Source: Mobula hypostoma (taxonomy: Eukaryota). From it: a stretch of DNA of 64,000 bases. The notes beneath the pieces were generated by a model that saw only the letters and a list, made by a program, of their open reading frames with translations, made no database searches and was not told the DNA's origin. Position 1 is the first letter of the stretch, and each line of letters begins with the position of its first letter. Position numbers and translations under genes: made by a program. The stretch is taken from positions 24,986,001-25,050,000 of the forward strand of contig NC_086108.1 of NCBI RefSeq assembly GCF_963921235.1. Direction: 5' to 3'. Positions 1-64,000 of the stretch are shown one piece after another.

Positions 1-2432
1 GATACTTAGGGACTATTGTTCTAGTTGTTTTCACTGGAACAGAAATAAAAATCACATTGATTAAAGTTGTGTCTGTGTTCTTTTCAAATGCACTCACTAT
101 ACCTCAACTACTTTCAAATGTCATGGGCAGATAATATCAAGATAAGGATGTCACAAAAAAACACTTATCATGTGTAGGAAAACTGCACTTGTCAACCAGC
201 ACTTTATCACAGAGACAAAACAATTGTTATTTGACTGTAATCAAAATGGCTAGTTTGTACATGTCACCTATGCAAAAGATTATATTTCACCAAATAACTT
301 TACTACAAAACAAGCAAACAATGACCCCCATTTCCAGTCCAACTGGCAAACTTTGCTGACAAGAAAATTGAGGTATTCCATTTACAGGACTCAGTGATTG
401 AGCATCGAATCAAATTGAATACAAAACAAGGCTCTATCACATTGTCTTATACCACTGGCTGGTTTAAATACATGCTATGACTGAGAGGATAGAATCATTA
501 TTTATACTTTGGTCTGTGGACTCACAGAGGTAAGCAGGCTGATAAAACTGATTCTATTTGCAGTGTCTTATCAGAAGTCAAGATGTGATATGCTTAAATT
601 GTTTTAGTACAGTTCTCAATGTGGTATTGGGATGAAGGATGAAATCAGTGCATAACTTAGCACTCCGATGTAGCAACATTTATGGATTCCATTGAGAAGT
701 TTGATGTGGAATCTAGAAAGTGCCGTCAGTGCAGCACATGACAGTCTGATTGACGTTTAGCCTGCAGAACGAATGGTACTTTGCTCCAGCACAAAATATG
801 AATATCCCTAAACACAGAAATATGATTCTGGTACTTGCTGTGGAGGAAGAAATTCTCTGTTCTGTTGGTTCATTCTTCAATGGGCAAAAACACTCATTGA
901 ACAAAAAGAGGTTGGAACATTCTAATCAAGTAAGTCAGAAGCAGATCTGCATTTAAGTTGTACTTTGAGCTCAAATAAAATGTCTAGCCTTTTGTATTTT
1001 AGTGAAGTAACATTTTTCATAAATTAAAAAAGAATGTGTGTCTAATTCACGATGTAATGTTTTATTTTACACTAGCTCTGTGATCAGACTATGACTGTAG
1101 TTATTTCTTCTTGACTGTGAAATCCATGAACTCCTATTAGCACCTGACTGCTCGTGTCTGTTTGGCTGCATAAACACATTACTGCTCTGCTTGCAACAGT
1201 TGTGTTAAGCCAATACCATGCTGTATTGTAATAAGATATTCAGTTTTACCAAGAATGAAACTACATTAAATACAGATTGCGATAAGTGATGAGCAGAGGC
1301 AGATTAAATCTGCTCCCTTTAGGAAACAGTGCACAAGCAGTGGATGAGGACAAACAAGCGTCTGGATTTTATGGTTGTAATGGCAGTGAAAATATAGGTT
1401 GTAGTTAACTTCCTTGGGATGCAGATTTGGATGTGTAATTCATCACCTATGAATAGAGAATTCTTGTGGGAGAATAATATGCAGCAAAATCAAATATTGC
1501 CAGAGGAGGGATAAAACATTCAAGAATTAATTAAGCCTTTACTGATTCAGCAATACACAGACTTATTTGTTTTTAATTTACCAAAACCAGAAAATACACT
1601 TTCTTCTTCTAATTGCTGTATGCAAATTTTCAGTGCTAATAAAACATAAAAAAGTAAGGAACAGAAGTAGTACAAAGAGAAGTACTTTTATCTTTTTTAT
1701 GCTTGCTCATCTATTTGGCTGTAAACTTTTAGTAGCTGCTACTATATACAGCTGTTTAAGCTTGTTAAGTTTATTTTGATAGGCTCAGGGATTCCATGAT
1801 ACTTGTATTATTTAAGCAGATGCCCAATTAGTGCCAATTGCAGGTTCCTAGTTTTGAGAATGTTACTTCTTGCAGTGTTGCTTGGCCAAGCCACCAATAT
1901 TCTTTGGTATTATTATGAATAAACTCCAGTTGCGTCTCTAGATTGGAGTCTGTCTTTCCTCCTCACTTGCGTTCCAATATTGCCAGTGCGCACCGTGACA
2001 CATTGGCTCAGTAACCAGAAAAGATGACAGCCAGGACTACTGTATCTAATAACTATGCACAGATCTTTCTTGGAAATACTTGCCGACAAAATGACATTGA
2101 GGTTACTGACTAAAATCCCTGCCAATCTGCATTATTTTCAATGATTGCTGAAATTTACTATGAGCAAGGTAAATGTCAAGCAAGTACTTACTGAGATCAA
2201 ACATTTTTTTTAAATTTTGTTTATCTAGAAGTTCAGTTGTGGTGGGTAGGACTAAATCTGTTAATTGATAATGGTCAAATGTTGTATGCTGCCTCTAAAA
2301 TTTATGGTTGTTAGAGGCAGATTATAATGGACCGCCTCTATTTGCGCTGCTAAACAGGAGTAAATAACTAGACGTAAATACTTCATCACAGCATCACATG
2401 ATAAAAGTTCTAAATGGACTTACACCAAATCC

Positions 2433-2529
2433 CTGACGAAGGGTCTCGGCCCAAAACGTTGACTGTATATCTTCCTATAGATGCTGCCTGGCCTGCTGCA
2501 TTCCACCAGCATTTTGTGTGTGTTGGTTG
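2433..2529 (+). mobile_element. Penelope-like element terminal (pLTR) fragment starting at a hammerhead core
   Basis: CTGACGA-agggtctcggccc-aAAAC-GTT-gactg...ccagcattttgtgtgtgttg matches the PLE ends at 32784-32878. Near-perfect flanking duplication accaaatccct (2424-2434) / accaagtccct (2530-2540). Confidence 0.85.
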
Positions 2530-2687
2530 ACCAAGTCCCTTATCTGGTTTACACAAGGTCCACCAAGATGCCAATACTTTCGTTTAATATTGGTCATAAA
2601 CATCTATGTATTCAGGAGATCGTCTACTAGCCTAACACTGCGTCATTAGTAGTTTGCAGAGGTGCAGCACAAGGACCAGGAATCATA

Positions 2688-2939
2688 CATTGGCATAGAG
2701 ATTCACAACATTGGCATAGAGATTCGCAACATTGGCATAGAGATTCACAGCATTGGCACAGAGATTCACAACATTGGCATAGAGATTTGCCACATTGGCA
2801 TAGAGATTCGCAACATTGGCATAGAGATTTGCAATATTGGCATAGAGCTTCACAATATTGGCACAGAGATTCATAACATTGGCATAGAGATTCGCAACAT
2901 TGGCATAGAGATTCGCAACATTGGCATAGAGATTCACAA
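2688..2939. repeat. Minisatellite, 12 x 21 bp (cattggcatagagattc[g/a]caa)
   Basis: Twelve head-to-tail units with no spacers; the three overlapping repetitive ORFs are a consequence of the 21-nt period. Confidence 0.97.
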
Positions 2940-3097
2940 CTTTGCTGTGCTGCACCCAGTGTCTGAGAAATTTGCTTTGTTTTATGCAAAACTCAATTCA
3001 CCTATTCTCCACTGCCATTATAAACATGAAATGAAAACTTTACCTCCTAAGTTAATTTCCAAAACATCTGCATTCAACATATGTATCTTGCTACCAT

Positions 3098-3325
3098 AAT
3101 AACAGGGATTAGTTCTCCTCATCCTTGCGTACATCCCCACAAGTATTTAGCACATTGTTCTCTGTAATTTCTGCCATCCCCAATAGGATCCCACCACTAA
3201 GCACATCTTTCCCTCCACCATTCCTTTTCCCCACACCTGCTTTCTGAAGGAACCACTCTCTGTGACTCCCTTGTCCACTTGTCCTTCTCCACTGATCTCC
3301 TTCCCGCCACTAATTCCTGCAAGTA
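3098..3325 (+). mobile_element. Decayed Penelope-like element internal fragment
   Basis: aacagggattagttctcctcatcctt...aggatcccaccactaagcacatctttccctcc resembles the reverse complement of PLE 12560-12760. Confidence 0.7.
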
Positions 3326-3860
3326 AACTAGAGTTGCAGGGGGATGGGAACCAAAGTGTCAGAACAGTTCGTGGAGAGGTTGTGGAGACAGATGTCAGTA
3401 AGACCTCAAAGTTAGGAACCAAATGATTAAGCATGGTGTGACTAGTGTCCTCAGCTGCCTATATTTCAATGCAAGAAGTATAGTAGGAAAGACAGATAAT
3501 AGTGCCGGAGTTGAGGTAGCTGGTTTACAAACAGAGGCAATGTGCAGTGAGAAGAGGCAGTTGATAGGGAAAAATTGCACTTAGCCAGATGAGTAGCAAC
3601 ATAAAAGGCAGTCAAAATCGAAAAAGGTGAATACAGGGCTGAAGCTGTTGAACTTGAATGCGTGCAGTAAACAGAATAAGGCAGATGAACTTGCAGCATA
3701 GTTGCAGTTAGGCAGGTATGAAATGGTAGGCAGCATTGAATCATGGCTGAAAGAAAGAACTTAATGTCCAAGGATACACATTGTATTGAAAGGACAGGCA
3801 GAAATGCGGGGGTTGGGGGGGGGGAGGAGGAAACGGTGTTGCTTTGTTGCTAAAAAAATG

Positions 3861-4347
3861 CCATAGAGGGAGTACAAAGAAGGTTCACCAGATTGATTCC
3901 TGGGATGGCAGGACTTTCATATGAAGAAAGATTGGATGAACTGGGCTTGTACTCGTTGGAATTTAGAAGATTGAGGGGGGATCTGATTGAAACGTATAAG
4001 ATCCTAAAGGGATTGGACATGCTAGATGCAGGAAGATTGTTCCCAATGTTGGGGAAGTCCAGAATGAGGGGTCACAGTTTGAGGATAGAGGGGAAGCCTT
4101 TTAGGACCGAGATTAGGAAAAACTTCTTCACACAGAGAGTGGTGAATCTGTGGAATTCTCTGCCACAGGAAACAGTTGAGGCCAGTTCATTGGCTATATT
4201 TAAGAGGGAGTTAGATATGGCCCTTGTGGCTACGGGGTTCAGGGAGTATGGAGGGAAGGCTGGGGTGGGGTTCTGAGTTGGATGATCAGCCATGATCATA
4301 ATAAATGGCGGTACTCCTGCACCTATTTTCTATGTTTCTATGTTTCT
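3861..4347 (+). mobile_element. 5'-truncated CR1 LINE (3' end)
   Basis: ORF 3893-4276 has the CR1 ORF2 C-terminus (LSYEERL..LGLYSLEFRRLRGDLIE, FFTQRVVNLWNSLP); 3' UTR and (TTTCTATG)n tail follow. Confidence 0.92.
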
Positions 4348-5116
4348 AAATCATTAGAAAGAGGTAACATAGGATCGGAGGGTGCTGAATCGTTGTGGAG
4401 AGAGCTAAGGAACTGCAAGGCCAAAATGACCCTGATGAGAGTTGTAATCAGACCCCCAAATAGTAGCAAGGATGTGGCCTACAAATTACAATGGGAGATA
4501 GAAACTGCATTGCAAAAGGGCAATGTTGCAATAGTCAACGGGAACTTCAATGTGCAGGTAGATTGGGAAAATCAGGATGATGATAGATTCCAGGAGCAAG
4601 AATTTCGAGAGTGCCTACGAGATGGATTTTTAGAGCAGCTCGTGGTTGAGCCTACTATGAGATCAGCTATTCTGGATTCTGGATTCTCCTTTGGATCAGG
4701 ACTACAGAGCGTTGTGGGAGCTGAATTGTGAAGGAAGGCGGTTTTTTTTAAAAACTTCTTCGAGTGCAAGAAGGGCGAGACTGCACAGGCGCGTGACGTC
4801 AGCAGGACCGCGCGGAGAGTTTAAAAAGGCGACCACCCTATACAGCTGGCAGCTGTTGGAGCGGGTAGCGGAGTGACCGGTAGCAGAGTGTAGGGCTTCG
4901 GCTTGAATGGGCTTCGGTGGTAAACGGCAAGAGGCGAGAGCGAAGCGCCAACTCTTTTTTCTCTCCCGCCCCCCCCCACCCCTTTCGCAAATCGGCCCGG
5001 ACAGACAGGAACAGCAGGGCTCTCACAGCTAGTGGTTTAAAAAGTTTGTCTGTTTGGCAAGGTAAGTGGGTGAGTAGACTTATTTTTCCTGTTTCATTCG
5101 TGTAGAATTAGGTAGC

Positions 5117-6052
5117 ATGCCTGCAGGGTTAGTGCTTTGTTCAGGGTGTCAGATGTGGGAATCCTGGGAGACCTCCAGCCTCTCTGATAGCCACATCTGC
5201 GCCAGATGCACTGAGGTGCAGCTCCTCAGAGACCGTGTTAGGGATCTGGAGCTGCAGCTTGATGACCTACTGCTTATTAGGGAAAGTGAAGAGGTGATAG
5301 ACAGAAGCTACAGGGAGGTAGTCATCCCTAGGCTACAGGGGTCAGAAAACTGGGTCACTGTCAAGAGAGGGAAGGGAAATGCCCAGATAGTGGAGAGCAC
5401 ACCTGTGGCTGTCCCCCTCAGCAACAAATATCTTGTTCTGGATGCTGTTGAGGGGGATGACCTGATGGGGGACGCCCACGGTGACCGGGTCTCTGGCACT
5501 GAGCCTGGCACTGATGTGCAGGAGAGAAGGAGGGTGAAGAGAAATGTGGTAGTCGTAGGGGATTCCATAGTCAGGGGAACAGACAGGAGATTCTGTGAGC
5601 CTGACAGAGATACCCGCATGGTGTGTTGCCTCCCAGGTGCCAGGGTACGGGATGTCTCGGATCGGGTCCTGAATATTCTGAAGGGGGAGGGTGAGCAGCC
5701 AGTTGTCTTGGTACATGTTGGTACCAATGACATAGATAGGACAAAGGAGGAGGTCCTGAAGAGAGATTTCCAGGAGTTAGGAAGGAAGCTGAGAAGCAGA
5801 ACCTCCAGGGTAGTAATCTCGGGATTGCTACCTGTGCCACGTGCTAGCGAGGGCAAGAGTAGTCGGATCAGGCAGATGAATGCCTGGCTGAGAGACTGGT
5901 GTAGGGGGCAGGGCTTCAGATTCTTGGATAATTGGGATCTCTTCTGGGGGAAGTATGACCTGTTCAAAAAGGACAGGTTACACCTGAACCTGAAGGGGAC
6001 CAATATCCTGGCAGGAAAGTTTAATAGAGCTGTTAGGGAGGGTTTAAACTAA
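5117..6052 (+). CDS. CR1 ORF1p: N-terminal Cys zinc finger/leucine zipper plus SGNH/GDSL esterase-like domain, intact 311 aa
   Basis: ATG start; CSGC...CARC followed by LRDRVRDLELQLDDL heptads; VVVVGDSIVR, HVGTND and DRLHLN SGNH blocks, as in CR1 ORF1. Confidence 0.93.
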   Translation: MPAGLVLCSGCQMWESWETSSLSDSHICARCTEVQLLRDRVRDLELQLDDLLLIRESEEVIDRSYREVVIPRLQGSENWVTVKRGKGNAQIVESTPVAVPLSNKYLVLDAVEGDDLMGDAHGDRVSGTEPGTDVQERRRVKRNVVVVGDSIVRGTDRRFCEPDRDTRMVCCLPGARVRDVSDRVLNILKGEGEQPVVLVHVGTNDIDRTKEEVLKRDFQELGRKLRSRTSRVVISGLLPVPRASEGKSSRIRQMNAWLRDWCRGQGFRFLDNWDLFWGKYDLFKKDRLHLNLKGTNILAGKFNRAVREGLN

Positions 6053-9025
6053 TTTGGCAGGGGGATGGGAACCGGAATGATAGAGCGGAGGAAGGGGAAA
6101 ACAGAAATAAATCTAAGATAGTGAGCAGTAAAGATGTCAGGAAAGACAGGCAGGTGATGGGGCAAATGTGTAGCCATTGGGATGAGTTGCCGTGCAATAA
6201 AGTTGCAGTGAAATCAAAGCAAAAAGTATCAAATACTGGTCTTAAGGTGTTGTACTTAAATGCACGCAGCATAAGAAATAAGGTGGATGATCTTGTTGTA
6301 CAGCTACAGATTGGCAGATATGATATTGTGGCCATCACTGAGACCTGGCTAAAGGATGCATGTCTCTGGGAACTGAACGTCCAAGGATACACGGTGTATC
6401 GGAAGGATAGGAAGGTAGGCAGAGGGGGAGGTGTGGCTTTATTGGTCAGAAATGATATTAAATCATTAGAAAGAGGTGATATAGGATCGGAAGGTGCAGA
6501 ATCTTTATGGGTTGAGCTAAGGAATAGCAGGGGTAAAAGGACCCTGATGGCAGTTATTTATAGGCCTCCAAAGAGCTGCAGGGATGTGGACTACAAATTA
6601 CAACTGGAAATAAAAAAGGCTTGTCAGAAGGGCAGTGTTATGATAATTGTGGGGGATTTTAACACGCGAGTAGATTGGAAAAATCAGGTTGGCACTGGAT
6701 CTCAAGAGAGAGAATTTGTAGAATGTCTGCGAGATGGCTTTTTAGAACAGCTTGTTGTTGAGCCCACTAGGGGATCGGCTGTACTGGATTGGGTATTGTG
6801 TAATGAACCGGAGGTGATTGGAGAGATTGAGGTGAAGGAACCCTTAGGAGGCAGTGATCATAACATGATTGAGTTCACTGTGAAATTAGAAAAAGAGAAG
6901 CCGAAATCTGATATGTCGGTGTTTCAGTGGAGTAAAGGAAACTACAGTGGCATGAGAGAGGAACTGGCCAAAGTTGACTGGAAAGAGACACTGGCGGGAA
7001 AGACGGCAGAGCAGCAGTGGCTGGAGTTTATGCGAGAAATGAGGAATGTGCAAGACAGGTATATTCCAAAAAAGAAGAAATTTTCGAGTGGAAAAAGGAT
7101 GCAACCGTGGTTGACAAGAGAAGTCAAAGCCAAAGTTAAAGCAAAGGAGAGCGCATACAAGGAAGCAAAAATTAGTGGGAAGACAGAGGATTGGGAAGTC
7201 TTTAAAATCTTACAAAAGGAAACCAAGAAGGTCATTAAGAGAGAAAAGATTAACTATGAAAGGAAACTAGCAAATAATATCAAAGAGGATACTAAAAGCT
7301 TTTTCAAGTATATAAAGAGTAAAAGACAGGTGAGAGTAGATATAGGACCGATAGAAAATGGTACTGGAGAAATTGTAATGGGAGATGAGGAGATGGCAGA
7401 GGAAGTGAACAAGTATTTTGCATCAGTCTTCACTGAGGAAGACAGCAGGATACCGGACACTCAAGGGTGGCAGGGAAGAGAAGTGTGCGCAGTCACAATT
7501 ACGACAGAGAAAGTACTCAGGAAGCTGAATAGGCTAAAGGTCGATAAATTTCCTGGACCAGATGGAATGTTCTGAAGGAAGTAGCTGTGGAGATTGCGGA
7601 GGCATTAGCGATGATCTTTCAAAAGTCGATAGATTCTGGCATGGTTCCGGAAGACTGGAAGATTGCAAATGTCACTCCGCTATTTAAGAAGGGGGCAAGG
7701 AAGCAAAAAGGAAATTATAGACCTGTTAGCTTGACGTCGGTGGTTGGGAAGTTGTTGGAGTCGATTCTCAAGGATGAGGTTACAGAGTACCTGGAGGCAT
7801 ATGACAAGATAGGCAGAACTCAGCATGGATTCCTTAAAGGAAAATCCTGCCTGACAAACCTATTACAATTTTTTGAGGAAATTACCAGTAGGCTAGACAA
7901 GGGAGATGTTGTGGATGTTGTATATTTGGATTTTCAGAAGGCCTTTGACAAGGTGCCACACATGAGGCTGCTTAACAAGATAAGAGCCCATGGAATTACA
8001 GGAAAGTTACATACGTGGATAGAGCGTTGGCTGATTGGCAGGAAACATAGAGCGGGAATAAAGGGATCCTATTCTGGTTGGCTGCCGGTTACCAATGGTG
8101 TTCCACAGGGATCAGTGTTGGGGCCGCTTCTTTTTACATTGTACATCAACGATTTGGATTATGGAATAGATGGCTTTGTGGCTAAGTTTGCTGATGATAC
8201 AAAGATAGGTGGAGGGGCCGGTAGTGCTGAGGAAACGGAGAGTCTGCAGAGAGACTTGGATAGATTGGAAGAATGGGCAGAGAAGTGGCAAATGAAGTAC
8301 AATGTTGGAAAGTGTATGGTTACGCACTTTGGCAGGAAAAATAAATGGCAGAGTATTATTTAAATGGGGAGAGAATTCAAAGTTCTGAGATGCAACGGGA
8401 CTTGGGAGTCCTCATACAGGATTCCCATAAAGTTAACCTTCAGGTTGAGTCGGTAGTGAAGAAGACGAATGCAATGTTGGCATTCATTTCTAGAGGAATA
8501 GAGTATAGGAGCAGGGATGTGATGTTGAGGCTCTATAAGGCACTGGTGAGACCTCACTTAGAGTACTGTGGGCAGTTTTGGTCTCCTTATTTAAGAAAGG
8601 ATGTGCTGACGTTGGAGAGGGTACAGAGAAGATTCACTAGAATGATTCCGGGAATGAGAGGGTTAACATATGAAGAACGTTTGTCCGCTCTTGGACTGTA
8701 TTCCTTGGAGTTTAGAAGAATGAGGGGAGACCTCATAGAAACATATCGAATGTTAAAAGGCATGGACAGAGTGGATGTGGCAAAGTTGTTTCCCATGATG
8801 GGGGAGTCTAGTACGAGAGGGCATGACTTCAGGATTGAAGAGTGCCCTTTCAGAACAGAAATGCGAAAAATTTTTTTTAGTCAGAGGGTGGTGAATCCAT
8901 GGAATTTGTTGCCACGGGCAGCAGTGGAGGCCAAGTCATTGGGTGTATTTAAGGCAGAGATTGACAGGTATCTGAGTAGCCAGGGCATCAAAGGTTATGG
9001 TGAGAAGGCAGGGCAGTGGGACTAA
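6037..9025 (+). pseudogene. CR1 ORF2 (APE endonuclease + reverse transcriptase) with two frameshifts
   Basis: YLNARSI, ITETWL, YRPP, GDFN, SDH (EN); NYRPVSLTS, LDFQKAFDKV, GVPQGSVLGP, FADD (RT). Lesions: ~10-bp deletion near 7569 (PDGM[HPRV]LKE) and a 1-nt frameshift near 8345. Confidence 0.93.
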
Positions 9026-9461
9026 ATAGGATAAAATGGATCAGCTCATGATAAAATGGCAGAGCAGACTTGATGGGCCGAATGGCCTACTTCTGCTCCT
9101 TTGTCTTATGGTCTTATGGGTGTTGTGTAATGAACCAGAACTGATTACAGAGCTTAAAGTAAAAAAAACCCTTATGGAAATTGATCATAATATGATCGAA
9201 TTCACCCTGAAATTTGAGAAGGAGAAGCTAAAGTCAGATGTACCAGTATTACAGTGGGGTAAAGGGAATTACAGAGGCATGAAAGAGCAGTTGGCCAGAA
9301 TCAATTGGAAAATAACATACACGGGGATGACGGTAGAGCAACAATGGCTAGAATTTCCGGAAGCAATTCAGATGACACAGGATAGATACATCCCAAAGAG
9401 GAAGAAGTATTCTAAAGGAAAGATGACACAACCATGGCTAACAAGAGAAGTCAAAACCAAA

Positions 9462-10217
9462 ATCCTTGGCAAATGGTAGGGCATTGAAGAATGCAGTAGA
9501 ACAGAGGGATCTAGGAATAATGGTGCCTAGTTCCCTGAAGGTGGAATCTCATGTGGATAGGGTGGTGAAGAAAGCTTTTGGTATGTTGACCTTTATAAAT
9601 CAGAGCATTGAGTATAGGAATTGGGATGTAATGTTGAAATTGTACAAGGCATTGGTAAGGCCAAATTTGGAGTATTGTGTACAGTTCTGGTCACCGAATT
9701 ATAGGAAAGATGTCAACAAAATAGAGAGAGTACAGAGAAGATTTACTAGAACGTTACCTGGGTTTCATCACCTAAGTTACAGAGAAAGGTTGAACAAGTT
9801 GAGTCTTTATTCCTTGGAGCATAGAAGGTTAAGGGGGGACTTGATAGAGGTATTTTAAATTATGAGGGAGATTGATGGAGTTGATGTGGATAGGTTTTTT
9901 TCCATTGAGAGTGGGGGAGATTCAAACAAGAGGACATGAGTTGAGACTTAAAGGGCAAAAGTTTAGGGGTAACATGAGGGGGAACTTCTTTACTCAGAGA
10001 GTGGTAGCTGTGTGGAATGAACTTCCAGCAGAAGTGGTTGAGGCAGGTTCTATGTTGTCATTTAAAGTTAAATTGGATAGATATATGGACATGAAAGGAA
10101 TGGAGGGTTATGGGCTGAGTGCAGGTCAGTGGGACTAGGTGAGAGTAAGAGTTCGGCACGGACTAGAAGGGCCGAGATGGCCTGTTTCTGTGCTGTAATT
10201 GTTATATGGTTATAATA
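9462..10217 (+). mobile_element. 5'-truncated CR1 LINE (3' end)
   Basis: ORFs 9466-9858 and 9872-10138 are the CR1 ORF2 C-terminus (LYKALVRPNLEYCVQFWSP); tail ttgttatatggttata. Confidence 0.9.
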
Positions 10218-11426
10218 TAAAAGGCAAGGAGATGGCAGAAAATAGAGGAAAAATTAATGAGAAGTTAAAGGTTTGGGAAGCTTCTAAAAGCCAACAGAAG
10301 ACAACTAAAAAAATCATTTAGGTTCAGATGGAATATGAAAGTAAGCTAGCCAATAATATTAATGAGAATACCAAAAGTTTCTTCAGATATATAAAGTGTA
10401 AAAGAGAGGCGAGAGTAGATATCAGACTGCTGGAAAACAATGCTGTAAAGATAGCAATGGGGGATGATGAAATGGGATTCAAACTGAACAAGTATCTTAA
10501 GTCAAGCTTCACTGTGGAAGACACTAGCAATATGGTAGATCCAGGTGTCAGGAGTCATGAAGTGTGTGAAGTTACAGAACGAGAGAGATGGTTCTTGGGA
10601 AACTGAAAGGTCTGAAGGTAGATAAGTCACCTGGACAAGATGGTGTACATCCCAAGGTTCTGAATGAGGTAGCCGAAGAGATTATGGAGGCATCAGTAAT
10701 GATCTTTCAAGAATTACTGGATTCTGAAATGGTTTCAGATGACTGGAAAATTGCACATATTACTCCACTCTGCAAGAGGGAGAGGCAGAAAAAAGGAAAC
10801 TATAGGCCAGTTAGTCTGACCTCAGTGGTTGGGAAGGTGTTGCAGTTGATTATTAAGGATGAAGTCTCAGGGTACTTGGAGACACATGATATAATAGGCC
10901 ATAGAGAGCATGGCTTCTTCAAGGGAAAATATTTCCTGACAAATCTGTTGGATTTTTTTGCAGAAATTACAAGCAGGATTGACAAAGAAGAATCAGTTGA
11001 TGTTGTACACTTGGATTTTCAGAAGGTCTGTGACAAGATGCCACATGAGGCTGCTTAGACAACAAGACTATATGACACAGTTGCAGAATTAGGCATTTCA
11101 GCCCATCGACTCTTCTCTGACATTCCAGCATGGCTGATCCTGGTTGCCATTCAACCCCATACACCTGCCTTCTCGCCATATCCTTTGATGCCCTGACCGA
11201 TCAGGAAACTTATCAACTTCCACCTTAAATATACCCACGGACTTGGCCTCCACTGCGAACTGTGGCAGTGCATTCCACAGATTTACTACTCTCCGGCTAA
11301 AATAAATTCCTCCTTACTTCTGTTCTAAAGGGTCACCCCTAAATTTTGAGGCTGTGCCCTCTATTCCTGGATACCCTCACCATAGTAAACATCTTCTCCA
11401 TATCCATCCTATCTAATCCTTTCAAC

Positions 11427-11648
11427 CACAAACAAGAGAAAATCTGCAGACACTGGAAATCTGAGCAACACACACAAAATTCTGGAGGAACTCATCAGGC
11501 TGGATAGCATCGAGGAAAATTCGATGTTTCTGGCAAAAACCCTTCAGCAGGACAACCCCAAAGGATTTTGACCCAAAGCGTCAACTGTGCTCTTTTCCAA
11601 GAAGCTGCCTGACCTGTTGAGTTGCTCCAGCATTTTGTGTGTGTTAAG
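11427..11648. mobile_element. PLE-derived fold-back mini-element (~220 bp)
   Basis: Two inverted pLTR ends joined near decayed hammerhead cores; flanking duplication cctttcaac at 11418-11426 and 11649-11657. Confidence 0.8.
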
Positions 11649-11751
11649 CCTTTCAACATTGGGTAGGTTTTGATGAGATCCCCCTCACATTCTTCTAAAT
11701 TCTAGAGAGTACAGGTCCAAAGCTGCCAAACGCTCCTCATATGTTAAACAC

Positions 11752-14038
11752 AAAATAATCTGCGGATGCTGGGGTCAAAGCAACACTCACAACACGCTGG
11801 AGGAACTCAGCAGGTCAGGCAGCATCAGTGGAAAAGATCGTTCGACGTTTTGGGCCAGAACCCTTCGTCAGGACTGTAGGGGGAAGGGGGCAGAGGCCCT
11901 ATAAAGAAGGTGGGGGGAGGGTGGGAAGGAGAAGGCTGGTAGGTTCCAAGAGAAAAACCAGTAAGGGGAAAGATAAAGGGGTTGGTGAAGGGGAGGCAGG
12001 GAGGTGATAGGCAGGAAAGGTGAAGAAAGAATAGGGGAAAACACAATGGGTAGTAGAAGGAGGCGGAACCAAGAGGGAGGACGTAGGCAGCTGGGGGATA
12101 GGGCAGAGTGACATAGGGATAGGGGAAGGGAGGGAATTACCAGAAGTTGGAGAATTCTATGTTCATACCAAGGGGCTGGAGACTACCTAGACGGTATATG
12201 AGGTGTTGCTCCTCCAACCTGAGTTTAGCCTCATCATGGCAGGAGAGGAGGCCATGTATGGACATATCTGAATGGGAATGGGAAGCAGAGTTGAAGTGGG
12301 TGGCCACTGGGAGATCCTGTCTGTTTTGGTGCACGGAGCGGAGGTGCTCGACGAAGCGGTCCCCCAATCTGCGTCAGGTTTCACCAATGTAGAGGAGGCC
12401 ACACCGGGAGCACCGGATGCAATAGATGACCCCAACAAACTCACAAGTGAAGTGTTGCCTCACTTGGAAGTACTGTTTGGGACCTTGAATGGTGGCAAGA
12501 GAGGAGGTGTAGGGATAGGTGTAGCACTTGCGCTTACAGGGATAAGTGACAGGTGGGAGGTCTGTGGGGAGGGACGTGTGGACCAGCGAGTCGCAGAGGG
12601 ACCGATCCCTGTGGAAGGCAGAGAGGGATGGAGAGGGAAAGATGTGCTTAGTGGTGGGGTCCTGTTGAAGGTGGCGGAAGTTACGGAGGATAATGTGTTG
12701 GATCCGGAGACTAGTGGGGTGGTAGGTGAGGACAAGGGGAACTCTGTCCCTGTTGTGGTGGCGGGAGGATGGGGTGAGAGCCAAAGTGTGGGAAATGGAG
12801 GAGATATGGGTGAGGGCATCATTGATGACAGCAGAAGGGAAACCATGATCCTTAAAGAAAGAGGACATTTGAGATGTCCTGGAATGGAAAACCTCATCCT
12901 TGGAGCAGATGCGGCGGAGACGGAGGAACTAGGAATAGGGAATGGCATTTGTGCATGTGGCAGGGTGGGAAGAGGTATAGTCGAGGTAGTTATGAGAGTC
13001 AGTGGGCTTGTAGAAGATGTCAGTGGACAGTCTGTCTCCAGAGATGGAGACCGAGAGATCGAGAAAGGGGAGAGAAGTGTCCGAGACAGACCAAGTCAAT
13101 TTGAGGGCTGGGTGGAAGTTAGAAGTAAAGTTGATGAAATTGACGAGCTCAGCATGGGTGCAGGAAGCAGCACCAATGTAGTCGTCAATGTACCGAAGGA
13201 AAAGTTGGGGAGCAGTACCAGAATAGGTTTGGAGCACAGACTGTTCCACATAACCAACGAAGAGGCAGGCATAGCTAGGGGCCATGCGAGTTCCCATAGC
13301 TAGACCCTTGGTCTGAAGAAAGTGGGAAGAGCCAAAAGAGAAGTTATTGAGTGTGAGAACCAGTTCCGCCAACCGGAGGAAGGTAGTGGTGGTGGGGAAC
13401 TGGTGAGGTCTATTATCTAGAATGTAGCGGAGGGCTTTGACGCCCTCTTGATGGGGAGTGTAGGGGTACAGGGATTGGACATCCATTGTGAAAATGAAGC
13501 GGTTGGGACCGGGGAACTGGAAGTTATTGAAGAGGTGGAGGGCATGGGATGTATCCTGGATGTAGGTGGGGAGGGACTGAACTATGGGTGACAAAATGGA
13601 GTCCAGGTAGGCAGATACAAGTTTGGTGGGACAGGAGCAGGCAGAAACCATGGGTCTGCCAGGACAGTCAGGCTTGTGGATCTTGGGGAGGAGGTAAAAC
13701 CGAGCAGCATGGGGTATGGGAATTATGAGCTTAGTGGCTGAGGATGGAAGGTCTCTGGAGTTGATATGGGGGGTGATGGTACGGGAGACAATGGTTTGAT
13801 GTTTTTTGGTGGGGTCCTGTTCCAGGGGTAAGTAAGAGGAGGTGTCAGAGAGCTACCATTTGGCCTCAGTGAGGTAGAGGTCCATCCGCCAGACTACTAC
13901 AGCACCACCTTTGTCAGTGGGTTTGATGGTGAGGTTGCGATTAATGCGGAGAGAGTGGAGGGCAGTGCGTTCAGAGGGAGTGAGGTTGGAACAGGAGAGA
14001 GGAGTGGTGAAGTTGAGACGGTTGATGTCTCAGCGACA
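11752..14038 (-). mobile_element. 5'-truncated Penelope-like retroelement (Neptune-like)
   Basis: RT plus GIY-YIG ORF, pyrimidine-rich 3' region, hammerhead-like motif at 11840-11876; 15-bp duplication tcatatgttaaacac at 11737-11751 and 14039-14053. Confidence 0.93.
12137..14030 (-). pseudogene. PLE polyprotein remnant: RT, Cys linker, GIY-YIG endonuclease
   Basis: FTMDVQSLY, QTKGLAMGTRMAPSYA, FLRYIDD, FLDL, YKPTD (12929-13651); YPCKRKCY and VIYCIRCSRCGLLYIGET (12374-12868); RFVEH, VATHFN, RLEEQHLIYRLGSLQPLGMN (12137-12367). Broken by a frameshift and stops. Confidence 0.9.
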
Positions 14039-15304
14039 TCATATGTTAAACACTTCATTCCCAGAATCATCCTCATGAACCTCCTCTGGACTCGCTCCAA
14101 TAACAGTACATCCTTTCTGAGACATGGGGCCCAAAACTGTTGACAATACTCCAAGTGCAGCCTGACTAGTGTCTTATCAAGCCTCAGCATTATCTCCTTG
14201 CTTTTATATGCTATTCTCCTTGAAATAAATGGCAAACTTGCACTTGCCTTCTTTACCACAGACTCAACCTGTAAATTAATCTTCTGGGAGTCTTGCACGA
14301 GGACTCCTAAGTCCCTCTGCACCTCTGATGTTTGAACCTTCTTCCCATTTAGATAATAGTCTACACTATTTTTCCTTTTAACAAAATACATTATCATACA
14401 TTTCCAAACACTGTATTGCACCTGCCACCTTTTTCCCCATTCTTCCAGTTTGTTTGAGTCCTTCTGCAATTGCATTGCTTCCTCAGCTACCTATATCCTT
14501 CCACCTGTCTTCATATCATCCGCAAACCTTGCCACAAAGTCATCAATTCCATTATCTAAATCATTGACAAACAATGTGAGAAGTCGTGGTCCCAATACTA
14601 ACCCCTGAGGAACACCACTAGTCACCAGCAGCCAACCTGAAAAAGGCCCCCTTTATTCAAACTCACTGCCTCCCGCCTGTCAGCTATTCCTCTAACCATG
14701 CCAATATCTTTCCTGTAACGGCATAGGATTTTCTCTTGTTAAGCAGCTTCAAGTGTGGCTACTTATCAAATGCCTTCTGAAAATCCATATAAGTAACATC
14801 CACTGCCTCTCCTTTGTCAACCCTACTTGTTACTTCCTCGAAGAACTCTAACAGATTTGTCATGCAAGATATCCATTCACAGAAACCATGCTGACTTTGA
14901 CTTATTTATCATTAGTCTCCAAGTACCACAAACCTTATCCTTAATGTTTGAAATCCTACACCAACCTGCTTTTCCCAATCCCCTTGTATATTAAAGTCTC
15001 CTATTACAATTGTGACATTACCTTTACTACATGTTGTTTCCAGATCCCTTTGCAAACTCAATCCCACAACTTGGCTACTATTTGGAAGCCTATATATAAT
15101 TCCCATAATGCTTTTTTTACCCCTGCAGTTTTCTTAACTCCACCACCAAAGACTCAACATTCTCTGACCCCATGTCACCTCTCCATAAAGATGTAATTCC
15201 ATCTCTTAGAGAGCTGCCCTTACCTTCGTGCCTGTCCTTTTGATACAAAGTATATATTTTGATGTTAAGTTCCCAACTACGGCCTTTCTTTCAGCTGCAA
15301 CTTA

Positions 15305-16640
15305 GGCTACGTCCTCACTAGACCGGATAAATGAGTAACCAAAGCTTTTTCGCTTCGTTTTGACCCTCTGTCCACATTGAAGTGGCGTTTTTCTCCCCCG
15401 AAAACACAGCTTTTCTAAAACACTGTCCAGTGTGTGTAAAACTGAAACCGCCGGTTGGGCGGTGTCGTGTGTACGGGGAACCAGAGCTTTTTAGAAACGC
15501 TGGCATGATGTGCCGGAGCAGATGGTTGTGTTTTCTGAACGCAACCTCCAACACACAACAACAATATCTGACAATAGATGTGTAACTGCCTAATATAGCA
15601 TTGTATGGAAATACAAGATAACACTGCTGCAGACATGTTTTATACATTTAAAAAGGTGCTTTATTAATGTATTGCTTGTGCAAACATACAATAGATTCAA
15701 TTGTCACCACTTCCAAAATGTCATTTTTAAGTAGTAGCTTATGTTTGGCAAAGACGTGAAAATATTAAGGCCAGAAAAGGAAAATTGTAAGTTTCACTTT
15801 TACTCAGGTAAAAATAAAATCACTTTTGCCCAGTAACTCATTTTATTGAACATGTTAAATACAGCAAAATAATACAGAAAGACATGGCAAAAGTAAAGGC
15901 AAACAAATGAGGTAACAGCAAATTTCACTTTTGCCCAGTAACAAACCTTATTGCATTTAATAGTAGCTGTCATCCCTTTCATCGATGAAGAGACTATGGC
16001 TGTCGGAAATGTTTCCAGGGTGACCCCTCTGTGGGAGTGGGGAAGATTTTGGTGGGGCCACTCGAGGGTCTGTGTGTCCGTATGTGTAGCTACTGTAGTG
16101 GCTGTGAGGCTGGTATTGTAGCAGTGAAAAGTACTGGGGAGAGAGGAGCCATCATATTCCTCATCATTGCAAATCTCTCTGCAACAGTTTTTCAATGTTA
16201 GTTGAAATGTCAGTTTTTCAATGTTCGTCGTCAGCCGGGTCATACTGTCTGTGAACTCCCTGTCGGTTGCCTCCATACGCTCCAGTATTTGTTTTTCCAT
16301 TTTAAGTCCTCCTGCGCGAAAGCTAACAGCTATCCATCGTTTGCCAATTTACTTTTAAGATTTTCTAGTCTGTAACTGGACAAATGCGCACCAAGTCTTT
16401 TGTTTGGCAATTTCCTTTCAGTTTTTCTAGTCTGTAACTGGACAAACGCACACCAGGTATACCGTTTTCTTTTCTCTTGTTTTATGTAGATGTGTCCTGC
16501 GCATGCCCAGTAGGAGGCGATTCTCCCAAATACCCGTTTTAATGTGGACGGAGGTATTTTCAGAAATGCCTGGTGTGAACGCCTATCATTTTTTATGCAA
16601 AACGGCATTTTCAAACTTATCCGGTCCAGTGGATGTAGCC
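15305..16640. mobile_element. Non-autonomous PIF/Harbinger DNA transposon
   Basis: TIRs ggctacgtcctcactagaccggataa / ttatccggtccagtggatgtagcc; 3-bp TTA TSD at 15302-15304 and 16641-16643. Removing it restores the host CR1 EN sequence. Confidence 0.9.
16205..16395 (-). pseudogene. Remnant of a probable Harbinger accessory (Myb/SANT-type) protein C-terminal coiled coil
   Basis: LSSYRLENLKSKLANDG*LLAFAQEDLKMEKQILERMEATDREFTDSMTRLTTNIEKLT inside the TIRs. Assignment rests on context and helical character; no DDE motif seen. Confidence 0.55.
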
Positions 16641-16934
16641 TTAGTGATGCCCACAACGTCATACCAACCACTTTCTAATTGCACTTCCAGCTCGTCCACC
16701 TTATTCCAAATGCTATGCACATTTAAATACAGCACCTTCAATCCTGCATTCTTCACCATTTTGAATTTTGTCTCTGTGGTACAATTTAACCCTTTTGCTC
16801 TGTCTGCATTTGTACGCAATCATTGGTTCGTCTTTCCTTACATTCATGCTACATCCATCATCTACCTGTAAACCTGCTGGCTCATCCTCAGCTCTACTAT
16901 ACTGGTTCCCATCTCCCTGCAATATTAGATTTTT

Positions 16935-17105
16935 TGGGGCATCCGTTAGTCTTGTGAGACCATGAATTTGCGCCTTGGAAGGTTTCCAGGTTGTATGGAA
17001 GACCGGCATTTGCCCATGCTGCAAGTCTCCCCTCTCCACGCCACCGATGTTGTCCAAAGGAAGGACATTAAGTCCCATACAGCTTGGCACTGGTGTCCTT
17101 GCAGG
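16935..17105 (-). mobile_element. 3' fragment of the ~560-bp RTE-related non-autonomous element
   Basis: Reverse complement matches 26205-26400 (ccatggtctcgtgagactaacagatgcc end). Confidence 0.75.
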
Positions 17106-17109
17106 ACAT

Positions 17110-17212
17110 TGGGGCTGAGAGGAAAATAGCATCAGCCATGATGAAATGGCGGATTAGACTCAATGGTCCAAACGGCCTAATTCTGCTCCTATATCTTATG
17201 GTTTTATGGTCT
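17110..17212 (+). mobile_element. CR1 3' UTR and tail
   Basis: atcagccatgatgaaatggcgg...ggcctaattctgctcct...tcttatggttttatggtct. Confidence 0.8.
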
Positions 17213-17580
17213 AAGTGCTACACATGCTCCGAGACCACCTTCCTCACCACCATTCAGGGGCCCAAACAGTCCTTCCAGTTGAGCCGCACCAAGAGCACTG
17301 GATTCAAGGGATGACCTCCAAGTCCATTGGGGTCATCCCTTGAATCCAGTGCTCTTGGTGCGGCCTCCTCTACATCAATGAAACCCACAGCAGATTGCGG
17401 ACCACTCAATTGAGCACCTTTGCTGTCCATCACAAAAGGCAGAATCTCATGGTGGCTACCCTTTCAATATGACTTTCCATTTCGTTTCTGACATGTCTGT
17501 CCATGGATTCCTATAGTGCCACAATGGGTACATACTCAGGTTGGCATGAACACCAGTTTCTCTTACTTCTGGTAATTACT
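17213..17580 (+). mobile_element. Decayed PLE GIY-YIG-region fragment with an internal perfect inverted repeat
   Basis: KCYTCSETTFLTTIQGPKQSFQ, then ggcctcctctacatc..., similar to 32340-32610. Confidence 0.8.
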
Positions 17581-18491
17581 CTCCCTTCCCCCTCTCTCCA
17601 TTTCTACTCTGCACTTGAAATCCTCTGAAAAATCTCAAAATAATCTATGTAACTCCAAAGAACAAAATAATGACAAACTGAATTACACTGTTTCCAATAC
17701 AATGGTTAATAAAAATATTGCTACTACAGTCCCAAATCCCTGTGGTTATTTCTACAAACAGTGTACAGACAAAAATCAGAAGTTCAATATATAAAGTGCT
17801 GCCTCTAATCACTCCACTTGGTAGGAGCGAATAACTAAGCAGAAATGCTTCATCACAGCATCTCATAATATATGTATTAATGTACATTTTTACATCAAGC
17901 CTCACGTTCTTTCAAACATTCGCGAGAAAAAATGTAATCCCTTTTGTTGTAACTGGTCTATCTGCTATTGAACAACAGTACAGAGACAGAATAGATGAAT
18001 GTCACAACAGTTTTCAATCATTTACAGGATGCGTGTGAAAGGGGTAAGACCAAGGCTTGATGGCTATCTCAGCTGACCTGGTGAAATGTGGGGGTTGGCT
18101 GTCTTCTTGAACTGTTGCAATTCAACTGACAGATGTACTCCCACGGAGAAGTTGTGTGGTATCCAGGGATTTACACACAACGAAGATCAGTTTCATAGAT
18201 GGTGGAAGGCCTTTGAAGGTCAGGAACTGAGTTACTGGATACAAAGTACAGAGGCTTCACATTGTTAGGTGTTTTTTCTGGAAACATGACTCTGACTGAG
18301 ATAGAAGATAGAAGGCAGCACAACCCAAGAATTAATACAAGCTCTAGACCCCTTCCGCCTTCTGAGTGAAATTGTTTCTACTCACATGACCTCGAATTCT
18401 AGCAACTACTTTATTTCCATAGTTTATGATCCCTCTAACAACAGAAAGAGGACACTCCTATTTATTCGATTTAATTCCCTCATACTCTACA

Positions 18492-19449
18492 TGTAACCCT
18501 CTCACCGTAGGCTCGTAATGAGTTATCTATCACTGTGAATTCAAACTAACAGCAACGTAACTCGACAATGCATGGGAATAACGATGAAAGAGGCTATTCC
18601 AGTAAATAAACACGTCACAGGTAAATATGATTTCGGGTAAACACAAACATGAAAGTTTGAATGTTCCTTCCAAGGGAAAACTGTATGAACACTGACACAC
18701 CCATGCAAATTTACCATTCGCCAGGAAACAATAATTTGAGTCACACCAGTATAAACTCAGATCGAAAATGTATGAACAATAATTTTAAAGCTATAACACA
18801 ATAACACTACATAATTAAAAATAAATAAATATATATATATCGTTCAAGATCATTGTTCCATAATCAACTAAATTTACTTTGTTTACTCACAACATGAAAT
18901 GGTTTTGCGCTGAAGAACCTGTCCCAGGAAACAAATATTCACGCAACTTCCAAAGAAAAAAAACATCAAACTTTCTTCAACATCGTGTTCTAACCAGCCA
19001 AATAAAAAGTGATCTGTACATTCTCCTTGAGAACATTGGCTGCATGTGGATTTTCCTACATCGCTATCTGACCTTCCAAACGGGTTTTCTGAGTGTTTCA
19101 CTGGGTGCTTTCCAATGTTCGTTGTCCGTTTCCATTCTCCTTCTTCCTCCTTTTTCTATCCCGCGCTCTCTAGACAATGACTTCTGATCTATTCCCGTGC
19201 TCTAGAAAATAGCTTCCTTCGATCTTTTCCTGCGCTCTCCAAAAAAAATTCACACAAAATCCTATTACCTAATTCAACAAACCTAACTTAAGCAACTGAA
19301 TTATTATTTTAACCAGCAAAAAAAACCTCATGATATAATGAAATTAAAGGAACACTTACTGCATTTTAAGAAAATCTGCAGAAAATAAAATACTCAACAG
19401 TATAACTATATTAATAAAACAATGTATGGTCTTAAACCAGGGCATTACA
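18492..19449 (-). mobile_element. Candidate solo LTR (~960 bp)
   Basis: Ends read TGTAATGCCCTGG...GAGGGTTACA on the minus strand (TG..CA with 5-bp inverted termini), with retained CpGs and short internal repeats. TSD unconvincing (taca/cata). Confidence 0.4.
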
Positions 19450-19489
19450 CATAAATTACGTCTTTCTTCGATTTCCTGATCTAATGATT

Positions 19490-20340
19490 TCTCACAGCAC
19501 AGTCCTCAAATTGTGGCCAAACTATCGGTGTATGCCTGTCTAGCCTAACTTTTCTAGCGCTATAAACCATACCTCAGCTAATAAAGGAAAGCATTCCACA
19601 TCACCTTTTAACTACCTTATAAGCCTGTTTCATTGCCTTAAATGATCTATGCTAATGCAATCTAACATCTCCCTGGTATCTCATTTATTTTGCATTCCCT
19701 TCCCAAATGCATTCTGAAGTGACTGCCATTTTGTTGCACAATTGTCAAGACCTTCTCTACCTTTTGACAATCCCTCTTGCTGTCAAATGCACAACCATTT
19801 TTACATCATTTGTAAACTCCTCATTCAGGTCAAGCCCTAATTCGGGTTTGTATCATTAAATTATAAATCTGAAATATCTCAGTACTGAGCCCTGTGGAAA
19901 TACACTGGAAACATTCTTACAATTTACTCATCAATCTTTCTGTTTCTTGCCACTGAGTCAATTTTAGGTCACATTTAATGTTTCCCTTGTGATCCCATGG
20001 GCATCTACATTTTTGGTCAACCTGTCAGGTAGCGCAATGACAAATGCATTGCCTTCAGTGACATTCCTTGTTACCCACTCAAAGAATTCAGTCAAGTTAA
20101 TCAGACAAGACCTTTCCTTAATAAATCCATGCCAATTGCCCTTGATTAATCTGTGGATGTTTTATAATGTCACTCCAAATAGATTGAAATATTTTATCCA
20201 TCAGCAAAGGCAATAAACTGACCTGAAATGATTCAGTTGATCTTTTCCTCCAATTTAATAAAACTATAACATTAGTGGATCTCAAATGCACTAGCACAAA
20301 TTCTGTTGTGAGGAAGGATTTAATATTCTGATTGCCCAAA
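19490..20340 (-). mobile_element. Heavily decayed CR1 RT fragment
   Basis: Minus-strand remnants of HGF.K.RSCL.NL.EF (~20080-20130) and PQGSVL (~19880-19900). Confidence 0.65.
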
Positions 20341-20699
20341 ATGCTAAATACTTACCTGGTTCCCTAGTATGATAAATTGGTCTCTTGACCACACAATCTA
20401 CTTTGCGACGATTTGCACATTATTGTTTACTTGCACTGCACTTTTTCTGTAATGGTTACACATTATTCTGCATTGTAATTGATTTACCTTGTTCTACCTC
20501 AATACACCATGTAATGATCTAATCGGCACAAGCAGCATGCAAGAGGAGTTTTTCACTGTTTCTTGATAGATATGACAATAACATACCAATTGCATCCAAA
20601 GATTCACAGTCTTCTTCCATAACAAAGCAAATTCCCAATACTTGTAGATCTAACAGGCCAGTGCCAATTTTTGACAATGTATAGAAAGCAAATGGGATC

Positions 20700-22170
20700 A
20701 TTGATGAAGTTTCCTGTCAATGCAAAGATAGATGGGAACATGGGTTGTGAGGAAGTTGCAAAGAGGCTCTTCAGGATATAGAAAGGTTATATAATGATGG
20801 GTGGAAAACAAATGTGAAAATCTATGATAGACAAAATACAAAGACAAAGTACTTTCTTAAATGAAAAGCTGAGAGGTATTAGTGTTAGAGGCAACTGGAT
20901 ATCCTTGTACACAAATCACTGAAAATTAACATGCAGGTATGACTGGCAACTAGAAATATAAATGCCATGTTAGAACTTCTGCAAGAGAATTTGGACACAG
21001 GAGTAGAAAGACAGGTCATCGCTGAATAATGAATGGGTTCTGTTTTAACATTTATCCTTAAGTTAGAACACACACAAAAATTCACTTGATTTGATAACTA
21101 CACCTCAACAGCATTATAATGATGGGCATTGAAAACACGTAAGAAGGATGAGAAAGGACGATTGCTAAGAGTGAAGAGAGAAAGGAAGCTAATTTTGCAC
21201 TCATAAGAGTGAAGTATTTTTATGTTGGATTTCTGAATTTAATTGTATTATGGGAGCTTGTTCATATCTACAGGTGACCATTCGGGCATCTGCAACACAG
21301 AGAAGGCCTGTATCTTGTTTATTTTATATAGTGCCCTGGTGAGACTGTAGCTGGAATACTATGTGCACATCTGGTCTCTACTCCTAAGAAAGGATGATGG
21401 GAAGGGAGGGGTTGGTGTTGTTGGGTGGGAGGGCTTTCATAGCATCAGCTCAGTCTATTAATTCTTAACGTACTGGGTTTATTATATCAAAAGAGATTAT
21501 ACGATGTCAGTCTATACTTCCAAGAGTTTAGAAAGAAGAGCGATGATCACATTGAAAGCATGAAAAGAATATAAGAGACTAAGAGAGGATGCTATGTTTT
21601 CCTAGGTTGAGGTGTTCAAAACGGAGGGGGGGGGCGGGGGAGGGGGGTTGTAGTCTCAGAATAAAAGGGAAGCCATTTAGAATAGAGACTAGAAGAAATT
21701 TCCTCACACAAAAGCTTAGGGGTCTTGGAAATTCTGTTCCAAGTAGGGCTATTCAGGCTTAGATATTAAGTATACCTAGAAAGTTATCAAGAGACTTCCA
21801 GGTATTAGAGAACCTGTGGGATACAGTAAAGTGACACTGAGATAAAGGTTCAAAGTACAATTATTATCATAGTATCTATAACATGATTCTTCTTCTTACA
21901 GGCAACCACAAGACAAAAAAACCCAAATGAACCTATCGAAAACAAACCATTAAACACCCAATGTGCAGGGAAAAGAAAAACAAAACACACAAACAATACA
22001 AGTAAGCAAGTAAGTAGCATTCAGAATGAAAGTGAGACCACAGGCATGAAGCCTAGAGTAGGCCGCACCTCAATTCAGCTCAGATCGGCCATGATCATAT
22101 TGTCTGATAAAGGAGGCACATGGGGTCAAATAGCTTACTCCTGCTGCTGCTAATTTTTGTATGTTCTTGT
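20700..22170 (+). mobile_element. Heavily decayed CR1 ORF2 3' half, with a LINE tail inserted at ~21845-22080
   Basis: Remnants of LY.ALVRL.LEYYVHIWS (~21325-21380), GKPFRIETRRNF (~21668-21705) and a CR1 3' UTR (~22083-22170). Confidence 0.6.
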
Positions 22171-22636
22171 GCACACTAATATTGCACTGAAGAACAAAAA
22201 CAAAAGTTAATAATCTTGTCAATTTAGGGAGCAATGGATGGCAAAGGCTTGGCTAATTTACAACACCATTCTATTGCTCAGCAATGAATTAAGTTCCCAA
22301 GTGTAAATGAAGAGAATGTAGAATTAACAATAACATATGGTCAATTAACCATGATGAACAATATCAGTTACATGGTGAGATGATTGTTTTACATGGGAAA
22401 CACCTTACCCAATTGCATTGTCTGTTTCTCTCAGAAACAGAGGCTGGCTAAAAGCCAATCAGCAGATTTATAAGGAAAAAGGTAACTATGGCTTTATTAA
22501 TAATTAATTGAACAACACCTTTCCCTAGGCTACAGCTGCTGTTGTTAAATACTACAATAGTTCATGCCCTTTCTAAGAGAGTTATGTGGGTTGAAACAAC
22601 AGCCCATCCTCCAACACAAGATGAAAATAAAATGTT

Positions 22637-22868
22637 GACACAAGAAGGGCTGCAGATACTAGAAATCTGAAGCAACACCCAAAAAATGCTGGAAGAACTC
22701 AGCAGGTCAGTGAGCATCTGTGCAGAAAGATAAACAGTAGATATTTCAAGCCAAGTATCTTCATCAGGTCTGGAAAGAAAGAAAGAGGTTAGAGGCCAAA
22801 ATGTCAAAATGTCAACAGTATAGATGCTGCCTGAGCCATTGAATTCCTTTAGTATCTTATGAGTTGCG
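22637..22868. mobile_element. Older PLE-derived fold-back mini-element
   Basis: Minus-strand pLTR end with tail and decayed CTGATGA...GAAA core (22735-22772), then a plus-strand arm (aaaatgtcaacag..tagatgctgcctgagcc). Confidence 0.65.
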
Positions 22869-23219
22869 TTTAAATTACTTAGCTGGTAAATTAAATTAAT
22901 TTAAATTGTTAGCTGGTTGAACGGGAGTTAAAAGGTGAGGCAGCAAGTACAACAGTGACATGGATGTTCTGCTTTTGGGAGGTACAGCAGAGTGGTGAGC
23001 CTGGCAAGTATTAGACTCAGGGAGTCCAGAGATCACAAGTTGAGGGAACAGGCACTCAACTTCAGCTGAGTTGAGGGAGGGTGAAAGAGAGCTCGACAGT
23101 ATCATTGTTTGTAGGCGGGAGTTTGAATTCACTACCTAACTGCCACCATGACCTTCCAAAGGATGGCTCAAATTTGAGCCCCTTTCCTGCTTCCTGATTC
23201 CTGGAAGCTGTTCTAACCT

Positions 23220-23627
23220 TTTGAATTGAATTGACTTTATTACTTACATCGTTTATATACATGAGGAGTAAAAATCCTTACATTACGTCTCTCTCTAATT
23301 GTGTAATGTGCAATTTATAGTAATTTATAATAAATATTATGTACAACAGGATAGTCAGTATAACATAGAAATACAGTTGCGTCAGCATGAGTTGAGCAGT
23401 CTGACGGCCTGGTGGAAGAAGCTGTCCCGGAGCCTGTTGGTCCTGGCTTTTATGCTGCAGTACCATTTCCTGGATGGTAGCAGCTGGAACAGTTTGTGGT
23501 TGGGGTGACTCGGGACCCCACTGATCCTTCGAGCCCTTTTTACACACCTGTCTTTATAAATGTCCTGAATAGTGGGAAGTTCACATCTACAGGTGTGCTG
23601 GGCTGTCTGCGCCACTCTGTGCAGATT
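23220..23627 (-). mobile_element. Rex1/Babar-type LINE 3' end
   Basis: ORF 23382-23615 LPTIQDIYKDRC..RARRI..PSHPNH.LFQLLPS..RTNRLRDSFF.QAVRLLN; (TCAAT)n tail. Confidence 0.85.
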
Positions 23628-24035
23628 GTCCCAGATTATTCCTCGCCTACTCGCTGTACTGAGGTTGTATTTCTCAGTCTCTGGTTAGAGCAGGGTGACT
23701 GTCTTTCTTGTGGATGTTCCGTGGTTATTTGTATTTTCTCCCATTCTGAAGTGGTTCATCATCAATACCTTCACTTCTTGACCTACTGAGGACCTACAGC
23801 ATTCTGTGTGCACTTTTTTCATGGGAAGGAAAGGACTAGTATTAAAAACTGTGTGCAAGAGTGCCAGCTAGGTACTGGCTGCATTTAACTCTGCATGTTT
23901 GGTTCTATGCAACTCAATAGACAGAGAGCACCCAGAGAGCATCATTTAATGCTGATGTTCAGAGGTGATTTCTCTCCTCAAAATACTAACACCTCAGTAT
24001 GTAAGTGAAATGCCAAGTCGAATAAGTAAAATGGA

Positions 24036-24122
24036 AGACACATAAAAGTTGCTGGTGAACACCAGCGACTTCTATGTGTGTTGCTTGAAATTCCAGCATC
24101 TGCAGTTTTCCTCGTGTTTGCG
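24036..24122. mobile_element. 87-bp PLE-derived fold-back micro-element
   Basis: acacataaaagttgctggtg pairs with caccagcgacttctatgtgt, followed by the PLE tail; exact 13-bp TSD taagtaaaatgga at 24023-24035 and 24123-24135. Confidence 0.85.
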
Positions 24123-24553
24123 TAAGTAAAATGGAGACTATGTTGGTATATGATTCCTTGTGTCCTCATGCTATCCTGTATTAGAGTTAGGGTTAGGTTG
24201 GACAGAGAAACAATGAATTCAAGAGAATTGGCAATTATGTTCCTTGAGCATGCCAACATGCTTAGGGCCCTTCATTTGAGCACTTCAGTGCAGAAGTGTG
24301 CAATATGTTGGATATCAGATGGTGGCAGACTTAATATCCCAGTATATATGTACACCAGGGTTCAGTACAGACCTGACTGAGGGTACTCTATATCTGCCTC
24401 TTGACTATATACCATCCACCTCAATGGAGTTAATTGGTACATGAAGGTCAGTAGTCTGTTTTATATTCTTAATTCTAAACAATCAGAATTTATGCCAATT
24501 AATTGCACTTTGTGGTGTTATTATATTTTAGTATTGGAAACTGTAATCTTCCC

Positions 24554-25243
24554 GGGAGGGGGGAGAAGATGGTGGCGCAATGATAGCACGCGCGGCCACT
24601 TCGGTGACGAATATCTGTTATCTGTCAAGTAGGGGACCATGCACAATCCTGATTTGATGGAGACAGACATAAGAGCACAGTGGAACATCTGGAAAACTTG
24701 TGAAATGCCTGCTTTGCTACCGCTGCTACTGTGTGGTAACCGGAATCTCCGGAGCTGAAGGTCCCGAAATCCTCAGCTTTGTGTGTTTCAGTGGCCGGGG
24801 AGAGGTCGAAGGTGCTCGGCAGAGGATGGCGCTCAGGAAGCTGTATCGGAGAGGCTGGTCGGAAGCTCGGAGTTTTCAGATGGATGGACTCAGGGTTGGC
24901 TGGGGTCGGCTGCTTCCAAGGTATCGGCAAGTTGACGGTGCCTGGAGGTTTATGACAGTGAGTTTCTCCCTTTTGCCGCCTGCTATCGGGGACTCAGGAG
25001 TCGATCGATTCGGGACTTTGAGACTTTTTTTTTACTGTGCCTATGGTCTGTTCTTTATCAAATTATGGTATTGCTTTGCACTGCTGTAACTATATATTAT
25101 AATTATGTGGTTCTGTCAGTGTTAGTCTTTGGTCTGTCTTGCTTTCTGTGATATCACTCCGGAGAAACATTGTATCATTTCTTAATGCATGTATGCATTT
25201 CTAAATGACAATAAAAGAGGACTGAGTGTTCTCATAATCTAAT
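24554..25243 (+). mobile_element. Young ~690-bp non-coding LINE-dependent element (Rex/Babar-type ends)
   Basis: 5' gggggagaagatggtggcgc start, CpG-rich body, 3' T-rich UTR, AATAAA and taatctaat tail; no RT. Confidence 0.6.
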
Positions 25244-25837
25244 AGTGATAAGGGCTACCAACCGTACAAGCTGTCAAAAGGCTACCAGGGTGATCAGTGA
25301 CGGGGCCTAGGCCAGTAATGCTTGATATTTAGTCACCACCCAACCTCGTGCAGCAGCTGTAACACCAAGGTCTGAGGTCACTGGGAGCCATGTGGTTGAA
25401 GAAGATTAATCTGGTTATGGCGGAAGTGCTCATTGACTATGAGGCATAGCAAAGTATGATGTAATTAGTGGTGAATGATTCTACAGATATGCTTCATTTC
25501 CTTCATAGATTAATATTGCCTCATTATCAGTTTAACAGATGTTGTACTTTTGATTTATGAAAAAAATGAATAAATATTAACTATAGCTTAAAATTAATTT
25601 AACACATAAAGTAGCACCGTGGACTGGGTGCCAGACTAGTTCAGTTCAGATTCCAGCAGGGCCTACTTAGTCATTCATTATTTCAGATACCAAGTATAGC
25701 ATCAGGTAAACTGAGTATCAAGGAAGACAAGATACTGCAGATTATACAAAGATCTTCAGAAAATCTTAAACCATTGCACTTAAAGACAGGGATTGGCCAT
25801 GACTGGTTTCTTAGGGTCACTGGAATATTAGAGGAGT

Positions 25838-26400
25838 GGTAGTGGGGACAAGCTCCCACTACCTAAAAATGCTCCTCACGGCATGCGCCTCAAATAGCCT
25901 CTGACAACCAAGTCCAACTCCTGGCCTTCTCGTGTGGCTTAGCCTCTAAGCCCAGTGGAACTGTTTCCACTGAGAGGAGATGGGACGAAGGCAGGTCCTG
26001 GCACCTTAAAACCAGTGCTTCAGGTAGATGGAGCTCGTCAGCCTGGGAAGGCAGTCCATCTAAGAGAGGGAAAACTCTGATTTCAAATCTCCGCTGCCTT
26101 GTGGCCATATCCACCCATGGAAAAGGCTTTGGGAGTAAACCCTGAGGACAAATCTGGAGCTGGAGTCCCTAAGGCAGTCTGATGTTGCCTTCAACTTTGT
26201 TCTGGCAACTCCTGCGATGTCACTGGTGCCAAGCTGTATCAGCCCTTGCCCTTCCATTGGACAACATCGGTGTTGTGGAGAGGGGAGACTTGCTGCATGG
26301 GCAACTACCAGTCTTCCATACAACCTTGCCCAGGCCTGCGTCCTGGAGAGGAAGGCTTTCCAGGCGCAGATCCATGGTCTCGTGAGACTAACAGATGCCA
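25838..26400 (+). mobile_element. ~560-bp non-autonomous element, probably RTE-related, copy 1
   Basis: Collinear with 45781-46333; carries ggcag..catctaRgagaRggaaaactct, reminiscent of RTE-clade 5' regions; no ORF. Confidence 0.7.
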
Positions 26401-26689
26401 GCACAATGTAAGCGGAGAGTTGACAATTAGCCTCTCATCCAACAGCCTTTGCTCATACTTGGATTCTAAGAGAGGGATCCCTGGTTCCGAGATATTGAAT
26501 GAAGTTTAAGGATTGTTCAGCTATTTTTCTGTATTGAAAGAAACACATGCAGTTGCTTGAAATTCACAGAATATTTTGGATGTATGAGGCTCACTGAATG
26601 AATGCTAACCATTCACCAGTTAGCTGCTATAGCACTTAGGAAGCGGGGCCACATCTAGGACACAGCATTCTCTGTGATTGATGCCCCCT

Positions 26690-27020
26690 GCCTTTGGGTT
26701 CAACATTCAGCCCACCACCACCTGCATGCCTTAACGGCAGGATCTCCTGTCTACAAGACCCACAACAGCACCTCATCAAGTTTACTTTGACGGCATCTCT
26801 CAGGCTCACGACCTGTACTGCCGGGAAGTACAAGTGCAGCAATGTCATGGGAATGCCATCACTTCCAAATCCCCCGCAAAGCATACATCATCTTGATTGC
26901 TATTTCGTCAATGTCACTGGGGCAAAGTGCCAGAATTCCCTAACTAGCATTTTTTTTAGAGCCACCTTCATCACAATGATCCAGGAAGGACATTCAGTAC
27001 CACCTTCTCTGAGCAGCTGG
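26690..27020 (+). mobile_element. Decayed CR1/L2-group LINE 3' end
   Basis: Degenerate match to 30180-30500 (ctacaagac.cac..cagc, gggaatgccatcact, aattccctaactagca). Confidence 0.55.
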
Positions 27021-27189
27021 GTACAGGCAAGGAAAAAAGAAAAAAGCAAGCAAACTATTGAATGTTAACTGTAGCAGCTACGAGTTAAAAATATAACATT
27101 CACTAGATAGTTCACACCCAGGGATTCCTGCAAGGCATTAATCTGCTAAAGGAAAGGAGGTTGAAACCCTTATTGCAGTAACATATATT

Positions 27190-27694
27190 TTCAGTGGCCA
27201 CTTTACTTGGTACACCTGTTTGTTAATGCAAGTATCTAATCAGCCAATCATGTGACAGCAACTCAATGCACGCAGAATTGGTCAAGACGTTCAGTTGTTG
27301 TTCACATGAAACATCAGAATGGGGAAGAAATGTGACCTAAGTGACTCTGAATGTGGAATGATTGTTGGTACCAGACCAAGTGGTTTGAATATCTCAGAAT
27401 CTCAGACTTTCATGCAAAACAGACTCCGGAGTTTACAAAGAATGGTGCAAAAATGAAAAAAAACATCCATTGAGCAGCAGTTGTGTAAGTAAAATGCCTC
27501 TTTAATGTGAGAAAGCAGAGGAGAATGGCCAGACTGGTTCAAGCTGACAGGAAGGCAGAAGAGTGTTTCTGAATGTACAACACAATAAATCCTGAAGTGT
27601 ATGGACTACAGCAGCAGAAAACCATGAACGTGCACTCAGTGAGCACTTCATTAGGTACAGGAGGTACTGTACCTAATAAAGTGACCACTGAGTG
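27190..27694 (+). mobile_element. Tc1/mariner deletion derivative
   Basis: TIRs tcagtggccactttacttggtac / gtacctaataaagtgaccactgagtg; from ATG 27319, MGKKCDLSDSECGMIVGTR..GLNISE...QRRMARLVQADRKA (Tc1 paired-like N-terminus). Confidence 0.85.
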
Positions 27695-30179
27695 TCGAGG
27701 TGAATGCAACCAGAGAAAGGCGCTCATAAGGTTTAGCAACTCTGCTTGGATTTGCTGGTTCTTAGGCACTGAACTGGAGTGAAGTTCCTGAGCACAGGCA
27801 GAAAGACAACTTTCTGTCCCCATGAAGTACACATCCTTGGACACTGGTGATGTACAGGTTGGATTTCGGGAAATGTGAATTGGCTGAGATTTTCCAGCTG
27901 ATGATCAGCCATTATCTTATAGAATAGCACAACAGATGTGAGGGAGAGATGGTCAACTCCCACTCCCATTTCTGAGTGCAAATATTTAGAAGTAAATTAA
28001 TTCTTTAAATATTATTTCCTTACTGATGGCCAGGGAATGGACATACAGAAACATTCAACGTCTCTGCAGTGGCGCTTGTGGACGATGATGATACATTACA
28101 AACAGCAGTGAAGCCAGGAAGGCTGCAGCACGGAAGCATCCCCAGACACCTTGCAGTCCAGGCCTCTAGATCCTAACCCCGATCTCTCAAGGACCATGCG
28201 TTGACTGCCTGTGCATCAGGCTCCCCATGTTAAACACTCAAAGGGAATTCTCCATTAAGTGAATAATCCCTTGGGAGAACATCAAACTTGACTTGCGAGT
28301 TTGCACTACTATTACACAAATATTCATTCTGAATCTCACTGGCTGTCGAAGTATTTCAGGAAGCAGAAATAGCCTACAGGACTGGAGCGGCTCTTGCTCT
28401 CTGCTGTGTATGGCTGCTCATCTGGGAGTCTCCCAGCAGAAGGCAGCACAACCCAATATAATCCAAGTCTAGAAGACAGGTGATCACAGGCAACTCCTAG
28501 GCATTGGATGGTCTAGTCCAATAAAAGTACCAGCACTTTATGTGTAGAGATTATCTGGTGAATTATGACACACAGCGGTGCACAATAAAAATATAGTTTT
28601 CTTATAACACCAGCATCATCCCAGTGTAAAATCTGAAAACATTCGTAAAGTTGAAAGTAGCACTACATTGATCTAACTTAAGTATTTAGAAGGTGAATGA
28701 TCTTATTTTGGCATGTTACATATTAGCTCATATTCGGTCAATGAACATGCTTCTTAAGGATTCACCACTAAAAGTTTTGAAAGTGCGCAAGGCTTGACAC
28801 CCAGTGAAGTACAAGGTAAATAAACATGCAATAAATGGGAAGATATTCAGAGTGGAGAACTCTTGGGAGTGAATGCCCACAGATTCTTAAACATCGTGGA
28901 AGAGGGTGATAGAAGCATAGTGGAAGATAGTAAAAGAGGATCATGGGATGCTTGCCTTTGTTAGCCCAGGGCGGTGAATATAAAACCAAGATAGTTAAGC
29001 TGGAACTCCATACAACACCAGTAAGACCACATCTGGAGTAACGTATGGTCTAGTTACCACATTACACAAAAGTTGTGAATGCACTGGCGAAGATACAGAG
29101 GACATTTATAAGACTGTTGCCATGTTGAGAACATCTGCTGCTATGAAGAAAGACTGAGAAAGTTTGGGTTAATCTGTGCAGAAACATATCAATTAGGAGA
29201 AGGATGGGCTATGCAGTCCCTTGGACCTGCTTTGTCATTACATAAGATTATGGCCTATCAGACTGTAAACTAATCTCTGAATTCCCACATTCAAAAACTT
29301 TGTTAATTCCAGAGAATCAGGACCCTTAGAGAGAAATCAAACTTTCACCTTACCACTGCCTGAAATAGCCAAAGTTTTATTTCTAAACAGATGCCTTGGC
29401 TCTAAATTCTTCAACACAAGGAAACACCCTCTCCACATCCAATCCTACATGAAGTCATTTCTCAGTTTTCTGAATGCTCGTGGATACGTACCAAGCCCCT
29501 CTCTTCATGAGACAACCAGTGCATTGCAGGTAACTGACTAGTAAGCTATGTCTGAACTGTTACCAATGTATTTACATGCTTCCTTAAAGAAAGAGGTCAA
29601 TATACCCAATATTGCACACAGTACTCCTGATATGGTCCAACCAATGGCCTTCATAAAAAAATGCATAATCCAAATATTTTTGCATACTGCTCCCTGGAAA
29701 CAAAGGATAACGTTATTTTGGCTTTCCTGATAGCAGCCGAATATGAATCATACTCCAGGAAGTGCTAGTCCGAGTCTCGGAGGTCTGTGATTTCTGCCCA
29801 TTTAGATATTATGCTTCTTTTTATCCCTCCAAAATGGACAATATTCCCATTTTCTAGCATTATGCTCCTGTTGTCAAATTGCTGCCACTCACCTCTCTAA
29901 ATTCCTCTGAAACTTACTTCTTTCTCCTCACACATTACTAACCTTTTCTTGGTTTAGTGATATTTCTGGTGTTTTCATTCTTGCTGTCCTACAGGCTTCA
30001 CAGAATTGTACGGCATCAGAGGAAGCCATTGGGATCATTGTCCTTGAACTGGGTCTTTGAAAGAGTAATTCAATTAGTTCCACTTGCTTGCTCTTTTCCC
30101 AGAGCAGAACATATTTTTTTCCATTTCTCTTTTGAAGGATGCTATTGAATCAGCTTTCACCAACCCTCCATAATCCTCT

Positions 30180-30570
30180 CACCATCGACAAACAGTTGCA
30201 GCAATGTGCACTACCTACAAGACGCACTGCAATAACACACCAAAGTTCCTAAGGCAGAACCTTCCAGACCCACGACAACTACCATCTAGAAGGACGAGAA
30301 CAGCAGATACCTGGGAACATCACCACTTGGAAATCCCCCTCCAAGTCACTCACCATCCTGACTTGTTAACATATCACCATTCCTTCATTGTCGTAGGGTT
30401 AAAATCGTGGAACTCCTTCCCTAACAGCACTGTGGGTGTACCTACACTTCAGGGACTGCAGCGGTTCAAGATGGCAGCTCATCACCACCTTCTCAAGGGC
30501 AACTAGGGATGGGCAATAGATGCTGGCTTAGGTGGTGGCACCCACATCCCGTAAATGAATAAATTAAAAA
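30180..30570 (+). mobile_element. CR1/L2-group LINE 3' end
   Basis: ORF 30204-30506 ends ...KSWNSFP...LQRFKMAAHHHLLKGN*, followed by tagggatgggcaata.atgctggc...cccacatcccgtaaatgaat tail. Confidence 0.8.
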
Positions 30571-31845
30571 ACCTTCAGACATAGCCCAGCAAATTACTCT
30601 GCTTTTTTTCCCTCTCTGATTTCTTTTTACCTCATAACTTTTTAGAAACATCAAAACATAGAGTCTATATCTTCTGTTTAACGATCTTTCTGCCTCCACA
30701 TGCCACTTCCTCTTCCTCGCCCAACTTCATTCTGGATTTACATCTGGAGACAAATCCTTTCTCCCTTTACATACACCTGTATCCTCAACCGCTCCATTGT
30801 CTTGCTGTTGGACATTCACTTACAGTGACGTTTCTGAATAAGCAATATCCTTAAATGTATATTCACCTCCAGCTGAGGTGCTCTGTCTCCCAAGAAAGCT
30901 ATTAGCTTTTCTCATCATGACTACTCTTCTCAAACATTCTTTTTATTTCTATTCCCTTAAAGTGAGAGATTTGTATAGATTAGACAATGTTTAACCATTT
31001 TTATATAGTATCTGGATCTGATTTACCAAAATTCTTCATAGTTCAAGGGTGAAAAGGTAATCCGCAACTGATCTGTATTGCCTTCAATCACTTCTTAAAA
31101 TTCTATTTCCCCATTATTACTAGCAATTTGTGAGGAGTCCATGCACTTCATTATTAGTGTAACTAATGACATAGAGTCATAGTTAAAAAAGCACAGCACA
31201 GAAACCGGCCCTTTGGCTCATCTAGTCCATTTAAACTGCCTACTCTCATCGACCAGTACCCAGACCCTAACCCTCCATGCCCCTACCACCCAAGTACCAA
31301 TCCAATCTTCTCAAATTAAAATCTCAAACCTATTTGTCTTTCCTCCTTACCCCTAATATACTGTCAAACTTTCATTATTTCCTTCCCAGCCTGCCTCAAA
31401 TATGCAAATCTTGCTTGCATGTACTCCAAACCCCACCATCCTGTCTTTTCTAATGTGCTGAACACACACTTTGGTCTCCATGTGATCCAACAATCTTAAC
31501 AGTACTCCATCCTCAGGTACTGGTGCCCTCTCCTTCTCATCTGCCTTCATCATCCATCTCCACTAACAGACACTTTAATCTCTCTGTCCTTCCAAATTAC
31601 TGTCCCGTCACCAATATCTTTTTGCTGTCCAAACTCTTTGAACATTTTTGTCTACTTTATTAGGTTTCAGACCCCTGCCAAAATACAGTTAACAACTCTT
31701 TCTAACATCACCAATAAATCAAAGTAGTTGTGACACACAATATACGCAAATAACAGGAATTCTGCAGATGCTGGAAATTCAAGCAACACACATCAAAGTT
31801 GCTGGTGAATGCAGCAGGCCAGGCAGCATCTCTAGGAAGAGGTAC

Positions 31846-31881
31846 AGTCGACGTTTCAGGCCGAGACTCTTCGTCAGGACT
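31846..31881 (-). ncRNA. Minimal type I hammerhead ribozyme motif (PLE-type)
   Basis: Minus strand AGTC-CTGACGA-agagtctcggcct-GAAA-C-GTC-GACT; core intact, one stem II mismatch. Confidence 0.7.
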
Positions 31882-32779
31882 AACTGAAGGAAGAATTAGT
31901 AAGAGATTTGAAAGTGGGAGGGGGAGGGGGAGATCCAAAATGATAAGAGAAGACAGGAGGGGGAGGGATGGAGCCAAGAGCTGGACAGGTGATTGGCAAA
32001 GGGGATATGAGAGGATCATGGGACAGGAGGCCCAGGGTGAAAGACAAGGGGGGGGGAACCTAGAGGATGGGCAAGGGGTATAGTCAGAGGGACAGAGGGA
32101 GAAAAAGGAGAGTGAGAGAAAGAATGTGTGTGTAAAAATGGATGGGGTACAACGGGGAGGTGGGGCATTAGCGGAAGTTAGAGAAGTCAATGCTCACGCC
32201 ATCAGGTTGGAGGCTATCCAGACGGAATATAAGGTGTTGTTCCTCCAACCTGAGTGTGGCCTCATCTTCACGGCAGAGGAGGCCATGGATAGACATGTCA
32301 GAATGGGAATGGGATGTGGAATTAAAACTTATCCTTATAAGCGGAACAAGTACTACACATGCCCCTACACTTCCTCCCTTACCACCATTCAGGGCCCCAG
32401 ACAGTCCTTCCAGGTGAGGCGACACTTCACCTGTGAGTCGGCTGGGGTGATATACTGTGTCCGGTGCTCCCGATGTGGCCTTCTATACATTGGCGAGACC
32501 TGACGCAGACTGGGAGACCGCTTTGCTGAACACCTACACTCTGTCGCCAGAGAAAGCAGGATCTCCCAGTGGCCACACATTTTAATTCCACATCCCATTC
32601 CCATTCTGACACCTTGTCTTTCTCCCTGGGCCTCCTGTACCATGATCCTCTCATATCCTTTTTGCCAATCACCTGTCCAGCTCTTGGCTCCATCCCTCCC
32701 CCTCCTGTCTTCTCCTATCATTTTGGATCTCCTCCTCTTCCTCCCACTTTCAAATCTCTTACTAACTCTTCCTTCAGTT

Positions 32780-32815
32780 AGTCCTGACGAAGGGTCTCGG
32801 CCTGAAACGTCGACT
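32780..32815 (+). ncRNA. Minimal type I hammerhead ribozyme motif (PLE-type)
   Basis: Stem I AGTC/GACT, CUGACGA box, stem II AGG/CCT, GAAA box, palindromic ACGT in place of helix III, GUC triplet (predicted cut after 32811). Confidence 0.8.
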
Positions 32816-33875
32816 GTACCTCTTCCTAGAGATGTTGCCTGGCCTGCTGCGTTCACCAGCAACTTTGATGTGTGTTGCGTGACACACAATGTATTGGTTT
32901 TTCAAGTTCATCTTCAAGTTCAGTGTATTGTCATTCAACTGTACACATGTGTAACGCCAAACAAAACAAAGTTCCTCTGGATGAAGGTATAAAACACAAT
33001 ACATTTCACTCACACACATACACGTAAAGTAAAATCACCACATATAAATTAACAAATAATAAGGTGCATTTTTGTCCTAATGCTACAGTACCTCCTGCCT
33101 GCTGATAGGGGTCAAAAAGATTGTTGAATGGATGGGAGGAATCATTGATAATGCTAAGGGCCCTGTGTACACAGTGCTACTGATAAATATCTCTATGGGT
33201 AGAAAAGATACCCCAATGATCCTCCTAGCAGTCCTTGCAATCCTTTGTCGGAACGTGGTCAGACAGTGATGCAGCTGATCAGGACATTTTCAATGGTGGC
33301 CCAGTAAAACTTGGTTAAAATGTGGAGGAGGGAATCTCATTTGCCTCAATATCCTAAGGAACTGGTGATGCTGCTGTGGTTTCTGGACTAAAGTGGCGGT
33401 GTTGAGGGTGAGATAATCCGTTACTTGTACTCCCAGAAACTGGTGCTCCGAACTCTATCCACGCAGGAATCATGTATGTGCAGTGAGGAGTGGTCATCCT
33501 GCACCTTTCTGAAGTCCACAATCATTTCTTTGGTCTTGTCCATGCTGAGACGCAAGTTGTTGTGCTTGCACCATTGTACTAGCCACTCCACCTCCACTCG
33601 GTAAGCTAACCACTGTTGTGTCATTAGCAAACTCGATGATTCTGGTTGAACGGGATGTAGCAGTGCAGTTCTGTGTCAGCAGTGCGAACAGCAGCACGCT
33701 GGGCTTGCAGCCCCGGCGGGGGGTGGGCACCGGTGCTCAGTGTGAATATGCTCGAGATGTTTCTGCCAAATCAGACTGACTATGGTCTTTTCAAGAAGTT
33801 CAGGATCCATTTAGGGAGAGGTGTTGTGACCCAACAAGGTCAGTTTATGCATCAGCTTATGAGATATGATCATAT

Positions 33876-34223
33876 TGTGATGCTCTGCGGGGGCGTGGTC
33901 GACAGCCCATCTCTGCATTTCTAATGACCAGCATTGTTTATTGTTCTTGTGTTAAAATGCTTTTGTGGGTTTATGGTGGGGAAGTTCCAGTTCATTTATT
34001 GTTATATTTTAACTTGGGTTTGGTTATACAGTTATTTGATTATGTATTTGTGGGTCACCCTAACAGTAACCCGGGTGTGTAATGGTCACCGCCCAATCTG
34101 TATGACAGTGGTTGGGTTCACTCTCCGGGTCACGGAGCCCGGTCTGTTTTGTGTTTATCACAATAAAACGGTTGTTGTTAACGAGCTTGCTTGTCTGTCA
34201 TTATGGACCAAATGCTCGCCACA
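33876..34223 (+). repeat. 5' LTR
   Basis: tgtgatgctctg...aataaaa...tgctcgccaca; direct repeat of 36399-36751. Confidence 0.93.
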
Positions 34224-34224
34224 C

Positions 34225-34242
34225 TGGTGTCAGGAGTGGGAT
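34225..34242 (+). promoter_or_regulatory. Primer-binding site complementary to tRNA-Leu 3' end
   Basis: TGGTGTCAGGAGTGGGAT, 1 nt after the LTR, is the complement of ...AUCCCACUCCUGACACCA of vertebrate tRNA-Leu(CAG). Confidence 0.9.
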
Positions 34243-34639
34243 GCGAAATTGACGAGAGATTGAAAAGCTACGATGTCGGATAGAGTGCCTTATGACCCGG
34301 GGAACGAGACAAGGGACAGAGCAGTGTGGCTCCCCAGCACCCACGGGCAGGGCTCATGAAGACGAGACCCAGAGGGAAGACCTGGGAACCGAATATTGTG
34401 CCTCCCCAGGGACCCCCGACAGAGCGAGCCACAGCGGAGCGTATCACTCGCTTCCGTAGCGACCCGCACCGGGGAGCCCAAGACGCCGTAGCCACGGGAG
34501 GATGGGCACCATGGCAGACTTCGCCGGAGCCACAGGAAGATCAAAGGGCCCCGGCGATTTGCGCCTCATGATCCACCCTGAAACTCCCCATATACAACGG
34601 TACCAGCCACCTGGAGCCTTCGCCGGCGGAGCAGCGTGA

Positions 34640-36360
34640 CTACAGGGCCCACGTAGTGGCGTTGGAGCAGTGTTTCGAGCAGAGGCCGTTGGCGGAAGCA
34701 ATGAGGGCAGAAACGTACAGCAGACATATGGGAGAAAACTTGGGGGCGCTTGCAGCAGATCTCCGCCACAGTGCTCGGCGTGGCTACCGCAAGTTCCCTC
34801 CCGCGGCCCAGGAAGAGCTTGCCCTCCACACCTTTATAAAGACATTGACGTCGGAGCGCCTTCAGCATCATGTTCGCCTGACATCACCATCGTCGCTGGT
34901 CGAGACGGAGAGGGCCGAAGCAATTTTAGCCCCCCAAGGTGTTCCAGCATCAAGCCCGGACTTGTGTCACCAAGGGTGAGGAGGAGCCCGTGAGACAGGT
35001 CCGACCCGCCGGCGGCCACGAAACGATCTCTGCTATCGGTGCGGTGAGACAGGTCATTTAGCCCGGGACTGCTCCGCACCGACACCACGCCACAGCTCAG
35101 AGCAGCCATCGGGAAACGCCGAGGGAACAGCGCCTCCCGAGTCTCTAGCAGAAACCCTCTGTTGTTGCCCCCAAGGCTTATACGTGGACTGTGTGGTGGA
35201 GGGCATCAGAAGCCGTGCGTTGGTGGACATGGGGTCAACATCACTATCATCTGTCCCGGTGTTTCTCCCAACACGGACCAGCCATCCCCGCCTGGGTGGA
35301 CAACGACGGCGGTCCAATTGGCTGCGGTCACCGGTGACTGTGCGGCGATGCGAGGCTGCGCATCGCAGTGGGGGAAAACACGGTGGAGTACGAGGTGTGG
35401 CTCGCCAACACCCGAGAGCCCTGCTGTCCCGCTGGAGGCGGGGGCGTGTGGAGGTGTCCCGGGCAACACTCTACCTCGGAGCTGAAGCCGTGGCTCTCCG
35501 GCAGGGCAGCTTCAGGAAGCGGTCCCAGTGGGCGCAGCAACCACCAGTCGTTTCACGACGGCCCCCGGCAGTGCAGCACACCCGGCAGCGGCCCAACGCA
35601 ACACCGCTGAACCATGGGCAAGCGACGGTGACAGCCAGCGACCACCTCCCCACTGCGGACCACGAGCAGCTGCGCAGCGAACAGGTGAGCGATCCTGTGC
35701 TGGCCCAGACGTGGAAATGGCTGAGTGGGCAGAGGTCTCCGCCCTGGACCCAGAGACCAAAGCCCTGTACTCGCAGTGGGGAACACTGGGGGTCCATGAC
35801 AGTTGCTGTTCCGACTATGGCAGTTGTCAGACAGTGACAGCCATCTCTTGCAGCTGGTGGCCCCCCGGGGGCTCCACGCCACGGTGCTGCGGTCGGTGCA
35901 CGGGCTGTTGGGGGCCGGCCATCTCGGAGTTGCAAAGACGTTGGGCAGGCTGCGTGAATGCGACTATTGGCCTGGGCGGAGGCAGGACGTGGAGCTGTTC
36001 AGTCCACTGCTGTGACCCTTACACGTCCGAGAAGGGGTCCGGCTGCAGTCTAGGGTGTCAATGCAGCAGTTCATGGTGGGGGCACCAGTATGGCTCGACT
36101 GGCCCTCCCGGAAGAAGGGACTGAAAGGGGTCTGGAGAGGTGCTCGACCTCATCTCCGATGTGGTGTATCAGGTGTAGTTGCCTGAGCAGTGGAAGGCAG
36201 TCATGCTGCACCGGGACCGGCTGGCACCGTGTCAGTCCTAAGCCACCACTAAACCAGCGAGGCTGAAGGAAGGAAGTGACACTCCGGGTGCCCTGCCTCT
36301 TGCATCACAAAAACCCGCCTGGACGCCCACTGGAACTTTCGGACTTTGTTATGGACATTG
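34640..36360 (+). pseudogene. Gypsy gag-pol remnant: gag with CCHC knuckle, protease, integrase N- and C-termini; RT, RNase H and IN core absent
   Basis: CYRCGETGHLARDC (35031-35072); ALVDMGS (DTG-like, ~35217-35237); H...GHLGVAKT..RLRE..YWPG (35880-35980); ISDVVYQV...LHRDRLAP (~36150-36230). Confidence 0.85.
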
Positions 36361-36398
36361 GGATTGCCAAGGATGGCTGACCCCTTAGGTGAGGGCAG

Positions 36399-36751
36399 TG
36401 TGATGCTCTGGGGGGGGGGAGGGTAGTGGTTGGCAGTCTATCCCTGCATTTCTAATGACCAGCATTGTTTATTGTTCTTATGTTAAAATGCTTTTGTAGG
36501 ATTATGGTGGGAAGTTCCAGTTCATTTATTGTTACACTTTAGTTTGGGTTCTACAGTTATTTGCTTGTGTATTTGTGGGTCACCCTAACTGTAACCGGAG
36601 TGTGTGATGGTCACCTCCCCGGTCTGTATGAGACTGAGTGACTTCACTCTCGGCTCATGGTGCCTCTTCTGTTTTGCGTTTATCACAATAAAATGGTTGT
36701 TGAGTTAACGAGCTTCTTCGTCTGTCATTATGGACCAAATTGCTCACCACA
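36399..36751 (+). repeat. 3' LTR
   Basis: Preceded by aggtgagggcag; ends tgctcaccaca then ATAT. Confidence 0.93.
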
Positions 36752-37269
36752 ATATTAAATGCTAAGCTGAAATCAATGAACAGCATTCTGGCATTTGAGG
36801 TTACATTTTCCAGGTGGGACAGGATAGAGTGGAGTGCAAAGGTTATGGCATCAGCAGTGGACCAATTTGAGTGGTAATCTAACTGGAAAATGTCCAAAGT
36901 AACAGGACGATGGGATTTAATGTGATCCATAACTAGCCGTTCAAAGCACTTCATTATTGCTGAGATCAGTGCCATTGGGTGGTAGTCATGGAGGCATGTT
37001 ACTGTCCTCCTCTTGGTCACTGGGAGGATGGTTTCCAACTTCAAACCTGAGGGAAAAGAGAACTGTTCAGGAGGGATTTTGAAGATGTATGTTATAACTT
37101 CATTTAACTGGGCTGCACAATCCCTCAGCACCCAATCAGGTATGTTATCGGGCCACGTACTTTATGTGCGTTGACCCTGACATGGGTCTTCCTCACATCA
37201 GCTGCGACAAAACAGAATGCCTGTTCCTCGGGGCCGGCGGCGGGGGGAGGGTGGTGTAGTCGGGCCTTC

Positions 37270-37936
37270 CTCACTGGCAGACCATTAATCAAACCGAGCG
37301 TGAGTTTTGGTGCGGAGTGTGCAGCCTAGACACAGGGCTCGAGCCCGTGATTAACTCCATTGTTTCTCCCTGATTGGGGCATCGAACAAGGTTAAAGTAC
37401 ATTAGTTCAAGAGTGGAGTACAGGGCAGGTGTTTGGCACCATCTGCCTGTGTTTGGCTGGACTTCCTTGCCCTCTCGCTAGCTGCTAATGGAGGAAAGTA
37501 CGGGCGTCTCGGGATCCACTTTGCCGGGGTTGATCAGCAAGGATGTGGACTCATTTTGGAGGACTTAGAGGTTCATGTTGCATGTGTTCCTGGATTCTGG
37601 TTACTCTTTTGTTGCTGTTTTTTGAGCGGTTTGATTGCAGTGATCGATGCTGACTAGGGTGCTTTGGTGGTGAGTGGCCCAATGGCCTGCATTGGCTAGC
37701 AGCGTGATACTAAACTGAATACTGCTGGATTCCTCGTTTGATGTTTGATATTCTATGTGTTAATCACTTACTTTTTGCCATTTGCACAATTTGTTGTTTA
37801 TTTCTCACGTTGGGTATTTGATGTTTTCTTGAACAAGTTCCATGGTGTTTTTTTAGTTTCATGGTTGCCTGCAGGAGTATGAAACTCAAAGTGGTATTCT
37901 GTATACACACTTTCATAAATAAACTTTGAAACTTTG
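37270..37936 (+). mobile_element. Non-coding LINE-dependent element (Rex/Babar-type 3' tail)
   Basis: GC-richer 5' part, T-rich 3' part ending gtatacac..ataaataaactttgaaactttg; a similar tail occurs at ~40380-40500. Confidence 0.5.
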
Positions 37937-38099
37937 GGAAAAAAACAGAATATCTTTTTTGGTACCAGCACAAGCTCCATTCCTAAGCTAGTAATTCTAT
38001 TTTCTTTCTGGGAAGCAAACCAACAGAATCAAAGTGTTCAGATGTTGTCTCCAAGATGCAAGTTCCAGAAAGTCATCTGTGTCATCATAGATCACCCTT

Positions 38100-38470
38100 T
38101 TACTGTTGTAGCTCCACCTGAATCTGCACCTGTTTCAGCTCAGCTGAGAAAACCCTCATTGTTAGCTTTATTAACTACAGGCTTGAATACTGCAATGGAG
38201 TCATGGATGGCTTCCTGTTTAAATCATCCTTTTAAACCATCCTTCAGTCATCTATTGCTGTTCATGTCCTAACTTGCACTCTCCCAAACACCCAGCACCC
38301 TCATGGTTGCAGAGGAGTACTCTCTCCAAGGCAGCTCCTTGATCTTAAAATTCTCTGCTCCAATCATACCCCTTCCTAAACAGTTGTCTCCTCCAAATAC
38401 AGCAAACACTGCCTCACTTGCATTCCTCTGAACGTGCCTGACTTTTAATTGCTCTTTCAAATGAAAACAG
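38100..38470 (+). mobile_element. Decayed L2 LINE C-terminal fragment
   Basis: KTLIVSFINYRLEYCNGVMDGF (~38149-38214) resembles the L2 motif TLIHAFITSRLDYCN.LL.GL. Confidence 0.6.
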
Positions 38471-39479
38471 ACTGAGCTTTGGAATTCACTCCCTGAACTG
38501 TGCTCTCCCTCTCTCTGTTTCTCTATCTCCTGTTGGTCGTACAGAACTCTAATCTACAAAACAGTGAACAGGCATGAGGCAAGCTTCAGTGGAAACAGAC
38601 AAAGCAAAAGTCATTGTTCTTGCCATGTGATTGCCGAAAGGGAGATAGATATTTTGTGAGCTGTCCTTGCAACCGCCATTTTGTGAACTGTTTGATGAAC
38701 TGCTTCTTGCACAGGGATAACTTAATCAAAGTAGTTGAACATGGACACAAGGAGTTTCTGCTAATGATCTAATAAACCTGAGCCTATACTCAGGTGAAAA
38801 GCTGTTTATTTTGTAAAATGACAGGTTTACAGAAGGAACAGCCTGTGATCTAGTCAACTAGGCTCAGCATTTGGCTGACTTGGTTAGACAGGTTTGAACC
38901 AGAATGAGTTGGACAGAACAAAAGAGATCATCTCAGATACAAGGCTGAAGGAAGAGCCATAAAGCACTGCTGTTTGTAGCGTTGAGACACATCCAATGAG
39001 GAGCTGACACAGGCCAGTCAGATGACCTTGAACCAACAAAATTTACATATCACAAACTAATCTGATAAGGAAAAGAATAAGAATGAAGGAATTTGGGAGT
39101 GTAAGCAGTGACAACTCTATAGAGGCCAACCATCGCAGAAGTGGATAACGCCATGTCAGAAATGTGGAGATCACATTGGGACCATGAAGAACACCTGGCC
39201 AGCATAGACTGCTTTTCCCAGGTATTACCTTTCTCTTCCTTGACTGTTCAAGGAGGGTCAGGGAGACCTAGTGGTGTGCACACAGGTATTCAGTTGTCTA
39301 AATTTACGTGCTTGTGAACTGAATCATTAAAGGTACTTGACAGTAAATACGGATTCTTTCTGTACATAACTGATCAAGGGATAATCCTTGAAGGACTGTT
39401 CTAGAAGCATTTGTAGTGAGTGGCTAAACGTTTACCCATTATGTGGTTCACCGTCAAAGCAGTTTGATAATGGTTATGT

Positions 39480-40050
39480 GAAGTTCTCTGTAAGAAGTTT
39501 GTGCATTCATCCCATGGCCACATATGATTCCTTCAGGTGCTCCAGTTTCCTCCCACTTCCTAAAGAAATATGAGTTCAGCTAGTAAGTTGGGGACATGCT
39601 ATTTTGGCACCGGAATCCTGGTAAAACTTGCGGGCTGACCGCAGCACATCCCGGAGTGAGTTAGTCATTGATGTAAACAACACACTTCAGTGTATGTTTT
39701 TATGTACATGTGATAAATAAAGCTAATCTTTGAAAAGATCCCTATCTTATTTACTCAGTCAGAAGTGTGGCAGCTAGTATCAGCGACTCACAGCTCCAGC
39801 TTCTGGGGTTTGATCTCAACCTCCAGTGCTCTGGCGATGAAGTCTGCACATTCTCCCTGTGACCATGGCCCTCCCATATCCCAAAGATGTGCTGGTTGGA
39901 AGATTAATTGGCTACTATAACTTACTTGAAATTTATGTGGTGAATAGGCATGCAAGAGACAATAAGTTGTCAGGAACTATCTGAAGGAATGTGGTATTTA
40001 GTGGAAATGGTTTGAGACCCAGTACAGACCCAGTACAGACACAGTGGGCC
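39480..40050 (+). mobile_element. Two decayed V-SINE-like SINEs
   Basis: ggtgctccagtttcctcccac core at ~39536; second head ~39765 with gcacattctccctgtgacc...ctcccatatcccaaagatgtgc. Confidence 0.6.
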
Positions 40051-42518
40051 TTTGAGTTCATGTCAAATATAAGAAGCACTCAGAATTTTGAATACCTCTA
40101 CCAAATTTCTTCATAGCTTTCCTTTCTTTAGGGAGAGCTATCCCAGTTTCTTTTGTATTTTCACAGATGCTCTCGGAGACTGACGGATTGGTCTGTAGTT
40201 CAAACAAACTGTAGTACATATTGGCCTCTTTCAGTTCTGTTTTTCATTTGTGTTCTTGCCCTTTTTTTCTTGTTGCCAATTGGCAAGTTGGCAGTTGGGG
40301 GTTTGATGTGTATTTGTGTGAAGGAGGGAATGGGGGTTTTGGGGTTTGTGAGTTTTTCTTCATTTTGTGGGGAGTTGTTGTCTTTTCATTCAACTACTTC
40401 TGAGTTCTTTCTGTATATAATGGCTATCTGGAGAAGACAAATCTCAAAGTTAAATTCTGCATACATACTCGGATAATAAAATGAATCTTTGAACCTTTAG
40501 AATTGAAATCTCTATTTCCTGATCCCACTTTAAATAAATTTTCCTCATTTTGCTAGGTTTATATCTTTGTTCCCAAATGCTGGTGAATAGAGTTTGACAC
40601 AGTGCTCCAGCAGGGGCAAAAAAAGTTTCTTAAGCCAAAAGAAGAAGCACACACACAACCTGGCATTACACTCAAAAATAATTAATAAATTCTGCAAGGG
40701 TCTTTTCTTCATGGAATTTGCATTCTAAGTTCCCGATCTGTTTAAGACTAGTATGAATTGTACAGATCATGGTGAGTCACATAAATAGGATGTAGGCAGG
40801 ACTCTAACCCAAAATGAAGGACAGAGGGTTCCAAGGAATCTTTAATAAATCAAGATGAAATGAGACGGGATTGGCTCAGGACAATGCAGGAAATATTGGC
40901 AAGTATGACAAGGCTGAGACAGACTATCTCTATGGTAGAATGCAACAAAGCAAATCAAGAGTTACCAAAACTATGTAGAAAAATTCCAAGCTTAACTGAA
41001 TGCATATAGCATTTACAATAAGGTAAATGTGTTGGCAGCACAAATAGCAACATATATAAATGATCTTCTTGCTTTTCAGAAAAAAATGGAGACCTGATAT
41101 ACAGTGACTATTTGTGGATACTCTATATTGCAAATTATAGTGTAGTATAATAGGTTATAGTTAACATATAATAGTCTATAGGCCCCAAAAATGTGACTTC
41201 TTTGGGAGGGTATCTGTAGACTACTAAATAACTCCACCTTATAAGCATAATGGGGAACTATCTGGGGCATGTTTGAAGAGAGCTGCAGTTGTCAATGGAG
41301 ATTTTAATCTACTATTGACTGGACAAACCAGACTGGCTAGACTATGATAGAAGACCACCTTTCTGGCATGTGTCAAGGGTTGCTGTTAAGAACAGTATAT
41401 TATGGAACCTACCTGAGGACAAGCTGTTTTAGATTTGGTCACAAATAATGAGGAAGGATTAAAATAGATGTAGTAGTTAAGGAATCACAAGTGGGTGGTG
41501 GCCACAACAATGTATTTTGAGAGTGCAACAAATTCACAACCTTTGACATAAATAGGGGCAATTTTATTGGTATGTAGTTGCAGTTGTCTAAGGTGGACTA
41601 GGTAAGTAAGCTAAAACACTGATCAGGAGATGACCAATGGTGGTTACTCATACAACTGACCCATAGCACTCAGCAGGAATCTACCCCAATTAGAAAATGT
41701 AATCTCAAGAGAATGAGGCACAATCTGTGGTTAAAAAGGAGGTCAAGGATAATGTTTCATGGAAAAATAGGACATACAAATAGCAGGGCTGGTAGTGGAC
41801 TATAGGGACTGGCAAACTTTGAGGGTCCAGCAGTGAAAGACCAAAAATCTGATAAGAAGTAAGATGATTGATTTTAAGAGGAAATGTGTTTGTAGATAAA
41901 GCAAACAGTAAGAGTTTTTTTTTGGTTAAGCAAATGGGAAGAAGGCATCTGATGTAGATGAGGTTGGTGAATTAATAACAAGAAACAAAGAAATTGCATG
42001 ATAGTTTTTTTTTGCATCAGACTTCATCATTGCAGAATGAGATTACAGACAGCCAAATTTCAAATAAAATGAAGGAACTTGTAAAAATCAAGACACCAGG
42101 GCTAAAATGTTAGAGAAACCCACTGAATGAAATACAGACAAATTGCCAGGATCCAATGTTTTGCATCCAAGGTTTTTAAATGAGATAGCTGTAGAGAAAG
42201 CGGACCCGTTGATTGACACTTTTTCAAAACTCACTAAGTTCTAGGAGGGTACAAAAAGATTAGAAAACAGGCAATGTGACCCTCTTGTTCAATAAGACAG
42301 GAGGCAGAGAACTAAAGGTTTAACATCCGATGATGTCAAGATGATAGAATGAATAACCAAAGATAAAATGACTAGTCATTTCCGAAAGCTTAATCCAATC
42401 AAGCCTAGTCAAGGTGCTTTTTGAAAGGCAAATAATATTTGACAAATTTGCTTGAATGTTGTGAAAATGTGACAGATAAAGATAGATATTTAGATTTCCA
42501 AAGAGCCTTACAAGGATC

Positions 42519-42794
42519 AGGGTGGCACAGTGGCATAGTGGTTAGCACAACACTTTGCAGTACAGGCAACCAGGGATTCAGTCATCTGGAAGGAGCCTGT
42601 ACGTTCTCATTATGACTGATCCTTTTGGTGCTCTGGTTTCCTCTCACAGTCCAAAGATGTACCGGTTGGTAGGTGAATTAGTCATTGTACATTGTCCTGT
42701 GTTTAAGCCAGGACTAAATTGGGTGATTGCTGGGCGGCGCAGCTCGGAGGGCTGGAAGGGCCTATACCACTCTATATCTCAATAAATAAATAAA
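42519..42794 (+). mobile_element. tRNA-derived V-SINE-like SINE
   Basis: A-box-like tggcatagtggttagc, core ggtgctctggtttcctctcacagtccaaaga, (TAAA)n tail. Confidence 0.8.
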
Positions 42795-42799
42795 TTTTA

Positions 42800-43590
42800 A
42801 ACTTGGATCAAGGATCAACTTTTTTCACCATATACAGTACGTTTACATGTACAAGAATTTTGCTGTGAAGTGTTGGTGTGACAGGAAAAAAAACAACAAT
42901 GAACAATTATAAAGAATGGTAGCATAGTGTTTAGCACAACTCTTTACAGTATCAGTGACCCAGGTTCAATTCCCATCACTGTCTGTATAGAATTTGTATG
43001 TTGTCCATGCGTTCACGTGGATTTTCTCCTGGTGCTCCGGTTTCCTCCCACAGTCCAAAGACATACCGGTTGATAGGGTAGTATGTTATTATAAATTGTC
43101 CCATGACTGGGCTAGGTTTAAATTGGGTGTTGCTAGACAACACAGCTCAAAGGGCTTGAAAGGACTACTCCACATTCTATCTCAAGGAATAAAAAATAAA
43201 TAAAAGAATTATATGCAAACTAGGGTTAGAGTATGGATATTGAATAAAATGTGCATAAATACATAAATACAAATGTATTGCATTGTAAATATAATTATAA
43301 AGCATTTACAGTTTGTTGCTATGATGGTGGTAATACATAAAGTGGGGCTGGGGGAGGCTAAGTAGAATGATTAATCTGATTAACCACCTGCGGGAAGAAA
43401 CTTTTAACACGGCGTGAAGATTTTGTTTAAATAGCACTTTCTGGAACTGAGTTTTTGGAAAAGACAGTTTGCAGGGTTAGTGATGTGTGCAATGACTTTT
43501 CTTGCCCTTTTCTTTGTCCTGGTCACATACAAGTCCTGCAGTGATGGAAGGCTGCAGCCAATGACATTTTCTGCCGACAGAGGCGGGTGC
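42800..43590 (-). mobile_element. Rex1/Babar-type LINE 3' end with a SINE inserted
   Basis: ORF 43404-43592 SAENVIGCSLPSLQDLY..RTKKRARKVIA..TNPANCLFQKLSS. Confidence 0.75.
42917..43204 (+). mobile_element. tRNA-derived V-SINE-like SINE
   Basis: tagcatagtgtttagc (A box), ggttcaattcc (B box), ggtgctccggtttcctcccacagtccaaaga, TAAA tail. Confidence 0.85.
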
Positions 43591-43673
43591 ATAAATTAGG
43601 AGCCCAAGGTATTGGAGAAAGCATGTTAACCTGTACTGAAAACTGTCACAGAAAACAAAGAGTTGGAATAAAT

Positions 43674-43869
43674 AGCAACACACAAACAATGCTGGAGTAA
43701 CTCAGCAGGCCAGGCAGCATCTATGGAAAAGAGTACAGTCGACGAAGGGTCTCAACCTGAAATGTCGACTGTACTCTTTTCCATAGATGTTGCCTGGCCT
43801 GCTGAGTTCCTCCAGCATTTTGTGTGTGTTGCTTGGATTTCAAGCATCTGCAGATTTTCTCTTGTTTGT
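43674..43869. mobile_element. 196-bp PLE-derived fold-back mini-element centred on the hammerhead
   Basis: ~70-bp near-perfect inverted arms around gacgaagggtctcaacctgaaatgtc; exact 13-bp TSD agttggaataaat at 43661-43673 and 43870-43882. Confidence 0.92.
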
Positions 43870-45780
43870 AGTTGGAATAAATCTATTTAGGTTCTTTTTA
43901 GACTGGAGGGATGTAACTAGTGGAGTGCCTCAAGGACTAGATTCTGGTCCTCAATTGTCTCTTGTTCAATAACTTGCAGGAAGCAAGAGAATATAAGGTT
44001 TCTAACTTTCCCATTATATGAAAATAAGTGAAAGGGCATATCGTGATAAGGACATTGTGATTTTGCAAACAGATATAAATAATTTGGAAGATTGGGTGAA
44101 AACCTGGCAAATAAAGTTTAATATGAAGAGCGGTGAGGTCATGTACTTCAAAAAGGCACATTGCTATCTAAATGGAGTGGGACTACAAATTCATAAAATT
44201 CAGGAGAATGTAAGTGATTTAATACCTGTACATGAATCACAAAAATACTTATTTGGCAGGTCCAGCAATATTAACGAGGTAAATGACAATCTGGCCTTCA
44301 TTGCAAAGGACTTGGGGTTTAACAATATGGAGGTTTTGGATTTGGAAGTTACATTTATGCAGAATATTAGTGAGGCCAAGCTGGAATACTATGCACAGTT
44401 TTTATCTCCTTATTGAAAACAATATTGTAGCATTGGAGGCTGTCCAGGGGAGATTTATCTGCTAAGACCTAGAATGAGAGGGTTCTCTTATCAAAAGGGA
44501 TAAGATGTTTGGATCTGTATTCCTTGGTGTTTAGAGGAATGAGGAAAGACCATAAGGGAGTTTGACAGGGTGATTGTTCTCACTAGTGGGAAAGTCATGA
44601 AGAATAGAAAAAAAAGGGACTAGTTATTTAAAGAGGAAGTGTGTAGAAATTGATTGTCTCAGAGGACAGTGAATCCCTGGAAATCTATGCCCCTGAAGGT
44701 GTTGGAGGCCAGATCATCAGATCTATTTATGGTGGGAATAGATAAATATTAGAAAATTGCAGGTCTGGAGAGCCATGAGGACTGGCACAGAAGAGGAGCT
44801 GAGGCTATTATCGATCAGACGTGACCATATTGAATGGTGATTCAGGGGCCAATCCTATTCCTATTTTCTTGAGTTCTTGTGCGATAATTTTATCCAAGAA
44901 ACAGTAACATGATAGCCAGTTCCAGATAACAATAGTCATGGTTGTTTTGAATCTTTTGACTGCATTGTATAACATAAAAGTCAATCAAAGCCATTGAAAA
45001 ATGATAGCTCTTGACAATGGAAAGGTCTAATCTATCTACAGTTCAAATTAAATTTTGTTTTGCTACTTATATCCTATTGGAGATTAACTTACTTTCTTTA
45101 TAGAAAAGATGCATTGGATTTTCCAAGTAAGACACAGCTATTCCAACTGGTATTGTCCCTCAACTATTCAAGGCACCTTGCTGGCCTTCAGCTAATTATC
45201 AAATAAAGTAATTATACACTGTGTGAAATCCCAGCATCAAAGACAAAACATTGCTTCAAGGGTAAGAGTGAAGATTTCTTCACTATGCTGACCTTGACAA
45301 TAATAACATATTTTTTCAAAGTTTCACACTATCAGAATGTTACTTAAAGCAAGCCAAGAAATCAACTGCTCTGTGCACATATTTCAAAAAAAATTTAAGC
45401 TCGGATGATCAAAACGTCTCAGCTTCAGTCTTTCACAGCAGCAGACTTCAATGTACATGCCTTAATCACTGAACAAATAGTTAAAAGGATCCCCTTTAAA
45501 TTTTAGATTAAGTATTTAATCTATAAACAAGATGCCTTTGATGTGATTTGAACTACGTTCCTTTGAAAGAAAACTTCAATTATAAAGAAGGAACTTGCAT
45601 TTCTAATGTTATCTCTGCTCCTTTCACAACATGCCAAAATGCTTTATATCCTTTCATGTACTTTTGAATTGTAGTCACTATTATAGTCTTATGTGGGATT
45701 ATTTGCTGTTTGATACATCAGTTCTTCTAATTAAACTGCATGTAGTCCTTTGGTTCCTTAAGATTGTTATAGCAGGGGAT

Positions 45781-46333
45781 GGTAGTGGGAACAAGCTCCC
45801 ACTACCTATTAAATGCTCCCAATGGCATGCACCTCAAATAGCCTCTGACAACCAAGTCCAGCTCCCGGCCTTCACGTGCGGCTCAGCTACTAAGCCCAGT
45901 AGAACTGTTTCTACTGACAGGAGAAGGGGCAAAGACGGGTTACTGGTGCCTTAAAACCAGTCACTTCAGGCAAATGGGGCTCATCAGTCATGGACGACAG
46001 CTCATCCAGGAGAAGGAAAACTCTAACCTCTAAGCTTCGCTGCCCTTCGGTGATACCCACTCATGGAGAAGACCGGCAGGAAACCCCAAGGGAAAAATCC
46101 GGAGCTGGAGTCCCTAAGGTAGCCCTACATTGAGTTCAATGTTGACTGGCAACTCCTGCGACGCTACTGGTACCAAGCAACATCGGTTTCTGCTGTTCCT
46201 TTGCATTCATTTGGTGCGTGGAGATGGGGAGCTTGCTAAATGGGCAATAGCTTGCTCTCCATATCATACTGCCCAGGCTTGCGTATCTAGACAGCTGGGA
46301 CACAACATCCACGGTCAAATCTGACAGACGGAG
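45781..46333 (+). mobile_element. ~560-bp non-autonomous element, probably RTE-related, copy 2
   Basis: Collinear with 25838-26400, same 5' hairpin ggtagtggga..tcccactacc. Confidence 0.7.
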
Positions 46334-48093
46334 ACCCCCGAGTCCTTTGGTACCCAGGGGCTAAAGGGTTAATTTATTGTGCAATTATGAATCATTGATG
46401 TTTACTCAGAAGTGTGAGGATTATTCATTTTAACTATATTACTGTTTTGTTCAGAAGACTGAAAATAATTTGTTGAATGGGATCTCTATTTACTCAGTGG
46501 GATAAGGGCTACTCACTCTATTTTTATTTGTTCCTGAGCATGGTTTACTTGTAAAGAGCTCCAGTTTATTCAGAGTTAAAGACTGCCTCCTGTGTTTAAA
46601 TTACTCTTATTCAGAAAAGCGGGGGAAGCTCAATAATTGGATAGAGATCCACTTTTCAGTGTGGATGCACTCACATTTATTCAGGAAAGAAAGAATTACC
46701 ATTTTGTCAGATACTTGTTGAACCCTCTTTGTAAACAGATTAACAAAATTATTTGTTTACAATAATTTCCTTTTAAAACAATGTATGGAATATCATGAAA
46801 GAATCAAATGAAGACCTCTAAACGCAGATTTAAATATAATTCACTCTTACTTTCCCTTTAATGCAATCTTTTAAGGAAAAGATTTACACTTATTTAAAAT
46901 GATCTTATATCAGAACTAAATACTTAATTCCAGCAAATTCGTTGTAGCATGTTGCTTTGAGTGAAGTCACATAAACAGTTATTTGAATTGCAGCTTTCCT
47001 GCCACTTATTTCAGCTTTAATGGTGTGCAGCTCCTCGCTTCCCTCTGCAATTTGCAAGTGTTTAGATCTAAGCTTGACATCAACTATTGTTCAATATATC
47101 AACTCTCCTCTTTACAATTTCAGTTTCCACACAATGCACCTTTTCTTTTTAATTAGTTTTCTAACTTTAAAAAATACTGTCAGACAAGAATTCAATACAG
47201 GCTAACTCATGTCCTGGATAAAGGCAAGGAGCAAAGGAAAATTAATTTGGTCCATATCAAAGTCACTGAATGTGAAGGGGGTTCTACCTGATTTGGGGGT
47301 GTCAAAATTGATGAGACAAGAGCAAAAACTGGATATTGGAAATCTGAAATAGAAACAGAAGCTACTAGAAATGCTCAACTTGTCACAATGCATCTGTGAA
47401 TAGAGAAGCAAGGTTGTTGAATCAAATTTGAATGATCTTTCAACAGACACAACAAAGACTTCCTGTTTCTGACTCCTTTTGTTCATTTTACTTCAGTCTG
47501 TGATTATTTTTCCCAATTCATTTCCCAGTCATATCCCACAGCCTTTCCATCCTCTTTCTTTCAATCTCTGTCTCACCACAATATCCTCTTTCTCCAGCAC
47601 ACACGTCAATGATTCTGAAATCAGTGGGTCTCTAAAGTTATTTATCGCTCTCAATTTGACAGGTGATTTGTCATCAGCTAAAGCATCATTTTCTTACATC
47701 TGTGTGCTTCTCTATATATGTGGAGTTGCATTGGTATGGTAACTTGTGCAACCACTGTATATCACAAAATGATTTGCAGCTTATTAAAATGACAAACAAG
47801 ACTGCAGATGTTGGAAATCTGAAGTAAAACTGAAAGTATTGAAAAGCTCAGTCACTTGGACAACAGCCATGGAGGGAAAAATTAGAGTTAATGTTTCAGG
47901 CCAGTTTCCTGAAGATTGTTTTTATTTACAGCATATTGAACTGTTTTGAAATGAGGTCAATTTAGGGATGTGGCAACAAGCCTGCATAAATCAGGCTGTA
48001 AGAATGATTTGATAATAGACCAAACTGTAGTAACAAGCATAATATGTAGAAGAAGAGTGGAGTTTGTTTTTTTATCGAGTCTTTCAATATATC

Positions 48094-48367
48094 ATTATTT
48101 ATTTATTGAGATACAGTGTGGAATAGGCCCTTCGAGCCGCTCTGCCCATCAATCCCCTGATTTAACCCTCACCTGATCACGGGACAATTTACAATGACCA
48201 ATTAACCTCCCAACTGGTAGATCTTTGGACTGTGGGAGGAAACAGGAGCACCTGGAGGAAACCCATGTGATCACTGTACAAACTCCTTACAGGCAGCAGG
48301 GGGAATTGAACCCCAGTTACCTGTACTGTAAAGCTTTGTGCCAACCACTACGATACTGTGCCACCCT
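48094..48367 (-). mobile_element. tRNA-derived V-SINE-like SINE
   Basis: Reverse complement of the 42519/42917 family: gggtggcacagtatcgtagtggttggc head, ggttcaattcc B box, TAAA tail. Confidence 0.85.
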
Positions 48368-48879
48368 ATTCCCGTTACACTAAATTATACCCTCTTTGGG
48401 GCTCTTATTCCTGTAGTAACCAAATGATGAAAGCAGGTGATCCCTACCCCCTAACAATTTTTCACGTGTGAGTCCACAGTACAGTGAGCTTTATCAGAAC
48501 TTGCAGATGCATTTGGGGTGAGGTTATATTGAGGACTGCACCATATTCAGCTTTGTTTCACCATCACATTCTCATCATCTGCAAGTGAATTATGATTTCT
48601 TCTTCTGAATCCAAAGTCCTGGAATCAATTGCAACCTTACCAATTTAACTCTTATTTAACTCTTCTAAAACACAGCATTTTAGAAGAATCTAGATAGCCT
48701 GCTGACCCGTTGTGGGCAAAAGGGGTTAGTATAAATGAGGACAATGGTTGGCATGAACATGGCGACCAAGTCTCCTTTTTCTGTGTTATTCGACTATATG
48801 GCATGTTCTATGAGCATTTTCTGCACTGCCATCAGATTTCTATTCTCTCTGGATATCTTTCTCCTATCTCTGTAACTGG

Positions 48880-49890
48880 ATCTTAGACGTCTTGAGAGAA
48901 AGGCCACCAGTCAGTCAATGTTGGCAGAAACATCTCTGGCTCCATCACACTGAGCACCGGTGCCCCCACGACTGTATGTTCAGCTCGGCTGCTGATGCAT
49001 GACTGCATTGCCAGATTCAGTTCAAAATGAAGCAAGTCCACCGATGACATCACAGTGGTTGGCTTCATCAGCAATGATGATGAGACAGCATAAAGAGAGA
49101 AGGTAGAGTGGCTGGTGAATGGTGTGAGCACAACAACTTGAGTCTAACATGGACAAGATGAAAGAGATGACTATGTACTTCAGGCTGACCACTTCATATT
49201 CCACATAAACTCTCTTCAGTGACGAGTGTTAGGAACATTGTTTCTGGAAGTGCACATAATGGACCAACTCACCTGGTGTGCCAACTTTGTAACTTCTGCC
49301 GTATCCAATGGAATCCCACCACCAAGCACGTCTTTCTCTTTCCTCCACTTTGTTTTCCACAGGGATCACTCCTTATGTGACTCGCTTGTCCATTCATCCC
49401 TCCCCACTGATCTCTCTCCTGGTACTTATCCTTACAAGCAGAACAAGTGCCATACCTGCCCCTACACCTCCTCCCTCACCACCATTCAGGGTCCCGAACA
49501 GTTCTTTTAGCTGAGGTGACACTTCAGCTGTGAGTCTGTTGGGGTCATCTACTGTATCCGGTACTCTTGATGTGGCCTCCTGTATATCGGTAAGATCTGA
49601 CATAGCTTGGGAAACTGCTTTGCCGAGCACTTACGTTCCATCTGCCAGAAAAGGTGGGATCTCTTGGTGGCCACTCATTTGAATTCTATTTCCCATTCCC
49701 ATTCTCACAGTCCATGGTCTCCTCTGTTGCCCCGGTGAGGACACACTGAGGTCGGAGGTTGTACATGTGTATGTACAGTATTTCTTATAGCAATTTATTG
49801 TTTTGTTATGTATTGCAATGTACTGCTGCCACAAAACACCAAATTTCACATCATATGCCAGTGATAATAAACCTGATTCTGAATCTGATT
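48880..49890 (+). mobile_element. Rex1/Babar RT fragment and tail enclosing a PLE fragment (~49283-49760)
   Basis: TDDITVVGFISNDDETA (~49040-49090); PGTYPYKQNKCHTCPYTSSLTTIQGP (PLE); aataaacctgattctgaatctga tail. Confidence 0.75.
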
Positions 49891-51114
49891 TGTATGTTTG
49901 AAGTGTGTATAAACACACACAATGTTTAAATCTAAAATCTATTTGAAAGTTTAATCTAGTTGTAGATATATTAAGTGTTGCAACAAATTAAACAGATATG
50001 CCTAAGAACATAACATTATTGGCATCAATCCCCTGAATATATTACACGAGTTATGCTCTGCTTTTTAATTGCAATAATGAATTATGATCTGACCCAGCTT
50101 GTTAATAATTTGTATCATTTACATTTTTCAAGATGCAAAGTGCTTTGGGAAGAGTAATGTCAAAGAAAGCTGCCTGCTGATTTTCTGGAAGCAGAACATG
50201 TATCATCAGCTTGTGGAAGATGGCACTATTGTAACATCAGTTATGTGTTTTAGCATCCTGCATATCAAAACCGCATGGCAATAACTGATGTAGAAAACTC
50301 AGGAGTTCATGCTGTGGTCCACACATAGGGACTGATGTATCCTGGAAATTATTCTCTTTATGAAATAAACATTTACTTTGGCTTACTCAGTGAATTGTGG
50401 CTGAAGTCTATCTTGCCACATGCTCCATTCCAGTACTGAGGAGATCTGATATAACAATAAAAAATAGCTGGAGATACTCAACAGATCAGGCAATATATGA
50501 ATTCCAAAGTCTCAAGACTTACTGACAGAAAAATATTTCATCTTTACTTTTAATGAGCGATCCTTTACTCTTATACAAGACTTGTTCTAGATTCTTGCAC
50601 AAGAACAAATATCCCCTCTAAATCTACAACATCAAGATCTCTCAGTATCATTAATATCCTCACAATCTAGTCCTCGCTCAGTTAAAAAGTCCATTAAAAA
50701 TAAGCTCGACCTATCATATTCTGCTCAAGTGAGAATCTGCCCATTCCAAAAATTTTCTCTAAACATTCTCCAGTGCATTCATGCCCCTCATTAAAGAGGA
50801 CCAACACTGAATACAGTCCCACAAATATTGAGGATACCCTCTCTACTTCTGTATTCAGTTTCTGCAACAATAAGCCATAACTTTCTATTAGTTTTCCAAA
50901 TTGCTTGCTATATTTGCATTCAAGATCCATTTAAATAATATGCATTTCTAAAATTTTGTCTACCAGTGCAACGTCATCCCACAATACATTCCATTTATTA
51001 TCACTTTGAACATTCACTTCGCATCCCTCTGTTGCCTTCTTATCCCACTTTCCCACCAATCTTTGGGTCATCAGTCAGTTTCACAATCATTCCTTTCATG
51101 TCTTTATCTTATTC

Positions 51115-51680
51115 ATTTATCTGGAGTATCATGTGTATTGTGTGCAGTTTTGGTCACCTACCTACAGGAAAGATGTAAATAAAGTTAAATAAGTACAAGG
51201 AAAATTTACAAGGATGTTGCTGGGTCTGGAGGATGTGAGTTATAAGGAAAGATTAGATAGGTTAGGACTTTATTCTTTAGAAAATAGAAGACTGGGAGAA
51301 GATTTAATAGAGGTGTACAAAATTATGAGGGGTATGGATAGGGTAAATGCAAGCAGGCTTTTTCCACTGAGGTTGTGTGGGACTACAACCAGAGGTCGTG
51401 GGTTAAGTTGAAAGGTAAAAAGTTTAAGGGAAACATGAGGGGAACCTTCATCACTTAGAGGGTTGTGAGACAGTGGAATGAGCTGCCAGCATAATTGGTG
51501 CATGTGAGCTCAATTTTAATGTTTAAAAGAAGTTTGGATAGGTACATGGATAGTAAGTAGTATGGAAAGATATGATTCCACTACAGGCCAATAGGAATAG
51601 GCCGTTTAAATGTTTTGGCATAGACTATATGGGTCGAGGGGCCTGTTTCTGTGCTATACATTTTTCTGATTCTATGATGG
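51115..51680 (+). mobile_element. CR1 3' fragment
   Basis: SYKERLDRLGLYSLENRRL.EDLIEVYKIMRG (51214-51411) and 3' UTR. Confidence 0.85.
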
Positions 51681-53569
51681 CTGCAGAATTGGAGACCCCA
51701 GTGCCAATCCCTGTGGCACACCACGCAGCTCACCTTGCCAACAGATACAGGCTCTGTCTTTAATTATCAGATGGAAGCTTATTTGCCTGTAGTTTCCTGC
51801 CTTTTGATTACCCCCTTTTTGAATACTGGAAAGTTGCATTTGTTTTTTTTTAGAACTTCACGGAATATAGAGCACATTAGAAAATTGAAAGCAAAACACA
51901 ACTATTTCACAGCCACTTCTTTTCAAATATTAGGTCGGAATGAATAACTTATCATTAACCTCCATTTCTAATCAGCATATCTTCTTTCCTCTAAACTCAT
52001 TGTCCTTAATTTCTCTTAAATCTCCATTGAAATTCCCTGCCAACCCTATCTCTGACTTCACTGTCTCATTTAGCCATCTAATTCCAATTGACTGTGCAAT
52101 GGGGCCATCTATAATCATGTTCTGCATTTCACTCCCATATCCACTTTCCATTGTGTCCATTGCTCTAATCACTTGAAGAATCATTTTCAAAACTTTGCCA
52201 GTCCTGGCTTTGACTCTCCATTCACCATGACATTTCTGCAACTTTTGGCCTATTCAATTCACATACTTTTTTCCATATCAGAGAAAAAAATGTGAATATT
52301 ATTACAGGTAGCTGTGTCATTTGCCTCAGACACCTTAAGCAATAGTGGATTCTGCAATTGCCTGAATAAACTGCACACTGTTTCAGCATAATCTTGCCAA
52401 ATGAAGATAACTGCTGACTTCCTTACACCACGTTACCCCCTTAAAAATCTCTGACCCCATGTTTTCTCCCCCATCACCTCCAATTGTTACAAAAAAAAAC
52501 ACGGCTGTCTTTTCACTATTTCAGAATCTCTGCTCATCTGTCTTGCTGAATTAAACATGTTCCCAGTCCAACAAGCAATCTTCCGTTAAGGTTTCTCTCC
52601 TGCTCCAGCCTTGAACTTGCATCTTTTTGACTTTCTCTCCTATTTCCTCTGTTATTCTCTCATTGTTCATGAGTCACATGAGATTTCAATTCTATCTGCC
52701 ATACAACTGTCTACAAAATTACCTCCTTGTCACTTTGTTAGCTGAAGTGGCCCCGATCTCTCCAAACCTACTAACACACTCCATCCTCCAATTCCCACCT
52801 CTAACCTCTCTGACTGCACAGATTACTCTTCCATCTCTGACCTCAATTTCCTTTGCAGAGAAAGGCTTTGTTTCCACCTTGTATGACCTCAGGTATCTTT
52901 GCTGCATTCCACTTGTCATCTGTGTGTTCCTCTCAGCAACATCAAATGAAAACGCGTGAACCTTCACATGTCTGCAACAATGGCCATCTCTCATTATTTT
53001 TGGTGCTTCTCCCACTTTGACAGTTATTGTGTCAAGCTAAAGTATTGCAACACTAAATCCACCATCAAAGATATTGCGCCAAACTCAATTTTCCAACAAC
53101 AAACATCATCACTTTATTGAGAGACTGAGTCGAAAACTGATCAGCCTGAAACCTACATGTGGTATTTGATTCTAAGAACCGTTTATCCTTCAGATCAGTT
53201 TCTCTTCATCAACATGACCCACTTACATCCCAGTTAGGAAAATCACCTGACATCTCACATCATAAGGAGCCTTTTAAAGGAGGATTTGCCATTGGGTCCA
53301 GTAATAAGAATATACCAGAGCCGGTAAATACAAGTGAAGATCATTCTCAGCAACAATAACTATGATATAATACACATACAGAGAATAATAGAGAAGCAAG
53401 TGACAAAGGTCAGAAAAAAAACAAACTGAATGAAGGAAACAATTTGGGCCAAACAAGGCATACAGAATTAAACTTGGGAAAATATATTGGTCAATAACAT
53501 GGACAAACAAATATGTTAGAGAGCATTGACAAACACTTGTTCGTACCCTGAAAAAATATGGAGTCACAG

Positions 53570-53850
53570 AGTTATATGATGTGGAAACAAACCACCCAAT
53601 CTGCCAAGTAGACGCCAACCATTAAACACCCAATTATACTAATCCTCTACTGAGCCTATTTTGTTCACTCTCCACTTGTCCATTAACTCTTCACACTCTA
53701 TCAACTCGCACTTTGGGATGTGGTAGGAAACGGGAGCCACTGGAGGATAGTCATGTCTGTAGAGGGAGAGGGTACAAACCGCACACAAGGTCAGGATTGA
53801 ACTGAGGTTGAACTCTGAAGCTCGACTAGCAGTAGGACTCCATCGTGTTG
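53570..53850 (-). mobile_element. Decayed V-SINE-like SINE
   Basis: Minus-strand tctccctctacagacatg..cctccagtggctcccgtttcctaccacatcccaaag core. Confidence 0.55.
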
Positions 53851-53989
53851 TCCCAAACATTCTGCTCTCAAAAGTCACAAATAAACATTTACAATGCATG
53901 ACGTATGCATAAAATGATAAATTAAGGCTAAGGTACAAGTAATTTACTATTAGCAGCAGGAAATAGCACTATACAAGCGAAAGATATGG

Positions 53990-55015
53990 AGGATAGGGAC
54001 ATCAGAGTGCTGAGTGTATTGATTTACTGAGGCATTTCAAGATAAAGGAGGAGGTAGCGTTGGGTCTCTTAAAGAGATAAATTCCAGGGACTAATTGGAT
54101 ATATCCCTGGTTATTGAGAGAGGTAAGAGAAGAGATTGCTGGGGCCTTGATCAATACCTTTGTGTCCACCTTAGCCACAGGCAAGGTCCCAGAGGACTGG
54201 TAAGTAGCTAATGTTGTTCCATTATTCAAAAGAGGAACCAGGGATAATCCTAGAAATTATAGACTGGTGAGACTTACATCATTGGTAGGGAAGTTACTGG
54301 AGAGAATTCTTAATGATAGGATTTATGAGCATTTGGGAAATCATTGCTTAATCAGGGACAGCCAGCGTGACTTTGGGCTGGGCAAGTCGTGTCTTACAAA
54401 CTTGACTGAGGTTTTGACAAGTTGACGAGGATAACTGATAAAAGAAGTGTGAATGTTGTCTATATGGATTTTAGTAAGGCATTTGACAAGGTCCCTCATG
54501 GGAAGCTCATCCAGAAGATTAAGATGCATGGGATCCATGGTGAATTGGCTATTTGAATTCAGAAATGGCTTGCCATAGAGGACAAAGGGTAGCTGGTCAA
54601 AGGGACTTATTCTAGCTAAAAGTCTGTGATTAGTGGTGTTCCACAGGGATCTCTATTGGGATCTCTGCTGTTGGTGATGTACATAAATGATCTAGTTGAA
54701 AAAGTAGATGGGTGGGTTAGTAAGTTTGCAGATGATACAAAGATTGATGGTGTTGTGGATAGTGTGAAAGACTGACAAAGAATATAATGGATATAGATCA
54801 GTTGCTGATATTGGCAGAGAAATGGCAGCAGGAGTTTAACGCTTCCAAATGTGAAGTGTTGCAACTTGGTAGGTCAAATGCAAAGATATAGTACACTGTT
54901 AAAGATAAGATCCTTAACAGTGTTGATGAGCAGAGGGATCTTATGGTCCAAGTTCATAGTTTCCTGAAAGTGGCTACACACAGGTTGATAGGGTGGGACA
55001 GAAGGGATATGGCAT
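53990..55015 (+). mobile_element. CR1 RT fragment
   Basis: [55 protein letters not shown]. Confidence 0.88.
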
Positions 55016-55689
55016 ACATATTCAGAAAAATGTAGACTGTCAGCTTAACAGTGGTGGCAAGAAAAATAATGGAATTCCCACTAAATGAAAAATATATAAA
55101 ATCAACAAAACTCTAAAACACAAGAACAAATAATCAGCGTGGGTTTCAAGAAGAGTAATCTTTCTCGATAACTTTCATTGAATCCTGTGAGCAGTAACCT
55201 GGTGTATGATCAAGCCCAACATAGTGGACACATTGTCTAGATTCCCAAAAGGTCCAAAAATAACATTATCTAAGTTTGTTAAACAAGAACATAGAGACAG
55301 TTGGCTTCTATTGTGAAATCAGACAAAGGGATGAAAAGCAGCAGAGTTGCCGATTTTGAAAAACTGGATCACACAGGCTGGTGTAGGTCCACTGTTCTTT
55401 TAACAGTTTAGAAACAGCAATCAAATAACACCAAATAAGGGCAGGGAGTGGAGTAGGTACTTTGTTTCCAGTCTGGCAAAGCTCAATATCAAAGGTCTCA
55501 TCATAGTCTGGAAATCCCTTCATTAGCTCACATGTTAATTCTCTTTACCTTTATCCAATCCTACAATACTCCAATGCCTCTACCATCCTCCAGTTTGCTC
55601 AGTATGTCTATCACATCCCATCAAATATCTAGATGCTAAGATCAAATACCACTGTCTCCCACCATCACCCATAAATTGCTGTCCTCACC

Positions 55690-56203
55690 TGATTCTCCTC
55701 CATTTCCCAGACAACCATGCTCACTCTCTCCTCCTGCATCCTTAAAAGGGATAGTGTTCCTCTTGCTCCCACCTACCATCCCATGTGCCTCTGCATCCAA
55801 CGCATCATTCTTTACTTCTGCCATCCTCAACAGGAACCTACCACCAAATTACCTCTCCCTCAGTCTCTGCTTTCTGTAGGGATTGCCCCTCTGTGATTCC
55901 CTTGTCCATTCATCCCTCTCTACTAATATCCCTCCTGGCACATATCCCTCCTGGCACATATCCCTGCAAACGACAGAAATGCTGCACCTGTCCATTCATC
56001 TCCTTTCTCACCTGCTATCCACCTGGCTTCCCCCATCACCTTCTAGCTTGCCCTCATTCCACTCACCTTCACCTTCTTATTCTGGCATCTTCACCTTCCT
56101 TTCCAGTCCTGATGAGGGCTCTTGGCCCAAAACATGGACTAATGATTTATTGCCACTCATACTGCCTGACTTGCTGAGTTCCTCCAGCATTTTGTGTGTG
56201 TTA
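55690..56203 (+). mobile_element. Decayed, internally deleted PLE 3' part
   Basis: PGTYPCKRQKCCTCPF; cagtcctgatgagggctcttggcccaaaacatggact hammerhead-like remnant at 56104-56140; pLTR end. Confidence 0.8.
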
Positions 56204-56319
56204 CCTATCTTTGACTTTCTTTTGCGCTTCAGTATTCTCCTAAAGACTACCTCTTCAGCCATTAACTCTCTCCTGCCTCACTCTGAATATAGAATTGCAT
56301 TAAAATCTTGTCATCCTCT

Positions 56320-56790
56320 TATAGAAAAGATGTGAAGGCTATGGAGAAGGTGCAGAACATGTTTACCAGAATGCTGCCTAGATTGGAGGGCATGTGCTTT
56401 AACTAGAGGTTAGACAAACTTGGGTTGTATTCTGTGAAAGAGCAGAGGCTGATAACCATATAACCATATAACAATTACAGCCCAAGAGTTAATAAAATTA
56501 TGAAAGGCATCAATATAGTAGATAAGCAGTACCTTTTTCCTATAGCCAGTTCAAAGGAGATGTGGGGAGCAGGGTTTTTTGTCACCTGGAGTGTGGTAGG
56601 TGTCTGGAATGCACTTTGGGGTGCTAATAGAGATCAATTTTTCAGAGGGTTTTGAAAGGCTTTGAGGTAGTTACCTGCTGTGCAGAGAATGGCTTGATAT
56701 GGTCCATGTGTAGGCAGAAGGGATTGGTATCATTAGCTTATTTAGTTCATCACGATTTCGTGGGCCTTCTTCTGAATTGCATTGTTCTAT
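56320..56790 (+). mobile_element. Decayed CR1 3' fragment
   Basis: KDVKAMEKVQNMFTRMLP.LEG...RLDKLGLYS and a 3' UTR remnant. Confidence 0.7.
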
Positions 56791-56794
56791 GAGT

Positions 56795-57220
56795 CAACAT
56801 CAGGGCAGGCCACATCATTTGCATGTTCGACAGCAGACTTCCAAAATACTCTTTCAAATTCTGACACAGAAGGAAATTACCAGGCAGATGAAGGAAAAGA
56901 TTCAAAGATGAACTCGAAGTCTTCTTGAAAATCTGTAAATTTGTTTTGATTCCTGGGAATCCCTGGCTCATGCTCACACAAAGCATTTACAATGGTATTG
57001 AGAAGATTCAGGCCATGCACTGCGAGCACATGAGGGCCTGCATTTTGGTGGAAGGACCATGCTACATCACAGCCTTACCATCTGCCGACCTCTTTGGCTA
57101 CCACTGCCCAATCTGCAGAAGAGACTGCAATTCCGACATTGGCCTCATTTACCCCTCAGAACCCATAAGACCAGAGTGACAGTAAGTCATTCTTAATTCC
57201 TGAGGGACCATCTGAGAAGG
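56795..57220 (+). mobile_element. RTE-clade LINE 3' end
   Basis: AGHIICMFDSRLPK, RKRFKDELEVFLKIC, CPICRRDCNSDIGL C-terminal motifs. Confidence 0.75.
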
Positions 57221-57939
57221 AGATTTCTCTGGTCAAGCTACTGTATACCAATATTCAGATCGCTGCCAAGTGTTTGTGTGATAACACTCCAGCGATGACC
57301 CTGTCAGTCCTTATTTGGTATAATTATGCTGTGTTTATGTCCCTCCCTGGTCTTCCATTTACTCCACTTATTTGCTGAAACTTTGAAAATAACTTTTTTT
57401 TTCCTTTGTTTGATGAGTTCTCTTGAGCACGGCCCCAAATGCATGTTGTATTCTGATCAAACGATAATGTATGACAGAGCTTCATACCTTGTCTGGTTAC
57501 TAAGTGCTGTTAAAATACTTGACAGAAGTGGGTGCTGCTGAGCTTAATTTTGCCTCTGGTGTTTAAAAAAGCACTTGAACTGTACCATCCATTAGTAATA
57601 CATTTGCTGCTTAGTCTTTTTCTTATTGTTTCCATGGAAATAAGCTTAAAAGAAGAAAGAAGACGCAGACTTCTAAATTGCTTCAGTTATAAAAAATAAC
57701 AGCTATTCTTGAATGTGGCTAGCAGTTATGAAAATCTAATGATCCTTGACATCACTCGACAGATGTGAAAAAAGAAAAAAGGATGTTATTTGAATATAAT
57801 TGAGTCAAATTAGAACAATTGATTCTGGGAAGTCACTGTGTACCTATCCACAAGCTTTTAGACACAACAAGAAATAAATTGATGGACTACTAGGCCAAAA
57901 AATAGTCAACATTGGAAATTACTCCTTTTGAAAACATCT

Positions 57940-58250
57940 TGGTTGATTGTGGGAGTGCTGTCCCACAGACTATTCATGCAACAAATCGGTACTGTGGTAC
58001 TTGCAAAATTCTGCCTTATCGACGTCAATGCACTTAACTCCAACATCACTACCCTGGGCATGTGCTGTCCTATCCCATGGGACAGAGGTGGTAGCACATG
58101 TGGATTACAATCTGGAATAAAGGCCCTAAGAGTCTTCAACGTTGCTTGTAGACCTGAAGAATTCTCATGTTATTAGGTCAAACATGGGCAAAGAAACTTT
58201 CTAATTAACATCTCCCATCTTCCCTCCACACTGAATAATCTTTGAGGGGG
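57940..58250 (+). mobile_element. Decayed CR1/L2-group endonuclease fragment
   Basis: VLSHRLFMQQ..TVVL, ITTLG, DRGGST, ALRVFNV..PEEFS resemble APE N-terminal motifs. Confidence 0.55.
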
Positions 58251-60254
58251 TGCAAGAACAGAGAATGTGCTTTAGTTGAGGCTTCAGTGCTTGTAGCCAA
58301 GAGTGGTATTGTAACAGCAGCACTGTTTGCTGGACAATGATGTCACACTAGCTCTGTGACAAGTAGTGAGCATACAAACACCTTGTATACATTCTGCAAA
58401 CAAGAAAACACTGTCCTCTTGAATAGAGCTTCTCAAAGGATAAAGAAATTTCTCTTCGCCTCATTACTAAACATCTGATCCCTCTTTCTACAGACTATGC
58501 CCCCTAGTTCTACATTTCTTGGCCAAGTGAACCAACTTCTCAGCATCCACTTTGTTGATCTCTTTGTGCTCCAATGAGATCAGCTCTCATTCTGCTTAAA
58601 TCCAGAGAGTCAAGGCCTATCTTACACAGTATTTCTTGTTAGTATAGCTATCTCATCTTAGGAAACACAAGTATATCCTTCCCAAGATATGGAGAACACA
58701 TAATACCCCTGTTGCGGATAATATTAAAGCCCCCCGCCATTCTTGCAGTTCTTAATCACTTTTGGGTTCCAATCTCTTGTAACTGATGTGCCAAATGGCC
58801 ACCTTCTATGCTTTGAGAAAATAAGAGAAAAACAGAAATTAAAATACTGTATACGGTATTTCTTCCTAATTCCTTTTTCTATCTATTTATTTCAGTGTGT
58901 GGGGAACACTCAAATCACACTGAGCATCAAAATATATTAACTGTCCCACATTAGAAAATGAACTAATTGTCCCAACCTTACATTTGAAATCTTTTTGCCC
59001 ATGCTGAGTGTCCATCTTTCCTTTCTTCTACCACCTTATCTGCCACAACCATCCATTCATGCTACAGGCAAGGGTAGCTTGTCAGCACTGGCAGGCTAGT
59101 AAGGATTCCTTCCTGCTGCTGAACACATGTTCAACTGAGTGGGATTAGAGACAGTATAACATAGAGTATGCCCTCCATATAAACTACTGACATTAAATAG
59201 GAGTTGCACACACACATTGATACAGCGATCAGCTTTTATTGGATCGCCGTGGTGAATGACAGTACTTGCTTCACAGGGCAAAGAAAATCTTTACCAATAT
59301 GGCATCCAAGGTGACATATCATGCAAATTTGGACCCACACATCACACACACCACATTAGAAACGGTTCACCACCCAATCTCAGAAATGAATGCCCCGCTT
59401 TGTCCATGGTTTAAGTGTGTCATTTTCTGTGCATCTCCAGCGTGACACTCCTCCAGCCTTCTAAGATTGCCACCAGCTGCTTCATCCTTGTGATATGATT
59501 GTACCATGGCCAGACCTGCAATCTGTGATAGGGAAGGCAGCCAAAGCAAAATGTAACTAAGGTAAAGTGGCCTCAGAGACCTGATGTAATCTGTTTTCCA
59601 AAGAAAATCTACTTGAGCCTGTGCAACTAAGTCATTGAGCAGGCTCTGCCAGTAGCAACAAATGTGCATCTCCCTGTAGCTTGCACTGGGACGGTGCCTA
59701 CACTTGCCGCCAGGTGCAAACAGCCAGTACTGTCTCCTAGACTTGCCAAGGCACAATGTATCAGCAATGTGTTGACAGATGCAATCCACTCATTGCATCT
59801 AATCTCAATCAGTCTTTATATTAATATAAGCACACAAAATCGCACAATATTACACAACAATTAGTAGGTAAGCTACGTCAGAAAAGAGATAGCTTTAATT
59901 TGGACCATCGCAGCCCAGCAGTTTCCGGCTGAAGCAGAACACTTGATCATTTTTAACTGATAATCTGACTACATCCCACCGATTACACGGCAGGTGATTA
60001 TGTAAAAGTAGTATTGCCCTTTAGATGTGACTGTGATGTCGGCAATTGCATTCTACATATGTAAATATCATGGGTATTGTTAGCAATTTGCTGATTCCAT
60101 GACAATGACACTACTTAACTGCACAGAGAATGCATTAAGTACTGATTGAAGTAATAAATGGGCATTATTTCTTCCTCATCAAGATAAATCATATTAACAA
60201 ATAAAGGCTGAGAAGAGTAGACCTTGCTTGACTTTCAGAATAGGATTATTTTGA

Positions 60255-60630
60255 ACACATTTAAATCTGCAGATGCAGGAAATCCAAAGCAACACACACA
60301 AAGTGAGGAGGAACTCAGCAGGTCAGGCAGAGTCTATGGAAATGAACAAACAGTTAATGTTTCAGGCTGAATCCCTTCTTTAGGACTGAGAAGGAAGGGG
60401 GAAAGACGTCAGAATAAAAAGATTGGGGTGGGTAAGGCGGCTAGCTGGAAGGTGATAGATGAAACCAGGTGGATAGGAAAACTAAAGGGCTGGAGAAGAA
60501 GGAATCTGATAGGCGAGAAGAGTGGACCACCGGAGAAAGGGAAGGAGCAGGGCACACAGAGGAAGTGATATGTAGGTGAGAAGAGGTAAAAGGTCAGAGT
60601 GGGGAATAGAGGAACAGGGGAATGGGAATT
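60255..60630 (-). mobile_element. PLE pLTR/3' region fragment
   Basis: aatctgcagatgcaggaaatccaaagcaacacacac... tail and decayed core cagtcctaagaagggattcagcctgaaacatt (60351-60388). Confidence 0.8.
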
Positions 60631-61039
60631 ATCTTGAGCTTTGGGGTGGGATTCGTGCAAACTGTACCCATTTACTCGGGACTGCCCAGCACTCAGACTT
60701 ATTTTATAATCAGCATGCTATTAGCTAGAAGGCAAGCTAGAGAGCGTGCCTGCTTATCCTGATGTTTGTGGTTATTGGAGATATGAAGTGGCTGTGCAAG
60801 CAGGCAGAAGCTCCATTCCTCTATTTATACAGAGCCAACAGGACAGCCACTCCTCTGCTGAATAGTTACGCTGTCGGATATGGCCAACAACCAGAGAGAT
60901 AAATCCAGATCCTACCACAGCAGATCAGAAATTTAAACTTAGTTCACTAAATAATTCAGAAGGAAGGAAAAGCACACTAAAGGTAGCTATGTAATCTCTG
61001 TAATGGGATTAGAACCGATTGTGGCTCCTTTGTAAAAAA

Positions 61040-61226
61040 AATTGTATGTTCTTTCCATGAGTGCATGAGTTTCCTCCCAAAGTCCAAAGACGTACCAGTT
61101 AATAGGTTAATTGGTCATTGTATATCATCCTGTGATTAGGCTAGGGTTAAATATGTTGGTTATGTGGTGGTACAGTTAGCTGAGCCAGAAGGACCTGCTC
61201 CACACCCTATCTCCAAATAAATAAAT
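61040..61226 (+). mobile_element. Truncated V-SINE-like SINE
   Basis: gtttcctcccaaagtccaaagacgtacc...tatctccaaataaataaa. Confidence 0.75.
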
Positions 61227-61519
61227 ATTTTGTATGTAGTCTCCAGTTACACTGTCTTCATCTTAAGACATATGAGACTACAAATGTGGGAATCTAATCA
61301 ATAATACACTGGAGGAACTGGCCACAGTAATCTAGGCACAGAAGCAGTGTCTAGACATGCAACACATCATCCAATGCCACATCACTTTGTCCATAGTCCT
61401 TTTGCATCACATGGCAACACACAAATTCAAAGCAAAAATTATGGAACTTACAAGACAAGATGAAAATCTGCCATTTTCACTCATGTTTTATTTTATATAT
61501 AAATTGGACAGCCATAGGG

Positions 61520-61840
61520 TTCTAGAGCATGGAAACAAGCCTCTAAGTTTGTGCTAAGTCAGTGCTATCCACAAAGCATCTTTTCACACTGATCTCCCTT
61601 TATTCTCCTTCCATTTTCAGCAATGCTTCTTACTTGCTTACATACTAAGGACAATGTATAATGGCTAATTATTCTATCTACCTTCAAGTCTTTGGAATGT
61701 GAGAGGAAGCTAAAGCACTCAGAGGAAACCTACAATGTTACAGAAGAAAACATGCAAACTCCACAGAGATGGTACTGGAAGTAAGGATTGGATCTGGGTT
61801 ATCGGAGCTATGAGGCAGCAGCTCTACTGGCTATGGCACG
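61520..61840 (-). mobile_element. Decayed V-SINE-like SINE
   Basis: Minus-strand gtggagtttgcatgttttcttctgtaac...gtttcctctgagtgctttagcttcctctcacattccaaagac. Confidence 0.65.
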
Positions 61841-62989
61841 GCGTCAAGCACCTAAACTGGTTGAATTAATTTCTAGGCACTGCTTCAAACACTGAACCCA
61901 AATTTTCTCCATCATTTTCCATCATTTAATGACATAATTTTAGCATCATAACACTGCAATTCTTTGTAAGTTCAATAAAGCTGTATACATGAACCTTTGA
62001 AACTTGAACATGTATCCACAATATCAGCTACACAAATTTCCTTTGACTTTAGGTAGTAAAATGAAACCAGGAAAATATAATCTCATTTCTGGAATTCAAA
62101 ATCAAAAGTATGGATAAATCAAATTTGGAATAAAAATATTCATCAACAAGATGTGGATAGCCAACTTTTGTTGTCCATTTTTAATTACACCTAAATTAGG
62201 AGCTGTATTATGTTAGCCAGATTCACACAGATGACCACTTTTCTATCCTGAAGGGCAGTAGTGAAACAGGTGGAATTTTACAGCAGTCTAGCAGCATCAC
62301 TGTCACCGTTACTTAAGTTTAAACTCTCAGCTTCCCAGAGTAGGATTTGAACTCAAGACTCTGGATCAATGGTCCAGAATATTGGCTGTCTGTCTGGTAG
62401 TAATTTAACTAGTATGTCACCAGTGTATTTCCATTGAAGTTATGCTGATTTGATTCATCCATCTGTGAAGTGAAGGCCTCTCAATAAGTATTTTGAATAT
62501 TGATGACCATCTCAAATTCCACTGTGCCTGACCATAGCTCAGAATGTGCCCATGCTTTACCTCACCATGATGCAAATATCTGTCATATTTACAAACTGTC
62601 AGATATCAAGCAGTGGGCAGTGTTCCTGATGCAACGTCATTCCTTTTGAGATCAACTATATAGCTATATTTCAAATAAAGTTGATTTTATGGACCCAGTT
62701 ATTCTGAAACTAAAAGACCATGTAATGGGTCATTAGAACGGCGGAAGCAAGCTCTATAATTTTTACAGAGGGAGCTGTGAAAATTTAATTCTGAGGTGTC
62801 AGGTATCACGATAAATCCTCATATCTTTCAATAATATGCAATAAAAACACAAAACTTCTGTCTGCTCTCTTAACGATTCCATGAATGAGAGTATTATGAA
62901 TAAAATCAGTAGTGGGAAATTAATCCTGTGCTTTAGTCAGAATCAACATTCAGAATAATCTGAAACATCACAGGCATAGGGAATATTCA

Positions 62990-63046
62990 CACTCACTGGC
63001 TGCTTTATTGGATACAGGAGGCACCTAATAAAGTAGCCACTGAGGG
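62990..63046. mobile_element. ~57-bp Tc1 TIR-only MITE
   Basis: cactcactggctgctttattggatac-aggagg-cacctaataaagtagccactgag; same layout as 27633-27694. Confidence 0.7.
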
Positions 63047-63059
63047 CAATTCTGAATGG

Positions 63060-63885
63060 TTGCTCTATCTATAAACTTGCTGATGACACAAATACTGTTG
63101 GTAGAATTTCAGATAGCAATGAGGAGATGTACAAGGGTGAGATAGATCAGCTGGTTGAGTGGTGTCACAACAACAACCTTGCACTCAATGCCAGTTAGAC
63201 CAAGGAACTGATTGTGGACTTCAGGAAGGGAAGTAGTGAGAACACACACCAGTCCAGCAGTGGAAAGTGTGAGCAATTTTAATTTCCTGGGTGTCAACAT
63301 CTCTGAAGATCTAACCTGGGTCCAACATATTGATGCAAGTAAAAAGAAGGCACAAAAGTGACTATATTTCACTAGAAGAGAATTGCAAGACTCTTGCAAA
63401 TTTCTACAGATGTACCATGGAGAGTATTCTAGCTGATTTCATCACCATCTGGTGTGGAAGGACCACTGTATACGATCAGAAAAAGCTGCAAAAAGTTGCA
63501 AACTCAGCCAGGTCCATCATGGACACTAGCCTCCCCAGCACTGAGGACATCTTCAGAAGTTAATACCTCGAAAAAGCAGCATCCATCATTAAGGATCCAT
63601 GACATGTCCTCTTCCCATTGTTGCCATTGAGGAGGAAGTATAGGAGCCTGAAGACAAAAAACTCAACAGCTTAAGAACAGCTTTTTCCCCTCCGCCATCA
63701 GATTTCTGAATGGACAATAAATCCATGTACACTACCTCACATTTTTTTTTTGCTATTTTTGCACTACTTATTTAATTTAATTTTCAATATATTTCTTAGT
63801 TAAATTAATAGTTATTATTGTTATGTACTGCTGGCACAAAACAACAAATTACACAACATACACCAATGATATTAAATCTGATTCT
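63060..63885 (+). mobile_element. Rex1/Babar-type LINE 3' part
   Basis: IYKLADDT, WCHNNNLALN..TKELIVDFRK, NFYRCTMESIL, LPSTEDIF; ttaaatctgattctg tail. Confidence 0.88.
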
Positions 63886-63889
63886 GCTT

Positions 63890-64000
63890 CTAATTCTGCT
63901 GCTGTAGCCCATCCACTTCAAAGTTCAACATGTTGGCGTTGAGAGTTACTCTTCTTTTTACTACCATTGTTACACATGGTTACTTGAGTTAGTGTCGCCT
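63890..64000 (-). mobile_element. Tc1 transposase fragment running off the window end
   Basis: Minus strand aggcgacactaactcaagtaacc...ttgaagtggatggggctacagcagcagaa matches and fills the gap in 27550-27620. Confidence 0.65.

Follow-up and report, generated by a model that had tools for sequence, protein, structure and literature searches.

A conserved slippery heptamer at the ORF1/ORF2 junction of CR1 retrotransposons suggests ORF2 translation by -1 ribosomal frameshifting

The comparison of CR1 elements in the genome of the ray Mobula hypostoma indicates that CR1 ORF2 is probably translated via programmed -1 ribosomal frameshifting, giving an ORF1-ORF2 fusion protein, a reading to which we assign a probability of about 75%. 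Three hallmarks of frameshift sites are found in the sequence, namely a heptamer in X_XXY_YYZ phase, an open downstream ORF in the -1 frame, and conservation of the heptamer at synonymous sites. Because the heptamer is fixed and ORF2 lies in the -1 frame, often without a start codon before the enzyme, ribosomes likely slip back by one base. An earlier note on a single stretch of 64,000 nucleotides (contig NC_086108.1, positions 24,986,001 to 25,050,000 of the forward strand; hereafter the window) had proposed a gag-pol-like fusion for the CR1 lineage seen there. The sequence tests support the fusion, but the restriction to one lineage was too narrow, since the slippery signal is real, reaches far beyond the window and spans the jawed vertebrates.

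The window contains a young CR1 copy, 95.9% identical over 4452 nt with another copy, whose junction has 30 close relatives at 99% and agrees with CR1 consensus rows published for rays and sharks. The older host CR1 is split at both ends of the young copy. The relevant features are, in window positions:

4685..9119, plus strand: young, near full-length CR1 LINE copy, inserted in the endonuclease region of an older CR1
5117..6052, plus strand: ORF1, 311 aa, with ATG at 5117; N-terminal Cys-rich part, then SGNH/GDSL esterase; end L-N-stop
6037..7575, plus strand: 5' part of ORF2 in the -1 frame; variable leader followed by an AP-type endonuclease
6043..6049, plus strand: slippery heptamer T_TTA_AAC in X_XXY_YYZ phase, invariant in the majority sequences of 10/10 subfamilies
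6050..6052, plus strand: ORF1 stop adjoining the heptamer; TAA or TAG in the Mobula hypostoma genome, TGA in one lizard consensus
6060..6070, plus strand: G-block GGGGGNNGGGA, its first G being the 11th base past the heptamer; candidate stimulator, not a hairpin
6157..6159, plus strand: first in-frame ORF2 ATG in the subfamily of the window copy, at a position not conserved across other subfamilies
7548..9025, plus strand: remainder of ORF2, with reverse transcriptase and C-terminal region, split over two other frames
3322..3352, plus strand: second CR1 copy, which seems to be truncated at the junction; intact G-block, AGTAAAC at the heptamer position
16904..16934, minus strand: third CR1 copy; G-block with one change, AAAAATC at the heptamer position

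The esterase domain of ORF1 (PF13472, E 4.6e-14) has homologues in sharks, rays, frogs, turtles and lizards. Re-reading of the junction confirmed that ORF1 ends with GGT TTA AAC TAA (6041-6052) and thus holds the in-phase heptamer, and that the -1 frame opens after the TAG at 6034-6036 and stays stop-free from 6037 to 7575, so that it overlaps ORF1 by 16 nt. Its first in-frame ATG follows only at 6157, behind three out-of-frame ATGs (6065, 6077 and 6134). The endonuclease begins with the motif LNARS from 6256 (PF03372 at about 6289-6861, E 2.2e-13), and the reverse transcriptase was recognized as PF00078 (E 1.9e-33). The -1 frame ends at 7575 because the window copy is broken; its ORF2 exists in three pieces (6037-7575, 7548-8363 and 8345-9025) and, therefore, no whole ORF2 can come from this copy. 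The G-rich block announced 8 nt downstream of the heptamer is likewise present, starting as GCAGGGGGATGGGAACC at 6057 with the conserved core GGGGG from 6060. The suggested recurrence in two other CR1 copies of the window holds for the G-block (3336-3352, plus strand; 16904-16920, minus strand) but not for the heptamer, which is replaced by AGTAAAC (3322-3328) and AAAAATC (16934-16928).

Within the genome, T_TTA_AAC_TAR was found, wobble bases included, in the majority sequences of all ten CR1 subfamilies (184/203 junctions), whose ORF1 identities range between 53 and 94%. The junctions were collected mostly by ORF1 protein searches, some by the G-block pattern and none by the heptamer; twenty random 10-kb genome regions contained only three junctions. 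As the CR1 subfamilies are related, this count does not represent ten independent trials. The codon preceding TTA specifies six different residues across the subfamilies, and its third base is always T. As controls, a single codon is kept at just 2 of the 25 further residues that are invariant and degenerate, none of nine Leu columns retains a single codon, and the third base is invariant in 13 of 97 upstream columns. TTTAAA is present in 2,427 of 2,974 copies anchored on the G-block. TTTAAAC alone is common, with 20 occurrences on both strands of the window, whereas heptamer plus G-block gave one match in the window versus 0 expected from 100 shuffles, and 17,050 matches in the genome versus 1 for the reversed control.

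The leader between heptamer and endonuclease was also found open and constant in phase, so that two sequence conditions named in the earlier note as refuting its proposal came out in its favour. The distance from the ORF1 stop to the endonuclease varies between 137 and 320 nt, yet is always 2 mod 3, which places ORF2 in the -1 phase in 10/10 subfamilies. Stop codons are absent from all 659 leader codons in the -1 frame of the majority sequences, compared with 50/649 in frame 0 and 80/649 in frame +1. The first in-frame Met occurs at leader codon 3, 18, 29, 38, 52 or 53 in six subfamilies. The other four have no AUG ahead of the first endonuclease motif and the S/T-E-T-W motif; their first Met is found at codons 103, 104 and 215, and in one case not before the frame is lost. 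One of these AUG-less subfamilies, with 35 copies of 97% identity, has an open frame of 342 codons. The subfamilies have apparently swapped leader modules, in one case at a second G-block copy.

How ORF2 of LINEs is translated is a long-standing question, and the worked cases, L1 and SART1, point to reinitiation without a fusion. Applied to CR1, ribosomes would restart a few bases past the ORF1 stop at a -1 AUG or near-cognate codon, with TTTAAAC and the G-block holding the 40S subunit. Such a codon (AUG, AUU, AUA or UUG) exists at leader codons 4-6 in 9/10 subfamilies, as a UAAUG stop-start in one, as AUU or AUA at the same place in three, and as UUG at codon 5 or 6 in five, and an open -1 leader would be maintained under reinitiation as well. 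ORF2 translation occurs by UAAUG coupling in SART1 and by an unconventional reinitiation in L1 (PMC5972666; PMC3708506), for which initiation is said not to depend on the AUG that is present (PMC5009743, excerpt). Like CR1, both have a bicistronic RNA with low-level ORF2 translation; however, they give free ORF2p, with a 63-nt spacer in L1 (PMC5972666; PMC5009743, excerpts), whereas in CR1 the two ORFs overlap and the overlap carries a conserved heptamer. An exact-phase X_XXY_YYZ heptamer with invariant wobble bases is not predicted by reinitiation. Moreover, no AUG is conserved at or next to the ORF1 stop, with UAAUG in only 1/10 subfamilies and near-cognates in eight more; within the junction it is the candidate start codon that varies, and no such codon could be read by eye at positions 4-6 of two alligator consensuses. 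UGGGA (TURBS motif 1) lies upstream at -96 or -117 in W-D codons in 9/10 subfamilies and is absent in one, without downstream structure; the influenza B TURBS is located within about 45 nt (PMC5972666). Reinitiation appears unlikely, though it is the strongest competitor of the frameshift.

Under the favoured -1 frameshift, the tRNA-Leu and tRNA-Asn on UUA and AAC would re-pair on UUU and AAA, and decoding would resume at the CUA of 6049-6051, while the majority of ribosomes would stop at 6050 and release free ORF1p. The fusion would be a minor product of about 1,300 residues comprising ORF1, endonuclease and reverse transcriptase; it would set a low ORF2:ORF1 ratio and bring the reverse transcriptase into ORF1p assemblies, as Gag-Pol does. 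On mammalian ribosomes, U_UUA_AAC is listed as one of the heptamers most prone to shifting (PMC5009743, excerpt). Without a stimulator the heptamer may nevertheless shift little. A pause might perhaps result from the adjacent stop together with the unstructured G-block, which could possibly act as a protein-binding site, similar to the C-rich motif of PRRSV, or as a weak G-quadruplex.

The G-block is invariant at 9/11 positions in 10/10 subfamilies, and its spacing to the heptamer is strict, with 17,050 genomic matches versus 8 and 111, one-codon indels not being tolerated. The idea that it forms a stimulator of the coronavirus type had to be given up: the 80-nt windows downstream show no folding beyond that of shuffled sequences (z +2.1 to -1.8), no stable stem-loop was detected 5-9 nt downstream, and the purine-rich region offers no first stem of a pseudoknot. 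A search for a long-range partner of the G-block revealed no common position in 17 long copies (of 20 regions fetched, 4 lacked a matching junction and were left out). G-quadruplex folds are predicted in 7/10 subfamilies but strongly in only two related ones, hence no G-quadruplex is claimed. In PRRSV, nsp1beta-PCBP acts in trans on CCCANCUCC, located 11 nt 3' of the shift site, to activate the nsp2 frameshift (PMC5009743, excerpt). The CR1 block resembles this site as a short, unstructured, conserved and homopolymer-rich motif at a near-identical fixed distance of about 11 nt 3', but it is G-rich and a putative protein-binding site, and it does not occur in every vertebrate consensus. At the PRRSV site, both -1 and -2 products arise, and the heptamer is a different one.

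The conserved block could also have been kept for a non-translational role, such as RNA packaging, ORF1p binding or template switching, or as protein, with ORF2 made otherwise. The leader swaps, one of them at a second G-block copy, are compatible with this, as is the finding that 5/50 copies anchored on the G-block terminate at most 40 nt upstream of the stop. However, such a role leaves the two-frame phase lock, the stop-free -1 leader and the missing AUG unexplained. G is invariant at four-fold degenerate Gly positions of the block and the spacer has no one-codon indels, while in 7/9 clusters a -1 stop lies 3-6 codons upstream of the heptamer, therefore F-K-L cannot be kept as part of a protein made from upstream. 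We regard this explanation as highly improbable, and the same applies to a spliced or subgenomic RNA for ORF2, in which the branch point would be CUAAU and the acceptor UUUG(G)CAG/G, joined to donor-like sites in the 5' UTR, or TTTAAA would act as a TATA- or poly(A)-like signal. In its favour, 8/10 subfamilies have CAG/G ahead of the G-block, and the donor-like AG/GTAAGT and GG/GTGAGT exist at about 5060-5075; however, two subfamilies lack the CAG, as do many of the first 100 genomic matches, a pyrimidine tract is lacking, the branch point would be only about 8 nt from the acceptor, no spliced retrocopies were found for the one donor region tested, and splicing would leave four subfamilies without AUG. 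Contigs of seven sequencing runs gave no joint between 5' UTR and G-block among the 15 joints listed per search, a listing too short (162 and 199 more joints existed) to count as evidence.

Frameshifting by -1 at U_UUA_AAC is established for retroviral gag-pol and nidovirus ORF1a/1b (PMC5009743, excerpt). CR1 shares with these systems the in-phase heptamer at the end of the upstream ORF and a -1 polymerase ORF without conserved start, but differs in that no 3' stem-loop or pseudoknot was found, in the non-LTR host, and in an ORF1 encoding an esterase instead of Gag. Among LINEs, a -1 frameshift is stated to be needed for ORF2 of Dictyostelium TRE5-A and TRE3-A (PMC5911963, excerpt), which are APE-type non-LTR elements like CR1 but belong to another clade and kingdom and lack an esterase ORF1. 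Canonical vertebrate CR1 has the same esterase ORF1 and APE-RT ORF2 (PMC13343379; PMC3905857 for the ZfL2-1 esterase; excerpts), and neither 'frameshift' nor 'overlap' occurs in either paper. Our literature search, whose reach did not include the classic CR1 papers, found no description of frameshifting for CR1. In most vertebrates, CR1 is the predominant group of retrotransposons (PMC13343379, excerpt). If the frameshift is true, the real CR1 reverse transcriptase protein would be an esterase-EN-RT fusion, annotated CR1 ORF2 starts would be wrong, retrotransposition assays would need the overlap intact, and the junction, with 17,050 intact motifs in Mobula hypostoma, would be among the most abundant frameshift cassettes of vertebrate genomes. 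In addition, the G-block may be a natural G-tract stimulator; G-quadruplex stimulators were anticipated but unknown according to a 2016 review (PMC5009743, excerpt).

Across vertebrates, the heptamer was found in 14/15 junctions of published CR1 consensus sequences reached via other anchors, including sharks, chimaera, bowfin, coelacanth, frog, lizard and crocodilians; the exception is one lizard consensus of low-confidence sequence. Some fish and shark consensuses have a weak G-block or none. Of 84 ORF1 homologues extending to the end of ORF1 (rays, sharks, bony fish, frogs, turtles and lizards), 79 terminate in L-N, and a crane protein does so as well. The residue before L is E, Q, K, M or W in 2/80 proteins, which is a weak test, since the value is 3/80 at three nearby positions. 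The supplement of PMC4316615 contains 3' parts of CR1, and the TTTAAACTA matches in it were not junctions. The 27 longer fused proteins turned out to be gene-model chimeras, and no clear natural single-ORF element was among them.

As a wider and more speculative proposal, which we consider rather doubtful, the esterase-ORF1 LINEs might as a group produce a Gag-Pol-like fusion by recoding. Jawed-vertebrate CR1s would then have used one -1 cassette since before the shark-tetrapod split, stimulated by a protein on the G-block (ORF1p or a host G-tract binder) and not by RNA structure, whereas distant relatives would use readthrough at UGA-CUA or UAG-GAU; stimulation by a protein would make feedback control possible. 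The scan of metagenome contigs gave no close vertebrate-type CR1, and the viral contigs searched contained no relative. The metagenome hits are exclusively distant esterase-ORF1 LINEs with ORF2 in frame behind one stop, often UGA-CUA, and, judging from this arrangement, they are laid out for fusion by another route than frameshifting.

A young, near full-length CR1 LINE occupies 4685-9119 of the window and is 95.9% identical to another copy in the 3.5 Gb genome (G000). By its domain content the element is a CR1, and a protein search placed its closest ORF1 relatives in rays and sharks. The core observation of the earlier note, an in-phase T_TTA_AAC at the ORF1 end together with an open -1 frame, proved right:

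5117-6052, plus strand: ORF1, SGNH esterase, with the 3' end GGT TTA AAC TAA
6043-6049, plus strand: heptamer T_TTA_AAC in X_XXY_YYZ phase, adjoining the ORF1 stop
6037-7575, plus strand: -1 frame without stop codons, 5' part of ORF2 with the endonuclease

The first in-frame ATG of ORF2 lies at 6157 behind three out-of-frame ATGs, and the ORF2 of this copy is broken, being split over three frames. Since TTTAAAC by itself occurs 20 times within the window, the case for the heptamer stands on its conservation. The earlier note had also cited a recurrence in two diverged CR1 copies (~3322-3352, plus strand; ~16904-16934, minus strand). Both have kept the G-rich block downstream, but where the heptamer would stand they have AGTAAAC and AAAAATC, respectively, and hence give it no support.

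Junctions in the same genome were gathered by DNA, pattern and protein searches plus fetched regions, and were located by an ORF1 profile ending short of the last residues and an endonuclease match. Of 203 unique junctions, 184 fell into ten subfamily groups (4-56 copies each), which were read as majority sequences; 19 singletons or pairs stayed outside this analysis. T_TTA_AAC_TAR is present in all ten groups, which are mutually related and hence not ten independent trials, and whose ORF1 tails share 53-94% identity. The codon 5' of TTA may specify D, T, G, A, V or C, yet its third base is always T. The 98 codons upstream include 25 invariant degenerate residues, of which only two keep a single codon; of nine Leu columns none does. 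Genome-wide, one G-block variant used as an anchor gave 2,974 copies, 2,427 of them with TTTAAA. The phase is conserved as well: the first endonuclease motif follows the stop at 194, 248, 206, 140, 320, 170, 191, 137, 191 and 200 nt, a spacing that is 2 mod 3 in every group. This leader carries no stop in the -1 frame (0/659 codons), so that nothing interrupts the reading from heptamer to endonuclease, versus 50/649 in frame 0 and 80/649 in the +1 frame. A non-translational role of heptamer and G-block would leave this phase lock unexplained and is regarded as very improbable.

Six groups have their first in-frame Met at leader codon 3, 18, 29, 38, 52 or 53. In the other four it comes only past the first endonuclease motif and the S/T-E-T-W motif, the Glu of which we take to be a metal ligand; one of these four, represented by 35 sampled copies of 97% identity, stays open over 342 codons. 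The main rival explanation, reinitiation after the ORF1 stop, could draw on UAAUG in one group and on AUU, AUA or UUG at leader codons 4-6 in eight more, and SART1 and L1 do use reinitiation (PMC5972666). However, the putative start falls in the variable part of the junction, whereas the heptamer wobble bases are fixed, and we regard this route as unlikely. Production of ORF2 from a spliced or subgenomic RNA appears highly unlikely, as the acceptor is not conserved and spliced retrocopies numbered 0 for the donor tested.

With a probability of roughly three in four, we favour minority -1 slippage on U_UUA_AAC, one of the heptamers on which mammalian ribosomes shift most readily (PMC5009743). 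A few ribosomes would slip, decoding would pick up at CUA (6049-6051), and an esterase-EN-RT fusion of ~1,300 residues would result, while the remaining ribosomes would terminate and release ORF1p. Because the ZfL2-1 esterase attaches to membranes and has been compared to Gag (PMC3905857), such a fusion would by analogy recruit the RT to ORF1p assemblies.

Counting from the heptamer, the G-block GGGGGNNGGGA starts at the 11th base, and none of the ten groups deviates at nine of its positions, four-fold Gly wobble sites among them. The full motif, with 7 nt between stop and G-block, matched the genome 17,050 times (control, 1), versus 8 times with a spacer one codon shorter and 111 times with one codon longer, the latter mostly G-run expansions among the matches listed; this shows a fixed spacing, in contrast to the leader beyond it, which varies widely in length. 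The region 3' of the heptamer showed no fold beyond background (z-scores +2.1 to -1.8), no pairing partner for the G-block recurred among 17 long copies, and a G-quadruplex is predicted in 7/10 groups, strongly in two related ones only. The junction thus has the sequence make-up of a -1 frameshift site and lacks a structured stimulator; it would work like gag-pol and ORF1a/1b sites, yet outside the pseudoknot type. The nearest parallel is PRRSV, whose motif CCCANCUCC, 11 nt 3' of the shift site, is bound by nsp1beta-PCBP (PMC5009743), and by analogy some protein may bind the G-block.

The frameshift interpretation is supported with a broader reach than the earlier note had stated. Among 120 matches listed, 79 of the 84 ORF1 homologues reaching the ORF1 end have an L-N C-terminus; they come from rays, sharks, bony fish, frogs, turtles and lizards; a crane protein shares this C-terminus. 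One entry (P0021), deposited as a Pseudomonas aeruginosa SGNH hydrolase, is a CR1 ORF1 with 59% identity to that of the window, probably from a contaminant contig. Published consensus CR1s were taken from the supplement of PMC13343379 (first 400 nt per entry, host groups from row codes). There TTTAAACTA, a query that itself selects matching rows, gave 23 matches, 17 of them ORF1 ends by eye, from alligator, crocodile, bowfin, frog, chimaera, coelacanth, sharks, rays and one teleost. Queries with G-block or esterase codons, partly picked from rows seen beforehand, revealed the heptamer in 14 of 15 fully visible junctions among the matches listed (with TGA as the stop in one of them); only a gecko consensus of low confidence lacked it. 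In these rows the G-block occurs in crocodilians, lizards, frogs and most cartilaginous fish, and is weak or absent in bowfin, teleost and one shark.

A scan of metagenome contigs yielded 80 distant esterase-ORF1 LINE loci (L091-L170; 20-42% identity). In 25 of the 35 with both domains the endonuclease lies in frame behind a single stop (e.g. L092, L100, L104, L120). After three loci with unclear stop assignment were dropped, the 22 leaders contained 2 stops in 1,839 codons, where the two remaining frames had 77 and 120, and none of the 22 had an in-phase heptamer. The stop context is UGA-CUA in 11, UGA-CCA in 4 and UAG-GAU in 1; UGA-CUA and UAG-GAU are listed readthrough types (PMC13517186). 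Since a Met precedes the endonuclease in 19/22, stop-codon readthrough is suggested only; if real, it would be a second route to the same ORF1-ORF2 fusion.

The idea of frameshifting in LINEs has a precedent: a -1 shift has been stated for the Dictyostelium elements TRE5-A and TRE3-A (PMC5911963). For CR1 we found no description in open-literature listings and the papers named here; the original CR1 sequence papers may have remarked on the ORF1/ORF2 overlap. Term searches of the accessible text of PMC13343379, PMC4120745, PMC2734521, PMC3708506 and PMC11835228 gave no such statement, and 'CR1' is absent from the first 300,000 characters of a 2016 frameshifting review.

Several CR1 subfamilies resemble recombinants with ORF1 and ORF2 modules swapped inside the leader and the -1 frame kept (loci L172, L173, L194, L199, L200; L271, L274, L276, L278); in one, Q-G-D-G-N (the G-block) is repeated 18 codons further along, and the leader of another subfamily comes next. 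The junction is possibly also a 5' truncation hotspot: in 5/50 copies anchored on the G-block, similarity breaks off no more than 40 nt 5' of the ORF1 stop (the loci concerned are L045, L056, L057, L254 and L258; window 3322 and 16934 also belong here), and the heptamer forms the first bases of two published CR1 consensus sequences.

Within the window, the young CR1 is nested in an older CR1, which it splits in the endonuclease region (4300-4684 and 9120-9480), with further nested LINE pieces at 3320-4330 and 9030-11060. Its 5' UTR has two strong splice-donor-like sites just ahead of ORF1 (5060-5075, plus strand), and similar motifs occur in the 5' UTRs of two published shark CR1s. Reverse-transcriptase-like frames at 12272-13852 (minus strand) look Penelope-type by eye, and a tandem array with a ~21 nt unit and several open frames spans 2690-2940.
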